A stretch of DNA of 35,580 nucleotides, from contig BTVJ01000074.1 of assembly GCA_045863395.1 (NCBI GenBank), positions 1-35,580 on the forward strand, read 5' to 3'. Positions 1 to 35,580 of this stretch are shown piece after piece (position 1 is the first letter of the stretch; the number at the start of each line of letters is the position of its first letter). A program made the position numbers and the translations under genes. Source of the stretch: Myxococcales bacterium. Its GTDB lineage: Bacteria; Myxococcota_A; UBA9042; JABWCM01; BTVJ01. The notes under the pieces were generated by a model, which was not told where the DNA came from, ran no database searches, and was given only the letters and a program-made list of their open reading frames with translations.

Positions 1-191
1 CGCCTCGACCCTCCGGATTGCATCATTACTTATGCGACGCCCTACTAGGGTGGGTCGGGCTGTGCGCGAAGTTCACCCCGCGCGTCGACCTGGGCTATGA
101 TGACGGGGGGCCCTGGCAGCGGAGCGATGCCCTTCCCCCCGGCGTCAGGTCGACCCGGGGGAGCCGGCCCACGGGATCCCGACGGAGCGCC

Positions 192-1835
192 GTGACTGCA
201 CCTGATCGCTACTGCCCGCTGTGCCGCGCCCGCCAGACCGAGGCGAGCTGCCCCGTCCACGGCATCCCGACCATCGCGGCTTCCGTGGTCGGCAGCGTGG
301 TGGAGCTGGCGCCCGGCACCGTGCTCGCGGGCCGGTTCCGGGTCGACGGACTGCTCGGCAAGGGCGGCATGGGGCAGGTGTACCGGGCGACGCAGCTCAG
401 CATACAGCGCCCGGTGGCATTGAAGACCCTCCACCCCCGCCTGCTCCAGAACCCGGACCACCTGGGGCGCTTCTACCGCGAGGCCCGGGCCGCCAGCCTC
501 CTCGAGGGGCCTCACGTCGTGCGGGTCTATGACTTCGGCGTCGATGAGCCCAGCTCGACGCCGTTCATCGCCATGGAGCTGGTTCGGGGCACGACGCTCC
601 GAGCGCGGCTCGGTGGTGCTGGCTGTCCGCCCGGCGACGCCGCGGACATCGCGGCCCAGGTCTGCCGCGCGCTGGCGGAGGCACACGCCGCCGGCATCGT
701 CCATCGGGACCTCAAGTCCGAGAACATCCTGGTGGCAGACGGCCTCCTCGGCCCCCACAGCGTCAAGGTCATGGACTTCGGCATCGCGAAGCTCGATCGG
801 GAGCAACATGGCGAGACCGGGTCTCTGACGGCCTCGGGGGCGCTCATGGGCACACCCCGCACCATGGCCCCGGAGCAGATCCTGGGCGAGGCCGTCGACC
901 CCCGGACGGACCTCTACGCGGTTGGCTGCGTGCTGCATGAGCTTCTGACTGGGGTGGCGCCCTTCCTCGGGGACGACCCCATCACCGTGATCAACCAGCA
1001 CCTGCTGGCGCCTCCGCCGCCGCTGGATCCGCGCCTCGGCGTCCCACCGTCGCTCATCGCGCTCCGCGACGTGCTGATGGCCAAGGACCGGGACCAGCGG
1101 CCCCGGGAGGCGGCGGAGGTCGCCTTGCGCCTGGAGGCGGTGGCCGCGCTCCCGTCGCGCCAGGCGTCGGAGCGCGATGTCTCGGACGTTGGCCGGTGGA
1201 GCGCTCCGGCGGACGGCGTGCAGGCGGAGGTCCCCGGACCAGGGCCGCGACGCGCCGGTGACGCCCCACGCCCGGCACACCCGTGGGAGGAGGACGAGAC
1301 GCTGACCCGCGGTGCCCGGGGCGGTCGCCCGGGTCGCAGGCGCTTCGTAGCCGGAGCCATGAGCGCCGCCGGCCTGGCGGCCCTCCTCGTGGTCGTCGCG
1401 CAGCCCGATGGGGCGCCTCCGGACGGTGCCGACCCAAGGCACGCGGTGGACCTTGGCGCTGCCGGACCTCCCGAGGGGGATCCCGTCGCCGCCTCTCCGG
1501 TGCGCGTCCCACGGAGGCCGGGAGCGCCGGAGTCGCCTCCCGTGGCACGGCGAGCCGTAGAGCCGGGCGGTCCCGATGGCGTCGCCGCCGCGGCGGGCAC
1601 GTCGGGCGAGGGCCCGACCGCCGCCGCTGCACCCCACCCCAGCACTGTCGCGCGCGATGCCCCTGGACCTCGTCCGTCCACGGCCGCCGAGCCCAAGGGG
1701 TCCAAGAGCAACCTCCGAGCCCCCGTGCGCGCCGAGGCCGGGGGCAAGGACCCGGCCCCCGGCCCCGCCCAGGGGGCGCCTGCCGCCGAGCCCTCCCGTC
1801 CGCTGCTCGACGGCATCGACTCGGAGAAGTGGTAG
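192..1835 (+). CDS. Hanks-type Ser/Thr protein kinase with N-terminal Zn-ribbon-like motif, probable TM helix and Pro/Ala-rich C-terminal region
   Basis: Kinase motifs LGKGGMGQVY, VALK, HRDLKSEN, DFG, GTPRTMAPE and DLYAVG. CPLC..CPVH at the N-terminus; hydrophobic AGLAALLVVVA segment. Start inferred at GTG 192 after GGAG (184-187). Confidence 0.92.
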   Translation: MTAPDRYCPLCRARQTEASCPVHGIPTIAASVVGSVVELAPGTVLAGRFRVDGLLGKGGMGQVYRATQLSIQRPVALKTLHPRLLQNPDHLGRFYREARAASLLEGPHVVRVYDFGVDEPSSTPFIAMELVRGTTLRARLGGAGCPPGDAADIAAQVCRALAEAHAAGIVHRDLKSENILVADGLLGPHSVKVMDFGIAKLDREQHGETGSLTASGALMGTPRTMAPEQILGEAVDPRTDLYAVGCVLHELLTGVAPFLGDDPITVINQHLLAPPPPLDPRLGVPPSLIALRDVLMAKDRDQRPREAAEVALRLEAVAALPSRQASERDVSDVGRWSAPADGVQAEVPGPGPRRAGDAPRPAHPWEEDETLTRGARGGRPGRRRFVAGAMSAAGLAALLVVVAQPDGAPPDGADPRHAVDLGAAGPPEGDPVAASPVRVPRRPGAPESPPVARRAVEPGGPDGVAAAAGTSGEGPTAAAAPHPSTVARDAPGPRPSTAAEPKGSKSNLRAPVRAEAGGKDPAPGPAQGAPAAEPSRPLLDGIDSEKW

Positions 1836-1840
1836 CCACG

Positions 1841-2917
1841 ATGCCCCGCCGCCTCTCATGGGCCGCCCTGAGCCTCCTCGCCGGCGCCTGCGCGGGGTTC
1901 GATCCGGACGACCAGTACCGCTGCGCGTCCGACGACGACTGCATCAGCGGCTTCGTCTGCCATCAGGCCGTGTGCGCCCGCCTCTCCGCACCGCAGGCCC
2001 ACCGCATTCTCTACCGGCGCGGCGGACCCAGCGCCCACCTGCTGGCGGTCGCACCCGGCGACCCATCCCCCGCGTCGTTGACCGAGGCCCTCGAGGCCGT
2101 GGACCTGCGGCCCGAGCCCAGCGGGGGCGCCTTCGCCTCCAATGGCGCCTGGTTGGCGTTCCTGACGACGCGGGGTCACGCCGAGTGCGACGGGTACGCC
2201 TGCCTGGCCGTGGCCTCCGGGGACCTCCGGGGGGCCTCCCTCGTCATCGTGGATGTCACCTCGGGTCCCCTGCACCCATCGGGCGGCCCCATGGACATCG
2301 CCAGCGACGCCAGCCGCATCGCCTTCATCGAGGGGTTCCAGGTCTACGTCACCGACAGGGTGGCGGGGGAGCCGTTGGTGGACGGGCGGTGGAGCAGCCC
2401 GCAGCGCGTCGATGAGGGCGCCCCCACAGGGAGCGCGCTCGCCCAGGCCCCGGTGCTCCTCCCGTCGGGGGACCGCGTCGCCTGGGCCTGCGGGCCGGAC
2501 CCCTACCTCGACGACGGGCGCGGCATCTGCCAGCGGAGCGTCGGGTCCACGGCCCTCACCGGCGCCGTGGACCGCATCGGCCCCGAGGCCCTGCCTGGCG
2601 CGGCGGCATGGCTCAAGAGCCCGCGCTACACCGTCATCGGCGGCCAGCCCCGCATCGCGTTCCTCGCACGCCTGGCCAACGCCACCAACGTCTGGCACAC
2701 GGCCCTCGACGGCTCGGACGCGCGGCAGATCACGACCTCCCTCGCGGGCGCGCCGCCCCTGGAGCACCTGTGCCTGTTCGGGGATCGGGCGGTCACCCTG
2801 AGCGTCGGCCCGGAGACCTACACACTGGAGTGGCTGGACCTCGCCGAGGCCGACCCCCAGCTCATCGAGTCAATCCCGGTAGCCGACCCCCAGCCTGCGC
2901 TGTTCGGCTGCCACTGA
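1841..2917 (+). CDS. Putative lipoprotein with Cys-rich N-terminal module and TolB/beta-propeller-like repeats
   Basis: Signal MPRRLSWAALSLLAGA-C (Cys17 lipobox), then CASDDDCISGFVCHQAVC. Propeller-like segments ASNGAWLAF, ASDASRIAF, PSGDRVAW and LDGSDARQIT. ATG lies 5 nt after the kinase stop. Confidence 0.7.
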   Translation: MPRRLSWAALSLLAGACAGFDPDDQYRCASDDDCISGFVCHQAVCARLSAPQAHRILYRRGGPSAHLLAVAPGDPSPASLTEALEAVDLRPEPSGGAFASNGAWLAFLTTRGHAECDGYACLAVASGDLRGASLVIVDVTSGPLHPSGGPMDIASDASRIAFIEGFQVYVTDRVAGEPLVDGRWSSPQRVDEGAPTGSALAQAPVLLPSGDRVAWACGPDPYLDDGRGICQRSVGSTALTGAVDRIGPEALPGAAAWLKSPRYTVIGGQPRIAFLARLANATNVWHTALDGSDARQITTSLAGAPPLEHLCLFGDRAVTLSVGPETYTLEWLDLAEADPQLIESIPVADPQPALFGCH

Positions 2918-2934
2918 CCACGGAGGACCCAACG

Positions 2935-4365
2935 GTGAGCGACGAGACGCTGACCCGCACTGGCGACAGGCCCGCTGCTCCGGAGGAGCGCCCGTCCCTG
3001 GTGGTCCGCGCCGTCCTCGTCGAGGGCGCGCCGCTGCGGGGGGCGCAGGCGCTGCCCGTCCTCGCATTCGATGGCAAGCGGGACGTCGTCCTGGGGCGCC
3101 AGGCGGGCGACACGGGCTTCTCCATCCCCCTCGACGCGACCTTGAGCCGGCGCCACGTGCGGCTGCGTCTGGTCGGGCTCGGCCCGGAGGACGCGCTGCT
3201 CGTGGAGGACCTCGGCAGCCACAACGGCACATGGGTCGACGGTGCTCGCATCGTCAGGCCCACCGCCGTGCGGGCCGGGCAGGTGATCCGCGTGGCGGGC
3301 ACCGCGCTGGTCGTGGGCGCGGAGCCTCCGGAGCGCGCCGCAGCGCTCCGGGCCCGGACGCCGCCCGGCTACGTGGCGCTCTCCTGGGCCAGCCTCCAGG
3401 TGTGGGAGCGCGTCGAGCGCGTCGCGGCGAGCGACGCCGGGGTCCTGCTCACGGGGCCCGTCGGTACGGGCAAGACGCGCCTCGCCCAGCACCTCCACGA
3501 CCGGAGCGGACGCGCGGGGCCGTTCGTCTCCTTCAACTGCAGCGCCATCCCCGTGAACCTGGAGGAGGCGACCCTCTTCGGCGTCTCGGGCGGCTTCATT
3601 CCCGGCGTTCGGGAGCGGGAGGGCTGGATCACCCGCGCGCGCGGCGGGACGCTCTTCCTCGACGAGCTCGCCGACATGCCGCCGCTCGCCCAAGCCAAGC
3701 TGCTCGACGCTTTCGACCCGACGGATCCGGGCTTCATCCCCGTGGGAGGGACCGCAAGGGTCCGCCCCTCCTGTCGCTTGGTGTCCGCCACGAACAAGGA
3801 CGTGTTCGCGCTGTGCGCCGCCGGCGCGCTCCGTCAGGATCTCCTCAGCCGCATCGTCGTCGCCCAGGTGGAGGTGCCGCCGCTCGCCGCCCGGCGGGAG
3901 GACCTGGTGGAGCTCCTCGACCGGGCCCTGCTGCGGCACGGCTCATCGGTGGACGCCCTTGCGCCCTCTGCCGAGCTGGTCGAATCGCTGCTCCTGGCCC
4001 GCTGGACGGAGAACGTGCGCGGCCTCGAGTCCCTCGCGGCGCGCCTCGCCCTCGGCGAGCGCCTCTCGCCCGCCGACGCCCGCCGGCACGCCGACCGGGG
4101 CCAAGACGGGCCCCCCCCGGAGCTGGTCCCGCACTCCGCCGGCCTCGCCGCCCACCCGGTGTGGCCCCCGGAGCCGGTCGAGCTGCTCGTCCTGCTTCGC
4201 GCGCACGACTTCAACGTGGCTGCAGCCGCAGAGGCCCTGGGCCGCCGCCGCGAGACGCTGTCCCGCCTCGTCACCGCGACCTTCGGGCGGGGTGGGGCGA
4301 CCGCCGCGCGGCGGGCCTGGCGGGTCTACGAGGCGACGGGGCAGATCCCGTCCCCGGAGGCGTAG
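2935..4365 (+). CDS. FHA-domain, NtrC-like AAA+ transcriptional regulator with degenerate GAFTGA loop and C-terminal Fis-type HTH
   Basis: FHA motifs LGR, LSRRH and DLGSHNGT. Walker A GPVGTGKT, Walker B LFLDE, QAKLL, RQDLLSRI, WTENVRGL. HTH FNVAAAAEALGRRRETLSRL. GTG at 2935 after GGAGGA. Confidence 0.88.
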   Translation: MSDETLTRTGDRPAAPEERPSLVVRAVLVEGAPLRGAQALPVLAFDGKRDVVLGRQAGDTGFSIPLDATLSRRHVRLRLVGLGPEDALLVEDLGSHNGTWVDGARIVRPTAVRAGQVIRVAGTALVVGAEPPERAAALRARTPPGYVALSWASLQVWERVERVAASDAGVLLTGPVGTGKTRLAQHLHDRSGRAGPFVSFNCSAIPVNLEEATLFGVSGGFIPGVREREGWITRARGGTLFLDELADMPPLAQAKLLDAFDPTDPGFIPVGGTARVRPSCRLVSATNKDVFALCAAGALRQDLLSRIVVAQVEVPPLAARREDLVELLDRALLRHGSSVDALAPSAELVESLLLARWTENVRGLESLAARLALGERLSPADARRHADRGQDGPPPELVPHSAGLAAHPVWPPEPVELLVLLRAHDFNVAAAAEALGRRRETLSRLVTATFGRGGATAARRAWRVYEATGQIPSPEA

Positions 4366-4419
4366 CGAGGGGCTGGGGCCGGGCGGAGGGCGCTCGCCCA
4401 CGGCCCGCGATGGAGCGGC

Positions 4420-6204
4420 CTACTCCCCGAGCAGCGCGAGCGGTGCGGCGTTGTCCACCCACGCGCGGGTCTTGGAGCGGACCTTGCGCTGGGAGAGCTG
4501 GGCGATGACCGCGAAGGCCTTGGGGGTCCGGTTGGCGCGGAGCCACGCGGAGACGACCTCGAAGGTGCCGTCGGCGCGCTTGGCGTAGTCTCCGACGATC
4601 CACTGCTCGAGCTGGGCCGCCGCGTCGGCCGGCGCCGCTGCAAAGACGCGGTCCAGGGCGGTTCGGTCCTCCGCAGCGACGTCTCCGCCGGCGCCGCCGC
4701 TCGCCCCCGCGATGCCCGCCAGCGCCTTGTCCACGAGGCGGAGCTGCGCCCGGCGCGCCGCCGCGGCCGCCGGAACGTCCGCGCCGTCGCCGGCCAGCCA
4801 GGCGCGCACTGCTGCCTCGGTGATGGGGTCCCCCGCGTCCAGCGCCTGGTCGAGACGGGCCCAGAAGGACTCGCCCGTGGGGAGCGCGTCGCTGGGCGGC
4901 ACCAGGGCCTCGTCGATGACCTCGTCCATGATGAGCGGGGTCTCCTCCGGCTGCTCCGCGGGTACCAGGGCCACCCCCTCCGCGGCGGGGGCCTCCACCC
5001 CCTCCTCCGCGGTGCTCGCCGTGTCCGTCGTGGACGACCAGGGCCGCCACACCAGAAGCGCCAGCAGGGCCGCCACGGCGATCCCGAAGGCGACGACCGT
5101 GTTGCGCCGTGCGTCGCCACCCAGGCTGGGCAAGGGCTCTCGCCCCCCGCGCGGCGGCGGCGCCAGGTCGCCGAGCGAGGTCTCCCGCCAGCCCGGCTCC
5201 GTGGGCTCCAGGGCCTGCGCACCCGTCGGTCTCGCGGGCTTGCGTGGCTCCGGCAGGCGGACGTCCGCCCCTCGGGCCTCTGCGCCTCCCGTCGTGCGCC
5301 CCTCGGGGCCCCGGTCCGGCCCGCGCTCTGCGCCGCTCCCCTCGCGCGGCTCGCTCCCCTTCGGCTCGGAGCCCCGGGGCTCCGGTGCCCACTGCGGATC
5401 CTGGGGCGGCATGCCGCCGCCCTTGGTCGCCACGGCCCCCGGTCCCGCCTGGGCCGCCGTCGCCCGCGCGCGCCCCGGCGCCGCTGCGGTCACCTCTGCG
5501 GGGACGGCGTCGCCGTACTGGAGGAGCTGGATGCTGACCCCGGCCTTGGCCCCCGCCTTCTGCGCGCTCTCCACGAGGGTCCCCACGGCCTCCTGCGCAG
5601 GCAGGGTGGAGACCACGCGGCCGATCCGGACCGTGTCGACGTGCGCGTGCAGGCCCGGAGCCGCCAGGACGATCCTGTCGCCCGGAACCAGCCGAATCGG
5701 GTCCCTGCTGACCACGATGCGCGCATGCTGTCCGGCCCCCAGGGCGCCGACCGCAGCCGCCCCCTGCTCGTGCTCCGCCGGCTCGTCTACCCCGACGGCG
5801 TCGATGGCGCGCTCGCCGCGCACGATGAGCACCCGCACGTCCCCCGCCCGCGCCGCCCAGAACTGGTTGTCGCGCACGAGCGCCACCGCCACGGATGCGC
5901 CGCTGCCCACGAGGACCCGCTCGGAGGACGCCCGTGTACGCAGCACGTCGTTGGCGTGGCTGAGCGCCGCTGCCAGCCTGTGCGGGATGCCCGCGTCCTG
6001 CGCCTGCCGGAACTGCGTGAGGATGGTGCTGACCGCCAGGTTTGCCTCGACCCGGCCCGACCCGGAGCCGCCGACGCCCGTTGCCAGGACGAGCAGGTTG
6101 CCCGCGAAGAGGCTCGCGTGGCCCAGCGCGTCCCGGTTGAGCTCCGGCGTGCTGCCCTGGTCGTTCCGCTCTGCGATGCGTACCTGAATCTCACGCTCGG
6201 TCAT
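4420..6204 (-). CDS. PP2C/PPM-fold protein (probable pseudophosphatase) with Pro-rich linker, TM helix and helical C-terminal domain
   Basis: PP2C-like motifs NRD, LLVLATGVGG, ARAGDVR and GDRIVLAAPGL. TM segment VVAFGIAVAALLALLVW. ATG at 6204 preceded by GAGG. Confidence 0.75.
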   Translation of the reverse strand: MTEREIQVRIAERNDQGSTPELNRDALGHASLFAGNLLVLATGVGGSGSGRVEANLAVSTILTQFRQAQDAGIPHRLAAALSHANDVLRTRASSERVLVGSGASVAVALVRDNQFWAARAGDVRVLIVRGERAIDAVGVDEPAEHEQGAAAVGALGAGQHARIVVSRDPIRLVPGDRIVLAAPGLHAHVDTVRIGRVVSTLPAQEAVGTLVESAQKAGAKAGVSIQLLQYGDAVPAEVTAAAPGRARATAAQAGPGAVATKGGGMPPQDPQWAPEPRGSEPKGSEPREGSGAERGPDRGPEGRTTGGAEARGADVRLPEPRKPARPTGAQALEPTEPGWRETSLGDLAPPPRGGREPLPSLGGDARRNTVVAFGIAVAALLALLVWRPWSSTTDTASTAEEGVEAPAAEGVALVPAEQPEETPLIMDEVIDEALVPPSDALPTGESFWARLDQALDAGDPITEAAVRAWLAGDGADVPAAAAARRAQLRLVDKALAGIAGASGGAGGDVAAEDRTALDRVFAAAPADAAAQLEQWIVGDYAKRADGTFEVVSAWLRANRTPKAFAVIAQLSQRKVRSKTRAWVDNAAPLALLGE

Positions 6205-6411
6205 GCTCGGTCGGACCTCTGTCTCTGATGTGATCCCCGCCTCGGGGCGCGAGGATATCCACGCCTCGCCGCGGCGGTCAAGGCGCAATCCCGCCCCGCT
6301 TCGAACGTCGCTGTGGACAACTGGTGGACAAGTGGGGGAGTGCGGCGCGCAAGCCCCCGCGCCTCCAGAGGAAGAGCGACCCGCCGCGTCATGAGCGGCA
6401 AGTCACCCGCG

Positions 6412-7248
6412 TCACGGCTCGCCGTGGGCTGCGTCGGCGCTCAACACCACTACGTCGACCCGGCGGTTGCGCTTGCGCCCCTCTTCGGTGTCGTTGCCTG
6501 CCATGGGGTGGTAGTTGGCGTATCCGCTGGCGGACAGGCGCTCGGGAGGGTAGGCGAAGTCGTCGACCAGCAGGCGGACGATGTGCGCCGCTCGCGCCGA
6601 GGAGAGCTCCCAGTTGCTTGGGAAGCGCGACGTGCTGATCGGGCGGTCGTCCGTGTGCCCCTCCACGCGCAGTGGGCGGCGGTAGTGGCTCAGGACCCGG
6701 GCGATGGCCTCCAGGATCGGATAGGCCGCCTGGCGCAGCGTCGCGTCCCCCGACTCGAAGAACCCCGCCTCCGCCAGCGTGATCACGAGCCCCCGCAGGG
6801 TCATGGTCACCCGCACCCGGTCCTCCAGGCCCGCCTCCTGCACGTACTTCTGGAGCTCCGCCGCGATGCTCTTCAGCTCCTCCATCGATGCGCCGGCCCC
6901 CTCGCCGTTGCGCCTGCTCCACGTCTCGGAGGGGCCGCTGTCCATGACCGGGGTCGCCTCGCCCGGCGACGGCCGCACGCCGGGGAACGTGGGCATGGGC
7001 GTCATGCTGCTGGTGGACGGCGGCGATGGGCGCGGCGGTGTGCCGAGCTGCGGGGCGGAGGTGCGGAAGATGTCCACGTGGAACGCCTCCCGCATGGCCA
7101 TCATCACGTCCTTCAGCTTCTGCACGTCCGTCTGGCTGGTGGCGTAGAGCACCGTGAAGAACGCGAAGAGCAGCGTGATGAAGTCGGCGTAGGAGACCAG
7201 CCACCGCTCCTGGTTGACGTGCTCCTCGTGCTTCTTCTTGCGTGCCAT
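6412..7248 (-). CDS. motB: Flagellar stator protein MotB (H+-type signature)
   Basis: WLVSYADFITLLFAFFTV has the conserved Asp and a Val at the position equivalent to E. coli V43. OmpA-like domain VEGHTD, SNWELSSARA, NRRV. Confidence 0.96.
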   Translation of the reverse strand: MARKKKHEEHVNQERWLVSYADFITLLFAFFTVLYATSQTDVQKLKDVMMAMREAFHVDIFRTSAPQLGTPPRPSPPSTSSMTPMPTFPGVRPSPGEATPVMDSGPSETWSRRNGEGAGASMEELKSIAAELQKYVQEAGLEDRVRVTMTLRGLVITLAEAGFFESGDATLRQAAYPILEAIARVLSHYRRPLRVEGHTDDRPISTSRFPSNWELSSARAAHIVRLLVDDFAYPPERLSASGYANYHPMAGNDTEEGRKRNRRVDVVVLSADAAHGEP

Positions 7249-7255
7249 GGTCCCT

Positions 7256-8074
7256 CTAGGCTGCCTTCTTCATCTGCGCCGCCGCCGCACCCTTCGCCGA
7301 GTGCGCCGGCCCATGGGACTGGACGTAGCCGCGCAGCTTCTGCTCGATGAGGCGGGGGTTCTCCCCATCGACGATGGCGACGATTCCCTCCAGCGTCATC
7401 TCGCGGAGCGCCATCTGCGCCGCCGCCCGCTCCTTGAGCTTCAGGCTGATCGGCAGGAAGAGCAGGTTCGCCGATCCGACGCCGTAGACCGTCGCCACGA
7501 AAGCCACGGCGATGCCAGAGCCCAGCTTGGACGGGTCGGCGAGGTTCTCCATGACGTGGATGAGGCCCAACACTGCGCCGAGGATGCCGACCGTCGGCGC
7601 GTAGCCGCCTGCGTTCTCCCAGAACTTGGCGGGCAGCATGCCGTGGTGCTCCGCCTGCCCGAGCTCGATGTCCGCGATGTCACGAAGCTGGCGGCTGTCG
7701 GTCCCATCGACGGCCAGGTTCAGGATGCGCTTGAAGAAGGGGTCGTCGATCTCCTCGGCGTCCTTCTCCAGAGAGATGATGCCGTCCTTGCGCGCCTTCT
7801 GGGCCAGGCGCACGACGTGCTCGATGCGCGGCTCGAACTCGATGACGGTGCCCTTCCACACCTGCTTGGCCTGGACGAAGGACTCCTTCACCACCGCGGG
7901 GCTGTAGGCGATGAGCACCGCCCCGAAGGTCCCGCCAAACACGATGAGGAAGGCGGTGAGCTGAAGGAGTGACCCCACGTGCCCGCCCTCCAGGGCCTGG
8001 CCGAGCAGGATCAGCCCGAAGGCCAGGAGGACCCCCAGGATGGACGACTTGTCGAGGACGGCCTTCTGCTTCAT
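7256..8074 (-). CDS. motA: Flagellar stator protein MotA
   Basis: AFLIVFGGTFGA, ARKDGIISLE, GGYAPTVGILGAVLGLI, AFVATVYG and GENPR; directly upstream of motB. Confidence 0.96.
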   Translation of the reverse strand: MKQKAVLDKSSILGVLLAFGLILLGQALEGGHVGSLLQLTAFLIVFGGTFGAVLIAYSPAVVKESFVQAKQVWKGTVIEFEPRIEHVVRLAQKARKDGIISLEKDAEEIDDPFFKRILNLAVDGTDSRQLRDIADIELGQAEHHGMLPAKFWENAGGYAPTVGILGAVLGLIHVMENLADPSKLGSGIAVAFVATVYGVGSANLLFLPISLKLKERAAAQMALREMTLEGIVAIVDGENPRLIEQKLRGYVQSHGPAHSAKGAAAAQMKKAA

Positions 8075-8313
8075 GCGGTGCCCTCGTCGTGGAGCACCGG
8101 CATGCCCTCCCGGTCCCGGTGATGCACGACCAGGCGCCCGACCTTTCGCCGGTATTCGACGACCTGCTCGACGACCTGCTCCACGGGTTCCTTGACCACG
8201 AGCTTGTCGCCGTTGGAGAACGTGAGGATGGTGTCGGGCGTGGATTCGATGGTCATCAACAGGTCGGCGTTGACGACCACGGCGCGGCCCGTCAGCCGTG
8301 TGAGATGGATCAC
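8071..8313 (-). CDS. flbD: Flagellar protein FlbD family
   Basis: MIHLTRLTGRAVVVNADLLMTIESTPDTILTFSNGDKLVVKE is typical of FlbD. GTG start overlaps the upstream stop; usual position before motA. Confidence 0.9.
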   Translation of the reverse strand: MIHLTRLTGRAVVVNADLLMTIESTPDTILTFSNGDKLVVKEPVEQVVEQVVEYRRKVGRLVVHHRDREGMPVLHDEGTA

Positions 8314-9110
8314 TGTGTCGCTCCTTTCACTGTTTCGTCGGTCCCCTGGTCCCCGTCGCTGTCCTGGTGCCCGTCGCCCCCGTCGCTCGCCTCTCCCTTG
8401 ACCCACGGCCAGACAGGTTGCCGGTCCACGCACCCCCCCTGCCGATCCGCCGCCGAGCAGTAGATCCGCACGTGGTAGTGGTCCGCGTGCGGAGACGACC
8501 CCCGCGGCTCCTGGAGCACCTTGCGCGCCCGTCGCAGGATGCGTGGGCTCTCTCCCCGTGCCGCAGCGTAGGCAAGCAGGCGCTCCTTCAGGGGGTCCGA
8601 GACGAAGACATATTGCACGGGAACGTCCTCGCTGGCCAGCAGCGTTCGGACGAACCACCAGTTGCGCTGGTCGTCGAAGCGCACCTTGTCGCAGCCCCGG
8701 GCGGCGCAGCGGCCGTCACCATCGAAGGCCACGAAGCCGCGCGGACGCACCGGCTTCCCTTCGAGATCCTGCACATAGAAGAGAACGTCCACGTCCCGGC
8801 CCGAGTTGTGGCTCATGTGGCGGCCAAGGTCTCCGCCCCCCTCGGCGCTGACGTCGGCTATCACCAGCGGAGGGCCGGGCACCGCGTCGTCGACCACCCG
8901 CGCCGCGCGTATCAGCAGCGCCGCCAGCTCCAGCGTCGCGTAGTTCGTGCCACGCGAGCGCACGGGCCCGTAGAAGCTGTGCCAGGCGCCGGTCAGCGGC
9001 ACGTGGAAGCCGTCCTGGAGCTCCCCGCCCTGCGGAGAGCCCACGGAGCGGGGCCGCGCCTCGGCCCCGAGCGCCGCGAGGAGCAGCGCGCCGATCACCG
9101 CTCCCCTCAC
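8310..9110 (-). CDS. mepA: Penicillin-insensitive murein endopeptidase, MepA family (LAS Zn-peptidase), exported
   Basis: Signal peptide; SVGSPQGGELQDG; Zn-ligand motifs HMSHNSGRDVD and HADHYHVR; paired Cys. GTGA overlaps with fliA and flbD. Confidence 0.85.
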   Translation of the reverse strand: MRGAVIGALLLAALGAEARPRSVGSPQGGELQDGFHVPLTGAWHSFYGPVRSRGTNYATLELAALLIRAARVVDDAVPGPPLVIADVSAEGGGDLGRHMSHNSGRDVDVLFYVQDLEGKPVRPRGFVAFDGDGRCAARGCDKVRFDDQRNWWFVRTLLASEDVPVQYVFVSDPLKERLLAYAAARGESPRILRRARKVLQEPRGSSPHADHYHVRIYCSAADRQGGCVDRQPVWPWVKGEASDGGDGHQDSDGDQGTDETVKGATQ

Positions 9111-9838
9111 GTCCCCTCCCCCAGGAACTCCCGCATGCGCTTCATCGCCTCCTTGTGGAGCTGGCACACCCGGGCCTCCGTGACCTCCAGCACCTCGCCG
9201 ATCTCGCGCAGGGTCAGGTCATGAAAGTAGTAGAGCGACAGCATCTGCTGCGTGCGCTCGGGCAAGGTCCGGATGGCCTTCGCCAGGGTCGCCTTGAGGG
9301 TGGCCCGGTCCACGCGCGCCAGGGCGAGCTCGTCACGCAGGTCGGTGAAGTCCACCTCGTCCACCCCGACGAAGGTCATGGGTTGGACCTCGTCGACCAT
9401 CTGGCGGAGCTGCTCGACGTCCACGCTCAGCCGCTCCGCCAGCTCCTCGTCCGAGGCGTCCCGCCCGAGGTCCTGGCGCAGCGCCCCGCGCGCCTTGTCG
9501 AGGGCCCGCGCCTTGCGCCGCATGGGCTGGGTCATGGGGTCCATGCGCCGCAGCTCGTCGAGGATGGACCCCTTGATGCGGAACTCCGCGTAGGTGCCGA
9601 AGTCGCGCCCGCCGTCGGGAGAGTACTTGCCGTGGGCGTCGATGAGCCCCAGCATCCCGGCGGAGACGAGGTCGTCCACGTCCACGGCGCCGCCGGTCCG
9701 CCGGGCGATGCGCCGCGCAACCCGGACGACGATGTGGGCGTGCTCGCGGATCAGCTCGTCCACGTCGCTCGCGACGCGCGGCGACTTCCCGGACAGCCCG
9801 TAGGTGCGGCTCAGGTGGTCACGGAAGCCTTGGCTCAC
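9107..9838 (-). CDS. fliA: RNA polymerase sigma-28 factor FliA/WhiG
   Basis: DDLVSAGMLGL, FGTYAEFRIKGSILDELR and LTLREIGEVLEVTEARVCQLH. GTG at 9838 overlaps the flhG stop. Confidence 0.93.
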   Translation of the reverse strand: MSQGFRDHLSRTYGLSGKSPRVASDVDELIREHAHIVVRVARRIARRTGGAVDVDDLVSAGMLGLIDAHGKYSPDGGRDFGTYAEFRIKGSILDELRRMDPMTQPMRRKARALDKARGALRQDLGRDASDEELAERLSVDVEQLRQMVDEVQPMTFVGVDEVDFTDLRDELALARVDRATLKATLAKAIRTLPERTQQMLSLYYFHDLTLREIGEVLEVTEARVCQLHKEAMKRMREFLGEGT

Positions 9839-10722
9839 GGCTGCTCCATGTCCGGCTCGTCCGGTCCGTTGGCGTTGAGCAGGCGACTCCAGAAGATCTG
9901 CATCCCGCCGCCGGGCCCGTCGTGCATGGGGCGGGCGAGGAGGCGAATCGCCAGATCCTCGATGGCCCGGCTTGCGGGCGAGGTCGGGAACTGTACCGCG
10001 AGCGGGCGCTGCATCATGACGGCCCGCTTGACGCTCTCGTCGGCGGGGATGGCGCCCAGGCGCTCGATGACCACCGGCAGGAACCGGTCGGCCACCGATG
10101 TCAGCCGGCGGTACACGTCGTCGGCCTCGTGCTGCGAGCTCACCTGGTTGACCACGAGCAGGATTCGCTTCACCCCGCAGCGCAGCGCCAGGACCTTGAT
10201 GGTCGCGTAGGCGTCTGCCAGAGAAGTAGGCTCGGGCGTCGCCTCCACGATGACGTCCTGGGCCGAGGCCGCGAAGAAGAGCACGTTGGACCCGATGCCC
10301 GCCGGCGTGTCGATGAGGACCGTGTCGAAGCGGTTGCCCAGGTTGTCGAGCTCGGACATCAGGTGGAGCTTGTGCTCCGTCGTCAGCTCGATCAGATCCG
10401 ACCCCGCCGAGGACGCCGGCAGCACCGAGATCCCGTCGGCGCTGGTCAGGATCACCGACCCCAGCGACTGCTCCCCCCGCAGCACGTGGCGGAAGTTGTA
10501 CTTGGGCTCGATGCCGAGCAGGATGTCCACGTTCGCCAGGCCCACGTCTCCGTCGACGATCAGCACCTCCCGCCCGTTGCGCGCGAAGCACACGCCCAGA
10601 TTGACGACCAGGTTGGACTTGCCGACCCCGCCCTTGCCGCTGGTGACGGCGATGACGCGCAGCGGTCGCGCTCCCGGCCGCCCGCTCTGCCTCATCTGCC
10701 GGATCCCGTCTGCCTGGTCCAT
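9835..10722 (-). CDS. flhG: MinD/ParA-family flagellar number regulator FlhG (FleN)
   Basis: N-terminal DQA motif, deviant Walker A SGKGGVGKS, IDTPAGI, TPEPTSLADAYATIK and a C-terminal amphipathic FWSRLL. Alternative start at 10737. Confidence 0.93.
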   Translation of the reverse strand: MDQADGIRQMRQSGRPGARPLRVIAVTSGKGGVGKSNLVVNLGVCFARNGREVLIVDGDVGLANVDILLGIEPKYNFRHVLRGEQSLGSVILTSADGISVLPASSAGSDLIELTTEHKLHLMSELDNLGNRFDTVLIDTPAGIGSNVLFFAASAQDVIVEATPEPTSLADAYATIKVLALRCGVKRILLVVNQVSSQHEADDVYRRLTSVADRFLPVVIERLGAIPADESVKRAVMMQRPLAVQFPTSPASRAIEDLAIRLLARPMHDGPGGGMQIFWSRLLNANGPDEPDMEQP

Positions 10723-10747
10723 GCCTCTCCCCTTCATTGTCCCCGCC

Positions 10748-12028
10748 TCATCCCTGCTCCCGGCCGCGGGCCTCGACCCGCTCCATGAGCTGCCCCGCGA
10801 TCTTCTCTTCGCTCGCCGCCTCGATGTCCTCGGGCACCTGCTGCCCCGTGCACAGGTGGCTCACCGGGTGGCGCGCCGCCCAGGTGGCGGTCAGCACGGC
10901 GCCGGGCCCCCGCGCCTCGTCCACCTTGGTCACGATGATCGACGTGAGGCCCGCCACCTCGTACCGCTGCACGATGTCCACCAGGTCCTGGGGCCTGGTC
11001 GTAGCCGACAGACACAGGTGCTTCTCGATGCGCGTCTCGTCGAACATGCCCGAGACCTGGCCCACCGCCTCGTCGCTCCACGGGTTGCGTCCCGTGGTGT
11101 CGATGAGCACCAGATCCACCTCGCGGAAGTTGACCAGCGCCTGGCTCAGCTCGCGGCGATCACGGGCCTGACGCACCGGCAGCCCGATGAGGTTCGCGTA
11201 GGTCCGCACCTGCTCGATGCCCGCGATGCGGTAGGTGTCCGCGGCGATCAGGCCGACCCTCTTTCTATGGATGAGCGCCGCCGCGGCCGCGATCTTCGCG
11301 AGGGTCGTGGTCTTGCCGACGCCCGTGGGCCCGATGAGGGCGGCGACGACGCGGTCCCGCCGCGCCCACAGCGGCGTCGCCGTCGGGATGGAGCGGACGA
11401 TCTCCGCCCGCAGGTCCACCACCCGCCTGGCCGGGGCCGTCCCGTAGAAGCGCTCATTGGTGCGGTCACGCGCACGCGATACCACCCCGAGGGCTACCTG
11501 GGGATCGACGCCCGCGTCGATGAGCCCCGCCACCATCGGGTCCGCCGACAGCTCCGCCGCCACGCTCGGCGTCTGCTCCAGGCGGCGCGAGAGGAGGCCC
11601 ACCTCTCCGCGGAGGGAGTCCATGGTCGACTCGGCGCGCTCCCACTGGCTTCGGGCTCCCCGCAGCCCCTGGAGCTCCCGCTGGAGCGCCTCGATCTGCG
11701 CCACGAGCGCCCGCGTCAGCTCGGCCTGGCCGCTCGGGTCGGGCAGCTCGTCGGCCTCCGCCGAGGGCGGCTCGGGCCGCGAGAGCACCGGCGGCGCGTC
11801 CTCGGTCCTTGCGGGTCCGTAGGACAGGAGCGAGCCCCCAGACGGCCGCAGCAGGGACAGCGGGTCCTGCTGGTCTGCGGCGGCGGTCACCTCGTAGAGG
11901 GTCGGCTGCCCCAGGTGCTGGGCCTTGACCTCGCGGGTCACGAGGATCACGGCGTTGGGGCCGAGCTCCTCCTTCACCTGCTTCATGGCCTCGCGGAGGC
12001 TCGGCGCCTGGAACGTGCGCATCAGCAT
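10748..12028 (-). CDS. flhG-adjacent flhF: SRP-family GTPase FlhF
   Basis: N-terminal VKEELGPNAVIL; GPTGVGKTTTLAK, DTYRIAG, IDTTG and TKVDE. Confidence 0.95.
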   Translation of the reverse strand: MLMRTFQAPSLREAMKQVKEELGPNAVILVTREVKAQHLGQPTLYEVTAAADQQDPLSLLRPSGGSLLSYGPARTEDAPPVLSRPEPPSAEADELPDPSGQAELTRALVAQIEALQRELQGLRGARSQWERAESTMDSLRGEVGLLSRRLEQTPSVAAELSADPMVAGLIDAGVDPQVALGVVSRARDRTNERFYGTAPARRVVDLRAEIVRSIPTATPLWARRDRVVAALIGPTGVGKTTTLAKIAAAAALIHRKRVGLIAADTYRIAGIEQVRTYANLIGLPVRQARDRRELSQALVNFREVDLVLIDTTGRNPWSDEAVGQVSGMFDETRIEKHLCLSATTRPQDLVDIVQRYEVAGLTSIIVTKVDEARGPGAVLTATWAARHPVSHLCTGQQVPEDIEAASEEKIAGQLMERVEARGREQG

Positions 12029-12038
12029 GGCTCCCCCA

Positions 12039-14153
12039 TCATGCTCCCGCCTGGGTTCGGGGCCGCAGCGCCGCCGGCGTGCGCGCCTGGGCGATGGAGA
12101 CCGTCGACAGCGTGTTCACCTCGACCCGGGGCGGCAGCTCCCGCTGCGACAGCACCACGAGCTGGGGCAGGAACCGGTTGGCGAAGCGCCACAGAGGGTA
12201 GCGCAGGTCCGGCGGCGCGAGCAGGATCGGTGAGACGCCGTTGAGGTTGGCCGTCTCCACCAGCCGCTGGAGCCCCGCGAGGAGCTGCTGGGCCGTCTGC
12301 AGGTCCGGCGCCAGCATGGCGTCGTTGTCCGTGCGCACGATCACGCCGCGCAGGAGATCCTCGCTGCTCGCGTCGAGGATGCTGGCCTTGAGCTTCCCGT
12401 CGCCGCCGAGGAGCGCCTGGACGATGGCGGGGCCGAGGCGCTGCCGCACCTGGTCCACGAGGAAGCTGACGGCCTTCCCGTAGCGGCTGGCCTCGGCGAG
12501 CACCTCCAGCACCGTCTTGAGGTCGCGGATGGACACCCGCTCCCGCAGCAGCGCCCGCAGCACGGCGAGCAGCTCGGCGTGGGAGAGCACCGTCGGGATC
12601 AGCTCTTCGACCACCTTCGGGGCCCGGGAGGCGACGACCTCCAGCAGGCGCTGCAGATCCTCGCGGCCGAGGAGCTGCTCTGCGTCCCGGTGGATGGCCT
12701 CGGAGACGTGGGTGATCACCACCGTCGCCGGCTCGACCACCGTGTAGCCGGCCACCTCCGCGCGGGCCCTGTGGGTGGGTCGGATCCACAGCGCGGGCAG
12801 CCCGAACGCCGGCTCCGTCGTCGCGATGCCGTCCACCTTCTCGCGGGCGTCGCCCGGGTCCATGGCCATGAGGCGGTCGGGCATCACCGTTCCCCGCGCG
12901 GCCTCGACCCCGTGGATCAGCAGGCGGTACTCCCCGGACGCCAGCTCCAGGTTGTCGCGCAGATGCACCGGCGGCAGGATGATGCCCAGCTCCGTCGCGA
13001 TGGAGCGCCGCAGCCCCGCGATGCGCTTCACGAGCTCGCCCCCCTCCCGGGCGTCGACCAGCGGCACCAGCGCGTAGCCCACCTCCAGCTCCAGCGCCTC
13101 GATGGGGAGCATGTCGGCGATCTGGTCCTCTTCCGACAGGGACGGCTTGAGCGCGGCGGCCTCCCGCAGCGCCTCGGGGGCCCGCTGCTCTCGCGCCAGG
13201 GTGCGCCCGGCGATGGCCATGGCGCCCGCCAGCCCGAGGAAGGGCAGCAGCGGCATCCCCGGCACCAACCCCAGCGCCGTCGTCACGATGGCGCCGGCGT
13301 TCATCACGCGGGCGTCCTTGAGGAGCTGCTTCGAGAACTGCCCGCCCAGCTCCCGGTCGTCGGCGGCGCGGGTCACCACGATGCCGGCCGCGGTGGAGAT
13401 CAGCAGCGCGGGGATCTGGCTGACCAGGCCGTCGCCGATGGTCAGGATGGTGTAGGTGCGCGCCGCGTCGCCGAAGCTCATGTCGGCGATCAGCACCCCG
13501 ATGATCAGGCCGCCGACGATGTTCAGGGCCGTGATGATCAGCCCGGCGACCGCGTCGCCGCGCACGAACTTGCTGGCGCCGTCCATGGCGCCGTAGAAGT
13601 CCGCCTCCCGGGCCAGGTCCTCACGGCGTCCCCGCGCCTCGTCCTGCGTGATCAGGCCCGCGGCGAGGTCGCTGTCGATGCTCATCTGCTTGCCGGGCAG
13701 GGCGTCCAGGGTGAACCGGGCGCTGACCTCGGCGATGCGCCCCGAGCCCTTGGTGATCACCACGAAGTTGATGATCACCAGGATGAGGAAGATGATCGAC
13801 CCCACCACGTAGCTGCCACCTACCACGAAGTTTCCGAAGGTATTGATGATCTGGCCGGCGGCCTCCGTGCCCTCCTCGCCCTTCAGCAGGATGAGGCGCG
13901 TGGACGAGATGTTCAGCGCCAGGCGAAACAGGGTCGTGACCAGCAGCACGGACGGGAAGACCGAGAAGTCCAGCGCCTTGCGGAGCTGGATGGCCGTCAG
14001 GAGGATCACCAGCGCAATGGTGATGTTCAGCGCCAGCAGGAAGTCGAGGAGCACCGCAGGCAGCGGCAGGACCATCAGGACGACGATGGACACGACGCCG
14101 AGGGGCGCGATCATGGCCCTTGCGCTGCCCATGAAGCCCGTCGAGGTCGCCAT
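12039..14153 (-). CDS. flhA: Flagellar export protein FlhA
   Basis: FSVFPSVLLVTTLFRLALN, RIAEVSARFTLDALPGKQMSIDSDL and FYGAMDGASKFVRGDA. TGATG coupling to flhB. Confidence 0.97.
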   Translation of the reverse strand: MATSTGFMGSARAMIAPLGVVSIVVLMVLPLPAVLLDFLLALNITIALVILLTAIQLRKALDFSVFPSVLLVTTLFRLALNISSTRLILLKGEEGTEAAGQIINTFGNFVVGGSYVVGSIIFLILVIINFVVITKGSGRIAEVSARFTLDALPGKQMSIDSDLAAGLITQDEARGRREDLAREADFYGAMDGASKFVRGDAVAGLIITALNIVGGLIIGVLIADMSFGDAARTYTILTIGDGLVSQIPALLISTAAGIVVTRAADDRELGGQFSKQLLKDARVMNAGAIVTTALGLVPGMPLLPFLGLAGAMAIAGRTLAREQRAPEALREAAALKPSLSEEDQIADMLPIEALELEVGYALVPLVDAREGGELVKRIAGLRRSIATELGIILPPVHLRDNLELASGEYRLLIHGVEAARGTVMPDRLMAMDPGDAREKVDGIATTEPAFGLPALWIRPTHRARAEVAGYTVVEPATVVITHVSEAIHRDAEQLLGREDLQRLLEVVASRAPKVVEELIPTVLSHAELLAVLRALLRERVSIRDLKTVLEVLAEASRYGKAVSFLVDQVRQRLGPAIVQALLGGDGKLKASILDASSEDLLRGVIVRTDNDAMLAPDLQTAQQLLAGLQRLVETANLNGVSPILLAPPDLRYPLWRFANRFLPQLVVLSQRELPPRVEVNTLSTVSIAQARTPAALRPRTQAGA

Positions 14154-15232
14154 CAGGCCCTCCCTGCCATCGGCCGCGTCCGAAAGACGTGGGCGAGGAC
14201 CTCGGCGACGGCCTGGTAGAGCGTGCGCGGCACGGACTGCCCGACCCGCACCCGCCGCCACAAGGAGCGGGCCAGCGGCTTGTTCTCGATGATGGCGACG
14301 CCGCTCCGCCGGGCGATGCGCCGGATCTGGAGCGCCAGGTGGTCGGCGCCCTTGGCGGTCACGAGGGGGGCCCGGTCGACCCCGGGCCGGTACTTCAGCG
14401 CGATGGCCAGGTGGGTCGGGTTGGTCACGACCACGTCGGCGTTCGGTACGGCGTCGATGATGCGGTTGAGGGACAGCTCGCGGTGACGCTGCCGGCGGCG
14501 GCCCTTGATCAGAGGCTGGCCCTCCTGCTCGATCAGCTCGCGCTTGTGCTCCTCGTGGGTCATCTTGAGCTCCTGCTCGTGGCGGTGGCGCTGGAACAGG
14601 AAGTCGAGCACCGCGAGCACGATGAGCACCGCCGTGGTCACGAAGAGCAGGCGCGAGATGTCGTGCCCGAGCAGGCGCATCATCCCCGCCATGGTCCCCA
14701 GCGGCAGCGTGGCGATGGCGGGGAGCTGGGACTTGATGAACAGCGCGACGATCAGCGCGCCGGCGGCCATCTTGGCCACTGGGAGCAGGAGCTTGCCCGG
14801 CAGGGCCTTCCAGCCGAACACGTTCTTGATGCCCTGCAGGGGGTTGAGGCGGCCGGGCTTCGGTGCGAGCGCCTTCCACGAGAAGAGCATGCGGGTCTGG
14901 GCGAGGCCGGCGACCAGCGCCGCGAGGCCGACCAGGATGCAGAAGGCCCCGAGCGGGCCGAGCACGGTGCGCAGCACGCCGCCGCCGATGACCGACAGCT
15001 CGGGCAGCGCCCCGTCCGGCGTCACGAGCTGCTCCATGGTCTCCGTCGTCGCGCGCATCATGGCCTCGAACAGGGCCCCCCCGAGGATGGCTACTCCCAA
15101 CGACGCCGCCAGGAGCTGCGCCGCCCCGTTGACGTCCTTGCTGACGGCGACCTGGCCCTCCTCACGCGCCTTCTCGCGGCGTTTCGCGGTGGGCTCTAGG
15201 GTCTTCTCCTGCCCGTCGGGGGTCTCCGCCAT
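14153..15232 (-). CDS. flhB: Flagellar export switch protein FlhB
   Basis: EKTLEPTAKRREKAREEGQV, NPTH autocleavage site, APLVTAKG and YQAVAEVL. Confidence 0.96.
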   Translation of the reverse strand: MAETPDGQEKTLEPTAKRREKAREEGQVAVSKDVNGAAQLLAASLGVAILGGALFEAMMRATTETMEQLVTPDGALPELSVIGGGVLRTVLGPLGAFCILVGLAALVAGLAQTRMLFSWKALAPKPGRLNPLQGIKNVFGWKALPGKLLLPVAKMAAGALIVALFIKSQLPAIATLPLGTMAGMMRLLGHDISRLLFVTTAVLIVLAVLDFLFQRHRHEQELKMTHEEHKRELIEQEGQPLIKGRRRQRHRELSLNRIIDAVPNADVVVTNPTHLAIALKYRPGVDRAPLVTAKGADHLALQIRRIARRSGVAIIENKPLARSLWRRVRVGQSVPRTLYQAVAEVLAHVFRTRPMAGRA

Positions 15233-15235
15233 GCG

Positions 15236-16030
15236 TCAGCTCCCCGGCGCCAGCCGGAACATGCGGTCCGGCAGGCGCTCGACTTCGTGCTCGACGATAC
15301 GGAGCAGCGCCTGGCCCTCGTGCTGGAGCGCGATGAGCGCGCCCAGGATCAGGAGCCCGAGGCCGATGCCGAACAGGTTCACCGAGGGCACGACGCGCGA
15401 GATGAAGCCGATGGAGATGTTGAGCAGCAGGGTCACCGTGAGCACCGGCGCCGCGAGCAGGATGGCAGTCCGGACGAGATCGTCGCCGACGCCCACCAAG
15501 GTGTTCAGGCTCGGGAGCTCCAGGGAGAGGCTGCCCACGGGCAGCCCCCGCAGGTGCTTGGCGAGGGCGCCGATGACCACGTGGTGGCCGTCCAGCGTGA
15601 CGAACATCAGCGCCGCCACCAAGGAGAGCAGGGCACCCAGCGACAGGGAGTTCTCGCCGGAGACCGGGTCGACCATGTTGCTCATGCCGAGGCCCATGGT
15701 CATGCTCGCCGTGGCGCCGGCGGCGCTGGCGGTGGCGATGATCAGGTGGACGGCGAAGCCGAGGCCGAAGCCCAGGATGGCCTCCCGCCCCACCATCATG
15801 CCGAGGGTGAAGGGGTCGTCCGGCACGGGCACCGCGACACCCCCCAGGGCCAGGTCGAGGATCGCGGAGAGCACCACTGCCAGGATCACGCGGATGCGGA
15901 GCGGCACTTCACGCTCCCCGAAGGCCGGCACGAAGGACACCATCACCACGAGGCGCACGAGGATCAGCGCGCCTCCGAGCAGCCAGGGCGCCAGCAGATC
16001 GCCGAGCGCGTTGTCGATGACGGCGCCCAC
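15236..16030 (-). CDS. fliR: Flagellar export gate protein FliR
   Basis: Polytopic membrane protein with PAFGEREVPLRIR, LDGHH and GFISRVVPSVNLF; lies between fliQ and flhB. Confidence 0.93.
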   Translation of the reverse strand: MGAVIDNALGDLLAPWLLGGALILVRLVVMVSFVPAFGEREVPLRIRVILAVVLSAILDLALGGVAVPVPDDPFTLGMMVGREAILGFGLGFAVHLIIATASAAGATASMTMGLGMSNMVDPVSGENSLSLGALLSLVAALMFVTLDGHHVVIGALAKHLRGLPVGSLSLELPSLNTLVGVGDDLVRTAILLAAPVLTVTLLLNISIGFISRVVPSVNLFGIGLGLLILGALIALQHEGQALLRIVEHEVERLPDRMFRLAPGS

Positions 16031-16033
16031 GGC

Positions 16034-16312
16034 TCAGAAGCCTCCCCGGGCGACCATGCGCACGTTGTCCATCACCTCGTTGATGAACAGGAAGAGGCGG
16101 TCGTTGATCCACGGCCCGGCGAACCACAGGACCAGGCCCACGACGACCATCTTGGGGATGAAGACCAGCGTGACCTCCTGAATCTGGGTCGCCGCCTGCA
16201 GGATGCTGACCAGCAGGCCCACGGTCAGGCCCGCGATGAGCGGCGGCGCGCTCACCGCGATGACGGTGAGGATCGCGTGCTCGAGCAGCGTGCCGACCTG
16301 TTCCGGGGTCAC
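16034..16312 (-). CDS. fliQ: Flagellar export gate protein FliQ
   Basis: VGLLVSILQAATQIQEVTLVFIPK; GTG at 16312 after GGGAGG. Confidence 0.95.
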   Translation of the reverse strand: MTPEQVGTLLEHAILTVIAVSAPPLIAGLTVGLLVSILQAATQIQEVTLVFIPKMVVVGLVLWFAGPWINDRLFLFINEVMDNVRMVARGGF

Positions 16313-16323
16313 GGCGTCCTCCC

Positions 16324-16501
16324 GGAGGGTGTAGCCACGATGGTCCGTCGCGAGCACGTGGGCGCGCCCGCATGGCAAGGAGCAGGTCTCCCGACGAGGG
16401 GGCGCGTACTGGTGGTACTCGCCTCTTCGGCGGGAGGACTGCGACGCAGCCAGGCGGGATGCGACCGCGTGTGTAGCAGGACCATTGTGGCTACACCCTC
16501 C
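16324..16501. repeat. 178-nt imperfect palindrome (long rod-like hairpin) filling most of the fliP-fliQ spacer
   Basis: Three nested stems: 16324-16346/16479-16501, 16354-16376/16449-16472 and 16382-16409/16415-16442, closed by loop TGGTG at 16410-16414. Confidence 0.9.
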
Positions 16502-17311
16502 TTACACGACCCGGACGAAGCTCTCCGCGAGGCTGCGGACCACGAGGCCCCAGCCGTCGGCGAGCACGAACACGAACAGCTTGAGCGGCAGCGCCACGAT
16601 CATCGGCGGCAGCATCATCATGCCCATGGACATGAGGATGCTCGCCACGACCATGTCGATGACCAGGAACGGCAGGAAGAGCAGGGCGCCCATCTGGAAC
16701 GCCGCCTGGAGCTCGCTGAGCATGAACGCCGGGATGATCGCCAGCGTGGAGACGTCCGCCGCCGTCTTTGGGCGCGGCGCCTCCATGATACCCAGGAACA
16801 GCTCCAGATCCTTCTCTCGCGTCTGCCGCAACATGAAGGTGCGGAGGGGCTCGATGGCCGCCGTCAGCGCCTCCCGCTCGTTGAGCTCCCCCGCCTCGTA
16901 GGGGGCGACCGCCCGCTCCTGGATGGCGCTCCACACCGGCGCCATCGTGAAGAACGTCAGGAACAGGGCGAGGCCGACCACCACCCGGTTCGGCGGGAGC
17001 TGCGGGACGCCCACCGCCTGGCGTAGCAGGGACAGGACGATGACGATGCGGGTGAAGGACGTGGCGCTCAGGATGAGGGTCGGCGCGAAGGTCAGCCCCG
17101 CCAGGAGCAGGATCACCTTGATGGCGGCGACGTAGCCCCCATCCTCCCCCACCTCCAGGTCCAAGGAGAAGCGCGGCTGCTGGGCCAGGGCCGTCGCGGA
17201 GACCAGGATCACGACGAGGGCGAGCAGCGTGAGACCTGCCGCGCGAACCCAGCGGCGCGAGCGCGCGGGAGGGCAGGGCACGGCGCCGCTCTGTGTACGC
17301 ACTTGCCACAC
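16502..17311 (-). CDS. fliP: Flagellar export gate protein FliP
   Basis: TSFTRIVIVLSLLRQA, PPN, PAFMLSEL, MGMMMLPP and LPLKLFVFVLADGW. Confidence 0.96.
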   Translation of the reverse strand: MWQVRTQSGAVPCPPARSRRWVRAAGLTLLALVVILVSATALAQQPRFSLDLEVGEDGGYVAAIKVILLLAGLTFAPTLILSATSFTRIVIVLSLLRQAVGVPQLPPNRVVVGLALFLTFFTMAPVWSAIQERAVAPYEAGELNEREALTAAIEPLRTFMLRQTREKDLELFLGIMEAPRPKTAADVSTLAIIPAFMLSELQAAFQMGALLFLPFLVIDMVVASILMSMGMMMLPPMIVALPLKLFVFVLADGWGLVVRSLAESFVRVV

Positions 17312-17317
17312 CGGCTC

Positions 17318-18250
17318 CTACTCCGCGCCCTTGCTCTGCTGATAGCGCTGGAGTCGGCGTCGGATGTCCACCTGCTCTCCCTCCACCGCGCTGTCTCCTC
17401 CCATTGCGGCGCCCTGCTGTTCAGCGCGCAGGAGCTGCTCCAGGAACTCGTTGGTGTCGCGGGTCGCCACGCTCGGTGGCTCCACCGGGCGGGCGTCGGG
17501 TGCCGGCGCGACCCGGGCGCGGCGCGTCTCGCGGGTCTCCGGCAGGGGAGGGCGTGACGCGGGGGCCGCCTGGATCGCGTCCGGCGGCAGCTCCGTCAGC
17601 AGGGTCAGGCCCTTGTCGCTGGCGCCGAGCACCAGGATGGCCCCCGGGACCCGCACCAGCGAGATCTGGAAGCGGCCAGCCACCCTCGCCGACGACAGCA
17701 CCTCGATGGTCGTGTCCACGCCGCTCGCCGCGCGCTTTGCCTGTGTTCGCTTCTGGAGCCACCAGGCGAGCAGCGCCGCCAGGCCCAGCAGGACGCTCGC
17801 CAGCGCCAGGCCGGTCCCGCTGACCCCTTGGCTCTGCTGGCCTACCTTCAGTGGCTCCGCGGTGCTGGTGGGGTCTCTCTTGAGCTGCAGGTCGTCGGGC
17901 AGCCCCTGGGGCGCTGCCGGCTGCGGCACAGCCTGGGGCCTCGCCAGGTGGTCGGCAGGCGCCCCCACCGCCGCAGGGGCGCGGCCCTCCGCCGACGCGG
18001 GGCCGGGCGCCGCGGGAGCGGACGGGGTGACGGTCGGGGGCTCCGGGGGCGCGGCCACGGTGGGCGCACCCACGGTGGGCGCGGCTGGCGTCGGTTGCTC
18101 ATCCGGCGCATCGCTCCCCTGGGCGCCCAGGGCGCTGAGCGCCTCGATGGCCTCCCCCTTGTAGCCATCGACGGGCGCCTGCGCCCACGCGACGCCCCCG
18201 GCGGCGGCAAGCGCCGCCCCCAGGGCCCACCGTGTCAGTGTCACTCCCAT
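17318..18250 (-). CDS. fliO: FliO-family protein with signal peptide and long Pro/Ala-rich periplasmic extension
   Basis: TM LALASVLLGLAALLAWWL followed by the FliO beta motif IEVLSSARVAGRFQISLVRVPGAILVLGASDKGLTLL; lies between fliN and fliP. Confidence 0.8.
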   Translation of the reverse strand: MGVTLTRWALGAALAAAGGVAWAQAPVDGYKGEAIEALSALGAQGSDAPDEQPTPAAPTVGAPTVAAPPEPPTVTPSAPAAPGPASAEGRAPAAVGAPADHLARPQAVPQPAAPQGLPDDLQLKRDPTSTAEPLKVGQQSQGVSGTGLALASVLLGLAALLAWWLQKRTQAKRAASGVDTTIEVLSSARVAGRFQISLVRVPGAILVLGASDKGLTLLTELPPDAIQAAPASRPPLPETRETRRARVAPAPDARPVEPPSVATRDTNEFLEQLLRAEQQGAAMGGDSAVEGEQVDIRRRLQRYQQSKGAE

Positions 18251-18272
18251 GAGCGCCTCCTGCGGGTCCCGG

Positions 18273-18605
18273 TCAGGTGAGCTGCTCCACCCGCTCCGAG
18301 GGGCTCACGATGTCCGTCAGCCGCACGCCGAACTTGTCGTTGACCACCACGGCCTCACCGCGGGCGATCAGCTTGTCGTTGACGCGGATGTCGAGCGGCT
18401 CGCCCGCCACCTTCTCGAGCTCCAGCACGGAGCCCTGTCCGAGGGCCAGGAGCTCTGCGATGCGGATCCGTCGTCGCCCCAGCTCTACCGACACCTGGAG
18501 CGGAACGTCGAGCAAGAAGTCGAGGGTGTTTCCCCCCATGCCCTCCAAGCCGCTCCGCCTCCCCGTGGATCCGTCGCTCTGTGTCTTGTCTGCCATATCG
18601 CTCAC
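18273..18605 (-). CDS. fliN: Flagellar motor switch protein FliN
   Basis: SpoA domain LLDVPLQVSVELGR...GEAVVVNDKFGVRLT. Alternative start at ATG 18596. Confidence 0.95.
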   Translation of the reverse strand: MSDMADKTQSDGSTGRRSGLEGMGGNTLDFLLDVPLQVSVELGRRRIRIAELLALGQGSVLELEKVAGEPLDIRVNDKLIARGEAVVVNDKFGVRLTDIVSPSERVEQLT

Positions 18606-18632
18606 TCCACTCCCCCGGTGCCCGGGGCCAGG

Positions 18633-19718
18633 TCAGCGGTGCTCGTCGCCTGCGGTCTGCGCTCCCTCGTCGGCTCTGCGCGCCCGCTGGGCATCACGTT
18701 GGGCGTCCCGTTGAACGAGACCGGCCAGGCGGACGGCGTAGTTGCCCTGATGCACGCTCGGCAGCGCCTCGTACTTGGTCACCCCCTCAACGTGCAGGCG
18801 GATGGGCGAGCCCGGGTCGTTCCCAAGGCGCACCAGGTCCCCCACCCCGAGCTCCAGGAGCTGGCGCAGGGTCATGGTCGTGCGCCCGAGCTCCGCGACC
18901 ACCTCCACGGGGGCCTGGTGCAGCAGGTCTGCGATGCGCTCCTGCCAGCGGTCCTCCAGATCCGTACCGGCGTCCACCACGGTCTTGGTGAGCTGCTTCT
19001 CAAGGGGGCGCAGCGCCGTCAGCGGGAGGAGCAGCCGGATGGATCCCGAGACGCCGCCCAGCTCCACGGACAGCGGGGACTCGAGCACCAGGTCGCCAGG
19101 GTTCAGGATCGCGGCGTGGCGAGGGTCCACCTGGGCGCGCACGTACTTGAGGCGCACGCCGGGGACCACGTCCCACCAGCCGAAGCGCTGAGCGTTGCTC
19201 ACGTGCTCGACGATCTCTCTCAGGGTCCGCTCCTCGGGGGGCGTGAAACCCCGCTGGTCGAGCAGCGCGACGCTCTCCTCGAGCAGGTCGGGCGACTGCC
19301 CGTCACCGCCGAGCATCACCTCGTGGACGAAGTAGAAGAGCCGGGGGTCGACCACCAGCAGGCCGGTGGTCCCGATGCCGGCGATCTCGACGACGATCAA
19401 GCAGGTGGGGGGCTTGAGCGCCGCATAGATCTCAGCGAACTTCAGCACCAGGGGGCGCTCGGCCACGACGCGGCTCGCCGTGCGGGTGTCCCGCTCCAGC
19501 TCCTTGCCGAGGAAGCGCGCGTACCGCTCGTGGATCAGATCGAGCCCGGGCAGGGAGTGCCGTGGGGAGGCCGCGGCGCCGATGAGATCGTAGCGCAGGA
19601 CGACGGGGCCCCCGTCCTCCGTGACGCTGCGGTGGCGCGCCGCCTGGGTGTCCTGCATGCTCTCGGCGAGGGCCGCGAGCTCCAGCGGGCTGATCGTGTC
19701 GTCGGGGCCAGGGGTCAT
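18633..19718 (-). CDS. fliM: Flagellar motor switch protein FliM
   Basis: YDL..LPGLDLIHERYARF, MLGGDG, FTPPE, and a C-terminal SpoA domain VVAELGRTTMTLRQLLELGVGD. ATG at 19718. Confidence 0.9.
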   Translation of the reverse strand: MTPGPDDTISPLELAALAESMQDTQAARHRSVTEDGGPVVLRYDLIGAAASPRHSLPGLDLIHERYARFLGKELERDTRTASRVVAERPLVLKFAEIYAALKPPTCLIVVEIAGIGTTGLLVVDPRLFYFVHEVMLGGDGQSPDLLEESVALLDQRGFTPPEERTLREIVEHVSNAQRFGWWDVVPGVRLKYVRAQVDPRHAAILNPGDLVLESPLSVELGGVSGSIRLLLPLTALRPLEKQLTKTVVDAGTDLEDRWQERIADLLHQAPVEVVAELGRTTMTLRQLLELGVGDLVRLGNDPGSPIRLHVEGVTKYEALPSVHQGNYAVRLAGLVQRDAQRDAQRARRADEGAQTAGDEHR

Positions 19719-19729
19719 CGGGTTGGATC

Positions 19730-20242
19730 CTATTGCACCACGAACTCGGTGAAGAGGACCCCGCGCACCTCGATGGCGTCGGGGGCTCCGTTGATGGTCT
19801 GGCCCAGGATCCTCACCAGCTCCTGGCGGAGGGTCTCCTTGGCGTCGCGCCCCTGGACCTCGGTGAGGCGCAGGCCCGACAGGTACGTGAGGACACCGTC
19901 GCGGATCCGCGGCATGGCGGTACCGATCAGATCCTTGTCCCCCGCACACTCGACCGAGATGGTCAGCTTCAGATATCGGGGCGCCCCCAGCTCGTTCAGG
20001 TTCACGATGAAGGGGTCGAGGGCCACGTAGTCCGACTCCTTCGGGAGCGGGGCCTTCTCCTCCTCCGTCCGCTCGGGGCTGGCCTTGGCCTCGGTGCCGC
20101 CGAGCACATTCGTGAACATCACCAGGTAGACGCCGCCTCCCACGATGAGCAGGAGGTTCACGAGCACGATGATCAGGACCGCTTTGGACTTCGGCTTCGG
20201 TGCCGGCTGGTCAGCGCCGCCTGCGGACTCTTCCTTGGCCAT
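19730..20242 (-). CDS. fliL: Flagellar basal body-associated protein FliL
   Basis: Single N-terminal TM, LDPFIVNL, RYLKLTI, PRIRD and FTEFVVQ. Confidence 0.93.
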   Translation of the reverse strand: MAKEESAGGADQPAPKPKSKAVLIIVLVNLLLIVGGGVYLVMFTNVLGGTEAKASPERTEEEKAPLPKESDYVALDPFIVNLNELGAPRYLKLTISVECAGDKDLIGTAMPRIRDGVLTYLSGLRLTEVQGRDAKETLRQELVRILGQTINGAPDAIEVRGVLFTEFVVQ

Positions 20243-20291
20243 GCTCAGCCCCTCCGTCTGGTGTGCAGCTTCTAAGGCGGGCGGGGGTCAT

Positions 20292-20307
20292 AGCAATGCC
20301 TGTGCCA
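20292..20307 (-). promoter_or_regulatory. Sigma54 (-24/-12) promoter of the fliL...motB operon
   Basis: Minus strand TGGCAC-AGGCA-TTGCT is a perfect match to TGGCAC-N5-TTGCW, about 50 nt upstream of the fliL ATG. Confidence 0.88.
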
Positions 20308-20403
20308 GCCCGGTGTGGCGTCGCATCTATAGGAAAGTGACGGAAATCATGGAGAACACGCACAAGGGGTGGCGTGGGGACGGGGCGCTCGAGCGGTGGG
20401 GGC

Positions 20404-20417
20404 GTCAAGCGCTTGAC
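20404..20417. promoter_or_regulatory. FleQ-box-like enhancer GTCA-N6-TGAC for the fliL promoter
   Basis: GTCAAGCGCTTGAC is a perfect palindrome about 100 bp upstream of the -24 element. Confidence 0.7.
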
Positions 20418-20420
20418 ACT

Positions 20421-21404
20421 CTATGGGCCCTCTGCGCTGACCGGGAGCCGCTTGATCTTCTCGACGAGGGTCGTGCGGTTGATGCCCAGGAGGGAGGCGG
20501 CGACGGACTTGTTGCCGCCGCTGCGGCGCAGCGCCTGGCGGATCAGGCTCAGCTCGAGCTGACCGAGGGCGTCGGGCAGGCTCAGACCGCTCTCGGGGAG
20601 ATGCACGCTAGGCACCGCCGGAGCGAGCGCGGATAGCCGGCTGCGGAACTTGCAGGCCACGTCGCCCTCGTCGATGACGCCGCGCTCCTTGAGGACCATG
20701 ACGCTCTGGATGACGTTCTCCAGCTCACGGACGTTGCCGGGCCACGAGTGGCGCTGCAGCAGGGCGAGGGCGCCCTCCGTGATGCCGGGGACGTCGACGC
20801 CCAGGGACTCCCGGTAGAGCGCCATGAAGTGGTCGACCAGGTGCGGGATGTCCATGGGCCGCTCGCGGAGCGGCGGGAGATGGATGCGGACGACGTCGAG
20901 GCGAAAGAACAGGTCCTGCCGGAAGGTGCCGGCGGCGACCGCCGCCTCGAGGTCCACGTTGGTGGCCGCCACGACGCGGAATGTCGCCTGCCGGGACTCG
21001 GTCGACCCGAGCGGCTCGAACACGCGCTCCTGCAGGACGCGAAGCAGCTTCACCTGCAGGTTGGGGGGCATCTCCGCGATCTCGTCGAAGAACAGCGTCC
21101 CGCCGCTCGCCAGCTCGAAGCGGCCGGGGCGCGCCCGATCCGCCCCGGTGAAGGCGCCCCGCGCGTGGCCGAACAGCTCGCTCTCCAGCAGGGGCTCCGG
21201 GATCGCGCCACAGTTGATGGGGACGAAGGGTCCGGTGCTCCAGGTGGAGAGATCGTGCACTGCCCGGACGACGCACTCCTTGCCCGTTCCGCTCTCCCCC
21301 GTAACCAGGACGTTCACGCGCGCGGCGGCGATCCGTTCCAGGGAGTCGAGGACGGCACCGAGGGGGGACCGCTCCGCGTGGACGATGCGGGAGCGCGAGG
21401 GCAC
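20421..21404 (-). CDS. Sigma54 enhancer-binding protein, FleQ/FlrA-like, without N-terminal sensory domain
   Basis: [44 protein letters not shown] and HTH NKSVAASLLGINRTTLVEK. An in-frame stop at 21438-21440 limits the N-terminus. Confidence 0.92.
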   Translation of the reverse strand: MPSRSRIVHAERSPLGAVLDSLERIAAARVNVLVTGESGTGKECVVRAVHDLSTWSTGPFVPINCGAIPEPLLESELFGHARGAFTGADRARPGRFELASGGTLFFDEIAEMPPNLQVKLLRVLQERVFEPLGSTESRQATFRVVAATNVDLEAAVAAGTFRQDLFFRLDVVRIHLPPLRERPMDIPHLVDHFMALYRESLGVDVPGITEGALALLQRHSWPGNVRELENVIQSVMVLKERGVIDEGDVACKFRSRLSALAPAVPSVHLPESGLSLPDALGQLELSLIRQALRRSGGNKSVAASLLGINRTTLVEKIKRLPVSAEGP

Positions 21405-21763
21405 ATTCGGTCGTTGCGCTACCAGGAGGTCCTCCTCTCAAGTCCAACTCGCGTCACCCAAGACCAACGGGTGGCGCGACGGCGGTGGGCGCGTGCTGTC
21501 GTAGCCGGAACCTACCGCGGCTGTTTGCGTCGTACGCGCTACCGTAACCCAAACGAACCGCCCGTGACAACATGAAACTGTCGAGTTCTTCGACACCGCC
21601 AGGTCGCCGCCGTCCTCCCGGCTCGCGCCATGACCAGACGAAACCGAGGAGCGGTACGGGCAGCGCGCCGCGGCCGTGCAGAGAGTGAGCCCGCGCTTCA
21701 GGTCTGCACTCCGACGACCGTTGGGCTCGATGCCAGCCTCGGTGCTCCTCTCAGCCCCCCTGT

Positions 21764-21809
21764 GTCAGCGCATTGACAAATGGCCATGGGTCGGCGTCAA
21801 GTTCTTGAC
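21764..21809. promoter_or_regulatory. Tandem FleQ-box-like enhancers for the plus-strand flagellar operon
   Basis: GTCAGCGCATTGAC (21764-21777) and GTCAAGTTCTTGAC (21796-21809) are 32 bp apart and about 100-145 bp upstream of a -24/-12 promoter. Confidence 0.72.
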
Positions 21810-21907
21810 GAACACGGTCCTCGTCTCGCTCGGCGTATGCGCGGTCCTGCGCCCACACACCCCTGGCCCTCTGGCCCAACGTCACTTCAGGGGTTCGACT
21901 CGGTGGC

Positions 21908-21923
21908 TGGCACGACGTCTGCA
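21908..21923 (+). promoter_or_regulatory. Sigma54 (-24/-12) promoter of the plus-strand basal-body operon
   Basis: TGGCAC-GACGT-CTGCA, with invariant GG and GC at the correct spacing. Confidence 0.82.
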
Positions 21924-22003
21924 AGTGGCGGCGCCGGGAACCCGTGTCACTCACTCCCATGACGGCGGCAGCAGGGCGACCGGATGGAGCCAGGATCGAC
22001 GGG

Positions 22004-23698
22004 ATGAGGCATGTCTCCGAGGGATCGGGTTGGCGGTGGGCGCTCGTCCTGGCGGCGCTCCTCTTCGGCCCGGTGGACGCGCTGGCCGTTCGCCGGGCGA
22101 GCGCGCCGGTCACTGCGGCAGGCGAGGCCGTGCTCCGCTTCCCTGCGTCCGACGGCTGGGACGGCGGCTCGCTCCGGTACAGCCCCCTGAGCGAGGTCCT
22201 CGTCCTGAAGTTCAAGCGGGGCGCAGAGGACCCCGTCACCTCGTTGGCACCGTCCCTGGGACGGGAGCAGCGCCATGTGTTCGCCCGCGTCGAGGCCGTG
22301 CACAACGAGCGCGGCAGCATGACCGTCCGCGTCCACGTGGAGCGCCGTGGTTACACTGCGGCCCTGCGCAGGAACGCCCGAGCGCGTGCCTGGGAGCTCA
22401 CGGTCACCCTCCCCCCCCCCGACGAGCTGGCGCCCGTGTCCTACGCGGCGCTCCTGCCGGAGGGCAACCCCCGTGACGCCCTGGCGGCGGTGGAGGAGAC
22501 CATGCGCGCCGGCGCGCCCGCCTGCCGCCCCCTGCAAGCGCTCCGGCGCTCGGGTGAGGGCTGGTCGGCGTGGGTGTCCTTGCGTCTGGCGGACTGCCTT
22601 CGTCAGAGCGGCGAGGCGGGGGCGAGCGTCGGGCTCGCGCTGGACCTGGCGGGCAACCCGGACGTCCCACCAGCCGTTGCTGCCCTCGCCTCGCTGCGCC
22701 TGGAGGAGTGGGCGCTGAACCTGCACTCCGCCATGGAGCCGAACATCTCGCCGGCCATGGTGAGCAGCCTGCCCCGCGACGTGGCCTTCGAGCTGGGCCT
22801 GCGGGTCGCGCGCACCTTGACCTTCCGGCAGCGCCCGCGGGAGGCCGCGGCTGCGCTGGTGGCGACCGACGGCCTCGGCGCGACGCCCCCGTCCCTGGTC
22901 GAGGGTCACCACTGGGTCCGCCTGCAGGTCCTCCATCAGCTCGTGGACGCCGAGAGCTGGTTCGATGCCGCCCGGGTGTTCGCATCGGGGCCTCTGCCGT
23001 CCCTGGGGTCCTCGAGCCGGGAGGGCACCCTCCGCCTCGGGACCCTTGCCCTGGCGCGCCTCGGGCAGGCCGATCGCGCCGCGGCGGTCGGGTCGGTCAT
23101 CCTGCGCACGGGCGGGAAGGTGGTAGACCCGGAGCTGATGAGCGCCATGAGCGAGGCGCTGTTCGCGCTCGGGCGCCACGAGGAGGCCGCCGCGACCCTC
23201 GCCGATGCCGGAGGGCGCGTCGTCCCCGGCGCGGGCGCCGTGTTCTCGGAGACGGAGGCCCGAGGGGTGGCGGCGCGCCTGGTCGCGTCGTGGCGATCCT
23301 CGGGGCTCGCCGCGGTGCTCGGGCTCCTGCGAGGCGTCGACGGCCTCGACCCCCGCGGGCTCCTCCGTGAGGTCACACTCGCCGCGCTGCTCGCCGAGGG
23401 GGACTGCACCGCCATCGACGCCGCGTCACCCGCGAAGGTGGTCCCGGGGCACCACACCTGGGCGGCGGCCTGCTGGCTGCGTGCCCGCGATCCCGAGGCG
23501 GCAGCGGCGTCGGCGACCCTGGACTCCCTGGCGCCGGAGGGGTCCAGCGCCGACGAGCTGGAGCGCGCCATGGCCGACCATGCGGTTCGCACCGCGTCCT
23601 TCATGGCCCGCATGGACGGTCGCCTGAACCCGCGGCCTGCGCCAGTGCCCCCTGTGGTGGAGGCCGCTCCGGTTCGCCAGGGCAGGAGGAGCCGATGA
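22004..23698 (+). CDS. Uncharacterised exported protein (beta-rich N-domain, helical TPR-like C-terminal region), first gene of the flagellar operon
   Basis: Signal peptide [17 protein letters not shown]; helical repeat-like segments such as [13 protein letters not shown] and [18 protein letters not shown] overlap with the next gene. Alternative start at 21944. Confidence 0.65.
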
Positions 23699-24738
23699 GC
23701 GTTCGTGGCAGCGCGCGCGTGATGCGTGGCGCGGAGTACCTGCTGGTCAGCGACAACGAGGGCATGGCGGCGACCCTGCGCCTCGCCCGGGGCGTGGCTC
23801 CGACGCCGACCACCGTGCTGCTCCTGGGTGAGAGCGGGACGGGCAAGGAGGTGGTCGCCCGCTACATCCACGCGGCGTCCGGGCGAGCGGGTGGCCCCTT
23901 CGTCGCGGTGAACTGCGGGGCCATCCCGGCGGGCCTCGTCGAGTCCGAGCTCTTCGGCCACGAGCGGGGCGCCTTCAGCGGCGCCCACGAGCGGCGCGCG
24001 GGCAAGTTCGAGCTGGCGCAGGGCGGGACCCTGCTCCTCGACGAGATCAGCGAGCTGCCCCTGGACCTCCAGGCGAGGCTCCTGCGGGTGCTCCAGGAGC
24101 GCGAGCTCTACCGGGTAGGCGGGACGGCCGCGGTGTCGCTCGACGTGCGCGTCATCGCCACCTCCAACCGGGACGTGCGGGCCATGGTCCAGGCAGGCAC
24201 CTTCCGCCAGGACCTGTACTACAGGCTCAACGTGTTCCCCGTGGCGCTGCCTCCCCTGCGCGCGCGCCGGGAGGACGTGCCGGTCCTCGCCGAGGTCATC
24301 CTCGCGCGCCTGTGCCGTCGGTTCGGCTACGCCCCCGTCGACCTCTCCGCCGGCGCGCTCTCGCGCTTCGAAGGGTATGGGTGGCCCGGCAACATCCGGG
24401 AGCTGAACAACGTGCTGGAGCGGGCGCTGATCCTGTCGGGCGGTGCCCCCATCGGCGCCGAGCACGTCGTCCTCGACGACGAGGTGGTCGCTCCCTGCGA
24501 CGTGGCGCCGGCGACGCCAGGGTTACGGGAGTCGGTGGCAGCGCGATCCTTGCGCGACGTCGAGAGATCGACCATCCTCCGCATCCTTCGGGAGTGCAAC
24601 GGCAACCGGACCCACGCCTCGGAGCGCCTGGGCATCAGCCTGCGGACGCTCCGCAACCGGATCCGGGAGTACCGCGACGAGGGCGTAGCCGTGCCGGAGT
24701 CGGCGCGCATGCCCGCGCTGCTCGTGGCAGGCATGTGA
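23695..24738 (+). CDS. Second sigma54 enhancer-binding protein (FleR/FlgR-like), without receiver domain
   Basis: [44 protein letters not shown] and [23 protein letters not shown]. Confidence 0.92.
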
Positions 24739-24752
24739 CGGGAGGTGAGAGC

Positions 24753-25181
24753 GTGTCCATCTTGACCGACGTGACCAGCAAGTCGATCCAGCAGAGCCTG
24801 GATCTGCGGCTCCAGCGCCAGGAGCTCCTGTCGTCGAACCTGGCCAACATCGACACCCCTGGCTACCAGCCCCACGACGTGGAGTTCGAGGGCTTCCTGC
24901 GGCGGGCCACCGAGGTCCCGGAGCCGCGGGTCGCCCACGGCGTCAGCATCGAGCGGACCTCCACCATGCACATGAACCCCGCGGACATGCGCATGGAGGG
25001 CTTCCCCCTCGACGACGTGGTGGAGCGGCCGGACGTAGAGAACACGCTCGACGGGAACGGCGTGGACCTGGACCGGGAGGCGGCGCGGGTCGCAGAGAAC
25101 TCCCTGCGCTACGCGGGCGCGAGCGAGATGATGCGCCGCAAGATCGCCGCGCTCAACTACGCGATCACCGGCATCCGTTAG
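24753..25181 (+). CDS. flgB: Basal body rod protein FlgB
   Basis: RQELLSSNLANIDTPGY and DGNGVDLDRE; GTG after GGAGG. Confidence 0.95.
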   Translation: MSILTDVTSKSIQQSLDLRLQRQELLSSNLANIDTPGYQPHDVEFEGFLRRATEVPEPRVAHGVSIERTSTMHMNPADMRMEGFPLDDVVERPDVENTLDGNGVDLDREAARVAENSLRYAGASEMMRRKIAALNYAITGIR

Positions 25182-25191
25182 GAGTGGGACG

Positions 25192-25620
25192 ATGAGCCTC
25201 TATACGGGAATGGACATCCTCGGCGCGGGCATGGCGGCCCAGCGCCACCGCATGAACGTGGTCAGCTCGAACCTGGCCAACGCGAACACCACGCGCACCG
25301 AGGAGGGCGGCCCCTACCGCCGCAAGGATCCGGTGTTCGCCAGCCAGGCGGTCAGCGCCAACGCGACGGACCCCGTGTTCGAGCAGGCCCTGCGATCCGT
25401 GGCGGTGGTCGACGTGGTCGACGACCCTGCTCCCCTGCCAACCGTGTGGGACCCGGGCCACCCTGACGCCGACGCCGAGGGCTACGTGCTGATGCCCAAC
25501 GTCAACGTGGTGGAGGAGATGGTCAACATGATCACCGCCTCCCGCTCCTACGAGGCGAACGTCTCCGCGTTCCAGACCCTCCAGCAGATGATCAACCGCT
25601 CCTTGGAGATCGGGAGGTAG
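25192..25620 (+). CDS. flgC: Basal body rod protein FlgC
   Basis: SSNLANANTTR, GGPYRRK, DPGHPDAD and PNVNVVEEMVNMITASRSYEAN. Confidence 0.97.
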   Translation: MSLYTGMDILGAGMAAQRHRMNVVSSNLANANTTRTEEGGPYRRKDPVFASQAVSANATDPVFEQALRSVAVVDVVDDPAPLPTVWDPGHPDADAEGYVLMPNVNVVEEMVNMITASRSYEANVSAFQTLQQMINRSLEIGR

Positions 25621-25623
25621 GCC

Positions 25624-25968
25624 ATGCCCATCGGTGGACCGGATGCAATCGGGCTCGGCAAGCCCTTCGACCTGCGCTTCGAGCCCATCCAGGACCTGCG
25701 CGAGCCCGAGCAGCCCGAGCTGCTGGCCGAGCCAGGGCCCAAGGTCGGCGAGAGCTTCGACGACCTGCTCGGCAAGGCCGTGGACCGGGTCAACGGGGAG
25801 CACCTCAAGGCGGACGAGAAGGTCGAGGGCTTCCTGCGGGGCGACAACGTGAGCACGCACGACGTGATGATCCAGCTCGCCAAGGCGGACACCAGCCTCA
25901 AGCTCATGGTCGCGACCACCAACAAGGTCATCGAGGCCTATCACGAGATCGCGCGGCTCCAGATCTGA
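25624..25968 (+). CDS. fliE: Hook-basal body protein FliE
   Basis: SFDDLL, HDVMI..KA and NKVIEAYHEIARLQI. Confidence 0.93.
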   Translation: MPIGGPDAIGLGKPFDLRFEPIQDLREPEQPELLAEPGPKVGESFDDLLGKAVDRVNGEHLKADEKVEGFLRGDNVSTHDVMIQLAKADTSLKLMVATTNKVIEAYHEIARLQI

Positions 25969-26022
25969 CCGGTGCGGTGACGGGCGCGGGTGGTCGGGAC
26001 GGTCGGGTCCAAGGTGAGGGAG

Positions 26023-27648
26023 ATGGCAGAGCAACCGAAGGGACTGGAAGGGCTGCGCGGGCAGGTGCAGGGCGTCTGGGGCCGCATGAGCCCCGGTCAG
26101 CGCGTCGCCATGGCCGGCATCGTCATCGCGGTGGTGGTCGGCCTCGCCTGGGTGATGCTCGGGGGTGCCAGCGCGAAGATGGTTCCGCTGACGCGCGGGC
26201 TCTCGGCGGAGAACCAGGCGACGGCGGTCGCCGCCCTCGAAGAGGCCAAGATCCCGTACAAGCTGGACGACGGCGGCACCATCCTGGTCCCGGAGTCCCG
26301 GGTGCACGACGCGCGCCTGGAGCTGGCCGTGAGCACCGCACCCGGCGGCAAGCTGGTCGGCTTCGAGCTGTTCGACGACAGCGCGCTCGGGCGGAGCGCC
26401 TTCAGCGAGAAGGTCAACTTCCACAGGGCCATGGAGGGGGAGCTGGCGCGGACCATCCGCCACCTGAAGCCCGTGGAGCGCGCCCGGGTGCACCTCGTGA
26501 CCCCCGACCGTCGCCTGTTCGAGCAGGACCAGGCGGAGCCGTCGGCGTCGGTGGTCCTGGAGCTGAAGGCAGGCGAGTCGCTCAGCCCCAGGCAGGTGCT
26601 AGCCGTGCGCCACCTGGTGGCCTCCGCGGTGGAGCGCCTCTCGCCGGACCGGGTGGCCGTGCTCGACCAGAGCGGCAGCATGCTGGCCCGCCCCGATGGC
26701 GAGGACGGAGGCGCCGAGGGCCTCTTCGAGCGCCAGGCGGGCTTCGAGCGGAACATCGAGCGCCGGGTCGTCGAGCTGCTGGAGCCGCTGGTCGGCGTGG
26801 GCAACGTGCGGGCGCAGGTGTCCGCGCGCCTCGACTTCTCGAAGATGGTGGAGACCGTCGAGAAGTTCGATCCCGATGTGTCCGTGGTCCGCAGCGAGCG
26901 CACCCGGGAGGAGAAGTCGCTGAGCGGCAACCTCCAGGCCACGGGGCAGCCGGGCACGCCGTCCAACATCCCGGGCGGCGCGGGGACTGCGGCGGGGCGC
27001 CAGACCGGCAACGAGTCTGCGCGCAGCGACAAGGTGGTCAACTACGAGATCGACCGACGCACGGAGCGGAAGGAGACCCCCCACGCGCGGGTCGAGCGCC
27101 TGAGCGTGGCGGTGGTGGTCAACGGCACCGAGGCGAAGGACCCGGTGACCGGCGGCATGGTCTACACACCGCGGCCCACCGACGAGATGACCCGCTACCA
27201 GGCCATCGTGCAGAGCGCGGTGGGCTATGACGCCACGCGGGGCGACCAGGTGTCCGTGGTCAACTCGCGCTTCGTGCGCCCCGAGGGCTTCGAGCAGGGT
27301 GAGGAGGGCGCGCCGGACGGGCTCCTCGGGCAGCCGTGGGTCAAGTGGGCGGCCCTGGCGGCCGGCGTGCTCGTGCTGCTCGTGATCGCGCTGTTCGTGT
27401 GGCGGGCGCGCAAGCGGGCGCAGCGGGAGGCCCTCGCGGCGGAGCAGCGGCGCGCGGCGGCCCTGGCGGCGGCACAGGCGGAGCAGGAGGAGGGGCTCGC
27501 GCACCTGCTGGAGCCGGCGGGCGCAGAGCCCACCATCTCTGATCGGGTCCAGCTCTTGCGGCAGCGGGCCATCGAGCAGGCGCGGGTCGACATCCGGCGC
27601 ACGGCGTCGGTCATGCGGGGCTGGCTGGGCCAGGAGATCTCGGGATGA
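26023..27648 (+). CDS. fliF: MS-ring protein FliF
   Basis: Two TMs, GFELFD, EGELARTI, ARVHL, PSASV, NYEID, RLSVAVVVN and GYDATRGD. Confidence 0.96.
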   Translation: MAEQPKGLEGLRGQVQGVWGRMSPGQRVAMAGIVIAVVVGLAWVMLGGASAKMVPLTRGLSAENQATAVAALEEAKIPYKLDDGGTILVPESRVHDARLELAVSTAPGGKLVGFELFDDSALGRSAFSEKVNFHRAMEGELARTIRHLKPVERARVHLVTPDRRLFEQDQAEPSASVVLELKAGESLSPRQVLAVRHLVASAVERLSPDRVAVLDQSGSMLARPDGEDGGAEGLFERQAGFERNIERRVVELLEPLVGVGNVRAQVSARLDFSKMVETVEKFDPDVSVVRSERTREEKSLSGNLQATGQPGTPSNIPGGAGTAAGRQTGNESARSDKVVNYEIDRRTERKETPHARVERLSVAVVVNGTEAKDPVTGGMVYTPRPTDEMTRYQAIVQSAVGYDATRGDQVSVVNSRFVRPEGFEQGEEGAPDGLLGQPWVKWAALAAGVLVLLVIALFVWRARKRAQREALAAEQRRAAALAAAQAEQEEGLAHLLEPAGAEPTISDRVQLLRQRAIEQARVDIRRTASVMRGWLGQEISG

Positions 27649-28676
27649 GCACGGCGGGACGGCAGGCGGGCACGGACGCGCAGCTCGATGACCCGGGGGT
27701 CCGCAAGGCGGCCATCGCCATCCTCGCCCTGGGCGCGGACCTGGCCCGGGAGATCTTCGCCATCTTGGAGGACCGGGAGATCCAGCGGATCATCCGCTGC
27801 GCGGAGAGCCTTCGGGGCGTCAGCGCCCAGGAGGTCCACGACGTGCTCGCGGAGCTGGTCGCCAACTTCGAGGACCACGTCGTCGGCGTCGCCGGGCACG
27901 AGCGAATGCTGCACGAGGCGGCGGCCCAGGCCATCGGGCGCGAGCGCCTGTCCCGCATGATGGGCGAGGACGGGGAGCGGGAGGCGATCCGCAAGCAGCT
28001 CACCGAGGCGGCCAGCCGCGACCCGCAGGCCTTCGCCCAGGTGGTCTCGAAGGAGCACCCGCAGACCGTTGCCGTGGTGTTCGCCCTCCTCGACCCCGTG
28101 GTCGGCTCCCAGGTCCTGCCGCTGATGCCCGAGCGCACGCGGGCGGACATCGTGCGCCGCGTCGCCACCCTGAAGAACGTGCCCACCGCCCGCCTGATGG
28201 AGGTCGCCGACGCCATCGGCCGCGAGCTCAAGGCGCCCGAGGCGGAGGCCGAGCCCATGCGCCTCGACGGCACGGAGCAGGTGGTCGCGCTGCTCAAGGC
28301 GGTCGACTCGGCGACCGAGACGGACATCTTCGACTCGTTGAACCAGACGCACTCGGCGCTCGCCCAGGAGATCAAGCGGCGCATGTTCGTGTTCGAGGAC
28401 CTCCTCCAGCTCCAGGCGCGGGAGATCCAGCTCATCCTGCGCCAGGTGGACGGCCAGACCCTCACGCTGGCCCTCAAGACGGCCTCCAGCGCGCTCCAGG
28501 AGCACATCTTCGCCAACATGTCGAGCCGCGCCGCGGAGATGATCCTCGACGACCTTCAGGCCATGGGGCCCGTCACGGTGGCGCAGGTGGAGAAGGCCCA
28601 GGACGAGGTGGTCCAGGCGGTCATCTCGCTTGCCGGGGAGGGCAAGATCAACATGCGACCCGGTGACACGGTGTGA
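27645..28676 (+). CDS. fliG: Motor switch protein FliG
   Basis: KAAIAILALG, EHPQTVA, MFVFEDL, NMSSRAA and VEKAQ. Confidence 0.96.
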   Translation: MSTAGRQAGTDAQLDDPGVRKAAIAILALGADLAREIFAILEDREIQRIIRCAESLRGVSAQEVHDVLAELVANFEDHVVGVAGHERMLHEAAAQAIGRERLSRMMGEDGEREAIRKQLTEAASRDPQAFAQVVSKEHPQTVAVVFALLDPVVGSQVLPLMPERTRADIVRRVATLKNVPTARLMEVADAIGRELKAPEAEAEPMRLDGTEQVVALLKAVDSATETDIFDSLNQTHSALAQEIKRRMFVFEDLLQLQAREIQLILRQVDGQTLTLALKTASSALQEHIFANMSSRAAEMILDDLQAMGPVTVAQVEKAQDEVVQAVISLAGEGKINMRPGDTV

Positions 28677-29380
28677 TGGCTGACGGCGCCTCCGAGCTTC
28701 GAGACCTCCTCGGGCGGCACGGGCTGCGGGTGGAGCGCGCGTCCTTCCTGGGGGCGGCCGGGGACCAGGTGCGCGCGTGGGTGCCGGGTGGGGCCCCCGC
28801 AGCGGCGCAGCCCCGGGTCGTGGAGGCGGCCCCAGCGCCGGCCCCAGCGCCGGAGCCCGAGGTGGAGCCAGCCGGCTGCCCAAGCTGCGACGCCGTGATG
28901 GCCGAAGCGGAGGCCCAGCTCCAGGACGTGCTCGCGACGCTCCGGGAGCCCTATCTGAGCGCGGCCACCCACCTGGAGCGGACGGTCCAGGACCTGACGG
29001 CCAAGGTGCCCAGAGACGTGGTCCGGCTCGCGGTGCGCCTCGCGGAGCTCATCGTGGGGAGGGTCGTGGAGCTGGACCGGACCATCGCCGAGGAGAACGT
29101 CGGGAAGGCGTTGCGGGTGGCGGGGGGGCTGGAGAGGGCCACCGTCCTCGTCCACGCGAACGACCTGGAGGCCATCGCGGCCCGCGCGCCCGAGCTGGCG
29201 GCAAACGTGGCGGGCAAGGCCGTGGACGTGACCGTGCGGGCCTCCGACGACGTGGCGCTCGGGAGCTGCCTGGTCCAGTTCGACGACGGGGCCGTGGACG
29301 CGCGGTGGCACGCGCAGCTCCTGCACATGCGCGACATGCTCGACGCCATCGTGGTCAGCCGTCCGCGAGGAGCGCCATGA
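28676..29380 (+). CDS. fliH: Flagellar assembly protein FliH (divergent)
   Basis: Lies between fliG and fliI; C-terminal VLVHANDL...GSCLVQFDDGAVDA; TGATG coupling. Confidence 0.82.
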   Translation: MADGASELRDLLGRHGLRVERASFLGAAGDQVRAWVPGGAPAAAQPRVVEAAPAPAPAPEPEVEPAGCPSCDAVMAEAEAQLQDVLATLREPYLSAATHLERTVQDLTAKVPRDVVRLAVRLAELIVGRVVELDRTIAEENVGKALRVAGGLERATVLVHANDLEAIAARAPELAANVAGKAVDVTVRASDDVALGSCLVQFDDGAVDARWHAQLLHMRDMLDAIVVSRPRGAP

Positions 29381-30723
29381 GCCTGCTGCCGTGGAGCGCC
29401 ATCGAGGGCACCCTGGAGACTGCGCGCCCCATCCGGGCGTGCGGCAAGGTCTTGCGGGCGGCGGGCCTCCTGGTGGACGCGACGCTGCCCGGCGCACGGC
29501 TCGGCATGTCGGTGCGGCTGATGATCCCGGGGCACTCGGGCGGCGTGCCGGCCGAGGTGGTGTCCATCTCCGACGGGGTGGCGTCCCTGATGCCGCTGCT
29601 CGGCGTGCCCGGGCTGACGACGGGGACGGAGGTGCGGCCGGTCATCGACGACCAGACGGTGGGGGTGGGGGACCACTTGATCGGGCGGGTCATCGACGGC
29701 TGGGGGAACCCGCTGGACGGGGGGCCCCCGCTCCATGATCGGGCCCGCTATCCGCTCCAGCCGGCGCCGCTCAACCCCATGGACCGCGGCCTCATCGAGC
29801 ACCCCCTGCCTCTGGGCATCGTGGCGGTCGACGGGCTCCTGACCTGCGGCGAGGGACAGCGCGTGGCCATCCTCGCGGGCGCCGGGGTCGGCAAGAGCAC
29901 GCTGCTCGGCATGATGGCGCGTCACACTGGAGCCGATGTGACGGTGGTCGGCCTGGTCGGGGAGCGCAGCCGCGAGGTCAAGCGCTTCGTGGACGTCGAC
30001 CTGGGGCCTGAGGGCCGCAAGCGGGCCGTGGTGGTCGCCGCCACGAGCAACACTGCGGCGGCGCTGCGCATCCGGGCGGCGCGCACGGCGACGGCCGTGG
30101 CCGAGTACTTCCGCGACCAGGGCATGCGCGTGCTGCTGCTCATGGACTCGCTCACCCGCGTCGCCATGGCGCAGCGGGAGCTGGGCCTCGCCACGGGCGA
30201 GCCGCCGACGACGCGAGGGTATCCCCCGAGCGCCTTCGCGATCATCCCGCAGCTCCTGGAGCGGGCAGGCATGGGCGTCGGGGTCGGCTCCATCACCGGC
30301 TTCTACACGGCGCTCCTCGAGGGGGACGACCTGGGCGACCCCATCGGCGACGCCATCCGGGCGACGACGGATGGGCACGTCCTGCTCTCCCGACGCCTCG
30401 CCGAGCGCGGCCACTTCCCGGCCATCGACGTGCTGGGCAGCGTCAGCCGCGTCATGCCGGAGGTGGTGACACCCGATCACCGGGACGCCGCGGCGGCCGT
30501 GCGGCGCTGCCTGGCGGACCTTCGCGAGGTGGAGGAGCTGCTGGCCCTCGGCGCCTACGAGCGGGGCTCGGTGGTGCGCTTCGACCGGGCCTTGTCCTTC
30601 GCCGACGAGATCCTGACCGCGCTGAGGCAGCCGGCGGAGGAGCCGCGGGACTTCACGCAGAGCTGCGCGCGCGTCGCGGCCATCGGGCGGAAGATCATCC
30701 GCGCAGAGGAGGCTCGGAGATGA
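29377..30723 (+). CDS. fliI: Flagellar export ATPase FliI
   Basis: AGAGVGKSTL, GERSREV, LLMDSLTR, GEPPTTRGYPPS, DGHVLLSR and FPAIDVL. Confidence 0.96.
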   Translation: MSLLPWSAIEGTLETARPIRACGKVLRAAGLLVDATLPGARLGMSVRLMIPGHSGGVPAEVVSISDGVASLMPLLGVPGLTTGTEVRPVIDDQTVGVGDHLIGRVIDGWGNPLDGGPPLHDRARYPLQPAPLNPMDRGLIEHPLPLGIVAVDGLLTCGEGQRVAILAGAGVGKSTLLGMMARHTGADVTVVGLVGERSREVKRFVDVDLGPEGRKRAVVVAATSNTAAALRIRAARTATAVAEYFRDQGMRVLLLMDSLTRVAMAQRELGLATGEPPTTRGYPPSAFAIIPQLLERAGMGVGVGSITGFYTALLEGDDLGDPIGDAIRATTDGHVLLSRRLAERGHFPAIDVLGSVSRVMPEVVTPDHRDAAAAVRRCLADLREVEELLALGAYERGSVVRFDRALSFADEILTALRQPAEEPRDFTQSCARVAAIGRKIIRAEEARR

Positions 30724-31700
30724 GGGTCCGACGAGGGCTCCTGCGTGTGGGCGTCGTGGCGCTGTGTGCGGTCGCCGGGGGTGTGCTCCTGGCGCAGCAG
30801 CCTCCCATCGTGCTGCCGCCGGTCATCGGAGAGCCCGTGAGGTTCGCGGACCCCGTCGTCGCCGACCCCCAAGAGCCGGTGGAGCCGGCTGTGCCCGAGG
30901 AGCCCCAGGCCGGGACCGAGGTGCCGGAGGTTCCGGTGGTCCCCGTGGCTGGCGAGGGTGCGGTGGTAGAGAGCCCGGTCGTGGTCATCCCGCCCGAGGC
31001 GCCCACCCCGGACGCCGGTGAGCCCAACGCGCCGAGCGCTCCGGCCTCGGTCTTCGAGGCGGCGCCCGAGCCAGTCGCCCCCATCGAGGTCCCGGTCCCG
31101 CCGGTGGTCCCCCCGGTGGCGCCGGTGCCGCCCCTCGTGGAGTCCGCCCTCCGGTCGCAGACCATCGAGGAGCTGGGCACCGAGCTGGTGACGCTCCGGG
31201 TCGCGCTGACGGAGCGCCAGATCCTGCTCGACGTGCGCGAGCGGGAGCTTGCCGTGCTGCGGGAGGCGCTGCTCGCGGAGATGACCACGCTGGAGGCGCT
31301 GCAGGACAAACTCGACCGGCGCTGGACCGAGGCCGACGACGCCTGGCAGGCTGCCCACGCCGCGCTGCTGCTGACCGAGGCGGGGTGTCAGTGCACCGCG
31401 GATCCGGAGGCGGCGGTGGCCGAGAGGGAGGATGGCGCGCCGGCGGGCCCCACGGCCCCCACTCCAGAAGATGAGCGCGAGAAGCGTGTCGTCCAGGTGG
31501 TCGCCATCATCAAAGGCATGCAGCCAGAGTCTGCGGCGCGGGTGGTGCAGTCCTGGGACGATGGCCTGGCCACCATGGCGCTGTCGCGCCTGCCCGCACG
31601 AGTCGCCTCCAAGGTGGTCGCGTCCCTTCCGCCTGAGCACGCGGCGCGCCTGACCTCGAACATGATCCGCGGCAACGTGTCGCTGGGAGGCATGCCGTGA
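30720..31700 (+). CDS. MotE/FlbB/YlxF-like periplasmic protein (Pro-rich linker, coiled coil, MgtE_N-like helical C-domain)
   Basis: Signal/TM, coiled coil ERQILLDVRERELAVLRE, and C-terminal IIKGMQPESAARVV..LSRLPARVASKVVASLPPEHAARL. Lies between fliI and fliK. Confidence 0.72.
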   Translation: MRVRRGLLRVGVVALCAVAGGVLLAQQPPIVLPPVIGEPVRFADPVVADPQEPVEPAVPEEPQAGTEVPEVPVVPVAGEGAVVESPVVVIPPEAPTPDAGEPNAPSAPASVFEAAPEPVAPIEVPVPPVVPPVAPVPPLVESALRSQTIEELGTELVTLRVALTERQILLDVRERELAVLREALLAEMTTLEALQDKLDRRWTEADDAWQAAHAALLLTEAGCQCTADPEAAVAEREDGAPAGPTAPTPEDEREKRVVQVVAIIKGMQPESAARVVQSWDDGLATMALSRLPARVASKVVASLPPEHAARLTSNMIRGNVSLGGMP

Positions 31701-32776
31701 TCCGCGACGTGGGAGCATCTGCGCGGCCTGTCCCCGCGCCTCGGCGCGACGCGGCCCCCGCCGAGGAGTTCCGCCTGCCGGCGCCCGGCGAGGGCGAGCG
31801 GCCCGATGCGGACCGCGGGGCGGTGCGGGGTCCGGCCGGGCCCCCCGACCTCGCGGCGGAGGCCATGTCCGCCCAGGTGACCCTCGGCCCGGCAGTCGTT
31901 CAGGCGGAGGGCCGGAGGCCGGCCCCGGAGGTCGCGACCCGCGAGTCCGCCGGGGAGGCAGCGCCATCTGGTCGTGAGCCCCAAGCGCAGCGACGGGCCA
32001 GGGCCACGGAGGACCGAGGCGGCGCACCGGTGGTCCGGGAGCGGGCGCAGGAGCAGGGGCGCACACCGCAGGAGCCAGGGCGGCGAGGCATGGAGGACGG
32101 CAGCGCTGCCGGGCACGATGTGGACGGCACCGACGGCGAGGCGGAGGTCGTGGGCGAGGCGGAGCAGCGCGCGCTCGCGGCGAGGCTGGCTCAGGCGGAC
32201 CGGGTTGCCCAGACCCTGCGCGTCGCGCACCGCCCGGCGGAGGTCACTCCCCCAGCGCTCGCCAGCGCGCTCGCAACGGCGGTGGGTCGCGTCCTGCGAG
32301 AGGTCGACCTCGCCACGGCGCCGGAGACATCGTTGCCCCAGGATGCTCTGGCCGTGCTGGTGGCGCGGGGAGAGGCGTCAGCCCACCTGGCGGCGCCCCG
32401 GGTCGCGAGCACGATGCCCACGCCAACCCACGCCGCCCATGACGCCGCCATGCAGATGTGGGAGCTCCCTGGGGAGCCGGGCATGGTCGTGCGCCTCGGC
32501 GAGGCCCAGCTCGAGGTGCGGCTGCTTCTCGAAGGCCAGCGGCTCCAGGTGCGGCTGCGCGCAGACGATCCTGCGGCCCAGGCGCGCCTCCAGGAGGCGC
32601 TCCCCGAGCTCAAGCGGGCCCTGGAGAAGCTCCCCGAGGTGGCTGCCCACGGGGGGCACGTAGACGTGCGTGACGAGTCTCCGGGCCGGGAGCGGCGCCA
32701 GGACCAGCCCCCCGAGCCCGAGGACGACGACACCATGGCCGAGGCGCTGGAAGGCGCCATGGCGCAGCGCCACTGA
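31697..32776 (+). CDS. fliK: Hook-length control protein FliK (divergent)
   Basis: Low-complexity N-terminus; C-terminal LEVRLLLEGQRLQVRLRADDPAAQARLQEALPELKRAL; directly upstream of flgD. Confidence 0.78.
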   Translation: MIRDVGASARPVPAPRRDAAPAEEFRLPAPGEGERPDADRGAVRGPAGPPDLAAEAMSAQVTLGPAVVQAEGRRPAPEVATRESAGEAAPSGREPQAQRRARATEDRGGAPVVRERAQEQGRTPQEPGRRGMEDGSAAGHDVDGTDGEAEVVGEAEQRALAARLAQADRVAQTLRVAHRPAEVTPPALASALATAVGRVLREVDLATAPETSLPQDALAVLVARGEASAHLAAPRVASTMPTPTHAAHDAAMQMWELPGEPGMVVRLGEAQLEVRLLLEGQRLQVRLRADDPAAQARLQEALPELKRALEKLPEVAAHGGHVDVRDESPGRERRQDQPPEPEDDDTMAEALEGAMAQRH

Positions 32777-32836
32777 CGATTTTTCTCTGGTGGACGCCCG
32801 GGCCCCCGCGCGTCGAGACGGACAAGGAGAGACGCC

Positions 32837-33628
32837 ATGACAGTGACAGGACCCAACGCGCAGGCGCCGTTCAGCGCCAAGCAGGGCACGGACCGGGCCA
32901 TGGACTTCAGCGGAAAGACGGCGCTCGGCAAGGAGGACTTCCTCAAGCTGCTGGTGACCCAGCTCGCCAACCAGGATCCGCTGAACCCGACGGACAGCAC
33001 CCAGTTCGTGGCCCAGCTCGCCCAGTTCTCGTCGCTGGAGCAGCTCGCGAACATGCGCGAGGGCCTGGACATGCTCGCCATCGTCCAGACGGCCGGCACC
33101 AGCGCCCAGATGGTCAGCTTCATCGGCAAGACGGTGAAGATCAGCGATCAGAGCCTGACGTGGGCGGAGGGCCAGAAGAGCGGCACCGTGGACTTCTCCC
33201 TGGACGGCGACGCCAAGAACGTCAAGGTGGCCATCAAGGACGAGAGCGGAAAGACGGTGAAGACCATCGAGGCCGGCTCGCTGACGGGGGGCAAGCACAG
33301 CGTGACGGTCGACGGCAAGAACAGCGACGGCAGCCCGCTGCCGGCGGGCAGCTACACCTTCGAGGTGACGGCGACGGACGTGGAGGGCAAGTCCGTGAAC
33401 GTGTCGACCACCTCGACGGGCGTGGTCGTCGGCGTGACCTTCGAGAGCGGCTACCCGGAGCTGGTGCTCGCCGACGGCCGCACGGTGCAGCTCGGCTCGG
33501 TCATCGAGGTCCTCGACGGCCCGACGACCGAGACGGCGGCCAAGGATTCCGTGAACGACCTGATCTCGAAGCTCCCGCAGGAGGCCTTGGACACCGAGGA
33601 CCTGCTCCCCGACAACTTCCGTATGTGA
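32837..33628 (+). CDS. flgD: Hook capping protein FlgD
   Basis: LGKEDFLKLLVTQLANQDPLNP, AQLAQFSSLEQ, and an Ig-like domain DGKNSDGSPLPAGSYTF. Confidence 0.97.
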   Translation: MTVTGPNAQAPFSAKQGTDRAMDFSGKTALGKEDFLKLLVTQLANQDPLNPTDSTQFVAQLAQFSSLEQLANMREGLDMLAIVQTAGTSAQMVSFIGKTVKISDQSLTWAEGQKSGTVDFSLDGDAKNVKVAIKDESGKTVKTIEAGSLTGGKHSVTVDGKNSDGSPLPAGSYTFEVTATDVEGKSVNVSTTSTGVVVGVTFESGYPELVLADGRTVQLGSVIEVLDGPTTETAAKDSVNDLISKLPQEALDTEDLLPDNFRM

Positions 33629-33663
33629 CACCCACGGCACGCGCCGGGGAAAGGAGTGAGCCC

Positions 33664-34956
33664 ATGAGCATCTTCTCGTCGATGTACATCGGCATGAGCG
33701 GAATGAAGGTCAACGAGCACGCCATCGGCATCGTTGGCGACAACATCGCGAACATGAACACCATCGGGTTCAAGGCGAGCCGCGGGCAGTTCGAGGACCT
33801 GCTGAACCAGACGATCCTCGGGTCCGCCGGGGCGAGCCAGGTGGGGCAGGGGGCGACCCTCGCGGGGGTGGAGCGCTTGCACCTCCAGGGGGCGCTGCTC
33901 GGCACCGGGGTCAGCACGGATCTGGCGATCGGCGGCAACGGCTTCTTCATCGTGAACGGGTCCACGGCCGGCACCACGGGCAACTTCTACACCCGCAACG
34001 GCCAGTTCCACATGGACAAGGACGGCTACCTGGTCAACGCCCACGGCTTCAAGCTGCAGGGCTACCTGGCGAACCAGGACAGCCAGCTCAGCCCCATCCT
34101 GACGGACCTCCAGGTGGGCAACGCCACCCTGTCGCCCAAGTCGACGGAGGGCATCGCCATGGCCCTCAACCTGGACGCGGAGACCGACATCGCGGCCAAC
34201 CCCTTCGACCCCGCCAACCCCGCGGACTCGGCGGGCTTCTCGACGGCGATCACCGTCTATGACTCCCTGGGCAAGGGCCACCAGCTCGACGTGTACTTCG
34301 TGAAGACAGCCGAGGGGCAGTGGGAGTGGCACGCGCTGGCGGAGGGCGGCGAGCTGGACGGCGGCGTGGCCGGCACCCCGACGGAGGTCGCCAGCGGGAC
34401 CATCACCTTCACCACGGACGGGCTGCTGGACACGGAGGCCCAGGCGGCGTCCAACGTGACCTTCGTGGGGGCGAGCTCCCAGGACCTGATCTTCGACTTC
34501 GGCGAGGCCCTGACGACGGATGGCGGCGACGGGACGGGCACTTCGGGCTTCGGCTCTCCGAGCACGGTCAACTTCCAGAAGCAGGATGGCTACGGCGCCG
34601 GATCCTTCCAGTACATGACCATCGACGCCAAGGGCGAGATCATCGGCACGTTCAGCAACGGCGAGATTCGCACCCTGGGGCAGGTGGCGCTTGCCACGTT
34701 CCCGAGCCAGACGGGCCTCAAGTCCATCGGCCAGAACCTCTTCCTGGCGACCCGCGCCTCCGGCGAGCCGACGGTTGGCGGCCCGGGCACCGGCGGGCGT
34801 GGCGATCTCTACGCCGGGTCGCTGGAGCAGTCCAACGTGGACCTGACCAACGAGTTCACCCAGCTCATCGTCTCGGAGCGCGGCTACCAGGCCAACAGCC
34901 GCATCATCTCGACGGCCGACCAGCTCCTCGCCGAGGTCATCGCCCTCAAGCGGTAG
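33664..34956 (+). CDS. flgE: Flagellar hook protein FlgE
   Basis: GDNIANMNTIGFK, DLAIGGNGFF, YTRNGQF, VYDSLG and LEQSNVDL..RGYQANSR. Confidence 0.97.
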   Translation: MSIFSSMYIGMSGMKVNEHAIGIVGDNIANMNTIGFKASRGQFEDLLNQTILGSAGASQVGQGATLAGVERLHLQGALLGTGVSTDLAIGGNGFFIVNGSTAGTTGNFYTRNGQFHMDKDGYLVNAHGFKLQGYLANQDSQLSPILTDLQVGNATLSPKSTEGIAMALNLDAETDIAANPFDPANPADSAGFSTAITVYDSLGKGHQLDVYFVKTAEGQWEWHALAEGGELDGGVAGTPTEVASGTITFTTDGLLDTEAQAASNVTFVGASSQDLIFDFGEALTTDGGDGTGTSGFGSPSTVNFQKQDGYGAGSFQYMTIDAKGEIIGTFSNGEIRTLGQVALATFPSQTGLKSIGQNLFLATRASGEPTVGGPGTGGRGDLYAGSLEQSNVDLTNEFTQLIVSERGYQANSRIISTADQLLAEVIALKR

Positions 34957-35171
34957 CCGCCTCCCGTGCCTTCCTGTCGCGTCTCTCCGGGGCGCGCTCC
35001 CTCGATTGCCAGATTGTCACAGGTGGGGCCCTGCTCCCCGACACGGATGCCCCACTGGCGCTGCACGGCGACCCGTGGGTGCCTCCAGACCCCAGGGCGT
35101 CGATGGGCGCTGTAGCCTCAAGTCGTTGAATCTACGTCGAGATGCGGTGCGGAGTCCTGTGGAAGGGCGTC

Positions 35172-35187
35172 TGGCACGCATGGTGCA
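35172..35187 (+). promoter_or_regulatory. Sigma54 (-24/-12) promoter with no obvious downstream CDS
   Basis: TGGCAC-GCATG-GTGCA, preceded by C as in the two operon promoters. Confidence 0.72.
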
Positions 35188-35197
35188 TATGAATCCC

Positions 35198-35357
35198 GGC
35201 AACCGAGCCGCTCGCGGACGCCGCAAGAAGACTGGCGGACCGCGAGGGTGAACCTCCTCCGGATGTTCAAGACTCCTCGCGTCCCTGCAGACGCACGTTC
35301 CACCAACACAGCCCCACCGAGGCCGCCACGTCATCCGGAACGTGGCGGCTTCTCTCC
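35198..35357 (+). ncRNA. Candidate sigma54-dependent small RNA (about 160 nt)
   Basis: Bounded by the -24/-12 promoter and a GC stem with a pyrimidine tail. Internal hairpins at 35211-35246 and 35249-35269, the latter with a CU-rich loop. Ends are inferred. Confidence 0.5.
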
Positions 35358-35366
35358 CCTCCCTCT
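35322..35366 (+). terminator. Terminator-like hairpin
   Basis: GCCGCCACG-(TCATCCGGAA)-CGTGGCGGC followed by TTCTCTCCCCTCCCTCT; the U-tract is weak. Confidence 0.5.
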
Positions 35367-35412
35367 GTCGACTGGTGCGCCGGGCAGCCGGCGAGACCTC
35401 GTGAATACGTGC

Positions 35413-35441
35413 TTGACACGAGCCTGACCGCGTGCTTGAAT
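35413..35441 (+). promoter_or_regulatory. Probable sigma70-type promoter of tRNA-Val
   Basis: TTGACA-17 nt-TTGAAT with TG at the extended -10 position and a GC-rich discriminator; the -10 is imperfect. Confidence 0.5.
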
Positions 35442-35468
35442 GCGCTCCGCTTCCAACGGGAAGCCCCA

Positions 35469-35543
35469 GGGCGATTAACTCAGCGGTAGAGTGCCACCTT
35501 CACACGGTGGAAGTCGCAGGTTCAAATCCTGCATCGCCCACCA
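35469..35543 (+). tRNA. tRNA-Val(CAC)
   Basis: Acceptor stem GGGCGAT/ATCGCCC, anticodon arm CCACC-TTCACAC-GGTGG, T-loop TTCAAAT and encoded CCA. Confidence 0.97.
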
Positions 35544-35546
35544 GAG

Positions 35547-35577
35547 AGGCCAGCGGAAACGCTGGCCTTTTTTGTTT
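35547..35577 (+). terminator. Rho-independent terminator after tRNA
   Basis: AGGCCAGCG-GAAA-CGCTGGCCT followed by a T-run. Confidence 0.92.
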
Positions 35578-35580
35578 CTG

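Follow-up and report, generated by a model that had tools for sequence, protein, structure and literature searches.

The hairpin that separates fliP from fliQ is most likely a MITE, one of the scattered copies of a noncoding palindrome bounded by terminal inverted repeats (TIRs), which a DDE transposase acting in trans inserted at or next to the fliP TAA stop codon; we assign this reading a probability of about 85%. The window, meaning the whole 35,580-nt stretch of DNA that was analyzed, comes from an 8.77-Mb assembly of 186 contigs with a GC content of 70.9% (here called the own genome). We found the hairpin where the original prediction had placed it, between the fliP stop codon and the fliQ Shine-Dalgarno sequence, with the sequence and coordinates as described. 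The fliP-fliQ spacer is 189 nt long and is made up of this 178-nt palindrome and 11 additional nucleotides. For the element, the plus strand denotes the better-folding, or "top," strand; the bottom strand is the one carried by the fli mRNA. The features of the locus are as follows.

16324..16501, plus strand: the hairpin, a probable MITE copy of an older "GCCA" subfamily, an imperfect palindrome over its whole length of 178 nt
16324..16346, plus strand: left TIR, GGAGGGTGTAGCCACGATGGTCC, which pairs with 16479-16501 and includes a single G.T pair
16479..16501, plus strand: right TIR, GGACCATTGTGGCTACACCCTCC
16502..16504, minus strand: fliP stop codon TAA (TTA on the plus strand), which abuts the element directly
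16502..17311, minus strand: fliP (Pfam FliP, PF00813, E value of 2.7e-76)
16313..16323, minus strand: 11-nt remnant spacer, GGGAGGACGCC, which holds the fliQ Shine-Dalgarno sequence just outside the hairpin base
16317-16323, minus strand: fliQ Shine-Dalgarno sequence, GGGAGGA
16034..16312, minus strand: fliQ, with a GTG start at 16312 (Pfam Bac_export_3, PF01313, E value of 9.4e-26) and an N terminus that aligns with the starts of relatives
15236-16030, minus strand: fliR (Bac_export_1, E value of 3.2e-49)
16309..16485, minus strand: 58-codon open reading frame (ORF), with an AUG at 16485 that lies in the TIR, 13 nt past the fliP stop, and a UGA that overlaps the fliQ GUG (GUGA)

A BLAST search of the own genome revealed eight full-length copies of the element, counting the fliP-fliQ copy (on contigs C74 [fliP-fliQ], C36, C32, C19, C3, C10, C164, and C28), and at least seven partial or diverged copies (C120, C103, C47, C63, C90, C71, and C27), three of which lie at contig ends. 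The original prediction had named such a search as the means of telling a MITE from a noncoding RNA (ncRNA), and the result favors a MITE. All full-length and partial copies are on different contigs. The other seven full-length copies are 83 to 86% identical to the fliP-fliQ copy; C36, C32, and C19 are identical to one another, and the remaining four match these three at 89 to 99%. An inverted-repeat scan of the same genome added a piece at a contig start (C167), two solo ends (C12 and C7), and a 57-nt mini copy (C94). The elements are 176 to 178 nt long and contain no transposase gene, and the ORFs that cross the fliP-fliQ copy have no Pfam family.

Several copies have surroundings of their own. 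At C27:15180-15227, a 48-nt fragment of the 5' end of the element is fused to unrelated sequence upstream of a GNAT-like ORF, and this junction recurs, as a loose end, in an RNA-library contig (run X5). A contig from another RNA library (run X17) runs from the flank of the C3 copy into the start of the element, which may mean that this copy is transcribed or else that the library contains DNA. By a crude gene caller, the gene to the left of the C120 copy apparently stops at a TAG composed of the "TA" of the duplication and the first G of the element (C120:19380-19382), and the stop codon of a gene beside the C63 copy is 4 nt from the element.

The ends of the family are 22-nt (22- to 23-nt) TIRs that start with GAGGGTGTA, with TACACCCTC at the opposite end, and the ends of the young copies are GAGGGTGTATTCAAAATGGCCC and its reverse complement. 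These TIRs are perfect in the young copies C19, C32, and C36 and contain one G.T pair in the fliP-fliQ copy. We found an identical trinucleotide on both sides of five of the six young full-length copies, either TAA (C36, C19, and C10) or TTA (C32 and C3), while the sixth, C164, is flanked by TCA and TCG. The TAA and TTA flanks are direct repeats, not inverted ones, and because both trinucleotides are rare in a 71%-GC genome, we take them to be target-site duplications. The original prediction had seen no target-site duplication; this is correct at the fliP-fliQ copy, whose flanks are CCC or CCG on the left and TTA or CTT on the right, but it is untrue of the family. The duplication is also absent around C28 and other copies of the older subfamily. 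In this subfamily, represented by the fliP-fliQ copy and C28, the ends (GGAGGGTGTAGCCA...) depart from those of the young copies at several positions along each arm, and the differences are compensated, with both bases replaced in 8 of the 23 outer pairs. These compensated changes indicate that most of the divergence of the fliP-fliQ copy arose while its lineage evolved as a unit and not by decay in place. We also observed the sequence CTTG directly outside GAGGG at three left ends (C12:107649-107674, C94:3589-3652, and C28:56969-57154) and at the right end of C47; this flank of older copies could reflect a different target, a longer TIR, or decay.

Folding of both strands of the fliP-fliQ copy as RNA yielded -137.9 kcal/mol and 72 pairs for the plus strand (z score of -13.8) and -111.3 kcal/mol for the minus strand, which has the sense of the mRNA (z score of -9.8), with none of 200 shuffled sequences as good in either case. 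The proposal that the fold is favored on the strand antisense to the fli mRNA was thus borne out, and folding as DNA is polarized in the same direction (-72.6 for the plus strand versus -58.8 for the minus strand). The earlier division of the rod into three stems (about 23, 23, and 28 bp) simplifies it fairly; there are several bulges of 1 to 5 nt, and the apical loop that was said to be 5 nt long has 3 nt in the minimum-energy fold and reaches 5 nt only if the closing U.G pair is not counted. As had been stated, the outer 23-nt arms differ by one base, which corresponds to the G.T pair at 16/163. The plus-strand fold has the expected seven G.U (G-T) pairs, compared to one in the minus-strand fold; the accompanying claim that A-C pairs are absent was nearly right, as there is one.

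A scan for exact 19-mer matches, covering one genome per species, uncovered a sister family with the same architecture. It consists of four 177-nt elements (L053, L056, L062, and L063) in a single 3.5-Mb, 59%-GC genome (G107, identical to G084), which belongs to another family of the same class according to a genome search. They have the 19-nt ends, length, and TAA/TTA duplications (in three of the four copies) of the family in the own genome, as well as a left-end motif, ATGGC..TCGCGAG, that occurs in both; the interior is different. The sister elements keep the same rod fold, with bulges at matching places and z scores of -7.9 for the top strand and -6.1 for the bottom strand. Between the two families, 16 of 48 consensus pairs are changed on both sides and still paired, and the same is true within the own genome for 10 of the 75 pairs that make up the consensus structure; the pair counts exclude the diverged copies C103, C47, and C63, whose left ends are truncated or unalignable. 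The changes on both sides of pairs across families show that the whole-length palindrome is a maintained property of the lineage.

The distribution of these elements is narrow in the collections that we searched. A young copy used as the query had no match by BLAST (E value of 1e-5) in the 106 other genomes of the class (107 including the own genome), and the structured end-to-end pattern was found in 2 of 401 genomes in a sample of the phylum, the second being the sister-family genome, in which only the ends are shared. The 19-mer scan of the genome collection identified 11 loci. The sister MITEs account for four of them, and we took the remaining seven, none of which has an inverted partner within 2.5 kb, as chance or coding matches. 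The corresponding scan of metagenome contigs identified four loci, none of which is an element, and a distant-mode search of a plasmid collection returned only two chance matches (E value of 0.5). The family was not found in the literature that we searched, although this search was not aimed at proving its absence from print.

We also compared the fliP-fliQ junction with that of other bacteria. From 40 relatives considered, all of them from other families, 15 matched and 8 junctions were read. The distance from the fliP stop to the fliQ start is -4 to +10 nt in all eight (a 3-nt gap in five cases, gaps of 4 and 10 nt in one case each, and a 4-nt ATGA overlap in one), compared to 189 nt here, a difference of about 180 to 190 nt, in agreement with the earlier statement that the two genes are normally almost contiguous. 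When the element is removed, the junction becomes TAA-GGGAGGACGCC-GTG, with an 11-nt spacer that is similar to the 10-nt spacer of one relative (G028). An insertion at or beside the TAA stop, the target of the family, would account for this junction, a fit that stays short of strict empty-site proof. The filled site is present without differences in DNA contigs from two further studies, one represented by runs X6 (15938-17100) and X12 (16316-16628) and the other by run X16 (16115-16456 and 16453-16706), and across eight public sequencing runs we found no contig that skips just the element. Four joints that skip 168 to 396 nt have sides of 21 to 35 nt with less than 95% likeness, some of them at high depth, and were taken as fliP or fliQ of other organisms or as repeats. 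The contigs of runs X11 and X15 leave parts of the element uncovered and are uninformative on the insertion. The intact fliQ and fliR frames, together with the stable presence of the element in several samples, suggest that the insertion is tolerated.

A transposase with matching ends, which the original prediction had proposed to look for, was not found in the own genome. A TIR scan that allowed up to five mismatches detected no TIR pair at the distance expected of an IS in this genome, which also has no match to DDE_Tnp_4, DUF4096, DDE_Tnp_1_2, or DDE_3 (PF13359, PF13340, PF13586, and PF13358). Its sole DDE_Tnp_1 (PF01609) locus, on C148, is unrelated and its ends do not match. A truncated IS5-like fragment at a contig start of the sister genome G107 likewise has no matching end, and a tblastn search of the own genome with this fragment returned nothing. 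An autonomous element with the same ends was found neither in the own genome nor in the sister genome, the 19-mer scans of genomes and metagenomes, or the plasmids. Orphan MITEs are common, so a missing autonomous IS does not exclude membership in this class. According to a published description, the IS1031 group of the IS5 family inserts at TNA and generates exclusively a 3-bp repeat (PMC12016507). From the 3-bp T-N-A duplication alone, a hallmark of this group, we infer that an IS5-family enzyme of the IS1031-like kind is likely to have mobilized the element in trans. Members of the group such as ISLrh resemble the fliP-fliQ element in the TNA insertion site, the 3-bp repeat, and a TIR that begins with GA... 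and has TGT at positions 6 to 8; they differ in that the likeness of the TIRs is otherwise weak (that of ISLrh is given as GAACCTGTCTAGTATCT) and in that the fliP-fliQ element has no associated transposase gene (PMC12016507). The target of the family studied here also differs from that of the IS1031 group in being restricted to TAA and TTA. A target restricted in this way also recalls PIF/Harbinger.

A different kind of mobility, in which a single-stranded DNA element is moved by a Y1 (HUH) transposase as in IS200/IS605 PATEs or REP/RAYT systems, would explain a strand-specific fold, including its polarity as DNA, and a Y1_Tnp protein is encoded in both carrier genomes (C117:9878-10201 in the own genome and C28:3938-4267 in G107). 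However, the Y1 loci have no likeness to the element or its ends in either genome, the fliP-fliQ hairpin is far longer than REPs, and the family has long TIRs and target duplications, while Y1 elements, to our knowledge, have neither. We consider movement by a Y1 enzyme extremely improbable.

The strand polarity of the fold extends to the other copies. The top strand folds better in all eight full-length copies, by 12 to 27 kcal/mol, and in all four sister copies, by 10 to 18 kcal/mol. Four or five G.U pairs on the top strand are common to the whole family, compared to one on the bottom strand. The sister elements have nearly equal numbers of G.U pairs on the two strands (4 to 6 versus 3 to 5). 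Among the one-sided stem changes in the fliP-fliQ lineage, five produced a top-strand G.U pair and none an A.C pair, and this lineage also has two fully compensated pairs and two broken pairs. In a crude simulation that placed eight random transitions on a perfected hairpin, the observed gap between top and bottom strands was reached in 1 of 300 runs. The polarity exceeds this simple neutral expectation, and a purely DNA-level transposon leaves it unaccounted for. We rejected local GC skew as the cause, since there is almost no skew around the element and copies of identical sequence occur in both orientations.

These properties bear on the proposal that the hairpin is a structured RNA gene in its own right, with transcription from the plus strand, antisense to the fli operon, and with the G.U-rich fold as its functional product. 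Such a gene would account for a plus strand that folds 26.6 kcal/mol better than the minus strand with seven G.U pairs versus one, for one-sided stem changes that all keep plus-strand pairing, and for a gap that neutral simulations rarely reach. However, every copy has the same polarity, identical young copies occur in both genome orientations, and the top strand is antisense to neighboring genes in five cases and sense in three to five (by a crude GC3-based gene caller). Because the polarity is found in all copies whatever their orientation, it implies nothing specific about an antisense fli transcript. A consensus scan of 16000-16900 found no promoter-like and no terminator-like sites on either strand, and no terminator-like U run follows the stem. 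An Rfam scan of 16000-16800 that kept matches with E values up to 10 gave none better than 0.13 and no family at or above its gathering score; all matches were far below it, the best being a plant microRNA (miRNA) model (22.1 bits compared to a gathering score of 77.5) and the rest eukaryotic miRNA, snoRNA, and SRP noise. The TIRs and target duplications, in addition, mark a transposon. Thus, among the readings in the original prediction, that of a MITE gained from the dispersed copies, the TIRs, and the TAA/TTA duplications, while a dedicated ncRNA gene is not supported and is very unlikely. The polarity is real, but it is a trait of the element lineage and not of the fli locus, with only moderate support beyond the fliP-fliQ copy. 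Selection on a single-stranded form is one possible cause; others are a leftover from the leader of the parent IS and chance.

The element has parallels among described MITEs, for which long, very stable stem-loops at the RNA level are described as a classic feature (PMC3184786; PMC10969869). The closest of these is Chunjie of Geobacter uraniireducens Rf4 (Chen et al. 2008), which is 178 to 235 bp long, has a folding energy of about -98 to -130 kcal/mol, and, like the family described here, has TIRs of about 21 bp, a stable hairpin over its whole length, and dispersed intergenic copies, many of them partial and one reported to be inserted in an operon (PMC3184786; PMC10969869). In contrast to the G+C-rich fliP-fliQ element with its A+T-rich ends and the 3-bp TAA/TTA duplication of its family, Chunjie is A+T-rich with 9-bp direct repeats; the two have no sequence likeness, and their host lineages differ. 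Correia elements (CREE/NEMIS) of Neisseria and ERIC/IRU elements of enterobacteria are likewise small palindromic MITEs that are cotranscribed with their neighbors (PMC10969869; PMC2649163). They differ from the fliP-fliQ family in duplicating TA and in being 104 to 157 bp or 127 bp long, and they carry IHF sites or promoters.

Taken as a MITE, the fliP-fliQ element would be a non-autonomous DNA transposon, mobilized in trans by a DDE enzyme, that landed at or beside the fliP TAA. It would be cotranscribed in the fliP-fliQ-fliR mRNA as a minus-strand hairpin of -111 kcal/mol, which is the weaker strand but still very stable. The insertion is probably tolerated because the stem ends just short of the fliQ Shine-Dalgarno sequence and start codon; when the element is folded within its mRNA context, GGGAGG, the first six bases of that Shine-Dalgarno sequence, are unpaired with a probability of 0.70 to 0.94. 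Ribosomes that end at fliP, or that read open frames across the element, could melt the hairpin and reinitiate at fliQ. The fliP TAA is in frame with the fliQ GTG, from which it is separated by 63 sense codons (16309-16504, minus strand), and the 58-codon ORF, which has no Pfam family, is a possible translational bridge that may also be due to chance. By rough arithmetic, the chance expectation of such a bridging ORF is about 0.1, and all three frames are largely open across the GC-rich palindrome; since open frames of this kind are often expected in GC-rich DNA and the ORF has no family, we regard the bridge as a possibility and not as a finding. If the insertion changes the FliP:FliQ ratio or the processing or stability of the mRNA, it would do so as a side effect, by analogy with Correia and ERIC elements.

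It is also conceivable, though we think it unlikely, that the MITE has been exapted, either as a site for RNase III or RNase E that affects mRNA processing or stability or, through the 58-codon ORF, as a bridge that sets the FliP:FliQ translation ratio. The position of the hairpin exactly between the fliP stop and the fliQ Shine-Dalgarno sequence, which is mostly unpaired in the mRNA-context fold, would suit such a role, as would the AUG-started ORF that crosses the element and stops on the fliQ start codon. RNA-library contigs (X5, X9, and X17) extend into the element from fliQ and from fliP, and the unchanged insertion in DNA contigs of the two other studies means that it is stably kept. There is precedent as well, in that the RNA hairpins of Correia elements are substrates cut by RNase III and those of ERIC elements unmask RNase E sites and alter mRNA decay (PMC10969869; PMC2649163), and similar effects on the fliP-fliQ element are possible by analogy. 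However, the RNA-library data consist of contigs, so they show no strand, ends, or level and may derive from DNA; the bridging ORF has the chance expectation given above and no family; and the insertion is in none of the relatives examined. An extension of the same idea holds that the MITE lineage itself was selected as a one-strand fold, propagated or kept through an RNA or single-stranded DNA hairpin form despite its DDE-style ends, and that the fliP-fliQ copy was retained because it serves the export-gate operon as a module for processing or translational coupling; this we rate as quite improbable.

The identification of the fliP-fliQ hairpin as a probable MITE copy removes a false lead, as the hairpin in this flagellar operon is most likely a mobile repeat rather than a regulatory RNA devoted to flagella. 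It points to an undescribed family of MITEs with TAA/TTA duplications in two uncultured myxobacterium-like genomes, one copy of which is tolerated between genes that are kept almost contiguous in relatives. The strand polarity is the only feature of this hairpin family that goes beyond the routine, and if it proves to result from selection across the lineage, it would bear on how palindromic MITEs propagate.

Follow-up and report, generated by a model that had tools for sequence, protein, structure and literature searches.

The spacer that separates flgE from tRNA-Val(CAC) at the end of a flagellar gene cluster harbors a candidate small RNA (35198..35366, plus strand as given by its promoter), which we hold with moderate confidence to be a standalone sigma54-promoted non-coding RNA of ~150-170 nt acting as an Hfq-independent, multi-target anti-Shine-Dalgarno (anti-SD) sRNA. 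Searches seeded from this element revealed a class-wide group of RNAs (alignment A3) that is better supported than the element itself and is the best-supported novelty of this analysis, an undescribed sigma54 sRNA family. The literature searched, with most subscription papers outside its coverage, yielded no description of the element or of the family.

The element lies in a window of 35,580 nucleotides, the whole stretch of DNA analysed, which corresponds to contig C74 of an 8.8-Mb genome (70.9% GC, 97% complete). The closest relatives of its FlgE are found in Myxococcota or Deltaproteobacteria MAGs, and the genome collection used for comparison holds no genome of the same family. The window carries a flagellar cluster that includes fliA and the genes for two sigma54 activators; flgE (33664..34956, plus strand; Pfam flagellar hook/rod domains, start from the self-trained gene caller) is its last operon gene and is followed by a 512-nt spacer and tRNA-Val(CAC) (35469..35543, plus strand). 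The genes for FlgM and flagellin are located on contig C34, and neither Hfq nor CsrA was found in the 97%-complete genome. Both flagellar activators (20421-21404 and 23695-24738) lack an N-terminal sensory or receiver domain, the first is flanked by GTCA-N6-TGAC boxes (20404, 21764 and 21796), and a gene for an M74 murein endopeptidase (8310-9110) overlaps the fliA stop within the flagellar operon. Flagellar genes are patchy across the class, with a FlgE match in 24 of 107 genomes and in neither of the two same-order genomes.

The sigma54 (-24/-12) promoter proposed for this spacer in the initial annotation is present as a strict match at 35171..35187 on the plus strand, one of three in the window, with a predicted start at 35198. 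Strict sigma54 sites are strongly enriched in the intergenic DNA of this genome (36 observed against 3-6 expected), and the chance of encountering one is ~0.001 per 510-nt spacer strand, so that a chance origin of this site appears unlikely. The promoter is the part of the element that exceeds chance; the predicted fold of the RNA is no better than that of intergenic DNA from the same genome. Further upstream, a degenerate copy of the enhancer of the RNA family described below (YGACR-N4-YGTCR, matching at 8 of 10 positions; 35039..35052) ranks 7 among 165 promoters under a profile built from 16 other genomes. A TGTCA-type enhancer half-site (35007..35020) contains TTGTCAC, a heptamer that recurs at two of the 84 other sigma54-like promoters in intergenic DNA, the pattern having been picked post hoc. 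The IHF-like site reported at 35119..35131 on the minus strand was located there with one mismatch to the IHF consensus, and such sites occur at 6 of 85 intergenic sigma54-like promoters. The GTCA-N6-TGAC box precedes both flagellar sigma54 promoters of the window and, as had been noted, is absent from the flgE-tRNA spacer. One of two imperfect TGCC palindromes pointed out earlier (35048-35060) is interrupted in a related strain by an insertion at 35057.

The predicted fold of the RNA contains the hairpins and the second CU-rich tract initially described, at the same coordinates. Stem-loop 1 (35211..35246, plus strand) is found in both the MFE and the centroid structures, and stem-loop 2 (35249..35269, plus strand) displays CU tract 1 (35254-35260), which resembles the core of the A3 family. 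This CUCCUCC motif had been regarded as exposed, but its loop is only half open, an internal 3-bp helix reducing its mean unpaired probability to 0.55, as compared to 0.76 for the second tract. CU tract 2 (35272..35281, plus strand) is mostly single-stranded over its first 7 nt (unpaired probability 0.76-0.82) and precedes a small 5-bp hairpin (35279..35294, plus strand). The terminal hairpin (35319..35366, plus strand) is followed by a pyrimidine tail, as proposed, and its stem is longer than the 9 bp initially counted, with 10 Watson-Crick pairs and 13 pairs in all in the MFE structure. The tail, which is not rich in U, does not satisfy the terminator rule, unlike the U-tailed intrinsic terminator that the terminator scan located after the tRNA (35543..35580, plus strand), and the hairpin is probably a leaky terminator or a nuclease barrier. 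The element folds better than its shuffles (z -2.5), but 161 of 249 intergenic windows of the same GC content in this genome fold as well.

An Rfam scan assigned no family to the element at gathering score (best E 2.5 over the element), and the RNA is, as the initial annotation had it, apparently undescribed. BLASTN searches with the spacer in its own genome and 40 relatives returned short chance matches only, and a strict pattern search in 106 class genomes did not recover a homolog. Several broader candidates were rejected: 33 metagenome matches to the strict motif, none judged homologous by eye; a looser motif, found in 8 of 401 phylum genomes and, reversed as a control, in 7; and a double-CU pattern, found in 10 of 107 genomes and in 5 control genomes.

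Evidence for transcription comes from metatranscriptomes, in the form of assembled contigs, which give neither strand nor level. Seventeen RNA runs from seven studies contain part of 34500-35460, and four of them, one per study, were examined. Two runs, representing two studies and two strains, are informative: X1 derives from the same strain, and X8 from a related strain with 94 differences over 33481-35110. In both, the contigs covering flgE end at 35116 or 35110, positions 35117-35213, promoter included, are uncovered, and the next contig starts at exactly 35214, 16 nt past the predicted start. At each of these two starts, 23-24 nt of loose, non-genomic sequence with a common ending are attached, presumably sequencing adapter. 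The coincidence points to 35214 as a defined RNA end, which may be a processing site or else the true start, shortened by losses in library preparation. Runs X4 and X10 contain flgE pieces only, and a gap in assembled contigs is in general no proof of anything. The X1 and X8 contigs also bridge the terminal hairpin and continue to 35498-35504, inside tRNA-Val. The locus is a candidate for a discrete small RNA, with its 5' end seen and 3' read-through into the tRNA. On the flgE side, the RNA contigs of both studies stop ~155 nt past the stop codon, where there is no terminator hairpin, and this boundary may be either the 3' end of the operon or the start of an antisense RNA.

The related strain provides a weak sign of constraint on the element. 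Its eight indels fall in 34995-35064 (four) and 35365-35399 (four), with none in 35214-35364, and it shows 21 differences over 285 nt, where the first 132 codons of flgE have 19 third-position changes.

The continuity of the contigs from 35214 into the tRNA in both informative runs, together with a terminal hairpin that has no U tract, is what one would expect if the sigma54 promoter provided a second, regulated transcript for tRNA-Val(CAC) and the 270-nt leader were a processing by-product devoid of trans function. To this extent the possibility, raised beforehand, that the promoter only reads through into tRNA-Val is partly borne out. The tRNA, however, has its own sigma70-type promoter (35413..35441, plus strand; perfect -35, 17-nt spacer and weak extended -10), and the TTGACA box initially assigned to it is found at 35413-35418, the promoter as a whole not passing the strict scan. 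Judged by eye, a TTGAC(A/T) box precedes tRNA-Val(CAC) in all 28 class loci with upstream sequence, whereas a sigma54-like site lies upstream in only one of the 28, within an opposite-strand gene; this site, in G001, was dropped for lying inside that gene, presumably tsaE. By its predicted promoter, tRNA-Val does not need the sigma54 site. Since the leader reading also leaves the resemblance to the core and enhancer of the A3 family unexplained, we consider it unlikely.

The A3 family emerged from a seed pattern combining a sigma54 site, TCCTC and a U tract, which matched in 11 of 107 class genomes and in none when reversed as a control. Nine of the 11 loci looked like standalone RNAs of 113-133 nt and two were dropped; a covariance model was then built from three loci, with the promoter and the element itself excluded. 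The family was found in 16 of the 107 genomes, spanning six families, with one full copy each (loci L257, L237 and L258-L271; models R2/R3), and its RNAs measure ~117-136 nt, with one of 182 nt. All 16 members present a sigma54-type site, a YGACR-N4-YGTCR enhancer matching at 10 of 10 positions and an invariant AGUUCCUCC core, which is predicted to be open (unpaired probability 0.63-1.0) and whose 18 nt are the complement of an SD sequence, spacer and AUG. In the terminal hairpin, which has a conserved loop, both partners have changed at 13 of 18 pairs, kin among the members not being independent. A gene for a LysM-M74 murein endopeptidase adjoins 10 of the 16 members. Rfam searches of seven family loci at E 0.5 returned nothing, and a survey of 151 phylum genomes for members outside the class gave two strong matches, both in the class; 15 weak matches in the same survey were rejected for having no upstream sigma54 site. 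Two ideas about the core were also discarded: a single conserved target, as 18 near-matches in five genomes shared no common ortholog, and an antisense peptide from the ATG complementary to the core, as the frames (18-105 codons) are unrelated in sequence and lack the start in 2 of 16 loci. In five genomes (G034, G043, G033, G064 and G010; families f10 and f11), further sigma54 RNAs with UCCUCC tracts and U tails (L231-L235) may be diverged orthologs of the family; L234 adjoins an M74 peptidase gene and L233, like some family members, a SpoU methylase gene.

The covariance models of the family (R1, R2 and R3) do not score the element; R1 and R3 make weak tests, as R1 contains no base pairs and R3 has those of the terminal hairpin alone. 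Under the 16-genome profiles, the element ranks second for the core among the 165 promoters which, with its enhancer rank, is the best joint rank of the genome; the corresponding core and enhancer ranks are 42 and 99 for one flagellar promoter and 157 and 54 for the other. There is some circularity in the core rank, as TCCTC, taken from the element, served to seed the family search; with TCCTC fixed and only the flanks scored the element ranks 514 of 34076. Element and family also share the sigma54 promoter, stem-loop 1, the terminal hairpin, the TGA..TCCTCC.GATGT likeness of the core and the distance from promoter to core (~80 nt in the element and 72-86 nt in 15 of 16 family members). Conversely, the element core has diverged from the invariant AGUUCCUCC, lacking its anti-AUG triplet, and its enhancer is degenerate; the element is also ~40 nt longer from core to end, has no U tail and no LysM-M74 neighbor. 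The best LysM-M74 match of the genome, on contig C72, has no family RNA in the 500 nt upstream. We regard kinship with the A3 family as likely on the basis of these resemblances, and do not class the element as a member.

These differences could also be those of a decaying duplicate of a family sRNA, still transcribed and no longer functional, with its enhancer (8 of 10 positions), half-closed loop and weak terminator in erosion, and the absence of homologs beyond one related strain is compatible with that. The working copy would be an RNA on contig C38 (G000:C38:59646-59802, minus strand; L021, L236), which has a CUCCUCCUUC loop followed by a AGACUCCU tract, a U-tailed terminator and a perfect family enhancer at -90, the family position, and ranks 34 and 2 for core and enhancer. 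A perfect promoter, a 5' end common to two strains that differ at ~15% of synonymous sites and an RNA body without indels are not what decay would be expected to leave, and we consider this explanation improbable. The C38 RNA shares a 12-nt loop stretch with the G034 locus (L231). By global alignment it ranks only 112 of 152 and was rejected as a sequence paralog of the element, as was the top-ranked site, on C61, which was attributed to chance, and BLASTN of the C38 RNA against its own genome and relatives gave short chance matches only. Four start regions pair with it at -30 to -36 kcal/mol, and they were rejected as targets, 4 of 22 controls being as good.

The initial annotation had interpreted the element as an RBS-blocking flagellar checkpoint. 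Such an RNA would be expressed together with flagellar genes of class II/III and would target the mRNA of fliI, flgM or a further flagellar gene for repression. Non-coding character, a sigma54 promoter and anti-SD tracts are all upheld by the analysis, and a flagellar role has on its side the position next to flgE, the three sigma54 sites of the window, the presence of FlgM and flagellin in the genome and the precedent of FlmE (in the part of PMC11187230 available to us). Nonetheless, no such element follows flgE in the relatives: among 23 class flgE loci, not one is followed by a sigma54 site or a tRNA in the next 700 nt (for one locus, 101 nt were available), and the same holds for 15 loci of a second set that overlaps the 23. 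These relatives are distant, and a single same-genus-level strain was encountered in the analysis. The spacer has no flagellar box, the flgE-side contigs stop before the promoter, and in the four family genomes tested (67-99% complete) flagellin gave no match. Nor do the predicted targets favor flagella. In a scan for short helices against 6052 predicted start regions, which ignores accessibility, the 44 start regions of the flagellar cluster have a median rank of 2426 (p 0.24), with fliI at 373, flgM at 543 and fliC at 1957. Two ranks do speak for a flagellar role, that of fliF (52) and that of the gene for the M74 peptidase behind fliA (4), the latter through pairing with the second CU tract. 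The complementarity proposed for fliI is at chance level, the 9-mer in question occurring in 30 of the 6052 regions. The best target match of the element is weaker than in all 22 flank-shuffled controls, so that no mRNA target stands out; an unconstrained duplex scan was not discriminating and was set aside. Nothing links the element specifically to flagella, its location after flgE is probably incidental, and we deem the checkpoint role quite improbable.

The genome contains 154 sigma54-like sites, 85 of them intergenic, of which seven pass a hairpin-plus-pyrimidine rule; two of the seven lie inside the downstream gene and two were set aside, one as a tRNA promoter and the other as an uncalled gene. 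The remaining three (the element, C38:59802 and C54:44021) have no same-strand gene and are followed by a strong hairpin with a pyrimidine tail. The C54 RNA (G000:C54:43810-44021, minus strand; L166:7810-8022) is ~185 nt long and GGAG-rich, ends in a U9 terminator and is divergent from dus, and its upstream box resembles that preceding a type IV pilin gene (C1:356197). Rfam scans of the C38 and C54 RNAs at gathering and E-value thresholds found nothing relevant. Strong family-type enhancers are also seen at C130:10427, C19:4678, C1:182068, C78:26545 and C86:12379 of the same genome (G000), and promoters with such an enhancer lead to thioredoxin/DsbA-VKOR genes, an M48 peptidase gene and small unnamed genes; the C130 promoter is divergent from genes for a sensor kinase and an NtrC-type regulator, a candidate activator.

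A duplex of the C54 RNA with 35249-35265 would be paired at 16 of 17 positions (-22.8 kcal/mol); this, with no mRNA target standing out, raises the idea that the element acts mainly by titration with this RNA, or by protein binding, instead of blocking mRNAs. The pairing is of marginal significance (12 of 600 and 24 of 600 shuffles were as good, for a region picked after seeing the match), and with the whole RNA 21 of 200 shuffles did as well; moreover, the two RNAs have different upstream boxes and the genome has no CsrA, making this mode of action highly improbable.

A small-protein mRNA of 54 codons starting at the ATG at 35263, flagged beforehand as a challenge to a non-coding reading, has an open frame in its favor and is scarcely credible, given a coding score of -0.35 per codon, a GC3 of 0.60 as compared to 0.94 in neighboring small genes, an anti-SD instead of an SD sequence before the ATG, the absence of an NCBIfam match and the four indels of the related strain (35365-35399, net -2) that shift the frame. 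All six of the overlapping small ORFs tested are scored as non-coding by the self-trained model (6131 genes, 90% coding), with values between -0.18 and -0.49 per codon where the 1st percentile of genes lies at +0.06, in agreement with the claim that no credible CDS follows the promoter, and three of the six had no match in an NCBIfam search.

Under the preferred reading of a standalone anti-SD sRNA, an enhancer-binding protein other than the flagellar one would activate the promoter, and the RNA would begin at 35198 or shortly thereafter, 35214 being a defined end. The terminal hairpin would stop transcription only partly, some transcripts running into tRNA-Val. tRNA 5' ends are generated by processing, and trimming of RNA 3' ends is well established; in this way, 5' processing of the tRNA could free the sRNA from the read-through form, and trimming could then proceed as far as the hairpin. 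The CU-rich tracts would then pair with GGAGG-type ribosome-binding sites of several mRNAs and lower their translation in the absence of Hfq, by analogy with the mRNA repression without Hfq reported for Pxr, MXnc1 and NfeR1. In evolutionary terms, the element is probably a diverged, lineage-specific relative of the A3 family. A broader scheme is possible and, in our judgement, rather doubtful: the family would broadly damp translation initiation, independently of Hfq and under the control of a regulator of envelope remodelling, and in this genome, where the element is a lineage-specific paralog, it would have split into two anti-SD RNAs (the element and C38) sponged by C54. The envelope-remodelling regulator is suggested by the LysM-M74 neighbor and by the M48 peptidase and thiol-redox genes that share the enhancer.

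In the literature searched, sRNA regulation in the Myxococcota is described for M. xanthus and its close kin only (Pxr and MXnc1). The element, and especially the family, offers a concrete candidate sRNA, for which promoter, enhancer, seed and structure can be specified, in an uncultured class detected in activated sludge metatranscriptomes, and allows a test of how SD-blocking RNAs choose their targets without Hfq. Neither would represent a novel type of regulator, as sRNAs driven by sigma54 and sRNAs with anti-SD activity are both established.

The closest precedent within the phylum is Pxr of M. xanthus (RF01812), which, in the portions of the reports available to us, has a sigma54 promoter with an upstream enhancer, about three stem-loops and processed forms, and is reported only for the Cystobacterineae (PMC5568312, PMC5684412, PMC10217877). 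Pxr and MXnc1 are described, in the accessible part of a further report, as pairing near SD sequences in the Hfq-less M. xanthus (10.1101/2025.09.11.675593). The element resembles Pxr in its sigma54 promoter, its predicted multi-stem-loop fold, its Hfq-less host and its phylum, but Pxr lies behind the NtrC-like pxrR/pxrK pair, whereas the element adjoins flgE and tRNA-Val. The Pxr model reached at best 18 bits in this genome, elsewhere than at the element and against a cut-off of 80, and its search across the phylum gave no match anywhere, controls included, and is hence uninformative.

FlmE (CJnc230) of Campylobacter jejuni is located behind flgE, is RpoN-dependent, carries an anti-SD tract and shows read-through into the next gene; according to the sections of the report available, it is cut from the flgE mRNA, always lies behind flgE and represses flgM (PMC11187230). 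The element is similarly positioned downstream of flgE, with a sigma54 (RpoN)-type promoter, an anti-SD tract and read-through. Unlike FlmE, it has its own promoter and is separated from flgE by a gap in RNA coverage; its position is not conserved in the relatives scanned, and its predicted targets give no flagellar signal. The contigs of two studies, which break at 35110-35116 and restart at 35214, suggest that it is neither co-transcribed with the flgE mRNA nor processed from it.

The Cuckoo / alpha-r14 sRNAs (NfeR1, RSs0680) combine CU-rich anti-SD loop motifs and variable stems with multi-target SD blocking, and the accessible parts of their descriptions place CCUCCUCCC in 2-4 loops, restrict them to the Alphaproteobacteria and have NfeR1 activated by LsrB and repressed by NtrC (PMC4615179, PMC10746234). 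In contrast to these RNAs, the element has a single CCUCCUCCG loop motif, half paired, plus a linker tract. As in the functional class of trans-acting anti-SD sRNAs, the element is a non-coding transcript with a promoter of its own.
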